Both the position numbers and the translations under genes were made by a program. Source: Octopus bimaculoides (lineage: Eukaryota). Taken from it: a DNA stretch of 64,000 nt. The stretch covers positions 105,320,761 to 105,384,760 of the forward strand of contig NC_068981.1 of NCBI RefSeq assembly GCF_001194135.2. The letters run 5' to 3'. Shown piece by piece: positions 1-64,000 of the stretch. Each line of letters begins with the position of its first letter. Position 1 is the first letter of the stretch. The notes below the pieces were generated by a model that was given only the letters and a program-made list of their open reading frames with translations, made no database searches and was not told the DNA's origin.

Positions 1-216
1 GGGTGGCACATAAAAGACACCATTTCGAGCGTGGCCGTTTTCGTGCGGGTGACACGTAAAAGCACCCACTACACTCTCTGAGTGGTTGGCGTTAGGAAGG
101 GCATCCAGCTGTAGAAACTCTGCCAAATCAGACTGGAGCCTGGTGTTGCTATCCGGTTTCACCAGTCCTCAGTCAAATCGTCCAACCCATGCTATCATGG
201 AAAGCGGACGTTAAAC

Positions 217-249
<33 letters not shown>
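1..249 (+). mobile_element. RTE-LINE 3'UTR-type repeat (5'-truncated LINE end or LINE-tail SINE) with (GAT)n tail
   Basis: Motif ggcgttaggaagggcatccagctgtagaaactctgcc...catggaaagcggacgttaaac(gat)n recurs at 655-830(-), 4988-5290(-), 34149-34317, 34845-35022 and 52810-53020(-), and forms the 3' end of the RTE remnant at 655-2940. Confidence 0.85.
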
Positions 250-264
250 AACTAACTACAAGCT

Positions 265-275
265 CTCTCTGTGTC

Positions 276-310
<35 letters not shown>

Positions 311-400
311 TTCCTTCCTTCCCTCCTTCACTCCCTTTCTCTCTCCCTCCCTCATTCTCTTTCTCTCTCTCTCTCTCTTTCTCTCTCTCACACACACACA
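265..400. repeat. (CT)n/(CA)n compound microsatellite
   Basis: Directly visible simple repeats. Confidence 0.95.
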
Positions 401-654
401 TATTTTTCTGCCTGAACATACCATACAGTAAGTATGATTATGTACATACATATACATACAAAGGGAGGTATATACACTCATACAAATACATATATTCTTT
501 TATTTGTTTCAGTCATTTGACTGAGACCATGCTGGAGCACCACCTTTATTCAAACAAATCAACCCCAGGACTTATTCTTTGTAAGCTTAGCACTTATTCT
601 ATCGGTCCCTTTTGCCGAACTGACATAAACACACCAGCATCGCTTGTCAAGCAT

Positions 655-2940
655 GCTTTCCATGCTAGCATGGGTTGGACGATTTGACTGAAGACTGGCG
701 AATCAGATGGTTGCACCAGACTCCAATCTGATCTGCTGATCTACAGCTGGATGCCCTTGCTAACGCCAACCACTCCAAGAGTAGTGGGTGCTTTTACATG
801 CCACTGGCACGAGGGCCAGTCAGGTGGTACTGGCAATGGCTACGCTCAAATGGTATTTTTTACGCGCTACCTGCACAGGAGCCAGTCCAGCAGCACTAGC
901 AATGACCTCGCTCAAAATTTTCTTCAAGTGCCAGTAAAGCGACGCTGGTAATGATCACGCTCAAATGGTGTTATTTACGTGCCACCAGCATGGAAGCCAG
1001 ACAGCTGCTCTGGTAATGATCATGCTCAACGGTGCTGTTAGTGCTCCACTGGCATGGGTGCCAGTCATCGAATTTGGTTCAATTATGATTTTGATTTCAC
1101 TTGCCCCAACAGGTCTTCGCAAGCAGAGTTTAGTGTCCAATGAAGGAAAGGTTGGCATGGGTGCCAGTCGTCGAATTTGGTTCGATTTCAATTTCATTTG
1201 CCTCAACATGAAGGAAAGGTACGAATAAGTGGGCTGGCTGCGGCCATGGATTATAGTCTCACTTGGCTTGCTGGGTCTTCTCATGCACAGCATATTTCCA
1301 AAGGTCTCGGTCACTAGTCATTGCCTCGGTGAGGCCTAATGTTCGAAGGTCATGCTTCACCACCTCATCCCAGGTCTTCCTAGGTCTACTTCTTTCACAG
1401 GTTCCCTCAACCGCTAGGCTGTGGCACTTTTTCACACAGTTATCCTCATCTATTCCCGCCAAATGACCATACCAGCGCAATCGTCTCTCTTGCACACCAC
1501 AACTGACACTTCTTAGGTCCAACTTTTCTCTCAAGGTACTTACACTCTGTCGAGTATGCACACTGACATTACACATCCAGCGGAACTTTGTCCAGGCTAT
1601 TCTTATTCTAGCAGCTACACTTTCAGCACACCCTCCCCCACTACTGACTTGGTCACCTAGGTAATGGAAGCTATCAACTAGTTTTTCTCCCTGGAATGTG
1701 GCAGAAGTTGTTCTGTGCACATTTTCAGTGTTTATTGCTCCTGAGCATCTGCCACATACAAAAACTATCTTCCTAGTTAGCCTTCCATTGATATTGCTGC
1801 ACCTCTTATGTGTCCATAGCTTATACTGGGTATATCTTATAGAGTTTCTACCTCCTTTTCTACAGATCAAGCAGGGCCATCTACCTGAAGGGGTTTGCGG
1901 TTTGTCTACCTTCCTACTTATTAGGACTTTGGTTTTAGCTAGGTTGACTCTAAGGCCTTTCGATTCTAGTCCTTGCTTCTAGCAATTAGTGCAAGGTCAT
2001 CCATGACCTTCATTACCTGATCCAACAACTTGATACCTCTGTAATTATTTGTATCTAAAGGATCACCTTTACCTTTGTAGCAGTTGACTATGGTGCTGTT
2101 ACACCAGTCATTGGGTATGACTCTTTCATGTATTACCTGGTTAACTATACAGGTAACTAGGCTATAGCCGACACCACCAGATATTTTGAGCATCTCTGTG
2201 GTGAATCCTGATGGGTCGAGGGTTTTCCTGTTTTCACACCCTTAATTGCTTTATCTATCAAGGTACTGTCAATTTGGATAGCTGGTCCCTCTGTTGGGTT
2301 GACATTCAGCAGACTTTGTTTCTCTTATTCATTCTCTTTATTGAGCAACCTTTCATAGTGGTGTCTCCAAACCTCTCTCTTTGTAGCCTTGTTTAATGCA
2401 AGTGAACCATCATCATCCATGCGGACACATTTCTCTCCCACTACATCATGATTCTCTCTCACACACTGTCTTGCAACATGAAATACCTCAAGTCTTTGGT
2501 TCTCACAGCACAGAGCATTGGCAAATTTTTTCTTGTCTGCTTCCCCTCTGGCTAAATAAACCTGTCTCTTAGCTTACCTTCTGTCAGTCTGATACAGTTC
2601 CTTGCTACCACCGTTCTTCCTATCCTTCCAAGCCTGTTTCTTTTCTCTAATAGCCCTGTCAGCAACATTGTACCACAACCATTTACCTTAGGTCGAGAGG
2701 GGACTTTGCACCATCCACAGATCTAGTCAGTGGCCCTCAGCAGGTTGTCCCATAGAAACCTCCAGTTGTCTTCCACATCATGTGATGCTATATCCCCTTC
2801 TATTTTGTCAAAGGCTCTAAATCTCTGTCCAGAGTAATATGTCTCTTAAATCTCTTTAATCTTCCAGACCCATCTCCTCCATGCTGGTCGTCTTCTGGGA
2901 AACCATTTAGCCCTGATTCTGAAGTCGCTAACTACTAGTC
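655..2940 (-). mobile_element. Degenerate RTE-clade LINE (partial RT, PHD-like finger, C-terminus, 3'UTR)
   Basis: RT-type translations IPNDWCNSTIVNCYKGKGDPLDTNNYRGIKLLDQVMKV, VDSFHYLGDQVS and VQERRLRWYGHLAGIDEDNCVKKC...GRPRKTW. There are stops, frameshifts and an RT-core deletion. The 3'UTR matches the (GAT)n-tailed repeat. Confidence 0.9.
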
Positions 2941-3006
2941 TATGTTGTGGGGTACATTCTTTGCCTGGGAAGGTTTGGCATTTATAACTTTCCCAGGCAA
3001 TATATT

Positions 3007-3038
<32 letters not shown>

Positions 3039-3217
3039 CTTTATTTAAAAGCAGCAGAAATATAACAAAAAACTGTTACTCTGAGTTTCACGTTCCTGTT
3101 CATCGGACAGTTTTGTCCGATGAATGGGAACATGAAACTCTGAGTAACAGTTTTTTATTATATTTCTGCTGCTTTTAAATAAAGCATATTACTCTACGTA
3201 TATGCACATACATTCAT

Positions 3218-3248
<31 letters not shown>

Positions 3249-3989
3249 CATGTACACAACCACATAAAAATAAACAAGCTTTTGACGGTTTTATAGATGT
3301 TTCAAAATAAAATTATGATGCTATGATGCTAGGTGTTCCCATTATTTTGTCCAACCCCTGTAGATATGTACTCATGCGTATATATACACACACATACATG
3401 TATACACACATGCACACACACACACACATACATACATACATACACATATCTGTATACTTCAACATGTGTGTGTCTGTATAAAAGGCGAATTAGTAAAGAC
3501 ATTTGAGTCATAGATACTAACAGTAGACTCTCTACATTTTGAGGTCTAAGTACACCAATGTCATCTTTGCCTTTCATCCTTTCAGGATGAATAAAGAATG
3601 TACCAGTCTAGAGCAATTGATTAAAGTAATTGGTCGCACTTCAAATGGGATGTTTATCAGTATGTGTTCCAACTTAGTGATTTCTGAGCTCAAACCCAGC
3701 CTTATGCTACCAAGGAAAAAAAAATGATGGTACATCTGTCAGGTGTTGCTATTGATAGATAATGTCCACAATGGAAAAAAAAAATCATAACAGAAATATA
3801 GTTTCTTTGGTTTGATCAAAAGGTTGGTTACCATCACCAAATATGTGTGTGTGTATGTGTCTTTATTGATGTAAGCTGGTATGTTAAGTTGTGTCTTTTT
3901 ATGTCATAAATGTAACTTAGCAATTTGATAAATAGAAAGCAATAAAATAACAGTCAGATCAGACTGAAACAAATCATGGGATTGTTATG

Positions 3990-4430
3990 ATTCCTTTCTA
4001 CTATAGGCACAAGGTCAGAAATTTAGGGGGAGGGGACTAGTTGATTACATCGACCCAGTTTTCAGCTGGTACTTATTTTATTGATCCCGAAAAGACGAAA
4101 GGCAAAGGTAGACCTTGGTGGAATATGAACTCAGAACATAGCAGCCGATGAAATACTGCTAAACATTTTGCCTGGCACACTAACGATTCTGCCAGCTTTG
4201 CCACCTTGGGGTTGTTATGATTGAATAAATCAAGGTGGTGAGCTGGCAGAATTGTTAGCACACTGGGCAAAATGCTTAGTGGCATTTCATCCATCTTTAC
4301 CTTGTGAGTTCAAATTCTGCCAAGGTTGATTTTGCCTTTCATCCTTTCGGGGTTAATAAAATAAATATTCGTAAAGCACTGGGATCACAGTAATCAACTT
4401 ACCTCCTGCCCTTGCTGGCCTTGTGTCAAA
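3990..4430. mobile_element. Adjacent inverted pair of tRNA-related SINEs (...gttcaaattctgcc...tttgcctttcatcctttcgggg... family)
   Basis: Minus copy ~3990-4210 and plus copy ~4225-4430. Further family copies lie at ~16060-16170, 27150-27580, 28530-28690, 42060-42240, 46380-46535, 47470-47690, 48200-48365, 48590-48730, 49610-49810, 54500-54630 and 57760-58000. Confidence 0.8.
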
Positions 4431-4633
4431 ACTAAAACTGAAACGATTAACTAAAACCCATGAAGACAGTGTTCCAGCATGACCCCAGTTCAATAACTAA
4501 AACCACAAACAGAATTAAGGAATTTCTCTTGATTAGTTGGCATATCATAGCATACTGTATAATAACACCAAAAGGATTACTAATTCAATGCTTTTTTCTC
4601 TTTATTGAATATTTTCTTTCCTTTTAATTTCAG

Positions 4634-4718
4634 TGAATGGAATAATTCACTCCACATTCTTTCGACAGAGAAATAACAATTGTTTACCTGTTCAATGGCA
4701 AACAGAGATGAGAGAAAA
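4634..4718 (+). CDS. Candidate internal exon of an unrecognised gene (NGIIHSTFFRQRNNNCLPVQWQTEMRE)
   Basis: ttttaatttcag acceptor, open frame, GT donor at 4719, phase-compatible with the next candidate exon. No homology recognised. Confidence 0.35.
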
Positions 4719-4987
4719 GTAAAATTTATTTATTACGAAAACTGTACATGTATCATCAAAACTGATAACAATTTTCATACAATTCTTAAGTTGAATTTTT
4801 CTTATAAACATATGGTGAAATTGTGACTTGTCCCTAATTTTCTTTACTTTGCATGAAATATTTGAAAGTAGTTTTACAAATGCTACTAACATCATAAATT
4901 AGAACAAATCTTTAAAACCACTCAAGTACTTCTTCTCCTTATAATTAAGTCATTTTATTTTTATTACTCATGTATACATATACCATT

Positions 4988-5290
4988 CATCATCATTGTT
5001 TAACGTCCGCTTTCCATGCTAGCATGGGTTGGACGATTTGACTGAGGACTGGTGAAACCAGATGGCTACACCAGGCTCCAATCTGATTTGGCAGAGTTTC
5101 TACAGCTGGATGCCCTTCCTAATGCCAACCACTCCGAGAGTGTAGTGGGTGCTTTTACGTGCCACCGGCACGAAGGCCAGTCAGGCGATACTGGCAACGA
5201 TTTCGCTTGAAATGGTGTATTTTATGTGCCACCCGCACAAGGGCCAGTCCCGGGGCACTGGCAACGATCTCGCTCGAAAGTCCTTACACA
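4988..5290 (-). mobile_element. RTE 3'UTR-type repeat
   Basis: Reverse complement of the family at 1-249, with a (cat)n tail at the left end. Confidence 0.85.
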
Positions 5291-5742
5291 TGCCGTGGAC
5301 ACAAGTGCCATATTCAATATCAGTGTTTAGCCCCAGGTTAGTTCTAATCGATTGGATTTATTATTAAAGACATTCTAGCCATAACCAAGCCATCATTTAG
5401 GACTACATTATCCAATGTATCCTTTTTTTAAGACAGCACAATGTGATTTGAAGTAAATTTGGCTATATTCCTAACAAGGTGAATGACTACTTAGAGGTTC
5501 CTTTGACTCATGAAAATGTAATATTTTACCTTCATCTTAATATAAATTATCTCAGTATAATGAAATTTACTGATTTTGATGATTATGTTCTCTACCACCA
5601 CTTATATTTTCAATATGATTAATGTTATTCATATACAAAACTTCACCACTAGCTGGCCAAGTTGAATTGAAGTGAATGAACAAGCCTTTGGAAGCTGACT
5701 TTCTCTAGAAGTTGATGGATCACTTAACTCTGTTATTTTCAG

Positions 5743-5768
5743 ATGTGAAAAGAATCCCAAATCCATTG
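5743..5768 (+). CDS. Candidate 26-nt exon (CEKNPKSI)
   Basis: tgttattttcag acceptor, gtattt donor; phase 2 in and phase 1 out links 4634-4718 to 6822-6922. Confidence 0.3.
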
Positions 5769-6821
5769 GTATTTAATGCAAAAACTAATATGCACATTAC
5801 CACTATCAAACACAGAGTACTCACAAGGCAATGAGGAAGCCTCATCATAGCTGGCCTAAAAATGAACAAATCTTTCTCAAATCACATGCTACTATCTTAA
5901 AAAAAAAGGACACATCAAGTAGTGTAGTCCTAAAACAGACATTTAAAATAACACAAGGAAACCTCTTGCTTTTGTTTTAGAGGAAAACATTACTACCTCA
6001 GGTTCACTTTAGAAGAAAACATTGCTACCTCAGGTGACAAGAGCAAGGGGAGAAACTTTCATTTCCAACACAATATGCACTTCGCCAAACTGAATGCTTA
6101 CAAATGCTCTAAAGCCTCTCTACAATATATCTTAGTGATTTTGATTTTGCTTACTAGTTACTACTAATTCCAAATATTTTAGTTCCTGTTACAATTTGTC
6201 AAAGTACTGAATGGTTATATTTTTCACGTTTTATATCATTAAGTACTTTAATTACCTTTTTATTTATGTATTTTCCTTTACAATTTACTTTAATTTCAGA
6301 ATAATTACAAATATTTCAACTGGTATTTTATTTGGAATTATTTTTCTCATTGCAATATTCAGCCTTAAGGTATGAAGTTGACTTATTTTTGTAATAGATT
6401 TTTTAAATCAAAAGTCTACTGTATAATACAAGTAATGTTATTTCATAAATATCATGAGCTCCCCTCTCTTGCTAGTTCTCTCACTCTCCCCTACTTTCTT
6501 TCTCTTCCTATCTCACCCCACTTATTATTTTTCTCACTCTCTCTCTCTCTCTTCTATGTTACCCATTTTGTCATCACTTCTGATCCTTCTATCCCACTCC
6601 TCAACTCCCATTTTATATTTGACCTGCAATGTAGACAGACAAATTTGGCATCATTAATTGTACACTCTTTTCCTTCTCTTTGATAAAGTGCATCACACAA
6701 AACTCTTTATTCTAATGGTGTATTATTTTCATAGTACATGTCTTCAATTGTTATTTTGAACTATTCAGTTTGCTTTTTTTTTTAACAAATTTAAGTAATT
6801 TCTTTTAATGCTTTTTCACAG

Positions 6822-6922
6822 AGCTTTATTACAGTGATGGAAAAAGTCTCTTCATTCGCAATGAACACAATAAATATTTTAATCTTTTTTATGTACATTC
6901 AATCACGAAGAGACAAGAACAG
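6822..6922 (+). CDS. Candidate exon (LYYSDGKSLFIRNEHNKYFNLFYVHSITKRQEQ)
   Basis: ctttttcacag acceptor, CAG|gtgaat donor, open in the phase predicted by the upstream candidate exons. Confidence 0.45.
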
Positions 6923-8059
6923 GTGAATATTTTTTCATAAAATCATTTCAAAGACTATTATTATAGATCCTTGGAAAATGGCAACCAGATACCATGTGTT
7001 TTTGTTTTTTTTTCAGTTCATCTACCTTGTTTTCATGATAAACATCTGATTATCAGAATATATTTGAGGGGAATCCACAAAAGTGCGCAATATTCCCTAA
7101 GTAAAGCCGTATTTAAAACTTAATTAAAAATGAAATTTGCAATTTTTTCATTTTTACAATACTTACCTTTTCTAACCATATTTCTAATGAAATGCATGTG
7201 TTTTGGTTACTTTTGAAGATAATCAGAATTTGGAGGGATTTATTAAAATGAGATTTCTGTAATTAATCTGATATTTGGAACATTAATTAACTAAAGGTTT
7301 TTACATAAAACTGTGATGATGATTCTAATTTAAATATGATCACGTTAAAATTGTAATGCTTTATGTCATTAAGTCTGAGATGAGCTGGCATCAAAATACT
7401 TTTGATGTAACCTCTTGTACTATAATACTAAATCTCTGAATTTAATGAAAAGGTTAAAGAGTTTAATAAATATGTTGATCCGTACAAATGTGTATCACAG
7501 CCATGCAAGCAAAGTGAGGCATGTTAAGATAGCTCTATTAACTTTTCATCTAAGCAGATCTATGATAAAATAGATAAATAAGTTGTCCCTAAGAAGTGGA
7601 AATGGTCATGGATATAGCTTAAGTTCTTGTGCAGACTCCTTCATGTAATAAACAATGATATCCTTAAAATTTGAAGTAATGACACACACACAACCTGCAT
7701 ACTTGGTTCCAAGTCTAGCCATATAAAGTTTTCTCATATGAAAATAAGGATATAATACACCATATCAAGATTTATCAAAACCTCACCAATGTAGCAAAAT
7801 AATATTGTAGATAGATTATGCCTTTGATTTCATTCCATAGTTAGGATTGCTTACTTACTGACATTAAGTGAAAAACTCTTAAGGTAGAAGAGGTGACAGG
7901 TTAATAACAAAGAATATAGCTCTCAAAGATGTTGCCTCCTAAGACTACTCCTTCACTACTACCTATGTCGACTTTTACACCATTTAAAGAATCAAATACT
8001 TCAAAATACAATTTTGAATGAACTTATATATTTCATGGATTTTTATAAACTTCCAACAG

Positions 8060-8091
8060 TTCAAAATATCTGTAGAATTTCCATTAGTACT
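8060..8091 (+). CDS. Candidate exon (FKISVEFPLV)
   Basis: cttccaacag acceptor, consensus gtaagt donor, phase 0 in. Confidence 0.25.
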
Positions 8092-8192
8092 GTAAGTATA
8101 GTAGTATTTTAGGACTATAGTTATGCCTTACAATCTTCACTTTCAAAATTCCAAGGCCAATACAGTTCCAGTAACATGTTGAGGCTGATTAA

Positions 8193-8391
8193 CCCTTTCG
8201 TTATTATATTCTTATTAAAATATACTGATTTTATTTCAATTAATATTGAAAAACTGAAGAATTCATTAAAATAATTTTGTTGTTATTAAGCTGTTGTTTG
8301 GAACTTAAATTAACATGAAATTTTGATGGAAGGTTTTAATTTAAATCAGAAAGCTTGTATCACAGAACTAGGGGCAGTCTCATATCAAGAG
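8193..8391. mobile_element. piggyBac-type MITE, family A
   Basis: TTAA on both sides and a CCCTTTCG end. The same family is in the opposite orientation at 33138-33340 and partial at ~7165-7395. Confidence 0.7.
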
Positions 8392-8461
8392 TTAAACCAA
8401 TTATAACTGTCCATCAAAACATGGCATCATACCAATTAATATAGACCTAGTTTGTCAATAA

Positions 8462-8765
8462 CTGTGAAGGCACGTGGCTTAGTGGTTAGGGTATTCGGCT
8501 CACGATTGTATGGCCATGAGTTTGATTCCTGGCAGTGCATTGTGTTCTTGAGTGAGACACTTTATTTCATGTTACTCAGCTGGAAAAAATGAGCAGCAAC
8601 TGTATTTCAAAGGGTCAGTCTTGTCACATTGAATCTCTCCGAGAACTACATTAAGGGCATGCATGTCTGTGGAGTGCTCAGCTACATGCACATTAATTTC
8701 ACAAGCAGGTTGTTCTGTTGATCAGATCAACTGGACCCTTGTCATAAATGACAGAGTGCCAGTTT
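8462..8765 (+). mobile_element. tRNA-derived SINE
   Basis: tRNA-like head with A/B-box remnants (gtggcttagtggttaggg...gagtttgattcc). Body and tail are shared with 31941-32290 and 39146-39470. Confidence 0.8.
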
Positions 8766-9640
8766 GTCAACAACATGGAACATAATTCAAGCAACTACCA
8801 GCATATCATTGGTATCTATCTGCACAGATATTAGTCACAGCCAAAAATGCCTACTGGTATTTGGTTATATCTTTATAGTGAATGGCAAAAACAGTAGCCC
8901 TGGACTATGTATTACATGTCTTGCAGTAGTTACACTCTTTTATGTTGAATTCAAGTCCCTGCAGAGTCAATAATATAGATTATCAATAGACACTAGACAA
9001 AATTTTGTTGGAGTCTGTATGAACTTCATATTTGTAGTCACTGACAAGTTGCTAGCACCAATGACATTTTTGTTTGAACCAAGTTGCTAAACCTACTAAT
9101 AATAGCAACCAAATCTTCATCAAATCAACCCTACCATCTTGAACTGGTTATACTGGATATGTAAAACTTGATGGTCACAAGAAAATACTTTGCTCAGTTG
9201 ATGTTGACTAAACTGGCAACACCAAATAATTTAGTGTGATTACTTTCACCAACATACTAATTACTTCATAGTTATTATCATTTCTACTATTGGATGAATT
9301 TCATTGACAGGATTTAAGTATGACCAATGTAAGACATTTTTCAGTCTGCTCCTACCACAAAGTAACTATATATTTAGTTAATATATCTGTGAGGAATTTT
9401 AGTATATGAGAAACAAGTTGTGCCAAAACAATCTATTTGATGCAATTTCTTTGGAGAGAAAAGTTTAAGGAATAATCAAAAGAAATGCATTAAGTTATTT
9501 TCTGATCAAAGGCAGGTTAATGTAGAACTCAGCTAATTAACAATAACCAGCCTGTCTCATTTAATTAAAGTTTAAAATTCCATACATGTTGCATTTAAAA
9601 TCCATCCACTTTTTTTTTTTTTACACTCACTTTCCTACAG

Positions 9641-9726
9641 ATGGGTTGGCTCTTGTTGGAACAATTGTTTTTACTGCTGAATCAGTAGAGAACAGAACCA
9701 GAGAAAGTAGAATTGAGATTTATTAA
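9641..9726 (+). CDS. Candidate exon (GLALVGTIVFTAES...); 3' boundary uncertain
   Basis: Very strong polypyrimidine/cag acceptor and a hydrophobic open frame. Possible donors at 9685 or 9707, or stop at 9724-9726. Confidence 0.3.
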
Positions 9727-9820
9727 TAAGCACAGGCACTAAATTTTGGGTTCCATCCTACTCATGAGAAATTTGATAGACAGAAACTGTACCAAATGCT
9801 ACATGCACACACACACACAC

Positions 9821-10904
9821 AAGGGCCAGCTGAAAAATTCATAGGTGACCAAGATAATCTCATGGAATGTGACCAAATGAAGGGTATTTTTCAACATAGT
9901 TCTTGCGGTCCACTCACTTCTTCCATTAGTGTTACAGTTGGATTTCATTGAAGAAGCTTTCATCCTCTTGGTCAAAAAAGTTATCAATAGCAAATATGAC
10001 AACACAGTGATATAGGTTTCAACCAAATGTTTTTATATGTTGTGGAGCAGATGGGGCCAAATCAGGAGAATAGGTGGAAGTGATAAACCTGCTGAAAGCT
10101 AGTCATTTGAAACAAAGAACTAGTATGCTGAAGCATTGTCCTTTTTTCAGTTTTCCTGGTCTTAATAGCATTTCATAACAGCCCCAGCAAGTTGGCATAG
10201 TATTCTTCATTGATGGTGTGACCCTTTCGAAGATAATCAATAGACAATGCCTTTTGCATTCCCCAAATCTGACCTCCACCACCTTCCTGCAGATGAAATG
10301 ATTTTGGAAGTCAGGAGGGGTGATTCTACTGCATGGATCCTCTCTTTCTCTCCTCCCATGATGTGATCAGTCTGGCAGTTTTGATCAAGTGGCAGAAGAC
10401 ATAACAACCAGGGCAGAAATCATCATGCCAAGCTCATTGTGCACAACATTCTCACAGGACATGTTAATAACATTGGCAATTTGACTTATAGTCAATCACC
10501 TGTCATCCATCACTATGTGATCATGATCAATGTTTTCCTCCGTGATGGCAGTTGCAGGACATTCAGACCACCTTGGGTCATTTTCAAGACTCTCTCTTCC
10601 CATCCAAAATTCAGCTGCCAACTTTTCCACTATTGATAAAGTGGGAGTGTCATCCCCTAATGTAGCAAGCATATATCAGCATGAATGTCCTTGGGAGCAG
10701 AACCCTTTTCCTGCAGGTATTTGATAACACCACTGCCAAATTTTGTTAATTTTCAAGAGTCACTACTAGTTACTTTTGAAACCTTCTTTGAACAGTCACA
10801 TGTTAGTTTACCTGAAAAGAAGAGTTGGAATTAATGCATGCAAGGTTTCATAGCCCTAGCTTCACTCCTTCATAGACAGCTTATGAACTTTTCAGCCCAC
10901 CCTC
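9821..10904 (-). mobile_element. Degenerate mariner element
   Basis: TIR remnants agggccagctgaaaaattcata / ttatgaacttttcagcccaccctc. Minus-strand translations resemble mariner transposase (VIKYLQEKG..PKDIHAD; GHTINEEYYANLL; DNFFDQEDESFF), with many stops. Confidence 0.85.
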
Positions 10905-10913
10905 CTCTTTGTG

Positions 10914-10958
<45 letters not shown>

Positions 10959-11561
10959 CACACACACATGCATATTTGTTTCCATTGACAATATGCAACA
11001 TTTGACATTCATTTCTCTTGTGTAAATATCACATACATCATTTGTCAATGGAGGCCAGTGGTGTAAAAAATACCTTACTTAAAAATCCAGTGAGGGCAAT
11101 AGAAAGACATCAGGCTGTAGAATATAGCCTCAAGTTTTGCACCAGCATAGAAAATGAACATATTCAGAGACACAAACACTGGTTGTAGTACTCATGACCA
11201 CATTGTCAATCATCCAGTACCGTAACTATTGTTTCTTCTTATTCAGGATCAATAGGAAATTAAAAAACTATCTTCATTGCTAAGGTTTGCTATGTAAATG
11301 CCTGCTATAAAGCTAACAGTATGTAACACTTCTAGTCATACCAAAGTAATAAAAACTAATGAAATCATTTAATGTTGCTCCACACAGCAGTGAATTATAA
11401 TAATAATTGCTTGTCTACCTCCTACAGCTCTGTATAATTAATATATATATAGGTTAATAGAAACATATCCAGTATTAGAAAATGCAATTTTTAAAAAAAA
11501 TCTCCACTTATAAGAATTTCTTTGAATAAAAAGCTTTAATCATTTTTTCTTTTTGATCTAG

Positions 11562-11733
11562 CAATGTGGAAATTCCCCTGCCAATGCCTAAATGGATGAA
11601 TCTGATAAGCTATTTGTTGCCAGTATATTTTGGATTTGCAGTAATTTATGATGGGTTTCTTACAATAACAGATTACTTGGAATCTTCTAAACAACACAAT
11701 AAAACACTGCATGCTTTATATTCTCATCAATAA
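11562..11733 (+). CDS. Candidate terminal exon encoding a TM-like segment (NVEIPLPMPKWMNLISYLLPVYFGFAVIYDGFLTITDYLESSKQHNKTLHALYSHQ*)
   Basis: cattttttctttttgatctag acceptor, 56 open codons in AT-rich DNA, TAA at 11731-11733 overlapping AATAAA. Confidence 0.5.
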
Positions 11734-12400
11734 ACTAAGACATTCTATATGATAAATCATTGCCAAAACAATTGTCTTCCTCTTTATCTAATAAAAATTT
11801 ATTTTTGAAGTCAAATATTCATTCTCTAAAATTGTTCACTTGTAATATGAACCTCTTACATTTTAGGGATATCTAGGAATATTAACAGCCAAAATCTTCA
11901 TCTACAACTTAGTAATTTGAAAAATATTACTAAAAATAAAAATGGCAGGAATAAATGTTAAAATTTATTTGTGATTTTCATATTAATGGTTTAACTTATA
12001 CAAAAGAGATTCTTGATCAAACAAAATGGCTGTTATGACAAACACTAAAATGTATTGCATGTATTTCATAAGTTAATTATGTAATTATGCACCAGCCCTA
12101 CTTTAAATTGGTGAAATCTGCAGTGGCTGGGGAGAAATAAATAGATCAATTTCTATAACACTAACTTGCATGAAGGAAGACCAGTGAAGCCAACTTAGAC
12201 AAATGAAAATATATATAAAGACCTTTAGGTGAGAAAACATTATGGCAGCCATATTTTTTACAGAAAGAAATGTCATTTAATGGTAATCTTGTTCGTATGA
12301 TAGACTTTTTCACAACAAAACGTGTTAACATTTCTACCACTTTTAACAGTACCAAACACTTCTAGTCATACCAAAATAATAAAAGTAATTTTTCATCTAG

Positions 12401-12538
12401 CAATGTGAAAATTCCCCGGCCAATACCTATGAATCTGATAAAATATTTGTTGCCAGTATATTTTGGATTTGTAGTAATTTGATGGGTTTGCTACAATAAC
12501 AGATTACTTGGAATCTCCTAAACAACACAATAAAACAC
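12401..12538 (+). pseudogene. Degenerate tandem duplicate of the 11562 exon
   Basis: High identity to 11562-11707 with the acceptor retained. It has a 6-nt in-frame deletion and a 2-nt deletion that creates TGA after ...FGFVVI. Confidence 0.6.
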
Positions 12539-12927
12539 TTTAGATTCTAAATCTAAACAGTCAATTCACTCCCCACTTCAATTCATTTTGAAAATGAAGA
12601 ATTTAAAGTAACTGTCATTATTTAGTTAGTCTTTAGAATATAAATAACTTGGGATTTGGAAACAGTTTGAGCAAATTTCTATCAAAAAAGTTCAAGTAAT
12701 GTATCTTTTGTATGAAAGCCAAACTTAATAGTATTGGGATACTTATAATCTTGCCCAAGAACTTGGATGTCCATATTAGCATGAAAAACTGGATGTGACA
12801 TGGTCCATGTTCATGCTACTTTTCTGTTTTTACAGCTGAATGCCTTTCTAGCAGGGCACAACATTGACGTTAAAATGGCAGTCTGCCTCACAATAAAAAC
12901 AATAAGCTAAAATTAAATGTTATAATA

Positions 12928-12933
12928 TTTATT
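12928..12933 (-). terminator. RPL27 polyadenylation signal AATAAA
   Basis: AATAAA on the minus strand 17 nt after the RPL27 stop codon. Confidence 0.7.
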
Positions 12934-12949
12934 TACTGGAGAAAATATT

Positions 12950-12998
12950 TTAGAATCTTAGTTTTTGGAAAAACCATCTGTTTCTACCAGTCTTGTAC
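12950..12998 (-). CDS. RPL27: 60S ribosomal protein L27 (eL27), last coding exon (YKTGRNRWFFQKLRF*)
   Basis: Matches the eL27 C-terminus; tttcag acceptor; phase consistent. Confidence 0.97.
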
Positions 12999-13352
12999 CT
13001 GAAATAAGAAAAAAATTTTTATCAGACACAGAATGTTTAGTATAAGTTATACCAAATGACATAAATCATCAACTATACAATATCTGCATTGAAATGGTTG
13101 ACAATCTAATCTGTCTGTAACAAACAATGAAATATGTAAGGCTACAAAATAAGAATTATGTATTGCAATGGAATTTGTTCTTTCATATAATTAGATGTTT
13201 TCACTGACTTGCAAGCAAGCAAAATCCATTTTATTACATCTTGCTATTAGAAAAGAATGAAGCTAAACAATGCAGTTGCTTTTTGTGGACTTTAGCCCAT
13301 CAACAGCTCCAACACAAAACAAGTTTTCATAAAAACAAGAAAATCAATTTAC

Positions 13353-13463
13353 CTCTCTTCTAATTTAGCTTTCACTTCTCGTTTAGCTCTGCGTTTCAAA
13401 GCAGGATCTCTGAAAGCATCTTTGTTTACGTGAGATTTGTCCAAGGTGACGTCCACAGAATAC
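13353..13463 (-). CDS. RPL27: RPL27 coding exon 3 ([37 protein letters not shown])
   Basis: eL27 homology; GT-AG boundaries; 111 nt, phase 2/2. Confidence 0.97.
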
Positions 13464-13699
13464 CTACAACATTTCAAGTTATAATTTTTATAACTCAACC
13501 AAAACAGATTTATTCAAAACCTCTTTTCATATTAATTTCTATTTCTCAATGTGGTGGATTCTACAAATCACTTAGCACAAGTAGCAAAAAGGAAGCAGTT
13601 TCCTATTTTGATGGCATTCATCCAATAGTTTCAAATGAAGCCCCCTTTTTACAAGATTAATGTATAATTCCTAAGATAACCAAATTAATAGATGCTTAA

Positions 13700-14911
13700 C
13701 CCTTTCGTTACCAAACCGCCCGAAAAAAAATTTTGGTTGATGTGACCAAACCGCCCATAATCACCTATTCATATTTAAATGAGAATATCCGAGCAAATCT
13801 CGTTGCAGCGAGTCAGAATTCGAAGGATTTTCCACTGAAGACCTTGATAAATCTAACTCTGTAACCGAAAAAAAAAAGCACGTGGTATTTGATAATGAAT
13901 CTGTTTAATTTTCCGAAAATGAAAGCAGTGAATCCGAGAGCTCCAATGATGGCAATAAAGAGAATGAATTAGTACCTGAATGGAGTGAAAATTTTAAAAC
14001 TCCTTTCAGTGATTTTTCTGAAGAAACTGGACCAAGTCACAGTCTTACCCAGGAGAGTAAAGCTTTAGACTATTTCTTTTTGCTTTTTCCGATGTACCTA
14101 TTTGAATTGATTACGGTGGAAACAAACCGTAAAAAAGGATAGTTTGTGGTTTCCCACAAACTTGGAATGAAATTAAAGCATATTTTGCCATAAATATTAT
14201 GGGCATTAGAAAGTTACCTAGAATAACAAATTACTGGAGTAGTGATGAAACCTTTGGAGACGAATATGTCTCAAGTATAATGACGAGGATACGGTTTTTA
14301 AAATTGACTCAATATCTACATGTAAGAGACACGAGCAGTACACCAGTACGTGGATAACCAGACTTTGATCCCTTATTTAAAATAAAACCCCTCATTGACT
14401 GTGTTCAAAACACATATAAAACAGTTTATAGATGAGGATATGGCGGGCTATAAAGGCAGAGTGCGTTTTTGACAGTATATGCCAGGAAAGCCCACAAAAT
14501 GTGGGATCAAAGTTTGGAAGATTTGTGAATCAAATACTGGGTTTTAATTTTATACTGGCAAAAGAGACAGTAATGAATCCAGTAATGTGTACAACTCTTC
14601 TATAATAATATTTTGTTGTATACCCAATTGAATATTAGTTAATAACCCATTTTCTATAGCGATGTTTGAACAAAAATTTTAATAATTTTATATTTTGTTG
14701 AATTTACCTGTAATTAGAGTCACTTTGTGACAAAAATTTTGGTATAGAATTGGTTGAGAACCTTTCGTTAAATTATCTTCTAAAAATCACATTAATATGT
14801 TGATAAATAAAAAAGTTGTTTAATGAAACCAGACTAAATTTATGATTATGTTAGAAATTAATTGAAACACATAAGGGGTGTATTTTGGTTAGAAATATGG
14901 TAACGAAAGGG
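13700..14911 (+). mobile_element. Internally deleted piggyBac transposon in an RPL27 intron
   Basis: TTAA TSDs (13696-13699, 14912-14915) and 14-bp TIR ccctttcgttacca/tggtaacgaaaggg. It carries PGBD4-like transposase fragments (LDYFFLLFP, MGIRKLPRITNYWSSD, DPLFKIKPLID, QYMPGKPTKCGIKVW) with stops. Confidence 0.92.
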
Positions 14912-15434
14912 TTAAGAACTTAAGAGCAAGAAAGAAAAAGAGCATTTTGGAACAGATTTTTATCTTTGATACATGTGACACTATTCCTTATCTATGAAGC
15001 CACTAATGGAGATTCTTCCACAAATTCGCTATTAGTAACTGTCAATCCCTTCTTAAATGAATTTGCATAATTACACACGTAGAACAGCTGGTACATATAA
15101 ACGTCATAAATCCAAAAATCTGAAATGCAAACACTATTTTTTGTTCAGAGCAAACAAAAAAACTTAAGCAATTAGAAACTGGGTAAAATGCAATTTGCAT
15201 TAGTTATAAAAAGAGCTTAAGATGTGTGATTCGCAACAACATATCAAAGAATAAAAACTATCAATCTCTCAATTTTATTACAATTTCTAAAACCCACCCC
15301 CAATAGATACAAAGTTAATGCTGTAAAAATAATTTGTTACTTGAGAATACAATATAAGTTTTAGTAAAATGAGATAAAGGGAAAAAAAAAAAAAAGAAAC
15401 TAAATTGAATGCAAACTACTAACAATAATAATAA

Positions 15435-15525
15435 CATCGAAAAATACCTTAGGAATGAGAACCCAGGTTCAAAATTTCCCCAAGACACCCGAAGAAGGCT
15501 GGAGGGTATATCAGCCGAAACGTTA
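15435..15525 (+). mobile_element. Penelope-like terminal-repeat fragment with a degenerate hammerhead motif
   Basis: ccgaaga-aggctg-gagggtatat-cagcc-gaaac, i.e. CUGANGA / stem II / GAAAC layout with a U4->C change. Related to 45782-45814. Confidence 0.6.
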
Positions 15526-16339
15526 AAAATAATTACTTTTCATAAATATCCAGAAATTTGACCCTGCTTCAAAAAATCCATATCACTTGTTTTGAATAAT
15601 TTTTAAAGTTTGCCTTGCATTCTCTGTTCAATGGTATGTTTTCTCAACAAGTGAAGCTGTGCATTTATAATACCTATTCATATTTTATACAGTTCTTTTA
15701 ATTTATATCACTATTTATATAATTTTTTTACTGTCCTATTGTAAAGAACATTTATTTCTGTATACTATATAAAAAAATTAAACATCAAGAAGGTTTAAAA
15801 ATTGATATTGTATCTCTTATAATGCAAAGGAATTAATCAATCACATGGGGAAAAAAGTCATGTGGTCTGCAAGTTCAACCCCCTGCATGATATTTATTAG
15901 GCTAAAATGGAAGCTCCTTGTTTGTGTGTTTATAGCAAGAAGATATACACATTGCTAAGAAATTACCTATAAATTAGTGTATCAAATGAAAAATACTTTT
16001 TCACCTTTTCCCACCTGGACTGACATTCGCTTTCAAGATTAGTTTCAAACTTTTGTACAAAGTCAGTAATTCTAACCATGGTGGAATTTGAACTCAGAAC
16101 ATAAAGAGACAAAATGTTGCTAAGCATTTTGCCTGGTATGCTAACAATTCTGCCAGCCCACCGCCTTCACCTGGACTGAGATTTCCTTCCAATATTGCCA
16201 CCAGATGTGCAATAAACCAACAATAAGTGTCTTGGAAGCTTGTAACCAAGAATATTTTGTTCACACATGCATGATATAAAATAAATCTAAGAGGCACACA
16301 CTCACAAGTTACTTGAACTGCAAGTAAATTTTTCCATAG

Positions 16340-16473
16340 AGACGTTTCTGTAAAAACGCTATTACTAACAAACCAGTGTTAGCAAAAGTTCCAAGTTTTT
16401 GGTAGAAATTTTTATAGCAAGCACAAAAATTAAATCCAGCTATCAGAAACTGGAAACAGAGTGCAGCACTGCA
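16340..16473 (-). ncRNA. H/ACA snoRNA-like paralog 2 (3' box ACG)
   Basis: Duplicate of 17223-17346 with the same hairpin-1 pocket (GCACTC / ATTTTT), H box ATAAAA, and hairpin 2 with a different but still paired upper stem. The terminal box reads ACG. Confidence 0.6.
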
Positions 16474-17222
16474 TAAAAAGTGTCTTAAAACAGTAAACCA
16501 ATTGCAGTTTTTGTGATTTATAACTTATTGCAATTCTATATCAAAGGTGGTCTTCACTTAAAATCATTTTTAGGTCCCACAAGTGGTTCTGCAGCAAGTA
16601 AAATATTAAATCCATTTAAGAAACCAAGCATAGAATGCAGTTTCATTAACTGTAAAAGGGCATTAAGACATGATTAATATTCAAACAATTCTAGTGTGTA
16701 TATTTATTCCCTTTCACAATCACTTAACCCTGAATGATATTTTACCAACTCTTATACTATCCCATCCACTTAATTCATTTTAGATGTTTGAGTGAACCAG
16801 TGCCTTGTTAAATTGTCATGGAAATACTATTAGCTTTATTAGTGGTGTTAAGGAGTCAAACATATCTAATGGCCACATTGCACCGGATATTTTACTAATC
16901 TAAAACTTATGAATTTAGACTGGTTTAATAAAACTTTACTTAACATATTGCGATTTTTGAAACTCAATTCAACAAAAGGTTCTTAACCAAATGTTTCATA
17001 ACTTTGTCTCAAAAACGAATCTAATTACAGGTAAATTCAACAAAATATTAAATTATTTAAACATCAACATAGAAAATGAGTTATAAGCCAATTTTCAATG
17101 AGTATACAAAATTTTAACAATAGAGAATTGTGCAAATTACTAGATTATTTATTAGTTACAGAGCTTAAAGAGTTAAAGTGGCATACCAAAGTCACTTGAG
17201 CTGCAGACAAAAATATTTTCTC

Positions 17223-17346
17223 AAATGTCTCTACAAACAAGCTATTACAAAGTAGCTTTGCAAAAAATACAAGTTGTAGAAATTTTTATAGCAAGCATAA
17301 AAATTGAATCCAGCTATCAGAAACTGGGCACAGAGTGCAGCTTGCA
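17223..17346 (-). ncRNA. Intronic box H/ACA snoRNA, predicted 18S rRNA pseudouridylation guide (SNORA28/snR80-like site)
   Basis: Sense to RPL27, 124 nt. Layout is hairpin GCAAGC..GCTTGC, H box ATAAAA (17284-17289), hairpin TCTACAA..TTGTAGA, then ACA plus 3 nt. The pocket strands are complementary to conserved 18S AAAAAU-U-A-GAGUG(C/U), with the pocket top 15 nt from the H box. Confidence 0.8.
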
Positions 17347-17384
17347 TATTTCTGCTGTAGATAAATTTTAATTCTACAACTTAC

Positions 17385-17554
17385 CTAGTAGGCATAAGAT
17401 GGTTATAATTGCAAACTTTGATGAATGTCTTAATCTTAGATCTCTGCTTCAGCTTCTTTTTGCTCATGCGTTTTGTCACTTTGCGGGGATGTCGGTCAAT
17501 TCCTGCTACTAAAGCATGGGAATATCCTTTGTCTTGAGTACCTTCATCATAATT
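17385..17554 (-). CDS. RPL27: RPL27 coding exon 2 ([57 protein letters not shown])
   Basis: Strong eL27 homology; 170 nt; GT-AG. Confidence 0.97.
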
Positions 17555-17587
17555 CTGAAATAAATAAATAAAAGCACTTCAGGTTAA

Positions 17588-17802
17588 CCTTTTAGCATTC
17601 ACATTCTGTCAAAAGTAAAGCTTATTTATTCACATTGTTTTGAATAAATCATGCAGTATCTTGCAGCTTTGAGATTTTGATAAGGTAGTTGTCAATTTTT
17701 AGAATGACATTGTAGGGTTGGTTAGAAGCCAGGTCTGACCAGCTTGAGCATAAAATGGGTAGAACATTTTGGTCAGATATAGTCAGTTTAAACACTAAAG
17801 AA
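17588..17802. mobile_element. piggyBac-type MITE, family B
   Basis: TTAA-flanked with ccttttagcatt ends. An inverted family member lies at 50321-50539. Confidence 0.7.
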
Positions 17803-18917
17803 TTAAACATAAAATGGATGTCTTAGTAACTCATATCTACTCCAGTTTATAAATGTCACTGGTTTCAGTTCAGAATATACAAAGATCCCTTTTGTGGTTG
17901 ATTCTTTTCTACTTTAGAAATTTTTAATATTAGAAATGAAAAATTTTCAAAAGCCAAAATCTTACTAGTCTCCCAATACAAAAAGCATTCAAAATTAGAA
18001 ATTGGACAAATGACAATGATCTCCAAAGTCTAACACATTGGAAAACTTCTTGCTTCCAGTAAAAGCCTTCTTACAGAGCTGAAAACAAACAGTCCTGAAC
18101 CAAGAAGATTGTTGATGCAGCAGCTCAACTATTTATTGCAAGAGAGTCAATACTTTATTACTATTATTCTTCTTCTTCACTCAAGAAGAGAACAGGCATA
18201 TAATAATAGATAACAGAGCTTGAAACTTTGATACTGAAATCTACCCAAATTCCAGAATTGAGTGCCATACCATAATGACAAAAGAAACTTTTGTTCAATC
18301 CCAATTTAGTATCTAATTCTGCAAAAGCTTGAAAATTCAACAGATCACAATATTTTATATATTTTACACTTGGAAATAACAAAAAACATACGAGAACAGG
18401 GATTTCAATGTCACTAATTTCAATAAATACCAACAATCTAATACTTGCTTAAACACAGCCAAAACTCATTGGTTAATACAGGAGCAATGAAGAACCTTCC
18501 ATAATATGCTTATACCAGTCCACTTGCTTCCAGAAAGGATGGTAACAAATCAGGTATTGTTACCAAATTCTATATTCTCCTAGAAATCAAACAGTCCCAA
18601 TGAAAACTACACATCCATTGTTATAGTTACTACTAAATGGTTTTTACCTCTAAATTAACATCCAGGTATACACATTACAGAACATTAAGGTGACTGTAAT
18701 CACTCAACCTAATACAAATAACAGCCCAACTCCCACTATTCCTCTCAAATAACCTACAGTTTTAGTAAAGAACATATCAGATAATGTGGTCTGGATTCTC
18801 TGCACATAGGTTGGTCAGGACAGGAGTCTTTTAAAAGTTTGATCAATGAAGGTTGATACATGACTAAATGGCAACTTAAGGAATAATAAATTAATCAACA
18901 GAACAGGTATACAATAC

Positions 18918-18998
18918 CTTAACAATGATGGCTTTCCTGCCAGCAAATCTACCGTTCAGGATCAACACCACCTTGTTGGCTTTCATAAACTTCTTCAT
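18918..18998 (-). CDS. RPL27: RPL27 first coding exon (MKKFMKANKVVLILNGRFAGRKAIIVK)
   Basis: eL27 N-terminus. The acceptor lies 7 nt upstream of the ATG (exon starts at 19005). Spliced total is 136 aa. Confidence 0.97.
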
Positions 18999-19794
18999 TG
19001 TTGTGCTGCAAAAAAAAAATATATATATATATATAAATATATATTTAAGAGTTTATTTTAATAAAAAAAGAGAAATCAAATATTTATTGCAAACAGAAAC
19101 TTTACTAGCAATCCTTGAGATTAGGAATCACTTTCACTTGTCATCCCGTGGTTAATATTTTAAGAGAGATGGCCTGCAAAAAATGTTTTTTGCCCTAAGT
19201 TTGCAGGCATCTCTATCATGCTTGAATTCTTTTGCCTTGTTCAGAGGTACAGGCGTGGCTGTGTAATTAAGAAGTGCACTTCCCAACTATGTGGTTTCAG
19301 GTTCAGTCCTACTACATGCAACCTTGGTGCTTTCTGCTGTAGCTATAAGCCAACCAAAGCCTTCTGAATGTATTTGGCTAAATATGTTTCTCCTCTTCAC
19401 ATTACACAACTGGTATGAGTGCCACCATCATACAAGTGGTGTTGATTGCTTCCTATCTTCTATGGAAACCTGTCCAGTCACGGAGAAATAGCTTGCATAG
19501 AAACAGGTGCAAGTTTTTAAAAAAGGATATTTGGCCATAGAAAATCTGCTCCAGCAAATTGATTGACCACCCAAGTATGAAAAAGTGGATGTTAAAACTG
19601 AGGAGAGGTGCATGTTTGTAATCTCCAACATCACGAATCTGAAAAATTTTGCATTTTTCAAGAAGAGGTGCGAAACTGCATTAGCCCCGAGAATTATTAG
19701 AAAATTATACAAACTGTAGTTATATCTAGAAATAGCAAGTAGGAAGGCTATCTTAGAGTATTAGTAATAAACCACGTGTGTTTATTTACATTTC

Positions 19795-20060
19795 TGAAGA
19801 AGATCGTCGGTTTCCGTAAAATTTTTTATATTTTTTTACATATGGGGTTGGGGGGAACGGGGATCTTTTGAAGTCGGCGTAAAAGCGAAAGAGACGTGTG
19901 TGTGTGTATGTTTGATGGGGTGTGCGAGACAGAAAGGCGGTGTGGATGTGAAGTTCATTGTTAGTATGCGTGAAGAGAGAGAGACAGCTGAAATTTAAAT
20001 TTTTATTCACTTTTTGTAGTGAGTGAATGTGTAAATGAGGACAGAGAATAAGAGAGAGAG
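19795..20060 (+). mobile_element. One arm of a long-TIR MITE family also present at 61015-61676
   Basis: Shared tgaa(g/a)aagatcgtcg.tttccgtaaa...ttttgaagtc.gcgtaaa.gcgaaagagac...gatggggtgtgcgagacagaaag. Confidence 0.7.
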
Positions 20061-20624
20061 GTATGTATGTATGAATGGCTTCAATGACACATATATACAT
20101 AGCTGTACATATGCATATATACACACATATATAAACGTAAATGTATTTGTGTGTGTGTGTGTGTACGTATATATATAGGCATACATCTATCTATAATTTG
20201 CAGTAAATAGATGAAGTTTAGCCATTACTTTATTTCAATTAATGCCAGTTTCGTTAAACAACCACACATGCGGCGGTCACTAACATGTGGCGAAGGTAAA
20301 GAATACGTACACTCGGTGGTTAGGGTTAGAGTTTTTGTTACGCCGAAAACCGATGGTTTCCTTTACCTCTGCCTATGTTTTAACTCAATCAACAACGAAA
20401 GTGGTGGCCTAATCAAGTATTGCCAAGTTGTTTTATATTTTTCGAAGCCATATTGTTTGTTTCGTAATTTAATTTAAATGGAAAAATATATAGGTTCGCA
20501 GTTTTGAAATAGAGTTGAATTTCTCGTTTTTTAAGTGCATATCTATGAATTTGGGGATTGAATATTTAATTTCGCTCAGTATAAACTAGTCAAGTCTTCC
20601 TAAATCACTAATATAAAAAATTAG

Positions 20625-20718
20625 GGTAATTTTTCAGATCAACACCCGCACGATTACCTAACCCTAAACCCGTAACACCCTAGTGAAAATCGTGCGGGTG
20701 TTAATCTGAAAAATTACC
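20625..20718. repeat. 94-bp near-perfect palindrome with a telomere-like loop
   Basis: ggtaatttttcagatcaacacccgcacgatt / aatcgtgcgggtgttaatctgaaaaattacc (one mismatch); the loop contains cctaaccctaa. Confidence 0.85.
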
Positions 20719-21325
20719 AATATTAGAAGCCAGTAATTACATATTTCTAAAGAGTCCCAATATATTTATAAGACACAGTAGCGATAACCGAGCTGGAAAT
20801 ACACGTCTTAATAACTAACCATGTGATAGGAAAATGGTTTGCTTCGGCTAATGTCAATTGGAAATATCAAAAATACGTTCATATATTATGAAGAGGTGAA
20901 TTCCAAAGTTGTGCATATCGTAAGACGTAAATACTGCTTTAAGATAGAAGACATTCAACTTCACTACACATGTGATTCAGCCTCCATTAGAGATTATATA
21001 TAGAAAATATGAACTTTTAAAATTATGACTATTTACCAATAGAGAGGACAAATTTGCTTTCTTTTGTAAGACTTCGTGGAATTGTAATAAAAGAGAAATG
21101 TTAAAATATAATGCATATGTGATGATTGACAACATAAATGCACACGACAGAATCGTAATTCTAAAAATAATTCAACTTTAAATGAATTATAATTTTAAAA
21201 ATATGAACATTAATAAAACATAAACACTTCATTTAATAACAAAATTGCAAAACACAATTAATAATTTGCAGTAAATAGACGATTCACAATGATTTCGTTA
21301 TAAGAGAAATTTTTACCGACATTAC

Positions 21326-21355
21326 CTTGCACACGGGGCAACCGGAAAAGGAAAG
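21326..21355 (-). promoter_or_regulatory. RPL27: RPL27 non-coding exon 1 with TCT initiator / 5'TOP tract
   Basis: Minus strand reads gt-CTTTCCTTTTCCGGTTGCCCCGTGTGCAAG|gtaatg: a pyrimidine tract starting with C, then a strong donor, as typical of ribosomal protein genes. The TSS is approximate. Confidence 0.85.
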
Positions 21356-21727
21356 ACTGACGAGATTTTACGTGAATGAACGTAATTTCACGAAGTTTCA
21401 ATGTTGATATAAAATAACGCTGTAGATGGACGGAAAACGAAAAGTAATTTTCAATGAAATATTGCTATTAAAATTTATAGCAAAAAAATGTTATTGGTGC
21501 CATAAAAATAAAGTATTTTGCGACGAACTTATTAATTAAAAATGATTTCTTCTTTAAAGCATTTAGCATTGACTTTATAGTTAATTGTATTTCAAAACTA
21601 TAGAAAACGGTGAGCTTTTTTTTTTTAAAGGGAGATTACTGTATCTTCATAATTGCACAAAAAGTAAACTACTCACTTCAGGTTAATCTGTAAGTTGCGT
21701 GTTGATAAATTGATCCAAATTTTAAAG
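21356..21727. promoter_or_regulatory. Shared bidirectional promoter / DHX29 5'UTR region
   Basis: About 370 bp separate the inferred RPL27 TSS from the DHX29 ATG; local CpG enrichment. Confidence 0.65.
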
Positions 21728-24700
21728 ATGGGGAAGAAAAAGCAGAAGGATCAAGAAAAGGTAACGAAAAGTTATAAATTTACTAAATCTGACAATATTG
21801 ATAATTCTGATGATTCAACGCCAAAGATTATACTAAATACCAATATGGAAAAAAAATTGATTACGATGATACTTGATTGGAAAAAAAGTAAAATACTTGT
21901 AAAAGACGTCAGTGAAAGAATGACAACAAAAAGATTGACGGATGTATATACTTGTTTGGCGCGTGCCGGTTTCAAACACAACCAGATAGAGTCTGCTATG
22001 AGGAGCACACTGATATATGGCGGTGATCTTGTTGATTCTCTGGACTGGCTCTGTCTCAATATTGCAAATGACGATCTTCCTTCAGAATTTTCCGAAGCGT
22101 TAAAAAGAGAAGAAATAAAAAGGCGACCAGGATTTAAAGAAGAGCAGGTAGATAAATCGCAAATTTCTTCTGGTTATCAAGTAGTTGAAAAACCTGTCCA
22201 AAAAACAAGTGAGAATAAGGACAGCCGTTTGCCCGAGGGAGAAGGCGGAAAAAAAGACTGGGTGAAAAACTGGATTATGCAATATGCTGAAGAAGAATCT
22301 GACAGTGATTTAGAAGAAAACGCTGCACCGATAGATCCAAATATAAAATACAAAACTTTAAGTTCTTCTTTAGATTCTACAATAGTACTCGCTGAACAAG
22401 CGAAAAAATCTGGAAACAAAGAAAAGCATAGAGAATACTCAAAAAAGATCCGGCAAATGCGGCTAGATATGGACGAATTAGCTACCCATCCAGACTTTGA
22501 TCGTAAACTTGCTGGAATTTCTCTTTTAGCACCAACCAAACCTGAACCTAAACCTTCCAAAGTACAGCCTCCGAGTTTGACCGTATCAAATGCTAGTTCA
22601 GGTACTGGAACTAATAAAGCCTTGTCTAAGGATAGCTGCAACTCAGATGTATCAAAAAGCACACCAGTAACAGCAAGGCCAAAATCCTCCAAGAAAGCTA
22701 GTGATGAAGATCTTGCTCTTGATATGTTAGAGAATATGGCAATTGGTGATGCACCAAAACCTTTGCCTGAGAAAAAGAAAGGAGCATCACATATAGTTAG
22801 CCGTAGTTTTGAGTACACAAAACAACAATGGACTGGGAAATCACCTAAACAATTCCTTAATGACTGGACTCGGAAAAACCTCCCTAAAAGTGACTTAGCC
22901 CATTATGAAAGAGTCCATGTGAAAAACTTTTACAAATGCAAATCTTCCATTTCCAAGAAAGATGGTTCTCAACTTACTGTTATACCAGACATCCTTTGCC
23001 CCTCTGTAAAAGAAGCTGAACATGTTGGCTCTACTCTGTTACTCTATAATCTTTGCAGAGGACAACCAATCTATCAGTTACTTCCACCTCCTTATCGAGA
23101 TTTATGGCTAGAATGGATGGAAGCAGAAAGAATTAGTAAACTGAGAGCACAAGAAATTAATAACAAACCCAGAGATACCCTTGTTGCAAAACTGCTGAAA
23201 GAACTCAAGTTAGCCCCAACACTCTCCAAATCTAAAGCTGAAAAACCTTCAGATGAGCATAACAGTGATGACAGTGTATGTGATGACTGGTTCTTAGCAG
23301 ATGTGGAAGATCCTGAAGAAATTGTAGAAAAACCCAAGGAGAAAAAAATTGTTTCGAAGCCTAGGGTTAATGAAATTAAAGACAAATTTTTGAAAAAGAT
23401 AAACAGTAAGAAATATAATGAATATTTAAATCAACGGCAATCACTACCTGTATTTGCATATAAAGAAGACATACTTGCTCAAATTGATCGCAGTAAAGTT
23501 GTTGTGATTGCTGGAGAAACTGGTAGTGGAAAAAGCACACAAATTCCCCATTTCCTACTTAAAGATAGAATTTTGTGCGGAGAAACGTGTAATATCATTT
23601 GTACTCAACCACGTCGAATCTCTGCTGTGAGTCTTGCAAACAGGGTTTCTCAAGAGCTAGGAGATGACCTGCCTGGTTCACCAGACTCCTTTTGTGGTTA
23701 TAAAATTCGATTTGAGTCTAAATGCTGTCCTACAACTTGTTTAACTTATTGTACTACAGGTGTTGTGCTGCGTCAGTTACATTCTGATCCTAGTTTTAAA
23801 AATGTCACCCACATCTTAGTTGATGAAGTACATGAAAGAACAGTTCAATCAGACTTTCTTTTGATTATTCTGAAAAGACTTCTTGAGTCACGTGATGACA
23901 TTAAAGTTATATTAATGAGTGCAACTATTGACTGTAACCGCCTCTCTGATTACTTCAACCATTGTCCTATCATTAAAATTCCAGGCCGAACATTCCCTGT
24001 TGATATTTTCTATTTAGAAGACATCATAGAAATGAACAATTATGTCTTGGAAGAAGATTCTCCTTATTGCATCCCAGCAGCAATGCTCCGTGATGAGCAG
24101 AAAACAAGTGTTGAAATCACTGGCACTGGAGGAACTAAGCAGAAAACAGATCTGTATTGGTCAAAGGAAGATATCATTGATACAAGTGGACTTGACAGAG
24201 ACAAATATAGCAAACATACCCGACTAACTGTTACGAGAATGAAACCTTACAAAATTAATTTGGATCTAATTCTTCATTTACTTAATTACATAGACGAACA
24301 TGGGGAAATTACTGATGGTGCCATTCTGATATTTCTTCCAGGATTAGCGAATATACAAGAGCTCTATGAATTGCTCCAAAGTGATCGCAAATTTGCTAAT
24401 CCCCGACGATTTAAAGTGCTTGCTCTACATTCTGTTTTGTCATCTGAAGACCAAAGCTCTGCATTTCTGTCTCCACCTAAGGGAATTCGAAAAATTGTGC
24501 TGTCTACAAACATTGCTGAAACTGGCGTTACTATTCCAGATGTAGTGTATGTAATTGATGCTGGTAAAGTAAAAGAGAATCGATACGTTGAATCAAGTCG
24601 AATGAATGCTCTAGAAGAAGTTTTTGTTAGTAAAGCTAGTGCTAAACAACGGTCCGGTCGTGCTGGGCGAGTACGCAATGGCATTTGCTATCGACTTTAT

Positions 24701-25822
24701 ACCAAAGATAATTATATGAAACTTCGTGAGTTTACTGTTCCTGAGCTTCTTCGAGTTGCTCTTGAAGAACTCTGTTTACATATCATGAAATGTAACCTAA
24801 GCAAACCAGAAGAATTTCTCCAGCTTGCACTCGATCCACCTCAGCTACAATCTGTCTCTAGAGCAATGATGATTCTTGAAGAGGTTGGGGCTTGTGAAGG
24901 AGAAGTGTTAACACCACTTGGACATCATTTAGCAGCACTTCCTGTACACGTTTCCATTGGTAAAATGCTTATTTTTGGAGCAATGTTTGGTTGTCTTGAA
25001 CCTGCAGCAGTCATTGCTGCTGCAGTAAGTGGAAAATCTCCATTTGTAGTTCCACTTGAAAAAAGGTCGGAGGCTAACATGGCTAAGCAGAATTTATCAA
25101 CAGCTTGCTCTGATCATCTCACTATTTATAATGCTTATTCTCGATGGAAAACTGCCCGCAAAGCTGGGTTTCAAGCAGAAAATGCATTCTGCATGCAGAA
25201 CTATCTTAAAAGAAAATCTCTTATTGAAATTGAAAATGTAAAGACAGATCTTATAAAGCTTATCAAATCTATTGGATTCTTAAGTCAACAAGATGAGAAA
25301 CTACTGACAAATCCAAATTCTGTTGATGGAGTTCATTTAAATCCAAAATCATGTGCTGTTATTAAAGCAGTCATTCTTGCTGGATTATATCCAAATGTGG
25401 CAAAAGTTTGTTCAGAGAAAGATCCAGATGGTACGAGTCGGATATGTGGTGCTGAGACACCTCAAGGCCATGCATTTATCCATCCTAGCTCAGTCAATCG
25501 AACATTACAGGCACAAGGCTATATGCTATACCAAGAGAAAACCAAGCAGTCACAGGTATATCTTCGAGACTGCACATTGGTCTCTCCATTCCCCTTATTG
25601 CTTTTTGGTCACAATGTAGTTGTACAACATATTCAGCAAACTGTAAGCGTTGACAAATGGATTGTATTTAAGTCACGAGCTCGGACTGCTGTCATCTTCA
25701 AAGAACTTCGAAACCTATTGAATGAACTTTTAAAGCAAAAATTAGATGACCCCAAAGCTGATTTCTATCAAGATAAATCAATATTGTCAGTTATTGATTT
25801 ATTACAAGCAGATATTTGCTAA
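21728..25822 (+). CDS. DHX29: ATP-dependent RNA helicase DHX29, single coding exon, 1364 aa
   Basis: Uninterrupted ORF from ATG 21728. DHX29-specific UBA-like segment (TLIYGGDLVDSLDWLCLN) and dsRBD segment (WTGKSPKQFLNDWTRKNLPKS...LLPPPYRDLWLEW). Helicase motifs GETGSGKST, DEVH, SAT and QRSGRAGRV, plus HA2/OB regions. Confidence 0.96.
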   Translation: MGKKKQKDQEKVTKSYKFTKSDNIDNSDDSTPKIILNTNMEKKLITMILDWKKSKILVKDVSERMTTKRLTDVYTCLARAGFKHNQIESAMRSTLIYGGDLVDSLDWLCLNIANDDLPSEFSEALKREEIKRRPGFKEEQVDKSQISSGYQVVEKPVQKTSENKDSRLPEGEGGKKDWVKNWIMQYAEEESDSDLEENAAPIDPNIKYKTLSSSLDSTIVLAEQAKKSGNKEKHREYSKKIRQMRLDMDELATHPDFDRKLAGISLLAPTKPEPKPSKVQPPSLTVSNASSGTGTNKALSKDSCNSDVSKSTPVTARPKSSKKASDEDLALDMLENMAIGDAPKPLPEKKKGASHIVSRSFEYTKQQWTGKSPKQFLNDWTRKNLPKSDLAHYERVHVKNFYKCKSSISKKDGSQLTVIPDILCPSVKEAEHVGSTLLLYNLCRGQPIYQLLPPPYRDLWLEWMEAERISKLRAQEINNKPRDTLVAKLLKELKLAPTLSKSKAEKPSDEHNSDDSVCDDWFLADVEDPEEIVEKPKEKKIVSKPRVNEIKDKFLKKINSKKYNEYLNQRQSLPVFAYKEDILAQIDRSKVVVIAGETGSGKSTQIPHFLLKDRILCGETCNIICTQPRRISAVSLANRVSQELGDDLPGSPDSFCGYKIRFESKCCPTTCLTYCTTGVVLRQLHSDPSFKNVTHILVDEVHERTVQSDFLLIILKRLLESRDDIKVILMSATIDCNRLSDYFNHCPIIKIPGRTFPVDIFYLEDIIEMNNYVLEEDSPYCIPAAMLRDEQKTSVEITGTGGTKQKTDLYWSKEDIIDTSGLDRDKYSKHTRLTVTRMKPYKINLDLILHLLNYIDEHGEITDGAILIFLPGLANIQELYELLQSDRKFANPRRFKVLALHSVLSSEDQSSAFLSPPKGIRKIVLSTNIAETGVTIPDVVYVIDAGKVKENRYVESSRMNALEEVFVSKASAKQRSGRAGRVRNGICYRLYTKDNYMKLREFTVPELLRVALEELCLHIMKCNLSKPEEFLQLALDPPQLQSVSRAMMILEEVGACEGEVLTPLGHHLAALPVHVSIGKMLIFGAMFGCLEPAAVIAAAVSGKSPFVVPLEKRSEANMAKQNLSTACSDHLTIYNAYSRWKTARKAGFQAENAFCMQNYLKRKSLIEIENVKTDLIKLIKSIGFLSQQDEKLLTNPNSVDGVHLNPKSCAVIKAVILAGLYPNVAKVCSEKDPDGTSRICGAETPQGHAFIHPSSVNRTLQAQGYMLYQEKTKQSQVYLRDCTLVSPFPLLLFGHNVVVQHIQQTVSVDKWIVFKSRARTAVIFKELRNLLNELLKQKLDDPKADFYQDKSILSVIDLLQADIC

Positions 25823-28800
25823 ACAATAGTTCCCAGTTGCATACTTTGAATATTTAGGAATATTTATTTATAAGTATGTTTTTTTTTTCTCATAAAATAT
25901 AAAAGGAAATTTTAAATGAGATCTTAAACTGCTTTGTTAAAATAGATTCTTTTGTTATCTCTTCTGATTCGTTACTTAATCATAGAATACAAAAGTAATT
26001 TGCTAAAAGAATAAGGTAACCATCTTACAAATTGGAAAATGAACTTATAGTGAACCACATTTGAAAATTGAGTTGTTTCTTGATATCTTTTCTTTTTTTT
26101 TTATTTTTAATTCTAATTGCTGTTCTGAAGTGATTCCATGGGAGATTATGAAAAATTAATGAAATGTATTCAGGTATTATTAATATTCAGAAGTGAAACT
26201 AACTTCATTACTTCTTTGGTGTCTGATAAATTAAGGAGCTACAACTTATTAAGGGTCTTGTGCTAAGATTAGAAAAAAAGAACCCAATGTTCTCTAGTCA
26301 AAATATTTTAGTGAGAGACAGGGTCAGGAAATATATTAGATAGATTTACAGAGATGAGAGTACATTGTTTCCTTCAGTCAGCAAATACAAAACTTTTCCT
26401 AAGTGAAGTATGATTAATCTATTTAAATAGAATGGACCAGCCTATATACGAAAACCAGTACTTTAGAATATATTTGTAGGTGTCTGTGTCTTGTATGTAA
26501 TTGATAATCTATTATAAAAGTATTGAAGAGAAAACTTAAAAGAACAAACGAATCCTGCCTAATTTCAGCATTGTAAGGATTAAGACATGGTTGTGAGGAA
26601 AACTTATCAGATATTTAGCGAAAGTATTATTAAATTTTTAAAAACTATTGACTTGTAAATGGACTATTGTACATTACAAATGAATAAGGAATTTTAAGGC
26701 CAATACCATTACATTCTGCTTCACAGCAAGACAAAAGCAGCATCAATGGCAGAGATATTCTAGATTCAATCACTTTTTTTATCATTTATATTGGAGCTTT
26801 TTTTAATTGTTAGAAATTCTCCTTATGTCTCTTTTCTCTTTCATCTTAAGTTACCAACTCAGACAATTTAGAAATATTCACTGTTACTTGATAACTATTT
26901 CTGGTATGACTTCAATGAAAAACTATTGAATAATACTTTCTTGTCTCTCTCATCACTTGTATAAATTCATTAAAGTCTTGTATACAATTCAACTACTAAC
27001 TGTAGCTGATGTGTGTGGTGTTGAAATTATATAAAAGTTAATTCTCATTAAGATATTTATTAAAATATATCGCAAATAACTTCATTGACTGTTCTGTTAT
27101 TTCAAACTCCTTATTAAATTCCATTTTCTACTATTTTGTTTTGGGTAGGGCAGTGAGCTGGCAAAATCATTAGCATGTCAGGCAAAATGGTTAGTGGCAT
27201 TTCATGTCTTTACGCTCTATGTTCAAATTCTGTCAAAATCGATTTTGCCTGCCATCCTTTTGGGGTCAATAAAATAAGTACTAGTTTAGTAGTGAGTTGA
27301 TGTAATCAACTTACCCCCCTTCCCTAAAATTGCTGGGCTTGTGCCAATATTTCCTTTGGGTTTTAGGGTGGTTGATTGATAGAATCATTAGTGATGAGTA
27401 AAATACTTGGCAGATTTTCTTCCAGCTCTTTACAATCTTGGCTTAAACCCTGCCTGGGGCAACTTTGCTTTTCATCCCTCCAGGGTCAAGAAAATAAACT
27501 ACCAGTCCAAGTGTTGGGTTTGATGTCATCAACAAATTCCTTCCCCATAAATTGTTACCCCCTTGCCTAAATTAGAAACAAATATTTTCTGTGGGTTTTA
27601 TTTTTAATGCTTTGAGTCAGGAAACATTTTACTGATAATCAAAACTATTGTATTGTTATGGTGTTTTTAACTCACATGGAAGGGTTGCATTATACACCAG
27701 TATCCCTACCATTATGAATATTAAGAAATGCTGCAATGTTATGCAGTCAAATAATTGTGCATCTAGAATAGTCTCCACCTCTGCAATAATAATCTCCAGA
27801 CAATAGAATTATGTTGAGATTTCCTCTTCTGGCAAGTACTTACTTGATAATTGACCTCCTGTAATTTTCCTTCCTACTGCAAAGTGGACCAGCACTATCT
27901 GTGTTATATTTCATATAACATCTAACTTTATATACTATTCAGTGGATGTGAGACAAATATACACTACATTAGAATTGAGATCCTAAAACCTAGGTACCAT
28001 GGAAAAGTATTGGTATGGGTGCTGATGTCATGTAAAAAGCACCTAGTACACAATAAAATGGTTTGCATTAAGAAGGGCATCCAGACTTAGAAACCAATCC
28101 AAAACAGACTATGGAACCTGATGTGGCCTGTGAGTTTACCAGTTCCTGTCAAGCCAGCATAGAAAACGGATGTTAAATGTTGATGATAATGAATAGGATA
28201 CTAACTTATCACAGGTACTGTTTTGGATATGCTTGGAACCCAGTTTCCAGTTAGATAAACTGAGGGAAATATAATTTTCTTGTCTAGAAATGTAACAAAT
28301 CTTCAGTAAATTGTAACATCCAGCAGAAATTAATTTAATACTATACATATTAAGACAGAATAAGAGCAATAATCTTATTGCTCTTTGTGTATCTAACATT
28401 GTTGTTTATAATGTGTTATAGGATTTGTTAAAATTTTAACTATTAATTTATAATTAACTTGCTGCAGAATTCTTGAACTTATAAATGTAACTTTTAATAA
28501 TTTTAATATTACAAGCATTAAACTTCTGGCTCTTCATGGTCCTGGTTCAAATCACACCAAGGTCATCTTTACCTTTCATCCGTTTGGTGTTGATAAAATA
28601 GGTACCAGTTGAACACTGAGGTCAGTGAAACTGGCTAGTACCCTCCCTCAAAATTTCAGACTTTGTGCTTATAGTAAAAACAGTATTACAAGCATTAATT
28701 AGTGAGGAGGAGAAAATCTATTCCATGTTTACTTAACAATAATAATTAATATTCAACTGTTGAATCACAGTAAATAAAAATCATAAACTATATAATTTTA

Positions 28801-29046
28801 ATTATTATTGCTTACAATGTAACTAAACAGGGTATAAGGTTTCTCTTTTTCACTACAAAACTGGCTGGACAAATCAAAATTGATGCTTATAGAAAGAAGT
28901 CACAGACATCCTTAATAGTGAATTCAATAAACTGTGATGGCAGCTGCTCCATATATTGTCTTGTGAAGGCAATGGCCAGGGAAATGTAATGAACAAAGCA
29001 CGTCACACTTGCCTTTATAAGTACACAAACACACTGGATTGTGGTT

Positions 29047-29118
29047 GCAACCTAGAACTACGAGAAAAGGGCTTGAATGAAGGCAACCTAGAACTATGAG
29101 AAAAGGGCTTGAATGAAG
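29047..29118. repeat. 36-bp tandem duplication
   Basis: gcaacctagaacta(c/t)gagaaaagggcttgaatgaag x2. Confidence 0.9.
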
Positions 29119-29676
29119 AAAATTATTTCATCATCATCGTTGTTTGACGTCCAGCTTCAATGCTATCATGATCCTTTTCTTTAGTTCACCTTTTTTCCGC
29201 CTCCTCCTCCTCTCTTTTAATTCAAGTCTCAGTCTTCATAAACTTTGCAGTTAAAAATCTTTCAAAACCTCATATCACGAATTGAAACACACCACAAACA
29301 AAACTAAATTTTTTTATTTCCATAATTATTACCAACAAGTAACAACAAATGTTTCAGTTATAAGTTTTACCTTTCAAGTTAAGCCGTAGAGAGCTCCTTT
29401 TCCTTGGAAAAGCATTGTCTCCCATTACAGCTGTGAGCAACACTTCATGTCTTAAGTACCTTTACTTAAGATACATTACACAGCTAATAACAAGATGTAC
29501 ACCACTGAGCCTTCAGTCAACACCAATTATCTAATTTCATTTCAATAGCAATAAAATAAGAAGATTAAAATTAATATTTCATAAATTTATCACATATAAC
29601 CACACTAATTTTTTCTTTTAGACTAATTTATTTTTTTCTTTTAATGAAAATAATAATGTAACTTTTCTTCATTCTT

Positions 29677-29842
29677 TTATGGTGAAAGTCTTTCAATAAT
29701 CCAATCGCCTTCACCTTCATGGCTAAGTTCTGGGTCTAGTACTTCATTAGGCAACTTTTGCCGAAATCGTAATCTATCGTGTAGTCTGTTAGTCTGCCCC
29801 TGCCAGAACTCAATTACATCTGGTTTCACAAAGTAGCCGCCC
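29677..29842 (-). CDS. PNPO: Pyridoxine/pyridoxamine 5'-phosphate oxidase, last exon ([26 protein letters not shown]...DWIIERLSP*)
   Basis: PNPO signature [13 protein letters not shown] and C-terminal ERLxP; acceptor and phase consistent. Confidence 0.97.
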
Positions 29843-31027
29843 CTGTAATAACAAAAAAAAATAATAATAATAATAGATTAAGTGTACCAATGACTACAAG
29901 GGAAATAATTAAGATGCTTTTTTTTTTTTTTTTTTTTACTATCACATCACATGGATAATGATTTCTCACATTTGCAAAACACCACAATTTGTAAGGACTC
30001 AGTGGATGTTGTTGATTTAATCAAGTCCAGTATGTAACTAATAATTATTTTATTGATTCTGAGAGGGATAAAATGTAAACTTTACACTAAAGGTTTTTAA
30101 CTCGAAATGTAATCAAACACTGCAAAATATTTGGTATAGCCCTCTACAATCTACCATTATATCATCTTAGCTTTGGATAATAAAAATGTTTTATATTAGT
30201 TCACGTTTATTTTATTGACACAATGTGGATGAAAATGCAAAGTCAATCCCAATAGCTTTTGAACTCAAAATGTGGAAGGCTGTCATTTAATACTGTAAAG
30301 CATCTTGTTCAACACTATCATTTTTATCATAGCAATGTGCTTTTATATCTTAAGTAATATTACTGTTTATATCCATCTCTTACATGCCTAATTAATTTAA
30401 TGAGGAATAAACCATTTTACACAAACCATTATATGCAACTCATTACTAGGATCCACTGGGCCAAGACAGTTCAGAAGAATTTGCTCTTAGGCTCAAAGCT
30501 GGGATGTTTTTTTTCTTAACTAATAAGAGCACTCAGCAATGTAATCCAATGCTTTATCATGTCTGTAGTCAAGGCATTTAATTCTGATAAGCCCATGTAA
30601 CCCTAAGTACAACAGTAACATAATTTGGTGTAGTAATGCAAAATTGATGAGCAGTTCCTAGACTTTGCTTGCTGTCCATCCTTACACTGTGTTTTTGGAA
30701 ATGCTTCTGGAGCATTTTTATATTACAAAATATTTGGCAGAACTGCATTGCCCTCTTGTAATTTTTGCCTAGTTAGTTACATTATGTGAAGAAACTAATG
30801 TGAAATAGCTTCTTTACTGGTTCATATGAAATTTTATTGCTGTAATAGGATACAGAAAAATATTATAACTATATTCACTGAAAATTACTTTAGCTTACAT
30901 AGTTCAACCCTTGTCAGCATGGAAGATGGACATTAAATGATGATGATGGTGGTGGTGGTGGTGGTGGCAGCAGAGGAGGAGGAAAAGAAGAAGATCAACT
31001 GTAACAAAACTATAATTAAAATCATAC

Positions 31028-31101
31028 CAGTATTTTGGTTTGGGAATCAATTCTGCATTTTCATATTTCTTTTGAATCTCAGCATACTTGTTCATCAAGT
31101 G
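31028..31101 (-). CDS. PNPO: PNPO exon (HLMNKYAEIQKKYENAELIPKPKYW)
   Basis: Matches the PNPO ...PKPxxW segment; GT-AG; 74 nt, phase 0/2. Confidence 0.93.
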
Positions 31102-31940
31102 CTAAAAAATTGAACAACATAAGATATTTTATAGCAATAAGAAAATGCAAACATTTTTTATGTAAATGCAAATAATCACTGTACAAAAACCCAATTACAA
31201 AGATCTTCAATTTGGAAATATCAGCAAAGGATAAGAAATTTAATTTGGATGGTACATTTTTTTCATCCAATAATTTGCTACAGACATCTATTTCATGACG
31301 AGTTGATTGCTAAGAGTACAGAGAATGTGTAATGTTTATATCATTGACCTTAGATGGATGAAAGGCTAAGTCAACCATGGCAGTATGAGAACTTGTAATA
31401 TAAAAAGGAAGAAAACAAAACACTGTCAGACATTTAGATTTTGTACACTACTGTTCCTGATGGTATAATCACGGGAGTGGTAATAGTAACAGCTGCAATT
31501 AGTTTTATAACCAGATTGAGTCAATAGTTACCCATTCAATGAAAGAGTTGTGGTTTCTCACGACCTTATATCAAACCACAGGAGAAATAAGTACAAATGA
31601 AACAACTCAAATTTATAGTGATGTTGCTTCCTAGAGTTTAGATCTAATCTACCTTCTAAACTTACTTAGAGCTAGTTGGTGTGCCTTGGTTACAGACAAA
31701 GTACTATGGAGGCAATGGTGTACAAACTACTAACCTCTTAACTGGTTACCAAATACCCTGTCAGCTTGGCTGTTCATGTTCACAGAGTAAAAAGATATAA
31801 AAATTAACATGGCCAAAACTAAAGGATTAATTAGTAGCAGAGACCACAAAAGTTTAGTACTAACAAAAAAGTGACCTAGCAAGGAAATCAAGAAATTAGT
31901 TTGCATGTGCTTAATACTGTCTAGTTATTGTGAGCAACTT

Positions 31941-32290
31941 GTGGGGGCGCAATGGCCCAGTGGTTAGGGCAGCGGACTCGCGGTCATAGGATCGCGGTTT
32001 TGATTCCCAGACCGGGCGTTGTGAGTGTTTATTGAGTGAAAACACCTAAAGTTCCATGAGGCTCCCGCAGGGGATGGTGGTGAACCCTGCTATACTCTTC
32101 CACCACAACTTTCTCTCACTCTTACTTCCTGTTGTGCCTGTAATTCAAAGGGTCAGCCTTGTCCCACTATGTTAAGGGTACACATGTTTGTGGAGTGCTC
32201 AGCCACTTGCACGTTAATTTCATGAGCAGGCTATTCCATTGATCAGATCAACTGGAACCCTCGACGGAGTGCCAACAACAACAATTGTGA
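31941..32290 (+). mobile_element. tRNA-Arg-like-headed SINE
   Basis: Head ggcgcaatggcccagtggttagggcagcggactcgcgg...tgattcc; tail shared with 8462-8765; (caa)n end. Confidence 0.8.
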
Positions 32291-32598
32291 GCAACAAATA
32301 TATAAAAACTACTATAGGATGTCTGGCAAATAGGAAACTAACAGAGATTCAAAACTAAATGCATCAGAGGAACTGGAATAACTAGCAATGTAACTGAAAA
32401 ACTTCATGTGTAATAGGGACTTCTTTCACTAAAATCAACATTAAAATTAAGAATACATAAAATACATGGTATTAAACTTCAAACTTTCCCCACCCATTTT
32501 TAAAAAAATCCCAATAAAGGATGTTTTTAATTATTAATCATTTTTAATACATGGTATTAAACTTCAAATTTTCCCCACCCATTTAAAAAAAAATCCTA

Positions 32599-32970
32599 GT
32601 AGCTGTGTGGTAAGAAGTTTGCTTTCCAACTACATGGTTCCAGGTACAGTTCCACTGCATAGCACCTTGGGCAAGTGTCTTTTATAGCCCTGGGCTGACC
32701 AAAGCCTTGTGAGTGGATTTGGTAGATGGAAACTGAAAGAAGCCCATCATGTATGTATATATTTATGTGTGTGTGTCTTTGTGTCTGTGTTTGTCTCCCA
32801 CCATTGCTTGACAACTAGTATTGGTGTGTTTACATCCCTTTAACTTAGTCATTCAAGAAAGGGGACAACAGAATAAGTCCTAGATTTAAAAAAAATAAGT
32901 CCTAGGGTCAATTTGTTTGACTAAAAACCTTTCAAGGCAATGCCCCAGCATGGCTGTAGTCAAAGGCAAA
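32599..32970 (+). mobile_element. tRNA-derived SINE with CORE-like segment (gcaccttgggcaagtgtctt)
   Basis: Same family as 40717-41104; other copies at ~505-650(-), 19255-19400, 33965-34118, 37635-38020(-) and 50815-50965. Confidence 0.8.
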
Positions 32971-33137
32971 AGGTAGACATAAATTTATTTTATATAAAAT
33001 GAGGCATACAAAAACGAATATATATATTTAAATGGATTATCTACAATTGCAGCAGTTGAATAATACTGTGTTATAAATGGTATTGTGGGCTCAAAAATTG
33101 TACATAGTAGCAATACATTTATTATAAGTAACTTTAA

Positions 33138-33340
33138 CCCTTTTGATGCCAACCCACCTGAAATCTATGATACAAATTCCATTTTAAAGTAATCTCAATT
33201 AAAACCTTCAATCAAACTTTCATGTTAATTTATACTCCAGACTGAATAATGACAAAGTTATATTTCTAAATTCTTCATTATTTTCAAAATCAATTGAAAT
33301 AAAGGCAGTGCATTTCAATGTATTTATGGTAACAAAAGTG
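33138..33340. mobile_element. piggyBac-type MITE, family A
   Basis: TTAA-flanked; reverse-complement similar to 8193-8391. Confidence 0.7.
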
Positions 33341-34116
33341 TTAAAGTAAAAACTACCAATCACCCAGATAGACAAATACACGTAATAGATGACATCTTAA
33401 TATCTATTCAATCAACCATCAATTTACATTCATCTAATCACCTCTCTCTGCATACATGTACCAATATTCTTGAGAGTCATTTATTTTCTCAACTCAATTT
33501 TGTTCAGCTTCCAACTTTTCTTGTAAATTATTATTGCATATCCAACAGGTCATGCTGAATTTATTCCTCTCTAATTGCTATGAATATGCATACATAACAT
33601 GGGAACTACTCAAGTTATGTAACAACCACATCACATCACACTTTTCCATACCATGCTCTTTCTGTGAAGAGAGGAACTCATTGTTTACTTTCACAGTTTT
33701 CCTCATTAATCCTAGTTTATATGCTATTCTTTGCTCCTGCTGTAAATATTATGCACTATCTTTATTCTAATCACAAACTGTAATTGTAGCTGCAAAATAT
33801 ATCTGCTGATTAGATCTTTTATTCTAATTGCAGTTACACCAAACAAAATTTTACTGCAATTTTCGTGCAATCTGAACTGACCTATTTTGTCATATGACTA
33901 TACAAATCTGATATCATTTTAATGAACACTCTTTTGAAAGAATAAATATACTAGTATAATGGGCACAGGCATAGCTGTGTGGTAAGAAGATGCTTTCCAA
34001 CCACATGGCTTTGGGTTCAATTTCACTGCAAGACATCTTGGGTGTCTTCTACTATAGCTTTAGACCAACCAAAGCCTTGTGAGTGGATTTGGTAGACAGA
34101 AACTGAATGAAGCTTG

Positions 34117-34171
<55 letters not shown>

Positions 34172-34340
34172 GTTAGGAAGGGCATCCAGCTGTAGAAACT
34201 CTGCCAAATTAGATTGGAGCCTGGTGTAGCCATCCGGATGCACCAGTCCTCAGTCAAATCGTCCAACCCATGCTAGCATGGAAAGCGGACGTTAAACGAT
34301 GATGATGATGATGATGATATATACACACACACACAACATA

Positions 34341-34838
34341 CTGTTCCATGATGGTAAGATCAACAAAAAAAGTACTCCATCTGGTGAAAGATAAATATTG
34401 TTTAATAAACACAATACATGTTTTTATGTGCCACTAATAGTTTCTTGTACTGAGAACATGCCAAACCAATTTTTGTAACACATCTGACATCTCAGCACAG
34501 TCATCAGGCACAGCCCACATGGCATAACGAACTATACAGTATTTAATAAAAAAATATATATTTTTTTATGAGCTACTAATAGTTTCATACTATGAAAACA
34601 TCTCAGACCGCATTTTTTAACACATCTGGTGCCCTCACGCAATCCTCAAGCTGTGCCCATATGGCATAACGAGCCTGAGGACTTTGTGAATGCACTAGAC
34701 ATGTTAAAAATTGCTGTCAGAGATGTTTTCATCACATGAAACTATTAGTAGCTCATAAAATATATATATTGCATTATTAACTAATATTTCTCTCACCAGA
34801 TGGAGTACTTCTTTTGTTCATCTTGCCATCATGGAAAG
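34341..34838. mobile_element. TA-flanked MITE with ~118-bp TIRs (Tc1/mariner-like)
   Basis: ctgttccatgatggtaagatcaacaaaaaaagtactccatctggtga... is inverted at 34725-34838; TA on both sides; internal direct repeat. Confidence 0.75.
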
Positions 34839-35022
34839 TACTCTAAGCACCCACTACACTCTCTGAGTGGTTGGCGTTAGGAAGGGCATCCAGCTGTAGA
34901 AACTCTGCCAAATTAGATTGGAGCCTGGTGTAGCCATCCAGTTGCACCAGTCCTCAGTCAAATCGTCCAACTCATGCTAGCATGGAAAGCAGACGTTAAA
35001 CGATGATGATGATGATGATGAT

Positions 35023-35912
35023 ATATAGAATAAGTTTTGGGATCTGAAAATGTACCTGAATCTGAAAAATGTGTAGTTGTTTTAAACAGATTTATCCACA
35101 TACCAAACTAGTTTCAACAATTTTTTGTTTATCAATGTTACAAATATATATAAAACAAGGGGGGTTTTTGTAGAGTCTAAAATTACAAGGCAAAAATCAG
35201 ACAAACATGTTTAAAAATCAAATGTTCACAGAAATTTCAATGGGTTTCACAAGGATAGAAAATAATCTAAGTAAATGTTCAGCGAAGATCATAACAAATG
35301 TACATTGTCGAACGTTCAGTTATATTGAGTTTTTATAGAATATGCGGAGAAGAGAGAACAGAAAAAAAGATTTTTTTTACAATTTCTGTTGTAGTGTGTG
35401 TAGTTCTTTTTTCTTCATGTACTGGTCTCTTCACTTTTGGCAAATTTTTTTTTTTTTTTTTTTTTGATGTATAAATTACCAGGAAAAGCAAAGAGACCAG
35501 TACATGAAGAAAAAAGAACTACATGCACCACGAAAGAAATTGTAAAAAAAAATTTTTCTTTCTCCCTCTTTTTTCTCTCTTCTCCATGTATTCTATAAAA
35601 ACTCAATATGACCAAATTTTCAATAATGTACATTTGTCATGATCTTTGCCAAACATTTACTTTGATATTTTCTATTCCTGTGAAACTCATTGAAATTTCT
35701 GTGAACGTTTGATAGTTTAAACATGTTTGTCCAATTTTGACCTTGTAATTTTAAACTCTGCTAAAATTCCGCTTGTTCTATACATATTTGTACCATTAAT
35801 AAACAAAAATTTGTCATAACTAGTTTGGTATGTGAATAAATTTATTTAAAAACAACTACATGTTTTTCATATTCAGGTGCATTTTCAAAACCCAAAACAA
35901 ATTCTCCTATAT
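35023..35912. mobile_element. Foldback element: ~410-bp inverted arms with a ~60-bp spacer
   Basis: Arm 35023-35431 aligns by eye to the reverse complement of 35491-35912 along its whole length. Confidence 0.85.
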
Positions 35913-36050
35913 TTTTTCCTGCATGAGAATAAACTTCTTTCCATTTCACTTCCCGAGCATTATACTAATACATCTGTTTGCTTTCTATACCACCTGTCTT
36001 CGTCTTTTGTTTGTTTTTGTGAAATTTCCCCCTATATATACATATATATA

Positions 36051-37629
36051 TCGTAAAAACCCATGTAATTTGCGCACCTGTGTAATTTACGCAGGTGATT
36101 TTCAGGATAAAAATTGTTAAAAAAAAAAGCTTCTACACATGAAAAATTTGCAACCAAAAGTTTTCAGAATTGCTGATATGCCCAGGGAAAAAAGTTTTCA
36201 ATTTAGTTGTATTTAGCATAATTTCACTTACTTATGATTAGATTTTATTAAATTTTCATTAAATAAAAATAATTTCTGTTTAACAGGTATCACATTGAAA
36301 GCTATTAAATTACAAAGTGTTTGTGTTTCTAATAAACTTTATTTTACATTTCTTGCCCACAAGAGATTATGTCTGATCTTTAGCATACTGCTGTATGTCT
36401 TCTCAAATCACGATCACAGGAAAAGTTGTTGATAATTCTTATCAACACAAACAAAGCTGATAAATACGCAGAGATGTTGCAAATTAAATTTAATTACCAA
36501 TAAACATCAGCTTGGATGACACTTTACTCAACCAACAGAGGAAGGTGACTGATCAAACTGATTATATAAACAGAATTCTGATTGGTTGAAAGTGTCTTCT
36601 TGTCTCAAGCTCTGACTTTCTGCCTATTCATGTCAGAACCTTAGATATGGAGTATTGAAATTTCAATCTCTTTCACACTTATAAAATGTCAAGCAAACTT
36701 AAAAATTTGTCATTACCATTTTAGCTGGGAGACCAAATTGATAGTTTGGTAACTCGCTAAAATAAACATTAAAAATCGAAAGGAGAAAATAAACAGCTTT
36801 GCAAGTTTAGCTTAGTGTTTATTGAATAAGAGAGGTGCAAAATTTAAGAAGTGCCTTGTTAGAATATACATGTCTGTGAGGAGACATAAACAAGAATAAC
36901 AAAAATCTACTATACCAAAAGAAATGGTAACACATACATTACAAGTGTTCTGTGAAGAGAACATAAGACTGCTGCATAATTCAACATGAATGTGAAATGA
37001 CATTAAACATCATATAAGGTAAATGAAGGTTTCTGTAGGAACACTGAGTCATATTCACTTAGTGAGTTTACATGCACAAAGATAAATTATGATGTTGTTG
37101 TCAGCATCAGATGTAGTAAGAGCTGGTAGTGGAGATGTCGGCGGTGATGAATTTCATTGTCCTAATGCGGAGAAAACGAGCAGTAGCTTCCTGGAAGCAA
37201 ACGCAAGCTAGACTTCTTAATTGGAGAAAAACTGAACTATTTAACGAAATTGCTGGGCTCCAGTGTGATAGGTAGAAACTCCAAGCAATGTAAAATATGG
37301 CCTGGACCATGATTATCAGCATGAACATCAAACTTCAAAAAGTAGTTAACTATTTAATGGTTTTAGTAAATTTATACAGAAAAAGTAAGCATTATACCAT
37401 CCAGCATTAATAAAAGTCAACTTCATTATATTTTCTCTGTAAAAACCTATTCTGACATTAAATGAATCAACTTCTGGTACGAATGTTTACATTTGTAAGT
37501 GATTTTTCAACAAAAGAAATTTCTAAAAAAATTCTGGAAACGATCTACCCATGTAATTTACACACCCACTGAAGTTTATTTTTGTTTTTGCGAAAAAAAA
37601 AAGTGCGTAAATTACATGGGTTTTTACAG
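36051..37629. mobile_element. Non-autonomous DNA transposon with 27-bp TIRs (pogo/Tigger-like)
   Basis: TIR cgtaaaaacccatgtaatttgcgcac / gtgcgtaaattacatgggtttttacag with TA flanks. No convincing transposase seen. Confidence 0.6.
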
Positions 37630-38509
37630 TATATATTTTAGTTGTTTCAGTCATTAGATCCTGGGACACTACCTTGAAGAAATATAACCAAATGAATTGA
37701 CCCCAGTACTTCTTTTAAGCCTGGTACTTATTCTATCCATCTCTTTTGCCAAACCACTAAGTTACAGGGATGTAACAAACCAACACCAGCTGTCAAGTGG
37801 TGGTGGGAGACAAACACAGAGACACACAGACGCACACACACACACACACACACACATGACGTGCTTCTTTCAGTTTCCATCTACCAAATCCATTCACAAA
37901 GCTTTGGTTGACCCAAGGCTATAGTAGAAAACACTTGTCTAAGGTGCCACACAAAGGGACTGAACCTGGAACCATGTAATTGGGAAGGTAACTTCTTAAC
38001 ACACAGCCATTCCTGCACCTGTGTGTTTGTGTGTTTGTCCCCCCCCCCCTACCATTACCACCACTATTTGTCAACTGGTGTTGGTGTGTTTATGTCCCCA
38101 TAACTTAACGATTTAGCAAAAGAAACCAATAGAATAAGTACCAGGCTTAGGAAAAAAAAAGTACTGGGGGTCAATTCATTCAGCTAAAAAATTCTTCTAG
38201 GCAGTGCTCCAGCATGGCCACTGTCTAATGATTGAAACAAGTAAAAGATGGACGATAATAAAGAAATGCTTATGTGCTCTGCTCAAGAACATTTGTTATT
38301 TATAATTTAGAACATGCTTCGGGGTAATGAATACTAAAAAAATGAATATTGAATTATTACATTAACAAAATAAATTTCTTTTTCATACAAAACCAATTCT
38401 GTAAGAGGAAGCCTCATTGCTGAATTAATAAATACCAGTAACATAATATGTTATAATTTCCAGTAATGATAGCTTGTTAGATTTTATATTATAAAGAAGA
38501 ATGACATAC

Positions 38510-38638
38510 TTCTCGACTTGGTATCACTGTACTCTGTATGGTAACCAGAGCGCCAAGCTGACTGTCTCGGGGTCTTTGATGAAAATATTTTTCTGATTCT
38601 TCTTCGGATATTTTATTAACTTTGCCATCAACTCTGAT
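38510..38638 (-). CDS. PNPO: PNPO exon (IRVDGKVNKISEEESEKYFHQRPRDSQLGALVTIQSTVIPSRE)
   Basis: PNPO homology (YFHxRPxxSQ); 129 nt; GT-AG. Confidence 0.97.
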
Positions 38639-39466
38639 CTGAAACATTAAAAGTTCCCCCAAAATAAGTAAGTATTTAATTACTACACACACTGATCATA
38701 TGAATATAAATTCTCAAATTCTCATATAAATTTTCACTAGATTATTGTACAGTGAGAATAATGATGTAAAGAACTTATCCATCATTATGGAATGAAATTG
38801 GCAGAAATGAATGTGCATATAACATTTTATTTCAGATGTTTTTTCTTCACACTGTAACAACATTTATATATCTACCATTAATAACCATGCATGCATGAAA
38901 GACAGATATTAAACGATGATGATAACGATGATGAGACACAGTAACAACTTTTAAAACGAGGACCATATCGATTTGAAAAATGAAAATTGAAATTTAAAGA
39001 ATCAACTAAGCTCTGACACATGTATTTCATTTTCTCAAAATTTTTTTTATATCTCAATTTACATTTATAAGTCTACTGCAAACTATTTTTTATAAACGCG
39101 TGTGTGTGTGTGTGTGTGCACACGTGGGTATGCATGCATTTGTATATGTATTGCGAAGGCATGTGGCTTAACGGTTAGGGGTATTCGACTCATGATCATA
39201 AAGTTGTGAGTTCAATACCCGGTAGTGTGTTGTGTCTCTTGAGCAAAACGCTTTATTTCACATTGCTCTAGTCCACTCAGCTGGCAAAGATGAGTTGTAC
39301 ATGTATTTCATAGGGCCAACTTTGTCATAATCTGTGTCACACTGAATCTCCCTGATTCAACATATCTGTGGAGTGCTCAGCCACTTGCAAATTAATTTCA
39401 CAAGCAAGGTGTTCCGTTGACTGGATCAACTGGAACCCTCATCATTGTAACTGACGGAGTGCCAAT

Positions 39467-39498
<32 letters not shown>

Positions 39499-40465
39499 TG
39501 CACATGCATGTAACATATACATTGTTAAATATGCATCAACGAGAAATTGTTGATAAACTGGTATTCAAACAAAAAATACATGTGTTATTAATTCCACTCA
39601 ACTTGTCATCCCTTTATCTTTCTCACCATCGTAAATGCAATGAATCACTGATTGGTCTATTACAAACCTATATCCAGCAACACTGTTGTTCACAAATGCA
39701 TATCAATTTTTTTTAGAAATAACTGATTAATCATTGACACTAATTCGTTGATAAAGTTGTAACAATATTGTTCTATAGTGATTACACAGCATTTTTAGAA
39801 GAGACAGTAACAACATGACAAATTACTTGTAATTAAAAATATTCTTTATGGGAAAATGAGTGATGTGGTTTATTGCTGAATACACTTCCTACTTCTAAAC
39901 ACTCAACTGTAAAGTAACAGTAACAAAACCTGTTAGTGAGCCAGGTGAACTGGAAAAGTGCAGTCATATTCCTGGCCCAGAAACATAATGATATGGTTGT
40001 TGCAAGGTTCAAACTAATGACCAATAATCAGTGGTCCAGCACTATAACCTTAAAGCTATTTTGTCTCTTAATGCAAGGGTATACTGGGAAGTTACTTGGG
40101 GACTTCAGAGTTCTAAGGGCTCAATTCTGATCTATGCATGCTGTGATTTACTGTCAATAAACAAATACTATAAAGCCCAGTGCATGGATTTGCTGCTATA
40201 TTTTTAAATAGGGAAGAATTTTAATAGTTGATAAACAGAATACTTTAATTATGTTGATGCAACTAATAAGAATATCTTCAGGGATAGAACTGAAGATAGG
40301 AGTTGAAAGAAAATATAGCAGCCAAAAAATTACAAGACAAGAATATTCAAATGTCTATTACCATTTAATCAATAATAAAGTTGGTCCACACAAACAACCA
40401 ATAAGAAATAGACCCCAGAAAAATTATTATGATAATGCTGATTAAAATATTTTAAATAAACTTAC

Positions 40466-40519
40466 AGAACGATTTAAAGGTTCCCAATGCATGGAAAAAC
40501 TGCAGAAAGGATTCTCTTC
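40466..40519 (-). CDS. PNPO: PNPO exon (EENPFCSFSMHWEPLNRS)
   Basis: NP..SxxxxWEPLNR motif; 54 nt; ttttcag / gtaagt. Confidence 0.95.
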
Positions 40520-40716
40520 CTGAAAACCAAAAGGTAAATATTTGTTATCATGTTATTTGTCTTCATTAGAGTGTTAGACTGGCAGAAAACAGAAATAGTA
40601 AGATGAACAACTTAGTAACATAGCATTTAGTGTTCAACTGCTGTACTCTAAGTTCATATTCCACCATGATCAACTTCATTTTCATCCTTCCAGGAGTTAA
40701 TCAATAAAAATAAGGC

Positions 40717-41104
40717 ACAAGAGTGGCTGTGTGGTAAGTAGTTTGCTTACCAACCACATGGTTCCGGGTTCAGTCCCACTGTGTGGCACCTTGGGCAAGT
40801 GTCTTCTACCTTGGGCCGACTAAAGCCTTGTGAGTGGATTTGGTAGACGGAAACTGAAAGAAGCCTGTCGTATATATGTATATATACATATATGTTTGTG
40901 TACCTGTGCTTGTGCCCCCCCCCCCCATATCGCTTGACAACCGATGCTGGTGTGTTTACATCTCCGCAACTTAGTGGCTCGGCAAAAGAGACCAATAGAA
41001 TAAGTACTAGGCTTACAAAGAATAAGTCCTGAGGTCGATTTGCTCGACTAAAGGCGGTGCTCCAGCATGGCTGTAGTCAAATGACTGAAACAAGTAAAAG
41101 AGAG
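40717..41104 (+). mobile_element. Best-preserved CORE-like tRNA-derived SINE
   Basis: tRNA-like head, CORE-like segment, internal (TA)/(TG) tract and the family 3' tail. Confidence 0.85.
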
Positions 41105-43494
41105 TTGTCATATACTTGAATCAGTTCAGTTGACATCACCATCTTCTATGAATTTGCAGCCTCATATAAATATATAAAATAGAGATAAGTATTCACTGTT
41201 TCAGCTGCCTTGGGGTGATTCATATTTCCCTCAGAAAAAAAAAGGACAAATTATAACTTAGTTAAAACTTAGTTAATATTTATTAGAAATCTTTACTAAG
41301 GAAAAAAAATAACTCTCAAAATCTTAGATATATAAGAACTTTTGTTTGATAAAAAGAGCTAAACCCATTGAGATCAAGGCAAAAAAATAATGCTTCGTTA
41401 CTGCTTAGATAGGCCAATATGGATAATGCTCAATTTGGACTTTTGCCATTTAATAATAATAGGGAAACATGGTAGATGACTGCAGTTCTAGGCATAAAGT
41501 GTTGGGTTAAGGTAGAGGTTTGTGGGTGAAATATAGTACAGATAACAAGGAAAAGACGTGGGAAACTAAGTATACTTGAGTACAAGTGGCATAGAGTTCA
41601 ACTATATACTTTCTCTATAATGACATTGCATATTTAATATCCACGATTTAGATTTGTTATCTATGCTTATCTGCCTACTTTCTCCATTACTACATGCTTA
41701 AAAACAAATTTAAACTGGTTATCTGGGTTTTGCTACTTATTAGCCTTCTTAATGGCTACATTCTGTATTTAGTAACCACATCATGGCTCTGATAACTTTG
41801 TATTCAGAGACATCATTTCTGATCATTGTAGCTTGATGACACTGAAGCTACAAAGAAAATAAAACTAATTTTCTGTATTTTATGTTCTACCTAACCAGTT
41901 ACATAATAAAGAGTCAATCTTTATTGCATTTCCCCACCACCATCACACACATACAAATACTCGCGCGCGCACACACACACTGAAGTTCAAATCAATTTTA
42001 ATTTCAGAGTTATCTCCCTTAGTTAATTACAATTTTTTTTTTTTTTAGGGTAATTTAATACGGTGAGTCAGCAGAACTGTTTGCCTGCTTAGCAGCATTT
42101 CGTCCATTTTTACGTTTTGAGTTAAAATTCCACCGAAGTCGACTTTGCCTATCGTCTTTACGAGTCGATAAAATAAGTACTAGTTGAGCACCCCCTCCAC
42201 AGAAGTTGCTAGCCTTGTGCCTAAATTTGAAATCATTATGAATATAATTACGATTGATGAAAAAATGGAGGTGAAAGCAGGTACTCACTACATTAGAGAT
42301 ATTAGTCCTTCATTGAAGTAAGCGAATTTAAATTTTCATACTTCTTAATTCAAATAAGCTAATTTATATTTTCATTCTTCCACATTCTTCCAAAATGTCA
42401 GTTAGCTAAGCTTCAATAAATAGGAGATGCAATGTGATTTCTTGAGATACAAAACTGAATGGAGTTAACTTGAGAACTCTAAGGTCAAATACTATAAAAG
42501 AATTTAATTTTCAATTTATTGGCAACAATTTTTCTCTATCGATGTAGTGGTAATGGTACTTGAGCAATGAATTTAGTGAACTTGAAAAATGAGTTAGGTT
42601 TATGCATTGGATTTGATGTTCAATGTTAATTTGTTTGTGAAACAGCACAAGCAAGTTAATAAGGTAGATGGAAATTAAAAGCAACAGTCAATATATGCAG
42701 AATAGTCAGCTGCACTAGTATAGGTGCATAATCCCAGTTGGGTGAAGAAAAAAATGTTAAGATGTAATGATGAAGGACAGCCATGACAAAAGAAGCACAA
42801 AAAAACCCCTAAGAAGAGGTGATAAAGTTAGATCTTAAGATGCTAGTGCTAACAGATTAAATAAAGTAGGAGAGAAAAGTGTAGTGAACCACTACACTTT
42901 GTAAAGTGAGTGGCAATAAAAAGAGCATCCAGCTACAGAAACCAAATCAAAAGGACATGTATAAGCACCAGACTATGAGAGCAACAACTCCCAATAAAAA
43001 AGAACTTTGACCATGAAGACCCACCAACCGATGCCAGTATGAAGAGCAGGCATAAAATGATGACAATGGTGATGATAACAGTGATTTTATAACAAAGATT
43101 AGTCACATTTCTAGTGGAATGTTTACAGGTCTAACTTGTAGTGACAAATAGGTTAATCATATACAACTGCATTTTTAGGCATCTTTGAATTTAATTTTAT
43201 ATTTGCAATTTTATTGTACATGCACGTTATATTCACAAAGGCAGAGAAATCTTAGCATATGCTGTTAGTAAGACCGTAAAGGGAAAACTATTTCTTAATA
43301 GGGGAATGTAGGAGAAAGTAATTAAAAACAAATTGGTGCTAGTAAAGTATGTGGTCTACAACGGTATCAAACAGGGTCATCTACCTTATTTTTCAGATAT
43401 TTCCAGATATTTCAGAGATAAAACACTTCTTTGTGGTGTCTGGTTTGTTAAAGATGTTGGCTGTTTATGTCTATTTTGTAAATACAGATACATG

Positions 43495-43535
43495 ATTTTG
43501 TGTGTGTGTGAGAGAGAGAGAGAGAGAGGGAGAGA

Positions 43536-43566
<31 letters not shown>

Positions 43567-43573
43567 GGAGAGA

Positions 43574-43614
<41 letters not shown>

Positions 43615-43686
43615 TGTGTATGCGTGTGTGCATGTGTGCTTGTGTGTGTGCATGTGTGTGTGTATGCGTGTGTGCGCATGCGTGCA

Positions 43687-43730
<44 letters not shown>
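43495..43730. repeat. Compound (TG)n/(AG)n microsatellite
   Basis: Directly visible. Confidence 0.95.
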
Positions 43731-43732
<2 letters not shown>

Positions 43733-44701
43733 TAGCATCTCTGGAATAAGCAGTTTGATTTCTGTTTTTTATATAGGGATTCTCTGAGACATGAATTCAT
43801 TCTAAAAGTTTCCCAAGAATAAAAAGGTTGGGAAACACTGGTGCACAGGTGCCAGAGTGTAATCAAATTTATCAAGGCAATCTAAAGCAAGTAGAATGCA
43901 GCCCAGGGACTCAATGCAATAGCCATAGTACTAAAGACTGCACTGTTGATAATGCTTAATAATCCAAGCTCTTAACCATAATTTGCAAAATCTTTTTTAA
44001 AACATATTAAAAAGAATCAACCTAAAAAATTTTCAAAAGTTCAATTAATAAATTAATTTAAAATGAAGTGTTGTATATCGTTTTTACCAAAATTTGCTGA
44101 TTTTTCCTGTTTACTCATGTATAATGTTGTACATTTACTTCGTAATTCTCTCATTATTACTTCAACAAATACAATTAAGATTGCCCTTCACAGAGGAGAT
44201 CTAATAAGACAGAAATATAACTGAAGTTGTCTCCCATATTTGCTGGAATTATTAAAATATCAGTCACTGCACTAATGTTGTCTTTCTTCACCACATAAGT
44301 GTTTCTGTTTAGGTATTAAATGTTGTTTACATTAAATGTTAGTATAAATTTAACTATTGAATCACTCACCACTGCTTCCACATTCAATTAATTAAGATTA
44401 ATTAAAATTCTTTGATTGTCCTTCTTGCCTTTCTTCACCAGAACTAGCCACTAAGATAACAATTTTTGTACATCATCATACAAATAATGTTGATTAAAAT
44501 TTCTTACCTTTCTACATTAAGTTTGTTAGCATCTACTTTATTATTAAATATTCATGCAGCAGGTGTTTCTGGGGACTTTCACACATATGACCAAAGAAAA
44601 TATTTGGTTTAATAATTAACAATCAACAGCTTTGTTTATCTAATTTTTCTTTTGTTTTAACTGTAATGAGAAATCAAATATATAAATTTACTTATACATA
44701 C

Positions 44702-44801
44702 TATTTCCTTAGCTTTTCGACTCTGAAAGTTGGTGTAGAAATAGAAACCTTCTGAAGTAATACCCTTCAGTAATAACATACGCACGGACGGTCTGCCTGA
44801 T
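44702..44801 (-). CDS. PNPO: PNPO exon ([33 protein letters not shown])
   Basis: FMN-binding PSxRxxLLK and FYTNxxSRK motifs; 100 nt; GT-AG. Confidence 0.97.
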
Positions 44802-45002
44802 CTAGCAGAAAGAATGAGAGAAACAGTTAATGTTGAATACAAATTTCAAACAAGAAGAATTAATGTATGAAAAGGAACATAGATTTTATATTACTTAGGA
44901 TTCGGATTAATATCTAGATCATAAGGAAGGTTGTTGTAATTGTTTCACCAGCTCTATATTTGTGAGATGAGGAATTTATATTATCTACAATGTTTACATT
45001 AG

Positions 45003-45853
45003 TCAGACTGGTGTCCTCATCTTGATTGTTGATTTCACTATGTTTCAGCTGTTATATAGCTCCAGCTTTCTTGTGTTGAACTCGGTTGTTGTATCAAAAT
45101 TACGAACCTAACCATTTATTTCATCCATGGGTATACACTGTTCTCATGCTGCTCTCTGCATTTCATGACATTTTTTTTTTTTGTGAATTACCTTAGTGCC
45201 TGGGATTGAACTAAGAACCTTTAGGTGAACTGCATTAACCAGCATCTTTATCTACTACACTATGCCTGTAGGCAGTAACAGAGTAAATTTTAAAGACTTT
45301 TAAACCTAATGTCTAAGTAATCTGTTGTTGCAGTCTACCCTTTTCTTTCTTTATTATTGGCTACCATAATTATATTCATTTTTGCATATGGCCTGCTTAG
45401 CAGGTTGTTGTGTCCTAGTATATACGCTGATCCCTTAAGTTTTCTAATTTTCCAGTGGTGCTCTCTGTCTGTTATTTTGACCTTGCCCCACAGTGGTTGG
45501 CTGTCTCCATTTTCCCACACTTGATCATCTATACTTGATGTACTCCATCTCAAGCAGCTGCAGGTATACAAAGGAGAAGCATGCCACCCACTTAAAGTAA
45601 GGGTAGATGAATATTGGAAAACTGTGATACAAGGGGATATTGAAAAGTTAGATATAACCAATCACATATGGAAAAATGTCATGAAACACAGAGAGTGGAA
45701 TGAGAACAGTGTACCCCTATGGAGCAAATAAAGGATTAAGTTCAAAATTTTGATACAACATCTGAGTTCAACATAGGATACCTGAAGAAGGCTGCAACAT
45801 ACAACAGCCAAAACATAGTGAAATCAACAATGAAGTCAAGGACATCAGTCCGA
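45003..45853. mobile_element. Penelope-like remnant with inverted terminal repeats
   Basis: 45003-45175 is the reverse complement of 45672-45853. The internal minus frame resembles a PLE GIY-YIG C-terminus (ITDREHHWKIRKLK.SAYILGHNNLLSRP). Hammerhead-like motifs occur in both repeats. Confidence 0.7.
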
Positions 45854-48800
45854 TTGATATAAACAGTATACATATTATTCTAGCAGACCAATGAAAAAGT
45901 TTCTAATCTCATAGCCATGTCATCTGCTTGTTTTTTTTTTTTTGCCTTTTTCTGTGTTTTGTTTTTTGTTTTTTTTTTCATTCTCAGTGTATTGAGAACC
46001 ATATTATACCACAGTGTATTCAGTTTCTTTTAAGATGAGATGATTCATCCACTTTGAATTGATGATGTTGACTGTGTGTGTGAAATTATTTTGTTCTATG
46101 AAGAAGAAGGATTAAAACTATTTATAGAATAGGTAGTGATTCACAGTGGCACTAAGTATATCCTCCACAACAAGTGTTATTACTATTATTACTATTAACA
46201 GCGCAGTGAAGTAGCAGGAGCAGGTGCACACCAATTTCATCTCTTTCTCAATTTAAATCTCACCCATGTTAATTTTATCTTTCTTACTTCCAGAATTTAT
46301 AAGCATCAAGCAAATATTCCTCCTCTGCAATTTGTGGCCATGTTACAAATGCAAAAAAAAATCACTAACACTGATTTCAAATGATGGCACAAAGCTGGTA
46401 ATTTCGGAGGAGAGGGAATTTGATAACATCGACCCCAGTGCTTAACTGGTACTTATTTTATCAACCACAGGATGAAAGGCAAAGTTGACCTGGGCAGAAT
46501 TTGAACTCAGAATGTAAAGACAGACAAAATACAGTTGAAGTGAACATTAACTGTGTCTGCTTTACTTCTTTTTGTTAACTAATATCAAGGTTGAAAGATT
46601 CACATTTCTTGACCTTGACTAATCAGTTTATTTTTAACGCCATCAGTCTGTTTGATGTCTGGTTATTTATCATAATTTCATGATTGTAAATAACAAGTCC
46701 TATTTTTGAATCCAGACAGACACTTACCACAGGAGATTAAGTCACTCCTTCTCTTGAGAGATTTGAGGTAACACTTTGGATAAGTGTCAACAACTTCTCT
46801 AACTTATCAGGGTTAATGGTGAAGTTCAGAGTCTAGCAGAACAGGTGGAAGAATGTCACAAACATGAATGAAGACAATAGCTGTAACAGTTAGCTGCCTT
46901 AAATCATCTTAGTTGCTTTACCATTGATATCTCACTATCAAGATCCTGGGTATGATGTTAAAATTGCAACCAGTTCTCCCACTGCCACAAAGTTCAGTAG
47001 AACAGCACTACACAGGCTAGAGCTGCAGTCCCATAAGATCCTCCCCTGCATATTTCAGAGTAAGTTTGCCTACATCAGGATAGCAAGAGTAGGATTAGTA
47101 GTTGCCCAATGCTCTATTTCCATTACAAAGGGAGCTCAAGGAACACAAGTTCTTCTATTGCCCCGACTTTATGATGATGTATATTATAGTTGATTCAGTT
47201 GATTAGATCCCATCTTTCAAAAGGTGCAGCCATGTGTTAGTATGAGACAATGTTAATAATAGAGATTTTGAACATAATTATAAGGCCACAAACTTTGAGA
47301 GTGATTTAATCAATTAAATCATCTCCTAGGAATTGACTGGTACATATTTTATTGATCCTGGAGGAATCTGAATGCAGGACATAAACAGATATAACTAAAT
47401 ACCCCTAGGTATTTAATCCAATGCTCTACATTTTCTGTAGGTTTAGCATCATTAAATAAATAATAATAATCCTTTCCACTATAAGCACAAGGCCTGAAAT
47501 TTTAGGGAAGGAAACTAGCTGATTACAATAATCAGTGCTCAATTGATACTTATTTCATCAACCCCAAAAGGATGAAAGGCAAAGCCAAGCTTGACAGAAT
47601 CTGAACTCAGAATGTAAAACTGGAAGAAATGTCACTACACATTTTGTCTGATGTGCTAATAATTCTACAACCTCACTTCCTTCACTGCTTAAATAATAAC
47701 AATTTCTAATATAATCCATCATAATTTTACATGTTTTTTTTCCATGCTGGCATGGATTAGGTGTGATTTCTGGTGACAGTATTCAATGGGTAGATGCCCT
47801 TCCTGATGCCAACAATTGTTTGTTTTCAGAAAGTATTTTAATTCATGTCTTCACATACTGAAGTGTCAAGCTGCCAAACTTCTTGTTTATGCAATATATA
47901 GCAATATCACTGCTGTCCAAGCAGCATTGATGTGAGGACATATGAAGACACGCACACACACACATACACACACGCAATTGTACACACACACACACACACA
48001 TGCAAAAACACACGCAATTGTACACACACACACATACTCAAACTCACACATGCACGCGTGCGCACACACAGACACATATGGATTGAATTCTCCACCAGAG
48101 AATGGGTTGATATACTGGTTTGATGAGCCTACTCTGCCACACTGGATTGGCATTGCTTAGCATAGGAATGCCGTTATTTTATACTCAAACCCAGGAGTAA
48201 TTAAGTTAATCACATCAACCCCAGGGCTCAGCTGGTATTTATTTTATCGATCCTGAAAGGATGAAAGGCAAAGTTGTCCTTGGTAGAATTTGAAATCAGC
48301 ACATAAGGACAGACAAAATACTGTTAAACATTTTACCCAATGTACTAATGATTCTACCAGTTTGCCACCTATGTATATATGTACATATATATATATATGT
48401 ACATATATATACAAATATATATCTATATATATATATATATTCACAACATGCTTCAACAGTTTCACTCACAAGACACTGGTCAATCTGAGGCTATAGTGGA
48501 AGACACTCATCCAAGATGCTATTCAGTAGAAATCAACTCCAACAATTAATTCACAGAATGACTTGCAAACAAAAGCTAAATAATCCTTTCTGTTAGAGGC
48601 GCAAGGCCTGAAATTTGGTAGAGAGGAACTAATGGATTGCACTGACCTCAGTGCTCAGCTGTTACTTATTTTATCAACCCCAAAAGGATGAAGGGCACAG
48701 TTAGCAGCATTTAAACACAGAATGCAAAGCAAAATTCATACCTACACAGCCATACCTAAATTATTTTCAACAATAAAAATAATTAACTGCAATAATATTT

Positions 48801-48881
48801 AATAATTAATTAATTAACTGTAATAATATTTAATAATTAATTTATTAATTGATAATATGGGAACAATAAAATATAGCTTAC

Positions 48882-49038
48882 AGTGTTGCAGTAGCTAAAG
48901 CTATCGCATTGGTTTCAATAATTTGAGGATGGTTACTAGCTTCTTGGAACCAAGCTTGAAATTGCTTCATAGGATTCCTGGAGACCAGTTGGGACAAGTC
49001 AAAAGTGTCTTGAGAAGAACGGTAAGGTTTTCGCATAT
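48882..49038 (-). CDS. PNPO: PNPO exon (MRKPYRSSQDTFDLSQLVSRNPMKQFQAWFQEASNHPQIIETNAIALATAT)
   Basis: PNPO N-terminal MRKxY, PxxQFxxWF and ExNAxxLAT motifs; 157 nt; ctcttag / gtaagc. Confidence 0.96.
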
Positions 49039-50989
49039 CTAAGAGGGAAACCAGATTAAGTTACGATCATTAATAGATTCCTTAGATTATTATCACAATT
49101 TAAAAAGTTAAATACCAAATTTAATTTAGTTTTCTTTTGATATGTCATAAAAACTCTACAAATTTTATGATGCAAAAAAAAAACATAGCTGTGATGTGGG
49201 AAAGTGAAACTACTTGAAACAAGAATTGAAAATGCATTAGCAAATTGTTATTGTTGTTGTTTAGCTCCATACTGAACAAGCAGACCTAATTTATGATCAA
49301 AAAATGTTCCAGTTTTTATATGTCCTTTTTGAATATTAAGATATAATCTGAGAAAGATTTAGCCAGTATTACTAGTAAGCCAAGTGACCCAAGTAGAAGT
49401 TTTTTTTGGATTTATGATAACAGAAGAGTGGAATGGTCAGGTGCTTATTGTTTGCTGTTTAGCACTCAAGCTTTTATCAAATCTGATATTGGCTCTTTTG
49501 ACAAGGCTGAAAGCCAGTTTTGACATGATACAGAAATAATCAAATGGATCAACTACATCAATTAAATAATTCCCAGCAAAACTAGCAAACAAAAGCTAAA
49601 TAATCCTTTCTACTATAGGCACAAGACCTAAAATTTTGTGGAGCGGGGCTAATGGATTGCATCAACCACAGTGCTCAACTAGTACATATTTTATCAGTCC
49701 TAGTGCTCAACTGGTACTTATTTTATCAACCCAAAAAGGATGATAGGCAAAGTCAGCAGCATTTGAACTCAGAATATAAAACCAGAAGAAATGGAAATGC
49801 TGCCAAGCATTCTTTGCTTCCAAATGTTAATAATATGATCAAGACTGGTGTAGAAATAATTGATTCTCTTCCATTCCCAAAAATTAAGCAGAATTGAATT
49901 TATTCAGAGGAGGAAGAGTATTGTTCATGATCTTTTTAGAGGGAAGAAATTAGAAGAAATTATCCTCAGATTGAACATCCAGTCCAAATGTTTTCAACAG
50001 ATTGGATTTCACTAAAGACACCCAAGGGTCAGATAGTGGTGTTAACCCAGGTAATAGGTTAAGTCTACCACCTAACCCATTGAGTAACCTTATAAACACT
50101 AACTGATTTGTCCAGTTTACAGACAGGATCTAATATCCTACTTCCCAACTGAATACTTAGTGGATGAAAGGACCTCAGCTGTAAAAACAAAAGCTCCAAT
50201 AATGCAAAAATGTCCAAATTTACAACACACTCTGCAGAGGAAAAGTAAATAATATACACAAGTCAGTTTTATACTGTATTTGACTAAAATGTTTTAACAT
50301 TGACTGTGTATTTAAATTAATCCTTTAGCATTTAAACTGGCCATATCCAGCCCAAATATTCTACACATCTTATGTTCAAACTGGCCATATTTGGCCTCTC
50401 ACACCTAACCTACCATACCATTTGAAAAATAAACAATCATATTACTGAAGTTTCAAAGCCACAAGATAATTCATGATTAATTCAAAATAATGAGAATAAA
50501 AGGCATTACATTAGTCAGAGTAATTTGAATGCTAAAGGGTTAAATGAATAAAGTAATAATTCAATAGAGCAATAAAACCAAGCCTATTGCTTCATTCAAA
50601 TAATCTAGATGAGTAAAAAGTTATCAAAAATAAACAACTCACTTTGAATATCTTTTTGATCATCATCTGTAACAAATAAAACAAAAAATATTTATCATGA
50701 ATACTTTGAATTAATGTAATTATTTTGCCAGAGGCACATTTACATCAACAATTAATTCAAATATATTTGGTGAAAAAGCAAAAGAATTTCACAAACATAA
50801 ATAGATTTATAGGTGCAGGCATGGCTGTGCGGTAAAAAGCTTGCTTCCCAATCACATGGTTCCAGGTTCAGTCCCATTGCATGGCACCTTGGGCAAGTGT
50901 CTTCTACTATAACCTCAGGCCAACCAAAGCCTTGTGAGTGGATTTGGTACACAGAAACTGAAAGAATTATATAATTGACATATGCTTTC

Positions 50990-52165
50990 AACTCAACATC
51001 CATGAACTCAGACATCCCAAATTAAAGAAGGATTTACAACCAAAAGCAATACCATACATCTCCAAACACAACCCTCTTAACAATGAAGCCTTCGACACCA
51101 TCCTTCAAAACATTCCCCTGCTAAAAAAGGACCACAGAATGAACTTAATCCTCTAAACACACACCATCATAAAAAGCAAGAGACAACCCATATCTATGAA
51201 AAATCTCCTAACACAAGCCCGAATACACTCAACAACAACACAGAAGCCATCAGTAAAAAAATGCGGAAGACCCAACTGTGGGATATGCATCAATTTAATT
51301 TAGGGGTCAGAGTTCTTCAAACAGGGACAACGTTTCACAGTGAAAAGCAATTTCCCATGTGCTTTGGAGAACCTGATATATGCACTAACCTGCTCTGGGT
51401 GTCAAGAGCAATACATAGGCCAAACAAAAAACAGTCTACGTCAAAGGATGACTCTGCACAGATTCCAGATCAAAATTCCCAAAAACAGAAAAATAGCACT
51501 CAGCCAACACATCGACATTTGCGCCAATAACAAAAATTCAAGCTTCAGAATTTTTCCCCCTCTACCAATTAAAGAGATTCTCTTTATTACAAAATACAGA
51601 CCCCTTTTGAACGCATCTACAACAAATGACATATCCACCATGGCCTTAGAATAACACAAACACATGCAAATATTAAAAATGATACATTCAAGAGATGCCC
51701 AAGAATTCATTAAAAAACAGTCCCAATCACTGCTATAATCCACAACGAGCCACTTTTAGGTCACTTGACCATTTAACATCCTACTACTATCATAACACCG
51801 CATTCCTTTATTATTCTCTCTTCTCTTTCCCCTTCCTCTTCTTCGTCTTCTTCCTCTCTGCCACCTCCTTCCTTACTTTACTACTATTGCTGTTTAGAAT
51901 AACACCTACGCAAATATTATAAGCAATACATTCAAAAGAGATGTCTCAAGAATTCAATCACTACTACCATTCACAACAAGTTACTTTCAGGGCACTTGAC
52001 CATTTAACATCCTACTACTATCATGGCACTCCCGCATTCTCCTCCGCCTCCTTCTTTGCCAAGAATTCACAACGACCTCAAACTCACAAGAGTAAACAAG
52101 AGAGACAGAGGCAGGCAAAAACAAAGAAAATGCTCCTTGTATTTGAATACTATGCAAATATTCTT
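50990..52165 (+). mobile_element. Penelope-like element 3' part: GIY-YIG endonuclease remnant plus tandem terminal repeats
   Basis: CGRPNCGIC followed by NLIYALTCSGCQEQYIGQTKNSLRQRMTLHR; direct repeats ~51682-51807 and ~51926-52041. Confidence 0.85.
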
Positions 52166-52778
52166 NNNNNNNNNNNNNNNNNNNNNNNNNNNNNNNNNNN
52201 NNNNNNNNNNNNNNNNNNNNNNNNNNNNNNNNNNNNNNNNNNNNNNNNNNNNNNNNNNNNNNNNNNNNNNNNNNNNNNNNNNNNNNNNNNNNNNNNNNNN
52301 NNNNNNNNNNNNNNNNNNNNNNNNNNNNNNNNNNNNNNNNNNNNNNNNNNNNNNNNNNNNNNNNNNNNNNNNNNNNNNNNNNNNNNNNNNNNNNNNNNNN
52401 NNNNNNNNNNNNNNNNNNNNNNNNNNNNNNNNNNNNNNNNNNNNNNNNNNNNNNNNNNNNNNNNNNNNNNNNNNNNNNNNNNNNNNNNNNNNNNNNNNNN
52501 NNNNNNNNNNNNNNNNNNNNNNNNNNNNNNNNNNNNNNNNNNNNNNNNNNNNNNNNNNNNNNNNNNNNNNNNNNNNNNNNNNNNNNNNNNNNNNNNNNNN
52601 NNNNNNNNNNNNNNNNNNNNNNNNNNNNNNNNNNNNNNNNNNNNNNNNNNNNNNNNNNNNNNNNNNNNNNNNNNNNNNNNNNNNNNNNNNNNNNNNNNNN
52701 NNNNNNNNNNNNNNNNNNNNNNNNNNNNNNNNNNNNNNNNNNNNNNNNNNNNNNNNNNNNNNNNNNNNNNNNNNNNNN
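52166..52778. other. Assembly gap (N run)
   Basis: Ns. Confidence 1.
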
Positions 52779-52813
<35 letters not shown>

Positions 52814-55176
52814 TCGTCATCATCATCGTTTAACATCCGCTTTCCATGCTAGCATGGGTTGGACGATTTGACTGAGGACTGGCAAGCCAGAAGGCTGCAC
52901 CAGGCTCCAATCTGATCTGGCAGAGTTTCTACAGCTGGATGCCCTTCCAAATGCCAACCACTTCGAGAGTGTAGTGAGTGCTTTTTATGTGCCACAGGCA
53001 TGAAGGCCAGTCAGGCAGTACTTTAAATCCTATTTAATATTCTTATCCTTCAAATTCCAAATGCATTTACTAAGATTAGTAGAATTATATTTTCTTCTAT
53101 ATTTAATAATCATTCTAATGATTTAATGTGGTCCATTATTAGTTATGCACCATCGTATAATATCTAATATAATAAATGCAAAACTAATTTCTGTGTATCA
53201 GTGTGTCACACTTAGACTCCCCTCTCTCACTATTCAATGACTCCTACTATTCCTCTGGATGGGGTGGGAGTAATAGTAAGCATAGAGATGGTGAGGGAGT
53301 GGCGAAGACAGAGAGAGAGAGAGAGAGAGAAAGAGAAAGAAAAAGAGAGGGAGAGAAAGAGAGACAAAGAAATTTAGGGAGAGTTGATGATGTTTTATTA
53401 AAAGTAGTATTGTTCATAATGGCAGTGGGAGTAATATTGAAAGAGAGAGAAAGAGTGAGATGTGAGAGAAAGGGAGATGATGTACAACTTTGTTAAAAAA
53501 TTTATCAAACCAGGATGACTATATATTCTGATTGTTGGAGTGCGTACAATGGGATTACTGAAATAGATGTGACACCAAAATACACTTTGGAAGAACGTAA
53601 AACGACGTTTTAAGAGTAAGATGGGGAAAATTCAACAAAAAAAAAATTATTTACTTTGTTTAAAAAAAACCCTCATACATGTTTTGCGCATTCGCGCTAG
53701 ATAGTCGTTGTAGGATCGACTAGTCAAGACTAGCTAGCGCGGATGTGCAAGTGCGCGCACCGGGACCATTCTTCTTGAATAGTACCAATTTATATTAACT
53801 TTAGATCTCCTTAGTGAGTTTGCTAGAAATAATAACCAAATTTTTTCTCCAGTCAAGCATCACTATATTAAGTAGGGTTCAAAAAGAAATCTAGACTGAC
53901 ATGATCATGGGTGGAATGATGCTGATGACAGGTTAATTTTTATTCCATTTCAGTCAACTTTCGAAACATTGGCAAAAAACTGAATCAATTTTTCGAAAAG
54001 TGAAATGGTTAACATCTCTCTAAGAGACAAAAACAAGGAAATGTGATACAAGCAAAACCGAAGATCTACTCTTCGGTCAAGTGAAGACAGTGTCAAATAT
54101 ATCATTCTAAAAAGAAGACTTATTTTCATCAGCTAAACCTGATTGACTTCAATAGAAGCAACAATATTAAGTCACAGAAAATACAAAGCAAGATACGTCC
54201 GAGTCAAAGAGGGAGAAGACAAGCTAAAAATATCAGTTAAATTTCTCTCAAAGCACACTCAGCAGATTTATAATAAAAAAAATAGGACACATTAAATAAA
54301 GTGATCGTACAAACCTCTGAAAGGATAAGATGATCATGATTGGAATGCATTTTACACGAGTCTAAAGAACGGCCGATCGTTTTCAAAACATGTAATATGC
54401 AATAAAACCTAATGCATGTGAAGAGGTTTTTTTTTTTTAATGTGGCCTCAATTTGTGTCCTTGTACATTAGTAAATATTTATTTCTAATATGTAATACGA
54501 GAACACTGGTGAGGAGGGGATATAGTCAATTATATCGACTTTTGTATATAACTAGCAATTTATTTCATCAGCTCTGGAAGAGTGAAAGGCAAAGTTGACA
54601 ACAGTAGAGCTTGAACTCAAAACACAAAGAGACGAAATAGTTTTGAAGGATCCAGTGAAAAAAGCACGACCATGTTTGCTATTATTAATGAATTACGGAA
54701 GAAGAAAGAAGACGTTTGCACGGAAACTGAGATGTCGTAAAAAAGATGTCGGTTTTGTTTATCGTAACAAGCCCAAGATCAGCCTTGATCATGTAGGCCT
54801 AAATTCAAACGCATAGCAGCTATGATCACCCTTTTTTTGTTTTTGTTTCTTTTTTTATATATAGAGAATTTTGAACAACATTATCAAATGAGTGCTTTTC
54901 TAAAACGGTAAGGTGTGATTTGGAAACGATTTGGTTGCTATTTCTAGCATGTAGCGCGACAATGTGAACGCTCTCGTTGGCCCGTCGAGCTAGTGCGACA
55001 TCAAACATAACGCATCAAAAGCCTGTAGTTTTGTGTGTGTTATGTAAGACAAAATATATCATTCGTTTGATAACATACTGTTTACATGGTGTTTAATGTA
55101 ACGACAAATTCCCACAACACACAGGTTTAGGCACATGTACACATGTATTTGTGTATATAATTATATTTCCACCTAC

Positions 55177-55540
55177 CTTTTCTGTCCGAAAGCATTTTTT
55201 TCTGTACAGTGAAAGGGTGGAAAAGCTTACTTAATTTGGCTGTTGAAATTCGTGATCTGTTAATATAAGAAGAGTTAATAGCCAAGTCGTGATCGAAAAT
55301 AATTTGAGATTGATAAAGGTTACTCGAGGTCAATTTTCTTGAACTATTTACCGTATTCAAACGAATATTTTTACTACTATTGCTGATTTCGATCGACCAG
55401 CTGGGCGTCCACAATGGCACATAAAACGCAAAGTAACACTTCCAGTTAATGTTGTGCCACTTCGAAAGATTCGAAGTAATGTTATAAGAACGAGATAACA
55501 CGTTACGAAGTGCAAAGGAGACAGTCACAGAATATACCAT
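55177..55540 (-). CDS. PNPO: Candidate PNPO exon 1 (121-aa N-terminal extension)
   Basis: ATG-initiated open frame ending AAAG|gtaggt in phase 1, which joins exon 48882-49038 in frame (...MLSDRK-D-MRKPY). CpG-richer surroundings; S/R/N-rich and acid-poor sequence. Confidence 0.55.
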
Positions 55541-56145
55541 GGTGTGATGAACTTAGTAACTGTGACACTTTTCGAAAGTTAATTGTTCCTTGTCCAAATA
55601 AGGCAAAGACACACCTACTGTTATTGTGTTCTACGCGCAAAATTAAATTTTACCAAAAGCAACAAACTTGTTTTATCTTTTAATGCAACATGAGTGTGTG
55701 CGCGCGCGAATATGTGTGTGTGTATCAGGCACATACCATCAGTAATTACTCAGGGTGGGCAGTTATGACCTTTATGTAGTAAAATAAAAAATAAGCGAAA
55801 TACAGGCGTGCAACTGAGTTGAAGGCAGATTTATTTCTGCCTTTATAGCACGTAAAGAAAGCGGTGTTGTAGAGTGCATGTGTACTACAACAGTATTATA
55901 CATAGCTTAAATACTGAGATTGAAAAGCAGGGGCGAATTATGATTACCTAATCTACAAAAAAATAAAATATTTTACATTTTATGCATAGTAATCAGAGTA
56001 ACCTTCATAATTTGATTGAATTAGGTGCATACTTTGCCATAAAAGGAAAATGCTGCTACCGATCTATTTTATTCAAGGTAGGCACTGTTTTCTAGTATAA
56101 GCACAAGGCCTGAAATTTTGTGGGAAGGGGCAAGTCGATTACATC

Positions 56146-56560
56146 GGTAAACTTAGGTATTTGTCTCGAGATAGCATCTCTTATAAACGTATAGCATTAA
56201 AAACATAAATAAATGAGGAGCAGGCAAAAATCGACCCACCGCAGTGGTGACATTGCTAAATGCCCATTTCTGCCACCTTGGGTTTCGTCAGAAGCAAGTA
56301 TCCACTAGAAACCATATGCTGAGACAAATCTTAACCGCCACTCATATAGAAAAAACAGTAACTAAAAAGGAACTGATATCGCAGTTGACTGGTAGGCTAA
56401 ATTAAAATCCATTATGAACTATAGAAGCTATAATAGTGCAAAATAGCAATCTGTGTATTATACTTAAATTGTATACATCGTTGAGAGCCTGGTAAACTGA
56501 GGTATGCGTCTCTAGATAGCATTTCTTATAAATGTATAGTCTAAAAAATATAATCACAGA
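56146..56560. repeat. ~65-bp imperfect direct repeat, period 345 bp
   Basis: ggtaaact(t/g)aggtat...agatagcat.tcttataaa.gtatag at 56146 and 56491. Confidence 0.6.
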
Positions 56561-56759
56561 AATATATCAGCAGCAGATGAAAATTGTCTAGTAGCGGTGC
56601 TGGGATTGTTTCATCAGTAACAAGGCAGACTTAATTATAAATATGCTACAGAATACAATTTACAAAAATAAATGGACAATAACTGAAAGAAAGAAAGAAA
56701 AAAAGAACATACACAGTCTCTCAATCATACACTGCGGTTGGGAATATTAGTGTTTCCTT

Positions 56760-57100
56760 CTAAAAGTTTTTGAGACACCCCAAGTGTGCATTTTATCGGT
56801 CACTTATACATTATTTAATACGTCAAAGAATCTTCCAACTGCATTTCACCATTTTTGCCCAGCTAGTCCTCATTGTGATAACATATATGATGGGATGGCA
56901 AGCACTCACTCAAATGACTCCAATAAGTATTTACAGGAGGTTAATGGTACCTGTATCACACATCTATATCAATGTTGATTGCATTTTCCAAAATGGCAAT
57001 ACAGGTTACCATCATCTCACCTCATACACAGTTACACAGTACATGGTTCTAGAAATTATATTATGCTCCTCAATAAATTGAAGGAGATTATCGTGATTAT
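56760..57100 (-). mobile_element. Possible decayed Merlin/ISXO2-like transposase fragment
   Basis: Minus frame NHDNLLQFIEEHNIISRTMYC..., with Cys-containing pieces and many stops. Weak resemblance only. Confidence 0.3.
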
Positions 57101-58509
57101 ATTATTCATTATAAACAAACATTCAAAAGAATGATTAAAACATGAAATAAGTTAACGAAAGTGTTCAATAAAAGTCTTACACAAGAGGTATACAACATTG
57201 GAAAATCTTTAATTTTCTATGAGTGTGTTCATAAAGCCCGCCACGTATAGTTGTTTAAAACCCATATATGCCCATAAAACGAAGTCTTGAAATTTCACTG
57301 TACTTAGATTAAGCTTTCACAATCTGGAAGAGAAGGACAGTATGCAACTGTTAGTTACTGAACATTTTGTATGCTCAGTCAGATGCTTCCTGGCAAGTCC
57401 ATGTACAAACAAGTAGGAGCAGGTTTTGCATTGCAAAAATGCAACCACGGGTATATATAGGTTAAGCCCTGGTTAGCCTCCGTCAAGTATTCCTATGATT
57501 AAAGGCATCAAACTGTTACTTACCTATATTTTATTCCGACAATATGGTTAGGACATTACATTTTTTTTTTTTTGCTCTCATCTGAACATCATATTGACAT
57601 TTTTTCTTTTATAGATTTTCAGAAGAATGCCTGGATTTTTGCATTTTTACTACCAACTAACAAAAATTGGCTGTCAAATAAGTACAACCTGAGAGTTCGA
57701 CAATCAGCAGATAAAGTTCTTGGCCTATAGTCTTCCACAACATTAAAAAATTTGAAAGGTTTCAAATTTTGGCACAAGGCGAGCAGTTTTAGGGTGGAGT
57801 AGTAAGTCGATTGTATCGACCCAATAATTAACTGATACTTGTTTTATCAACTCCTCAAGACCAGCAAGTTCAAGAGAAAGAGTAAGTCGATTATATCAGC
57901 CCCAATACAATAATAATCTAATCCTTTTTACTATGAGCACAAGGCCTGAAATTTTGGGGAGAACCTAGTCAATTACATCAACCTCAGTGTGTGACTGGTA
58001 CTTGTTCTTAAAGAGCAAATGGCTCCGACAGATATCAATATTTAGCGCTACTGACATTTGTGATCCTAAATGACATACATACATACACGTGCGCACACAC
58101 ATTAATAAAAGAAGTGACCAATAGCAGGAGAAATAATTTTATCATACCCTTTTAGTGCTTTCATTCCTCAGAATTGATCAAAAATTGTGTGTCACTGTGT
58201 ATGAGATTTTGCTTTGTATACATGTGTGGGAGATGTTAGCTGTTTGCTAAAAATTATTACTCTTTAAAACGAGCAATTTATACATACATCTGGCACAAGC
58301 CAATACACTTGGAACATTCACCTGCTAAGTAGAGTGATACAATGCTCCGCCTAACAGGTTCAAATCCTAGCAAAATCACAACAAACACTTTAATATTCCC
58401 AAAGATAGATAGTTGCAGCAAAAAGTAGTAGTGAGACATGGTTATGGTATCAGAAAGGAAAGTTAAAAAGGGAGACAGAAAGTTTGTTAGTAACTGTACA
58501 AGATCAAGC

Positions 58510-59185
58510 ATTAATGGATAAAAGCCAAGACAGACAAAAACCAAGTAGATTCCCAATGTAGGCTATGCAAATCAAAAGAGGAAAGTGTTACTCATATAGT
58601 AAGTGAATGTAACATGCTAGCACAGAAAAAATACAAGAAAATACATGTCAACCTGGGGAGAGTTGTGTAGAAAGCTAGGATTTGAANNNNNNNNNNATGC
58701 TAGCACAGAAAAAATACAAGAAAATACATGTCAACCTGGGGAGAGTTGTGTAGAAAGCTAGGATTTGAACATACTGATAAATGGTATGAACATGAACCTA
58801 GTAAAGTAATAGAAAGTAAGAAATACAAGATGTGGGACTTTAACATTCAGACTGACAGAGTAATAGAAGCTAGAAGGCCTGATTCAGTAGTAGTAGTAGT
58901 AGATAAAGAGAATAGAAAGTGCCAGATATTTGACTTTACAGTTCCAAATGATGAAAAATTAATGAGAGGTATAGGAAAATGGAAGTATGAGGACTAGCTA
59001 TTGAATTACAGAGTCTATGGAAAGTGCGGGTAAAATGTATCCCAGTAGTTATAGGTGCATTGGGAACTATCCCTAAAGATCTGAACAGATGGATAGAGAA
59101 AATAAACATAAAACCCAGTTTAGTACAGATGCAGAAAACAGTTATTAGGGACAGCAAGGATACTTAGGAGGATTCTTGGCATCTA
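58510..59185 (+). mobile_element. R4/Dong-type non-LTR retrotransposon C-terminus (CCHC knuckle plus restriction-like endonuclease)
   Basis: CRLCKSKEESVTHIVSEC; WYEHEPSKVIE..WDFNIQTDRVIEARRPD..VDK..FDFTVPND; KYEDLAIE..LW..IPVVIGALG. Confidence 0.88.
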
Positions 59186-61014
59186 TGTTTACTTGCTGTA
59201 ACCCAGTAAGAGGGTTCTTGGCATCTAAGGCTAATTGTTGTAGACCAATGTTAAGATTCTTTTCTTTTCCAAAAGTCTAATCTGTTAAGTGTGTATGAAA
59301 AAATAATAAGAAGAAGAAGGCATGAACAGTCAGTAGGGCTCAAAATTTTATTCATAAAGAAATAAAATAGAAAAAATTTGAAGCATTTTTTTTTTTTAGT
59401 CAAAGAAGGAAATTATCAAGAATCCTGAATAAGCCGAAACAAAAATATTTCAAAACAAATACTTGCCAGTAAGATTGATCCAAATCAAGGTGCTTGCAAC
59501 ACTCTCTCACACCCTAGAACAGAAAAGACTCAAGAAACACCATCATCAGAGGAAAACAACAGCAGCAATCAAGTTTGTAAAAGGAGAAAAGCCATTGAGG
59601 ACAGCTAAAAAGGACAAATAACTTACTTCATGGGTCCCAATTATGAGATATGAAAGTAGTCCTGGGGAAAGACTGCAGTTTCCCCAGGTCATCCATACAA
59701 CCCTGAAGCCAGATATAGCTCCATGGTCTGAAAAGGCAAGGAAATCTTGATTGGGTTTACAGTCCAGTAGGAAGAAGGGTGTGATAAGGCCTATGAACTG
59801 AAACGTGCCAGGTACGAGAGCCTTCTGCAGAATCACAGAGAGAAAGGATGGTAGTCATGACTTTTCCCAGTCAAGGTTGGCTGTAGGAGATACCATGAAC
59901 TTTCTTTTTTCCACAAGAGTTCCAGACCCCAGTTATGAACTCATTTACATACAGCCAATCAGAGTTCAACTATCAAACTAATTCATGAGCACATAACAAG
60001 TGATGGGTGATAAGGTCATTTGGTTAAGGAATGACCATGCTTCTTTTCTCTTTTAATAATGCTTGTTGTCCTTGTTCTAATTTCAACCATGGCTGCCTCT
60101 GCATAGTTACTTGTGTTGTTGTTTACTATCTAAAACAGTAAGGGGAGAGGGTTGGTAGCACATCAACCTCTACCCACATTTTTCCCATTCACATCTTTAC
60201 CATATGGAGCCCTAACAAAATCCGATAATACATATAGATGTAAATCTAATTACTTGTCTCCTAAAATCAGGCACAACTTGGCAATCAGTCGACTCACAAC
60301 ACTATTCTTTGTATTGAGTTTACTGGGTCAAGGTGAGCTCTGATTGGCTGTATGCAAATGAGTTCATTACTGGTGTCTGGAACTCTCATGGGAAAAATTT
60401 TCGCTTCCCGGCCCAGTCAGTACGGAGGATGCTTACAGCTATTGGAATGAAAGGAAGAGAGCGAAGGGTGGCTGTGTGCAGTATGGGAGAGGCAGCAGAA
60501 AGAGCCGTTTGCTGGTTATGGTGCAGGGGAGAGAAGTTGAGCTGGAAGCCATATCACCCACCAACGGGAGGGTGATATGGTTCAGGATCGAAATACCTGA
60601 TGATCGTTGTATACCGTCTGATGACATCAGTTCCTCCTGGCCAAAGCTCCGTTCACTTTGATGAGTGAAAGAGAAGTACCTTCTTCTAGGTTTTATCAAT
60701 AACAACATAAAATCTCGTAAAATTTAATAACAATCAGGGTTTGAGGTTGAGTTAGGTTTTAGAACCTAGGATTAAGTTTAAGGTTTTAGATTTCGGGTTC
60801 AAAGTAGTGTTTAGGCTAAGTACAGATTACCCAGAATGTGTACTCAGTAATGAAACTACTAATATTATGCTTCACTTACTGAAAATTCGAAAATTAAAAA
60901 CGACAGTAAAATATATTTATATAATTATGTTTTCGTAAGATCGCTGGCAATCTTTCATTTCGTTTTTAGTACAATTTACGTCACTTATAAAGCACGTGCT
61001 TTTGTTTATGTGTC

Positions 61015-61676
61015 TGAAAAAGATCGTCGCTTTCCGTAAAATTAAAAAATTTTTTTTTACTTATGTAGGGGAGCAGGGGACTTATCTTTTGAAGTCAGCG
61101 TAAAGCGAAAGAGACAGAGAGAGCAACTGATATCTGTGTTGATGGGGTGTGCGAGACAGAAAGTGTGGTGATGTGTAAAGACACAGAGAGGCAACATACA
61201 TGCAAACAACAAGCAAAAACAAAAAACATACCTTCTCTCTCTCACACATGAACATGTATGCAATAGGTGTACGTACGTATGTGTGTGTCACTGAAGCTAG
61301 CCATACACACATTCATACATACATAACCTCTCTCTCTTTTTCTCTGTCAATCACTCACACATTATCTCACTACAAAAAGTAAATAATTAAAAATTCAGTT
61401 ATCTCTCTCTCTCAGATACACCTGCACATACACACAGTTTCTGTCTGGCAAACCCCATCAACACACATACATCCATTGCTTCTCTGTGTCGCTTCACACA
61501 CACTAACAAAACAACTTCCCATGCACACCACACTTTCTGTCGCGCACACCCCCATCAACGCACACACATATTGCTGTGTCTCCTTTGCTTTACGCCGGCT
61601 TCAAAATATAAGTCAGCTGTTTCCTCACATAATTAAAGATATAAGAACCTTTTACAGAAAGCGACGATCTTTTTCA
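61015..61676. mobile_element. Long-TIR MITE (~170-bp arms)
   Basis: tgaaaaagatcgtcgctttccgtaaa...gatggggtgtgcgagacagaaagtgtggtg is inverted at 61505-61676. Confidence 0.8.
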
Positions 61677-61701
61677 TAATTTTTCTAAAACATTAATGCC
61701 G

Positions 61702-61773
61702 TTCCCATGCCGGGAATCGAACCCGGGCCGCCTGGGTGAAAGCCAGGAATCCTAACCACTAGACCACATGGGA
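61702..61773 (-). tRNA. tRNA-Glu (anticodon TTC)
   Basis: TCCCATGTGGTCTAGTGGTTAGGATTCCTGGCTTTCACCCAGGCGGCCCGGGTTCGATTCCCGGCATGGGAA: full cloverleaf, A/B boxes, and a T4 terminator at 61687-61690. Confidence 0.97.
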
Positions 61774-61959
61774 TGACGTTTAAAATAGTCAATATTATAA
61801 TTTAAATACTAATATTGAGCAGCTTCAAAATTTAGTTTCTTTTTAGTTATTTTTTCAGTGGTTATACGTTGTGTACTATAATTCTAAACTAATAATGATT
61901 ATAATTGCAATACAATTTACGACGTTTATTGTGACAAGCTCATAATTCTTATACAACCA

Positions 61960-62480
61960 CATGAGACTATGAGGAAAAATAGATCAATATAAAGATCTTC
62001 ACCGGAGAACAACAGAAAAATAATAATAATAATCAGCCTGCTGGGTGTTAACAAGTATGTAGAGAACGAATATGAAAAAAAAAGATCCGATTTTTCCCTC
62101 ATAACTTTCGATAAAATGGATATATATTGATTTTTTTGGTCAATATAAAGATCCTCACCCGGGAACAAAAAAGAAAAAATAATAAGCCAGTCTGTTGGGT
62201 GTTAACATGTATGTAGAAAACGAATATGAAAAAAAATGCGCACTGACGACCCTGGGGGTGGAGAGGGGACTTTCGGAAAATCCACAAGATCCGATTTTTC
62301 CGACATAATTTCAGGCAAAATGGATATATATTGATCTTTTTTATGGAATCCTACGTTTTTGGTTATGAAGGATCCGATTCTGAAAAAAAAAAAATTTTCA
62401 AAAAATCGCATTTTCAAAATTTCGATTTACCCTCCCCACACATACACACACACACAACCTCACTTTTATATATAGAGAGA
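61960..62480 (-). mobile_element. Probable non-autonomous Helitron/Helentron-like element with a ~165-bp internal tandem duplication
   Basis: Duplicated unit tcaatataaagatc.tcacc...gggtgttaaca.gtatgtag...gatccgatttttcc. The end reads atctctctatatataaaag on the minus strand. Confidence 0.45.
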
Positions 62481-62509
62481 TTGCCACTAGCTCTCGGAGA
62501 GCATAGAAC

Positions 62510-62640
62510 GTTACGATATTGGTTATTCTACGAAGGATATCCCAACACCATCCAATGAGTTCTATACAAAAATGCTGCTAGAGAAAATGATAGACCTCAT
62601 ACGGCGAATGAGTTGGAAGGCATTTTTCTACGATCAAGGA
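62510..62640 (+). mobile_element. Penelope-like ORF N-terminal fragment
   Basis: KMLLEKMIDLIRRMSWKAFFY resembles the LIEK..LIRRMRWKAFF motif of marine-invertebrate PLEs. Confidence 0.5.
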
Positions 62641-62679
62641 ACGCAACCATCCGAGGCCAAAAGAATAAAAGAATATATA

Positions 62680-63568
62680 CGAGTTCTGATCAATAAGTAT
62701 CCGGGTTGTTGCCATAGTAACGAAGCTAAAACATGCAGAGTAAAGCCACTTGACAAAAGATTGACCTTGAACTCTGCTGTACATGTGCAATAAGTTTTAA
62801 CATTCTGTCTCATTGCCGCTGTTTACAGCAGTGCTTGGAAGGAAGATTTGTAGCGTGTGATCGTCACACTAACCATGACAGAGAAAGTTGTTATGGTGAT
62901 ATCTGCTCAGAGGCCTATGTAAAGTTGCAGAAAGTGTATGGAGAGAAGTGTATGAGTTGCACATAAGTGTACAAGTGGTTGAGACGTTTGCAAGATGGCC
63001 GAAAAATTTTGATATTGACGAACGTTCTGGGAAGCCCACAACCAGCAGAACTGAGAAAAACATCGAAGATGTGCATGCAGCTGTGAATGGAAATCGTTGA
63101 ATCACCATTTGTAAGTTATCAGAGGATGTGCAGATTCGTTATGGTTCAGTTCAGTCCATTATCAGTGAAGATTTGTGTATGAGACGCGTGTCCGCCAAGT
63201 TTGTGTCAAAACTGCTTTCTGCTGACCAAAAAGACACCCAGGTTTCAGTTGTACAAGATCACCTTGATTGCGTTGATAATGATGGAAACCTTTTGAAAAC
63301 TTTGCATGGGTTTTTGAGCAGGTACCACCAAGCTTTGAGCAAAATATGATGCAGATTCTCTGTTCAACTTTCTCTGTCATGGTCAATGCGATGATCACAC
63401 ACTACACACTTTCCTTCCAAGCACTGCTGTAAACAGCAGAAGTGAGCTAGAACGTTAAAACTTAGGGTGCGTGCATGGCAGGGCTCAAGGTCAATCTGTG
63501 CCAAGTGGCTTCACTTTGCCTGTCTTGTTATTATGGTAACCATCTGGATACTTATTGATCAGACCACG
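62680..63568. mobile_element. Mariner-derived foldback composed of two 5' ends
   Basis: TA-flanked TIRs cgagttctgatcaataagtatccgg / tctggatacttattgatcagaccacg. The forward transposase N-terminus (MTEKV...ERSGKP..., MRRVSAKFV) meets an inverted copy of the 5' end (MTEKVEQRICI). Confidence 0.85.
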
Positions 63569-64000
63569 TATATATATGTGTGTGTGTGTAGCATTTCAGG
63601 AAAGTTATTTTTGTTGTCGCATCATAGCACAGTCGTGCTATGGCATTCTCCAACCAATCAGTTCTCTGCCCATGAAGTGAAGTGGGAGTTTTAATCAGTT
63701 AGGAGACAGACTGCGAACCACCAACATCACTTCTTCCTCATGGAACAGCTTCTTTGTTTTTGTCTCCAACTTCGCGCAGCTAACTCTGAATTATATCAGC
63801 TCTTGATTTGTCACATCATGAACAGCCTATTTCATTTATGCTAACTTTGCTTCGCGAAAGTCTGGATGACATCAGCCACAACTCTGCCTCATAATGAACA
63901 GTATATTTTCATTTAAGCTAGCTCCTTTCCTTTTGGCTTATAATGACTTCCAACCAAATCTGTTTTTCAAACGTAAGTTATAATGCTTTTCCTGACACAT

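Follow-up and report, generated by a model that had tools for sequence, protein, structure and literature searches.

A predicted box H/ACA snoRNA in an RPL27 intron of cephalopods and its probable uridine target in 18S rRNA

The RPL27 locus of Octopus bimaculoides

The window analysed here is a stretch of 64,000 nucleotides of the Octopus bimaculoides genome (RefSeq assembly GCF_001194135.2, contig NC_068981.1, positions 105,320,761 to 105,384,760). Its minus strand carries the gene for the ribosomal protein eL27 (RPL27), whose exons were located by tblastn and by reading of the splice sites. The spliced product has 136 amino acids and is identical to O. bimaculoides XP_014772855.1, so the first-pass annotation had named the right host; identity to the protein of O. 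vulgaris and O. sinensis is 99%. The host intron is AT-rich (GC content 0.34), and the RNA element described below lies in it in the sense of the host gene.

19005-18918 (ATG at 18998), 17554-17385, 13463-13353 and 12998-12950, minus strand: exons of RPL27
17385..17554, minus strand: RPL27 coding exon upstream of the element, amino acids 28-84
13464..17384, minus strand: host intron, 3921 nt, between positions 2 and 3 of codon 84

Head-to-head with RPL27 lies an uninterrupted open reading frame of 1375 amino acids (21695-25822, plus strand) for a DHX29-type DEAH helicase with the domains UBA_DHX29, DSRM_DHX29, DEAD, Helicase_C, HA2 and OB_NTP_bind. An intronless gene of this size is unusual in animals. 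In O. sinensis, Argonauta and Sepia, too, RPL27 has DHX29 as its neighbour. A CA/TA-rich tract of low complexity (for example CACACATATAT) is found at about 19780-20190, upstream of the first coding exon of RPL27 and toward the divergent DHX29; the matching tract of O. sinensis yields spurious matches to mir-297/466/3149. A weak match to mir-2 downstream of RPL27 in O. sinensis was discarded, the corresponding position of the window having no convincing hairpin (z = -0.3).

Cuttlefish-like RNA-seq contigs from Logan (L003-L008, L134) contain the DHX29 frame and, on the opposite strand and about 500 nt apart, the spliced RPL27 frame. Such joint contigs are either overlapping transcripts from a bidirectional promoter or chimaeric assemblies. 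A variant of RPL27 with 121 amino acids, also present in cuttlefish-like Logan contigs, stops behind coding exon 3, a sign that the last intron may have been retained. The cuttlefish RPL27 contigs (L003-L008, L134-L137) are spliced transcripts without the host intron and are uninformative on the element.

Anatomy of the element

The upstream RPL27 exon ends at 17385 (...CCTACTAG, followed by GTAAGT) and the element starts at 17346, with exactly 38 intronic nucleotides in between. From 17346 to 17223 of the minus strand it reads UGCAAGCUGCACUCUGUGCCCAGUUUCUGAUAGCUGGAUUCAAUUUUUAUGCUUGCUAUAAAAAUUUCUACAACUUGUAUUUUUUGCAAAGCUACUUUGUAAUAGCUUGUUUGUAGAGACAUUU. In what follows the RNA is numbered 1-124, the window coordinate being 17347 minus the RNA position, and the element is called copy 1.

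17223..17346, minus strand: predicted box H/ACA snoRNA, copy 1, intact, 124 nt; covariance-model match with exactly these ends, 157 bits
17333..17338, minus strand: 5' pocket strand GCACUC, RNA 9-14; complement of 18S GAGUG(C/U), 6+6 in the pocket scan
17299..17304, minus strand: 3' pocket strand AUUUUU, RNA 43-48; complement of 18S AAAAAU
17284..17289, minus strand: H box AUAAAA (ANANNA) in the hinge, RNA 58-63
17229..17281, minus strand: 3' hairpin, RNA 66-118; structure kept, sequence not; no conserved rRNA target
17226..17228, minus strand: ACA box, RNA 119-121, 3 nt before the inferred 3' end

The 5' hairpin has the lower stem GCAAGC/GCUUGC (RNA 2-7 and 51-56) and, at RNA 15-42, a loop on the upper stem CCAGUU/AGCUGG. 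A43, the top base of its pocket, precedes the H box by 15 nt in Octopus; in Argonauta the distance is 16 nt. The 3' hairpin is made of the lower stem UUCUACAA/UUGUAGAG and the upper stem UUGCAAAG/CUUUGUAA. The unconstrained minimum-energy fold of copy 1 gives this order of hairpin, hinge and hairpin at -33 kcal/mol (z = -3.1); only 2 of 200 shuffled sequences fold as well, and the two-hairpin shape is also obtained when the pocket is held open. The first-pass annotation had described a hairpin-H-hairpin-ACA architecture in host sense, 38 nt from the donor, and all of this is present in the sequence. In the thermodynamic fold a small GCAC/GUGC hairpin sits inside the 5' pocket and would need to open in the RNP. 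A CAB box, the criterion for a scaRNA, was not found: there is no UGAG within 17223-17346, and the loops of copy 1 read UCUGAU and CUA.

Conservation in cephalopods

The RPL27 loci of O. sinensis, Argonauta hians and the cuttlefish Acanthosepion (Sepia) pharaonis were compared, and each of them has an orthologue of the element in the same intron. The 5' hairpin appears to be under selection: octopus and cuttlefish agree at 93.4% of its 61 nt, compared with 73-80% in the coding exons of RPL27. Outside the exons, octopus has no sequence in common with Argonauta or Sepia across the gene of about 7 kb other than this element. The four copy-1 orthologues all fold as hairpin-hinge-hairpin-ACA, with z values from -2.4 to -3.6. 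The pocket strand GCACUC is invariant in all four, and AUUUUU is invariant as well, with one extra U in Argonauta. The H box is AUAGAA in Argonauta and AGAGAA in Sepia, and ACA abuts the 3' hairpin in every copy-1 orthologue, those of O. sinensis, Argonauta and Sepia included.

A covariance model (R1) was built from the three octopod sequences, with Sepia kept out of the training. It finds the Sepia orthologue with 83 bits and an E-value of about 1e-13. When six copies, two of them paralogues, were aligned under the guidance of the model, 93.9% of the pair cells held standard pairs, compared with 24-47% in slid controls, and nine pairs had changes on both sides, a number reached by none of 500 shuffles; these counts come from six sequences only, in an alignment fitted to the model. 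All nine doubly changed pairs are in the 3' hairpin, whose lower stem has, for example, UUCUAC/GUAGAG in Octopus and UUCAGU/ACUGAG in Sepia. The stems of the 5' hairpin are invariant or show wobble changes only, so that conservation, and not covariation, is what supports them. An alignment of the four orthologues with MAFFT and RNAalifold was off register and produced a spurious 3' hairpin; it is superseded by the model-guided alignment.

Family assignment

Scanning the whole window at the Rfam gathering thresholds did not return the element. The only match was a tRNA-Glu(UUC) gene (61701-61773, minus strand, 66.5 bits), and the element becomes visible only at E-value thresholds. Its best match is then RF00545 (snopsi18S-841/snoR66), with 28.4 bits and an E-value of 0.0077 in 801 nt (gathering score 50). 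The Argonauta sequence matches best to RF00400 (SNORA28), with 34.8 bits and an E-value of 7e-5 in a 171-nt search (gathering score 65), and that of Sepia again to RF00545 with 32 bits (gathering score 50). Hence, the best sub-threshold matches of the three orthologues are all in clan CL00033 (SNORA28/snopsi18S-841). Infernal and Rfam, named in the first-pass annotation as the means of checking the family, support the assignment as far as the clan goes, but the scores of 28-35 bits are well under the gathering values of 50-65. It follows that pipelines based on these thresholds would miss the element. The published cephalopod snoRNA annotation that we found is built solely on Rfam homology, as in the giant squid with its 34 families (PMC6962438), and the element is probably unannotated so far in cephalopods.

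Vertebrate SNORA28 (ACA28; RF00400) has in common with the octopus element the H/ACA architecture, the intronic location and the sense orientation. Its 5' pocket (..CACUCU.. / ..AAUUU..) addresses the same 18S uridine, human 815, as the cephalopod pocket, and its lower stem (GC)AAGC/GCUUGC and hinge UAUAG are recognisably like those of the octopus RNA. The hosts differ, being EIF5 in vertebrates and RPL27 in cephalopods. For Psi18S-841 of Drosophila and snoR66 of plants (RF00545), the consensus of the 5' hairpin, uGCAAgc.GCACUCUGUgUC...ACAAUUUGUuAgcUUGCuAgA, is nearly the same as in octopus, but the 3' hairpin aligns poorly to the RNA of the window. ceN41 of Caenorhabditis (RF01631) shows weak matches of 19 and 17 bits through the GCACUC ... 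AUUU pocket of its 5' hairpin; only its 5' half aligns to the cephalopod RNAs, far below gathering. Yeast snR80 has a transcription unit of its own and a further target in 25S. In 18S it acts on the equivalent uridine, 759 (PMC8522698); it is likened to the cephalopod RNA by target site, not by sequence.

The predicted target of the 5' hairpin

The pocket of the 5' hairpin is complementary, 6+6, to a stretch of 18S rRNA that is found eukaryote-wide, GAAAAAAU-U-A-GAGUG(C/U); its strands GCACUC and AUUUUU pair on the two sides of a single U. The rRNA would be laid out at the pocket as AAAAAU, then U A, then GAGUGC, which places the predicted target U at the lower end of the upper stem and at a distance of 15 nt from the H box. 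We scanned 555 kb of eukaryotic rDNA contigs with a bipartite rule that leaves the U and the following N unpaired and asks for contiguous pairs to either side. The best match was 6+6 at UUGAAAAAAU[U]AGAGUG(C/U), second U, with zero register offset. The pairing claimed in the first-pass annotation, down to the unpaired second U at 15 nt from the H box, is the one that came out on top. It contains no G-U pair with the GAGUGC variant, which 32 among the loci listed have, and one with GAGUGU. Alternative targets of the 5' pocket all score lower and occur in one or two loci each. Since the rDNA loci had been chosen for carrying the motif, the scan speaks for the specificity of the pairing and not for the presence of the motif.

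The reference material consisted of metagenome contigs with GAAAAAATTAGAGTGYTCAAAGCAGGC, found at no fewer than 120 loci; in the two loci that were checked with Rfam, SSU, 5.8S and LSU rRNA are complete and the motif is inside the SSU. The Rfam consensus SSU_rRNA_eukarya has GAaaAAAUuagAGUGuUcAAAGCAGG at about positions 755-780 of the model. Among these contigs one 18S has a group I intron, and one contig carries two tandem rDNA units (L053 8173-8528, minus strand; L101 2132, 9296). A spurious antisense open frame of 92-101 amino acids spans the 18S target site.

Counted from the 5' end of 18S, the two U's of the stretch are 814/815 in a contig with a vertebrate-sequence 18S of 1869 nt and 758/759 in a fungal 18S contig. 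This agrees with the literature, in which the 5' pocket of SNORA28 guides 18S-815, equal to yeast 759 and Xenopus 778 (PMC8522698, PMC6984369), and the numbering that the first-pass annotation had given (U815 for SNORA28, U759 for snR80) was correct. That octopus 18S rRNA has AAAAAUUAGAGUG(C/U) is a prediction that rests on the universality of the stretch, as seen in the eukaryote-wide consensus.

The 3' hairpin

The sequences of the 3' pocket differ by lineage: AACUUGUAUUUUU / AUAGCUUGU in Octopus, CCUGGACAUGUGCUGUU / AAUAGUUUGUU in Argonauta and UUUUCUUAAUU / CUAAGGAU in Sepia. Within the Sepia and Argonauta hairpins these strands are for the most part paired with each other, so that hardly any open pocket remains. 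No recurrent target was found when the 3' hairpins of the six copies were compared with the 555 kb of eukaryotic rDNA; the top matches were singletons in variable or spacer regions, or were rich in G-U pairs.

In SNORA28 the 3' pocket is directed at 18S-866, a role that is evolutionarily labile among vertebrates (PMC8522698, PMC6984369). None of the cephalopod 3' hairpins is complementary to this site. After the U863/U866 stretch had been located by counting on human-length 18S, the best pairing of a cephalopod 3' hairpin with the 866 site (GGAAUAA[U]GGAAUAGG) was 1+5, and the stretch AUGAUUAAGAGGGAC, which is position 913 and not the 866 site, gave no match to a 3' hairpin either. Judged by complementarity, the second guide function of SNORA28 is lost in the cephalopod gene, and the 3' hairpin is most likely without a guide function on rRNA. 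We conclude that it is maintained for the RNP architecture and the ACA box and not for a conserved rRNA target; a target that is cephalopod-specific, or that is not rRNA, is possible.

Interpretation of the element

Taken together, we read 17346..17223 as a canonical intron-encoded box H/ACA snoRNA, the cephalopod counterpart of SNORA28/snR80/Psi18S-841, which would guide pseudouridylation of the equivalent of U815; from sequence comparison we put the probability of this reading at about 0.88. Following established H/ACA biology, the RNA would be transcribed within the RPL27 pre-mRNA. The dyskerin/Nop10/Nhp2 core would assemble on it during transcription, and Gar1 would later take the place of Naf1. 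Splicing, debranching and exonucleolytic trimming would release the RNA, about 124 nt long, with its 3' end 3 nt past the ACA box. Dyskerin would then convert the U815/U759-equivalent of pre-18S rRNA to pseudouridine, and the 3' hairpin with the ACA box would supply the second half of the RNP and the stability of the RNA. A 38-aa open reading frame that overlaps the element, taken as a proxy for transcript contigs, has no assembly match on record, which says little either way.

The element could be a genuine H/ACA RNA with another conserved role, that is, an orphan or chaperone-type RNA, a guide acting on a different RNA or the source of smaller RNAs. The 3' hairpin without an identifiable target would fit such a role, and not every predicted guide pocket is active on endogenous rRNA (PMC8522698). 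However, both strands of the 5' pocket are invariant across the cephalopod sample and common to the consensus of SNORA28, Psi18S-841 and ceN41, the register and the distance of 15 nt are canonical, and the equivalent site is modified by the same guide family in vertebrates and yeast (PMC8522698, PMC6984369). We therefore regard a role other than guiding the 18S uridine as improbable.

Still less probable is a cis-acting intronic structure that regulates splicing or expression of RPL27 and gives rise to no stable trans-acting RNA. Genes for ribosomal proteins often bear autoregulatory intronic structures, and in octopods the element is close to the splice donor (38 nt in O. bimaculoides, 25 nt in Argonauta). 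In Sepia, however, the distances are 5.65 kb to the donor and about 1.15 kb to the acceptor. This lack of a conserved position relative to the splice sites argues against a splicing-regulatory structure and fits the position-independent processing of H/ACA RNAs. Moreover, a splicing structure needs neither a conserved H box, nor an ACA box, nor a pocket complementary to rRNA, and nothing comparable is found in the RPL27 introns of other lophotrochozoans.

That an AT-rich intron forms two hairpins, ANANNA, ACA and a short rRNA complement by chance, as might be argued from its GC content, from the Rfam scores under gathering and from about ten unrelated matches to a relaxed pocket pattern in the 64-kb window, is effectively refuted by the orthologues in the same intron of four cephalopods with a 5' hairpin more conserved than the coding exons, by the compensatory changes in the 3' hairpin, by the match of 83 bits to the untrained Sepia sequence and the convergence of three orthologues on one Rfam clan, and by the differing flanks, which mean that the cephalopod loci are not assembly duplicates of one sequence.

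The guide reading adds a well-supported and probably unannotated guide RNA to the cephalopod genomes and predicts a specific pseudouridine in the 18S rRNA of octopus. It leaves the current understanding of snoRNA biology unchanged. The gene in the RPL27 intron is of an ordinary kind.

History of the host gene

RPL27 of abalone, oyster, scallop, chiton and a nemertean has the same four coding exons, but the snoRNA was not found in any of these five non-cephalopod lophotrochozoan loci by Rfam searches at E-values up to 1-5, the relaxed pocket pattern or model R1. The relaxed pattern gave single matches in the oyster and nemertean loci, both unrelated sequences, and model R1 gave noise only (E-values above 5). 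The presence of orthologues in the same intron of octopods and cuttlefish dates the gene at this place at least to the ancestor of octopods and decapodiforms. Among the taxa sampled (Nautilus not included), the location in RPL27 is, as far as these genomes tell, specific to cephalopods.

Host switching of snoRNAs is commonplace, and so are ribosomal-protein hosts. In chicken, the orthologues of ACA28 are in EIF5 intron 5 and CCT6A intron 3 and target 18S-775, listed as the snR80 equivalent (PMC2653536). Together with the five RPL27 loci that lack the element, the EIF5 location supports the lineage-specific relocation suggested in the first-pass annotation. The gene is thus an example of a change of host, from EIF5 in vertebrates to RPL27 in cephalopods, in which one guide function was kept. 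A further point had been made of a gene for a 60S protein that delivers a guide for 40S rRNA. This is borne out at the RPL27 locus but was overstated, such an arrangement being routine; RPL21 of chicken also hosts an 18S guide (PMC2653536).

Further copies in the same intron

The intron of Octopus contains two more sequences related to copy 1.

16340..16473, minus strand: copy 2, paralogue; covariance-model match, 85.8 bits
15123..15199, minus strand: third, degenerate relic of the 5' hairpin; weak covariance-model match, 24.4 bits, E-value 0.03
17189-17205 and 16306-16322, minus strand: 17-nt motif, followed by GTATGC or GTGAGT

Over 66 nt, which include the H box, the upper stem, both pocket strands and, from the lower stem, the 3' strand, copy 2 is 94% identical to copy 1; the 3' hairpin of copy 2 has diverged. 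O. sinensis has an orthologue of copy 2, and the RPL27 loci of Argonauta and Sepia have none. The relic could be aligned to copies 1 and 2 and has lost the pocket and the upper stem; it has a counterpart in O. sinensis (L001 10228-10296). From these alignments it appears that the snoRNA has been duplicated within the intron in the Octopus lineage, with copy 1 intact, copy 2 decaying or remodelled and copy 3 a relic. The first-pass annotation was accurate in the features that it described but had missed copy 2 and the relic, as well as the absence of a SNORA28-like second target in the 3' hairpin; the partly decayed second copy and the third relic are new here. The gene also exemplifies the loss of a second guide function and the way in which paralogues arise and decay within an intron, with what looks like a shift of the ACA box.

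This shift is seen in copy 2 of O. bimaculoides, in which ACG has taken the place of the ancestral ACA (16345-16343) and a change from G to A has made a new ACA (16351-16349) 6 nt upstream, directly after a stem AAAAAC/GUUUUU. Copy 2 may thus be in decay or may have moved its ACA box. In O. sinensis it has kept the ACA, its pocket strand reads GCAUUC (a G-U pair with the target) and its fold is canonical with the pocket held open. Copy 2 might still be functional, as a second gene directed at the same 18S site, and not a pseudogene. The new ACA behind its stem in O. bimaculoides and the ACA and fold in O. sinensis would agree with this, as would the 94% conservation between the two Octopus species and the fact that copy 2 still has its H box, both pocket strands and a lower stem with a single bulge. 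However, conservation between two congeners says little, Argonauta and Sepia lack the copy, and in O. bimaculoides its unconstrained fold is not H/ACA-shaped and has z values of only -1.9 to -2.0, and two pairs in the lower stem of the 3' hairpin are broken in addition to the lost ancestral ACA. A functional second gene is therefore a tentative proposal, and we lean toward a pseudogene.

Copies 1 and 2 are both followed, at a distance of 17-22 nt, by a 17-nt motif, TGCAGYTCAAGTRACTT = TGCAG(C/T)TCAAGT(G/A)ACTT. It has two matches in the window, compared with 0.05 expected, and is absent after the snoRNA genes of Argonauta and Sepia. Its layout, TGCAG, then YTCAAGTRACTT, then a donor-like GT site, resembles an acceptor, a micro-exon of 12-14 nt and a donor. 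We consider it unlikely that the motifs are real cryptic units of this type, which would either split the 3.9-kb intron so that each intron has one snoRNA or give frame-shifted, NMD-targeted isoforms of RPL27. If they were, they would couple the output of snoRNA to the regulation of the host gene.
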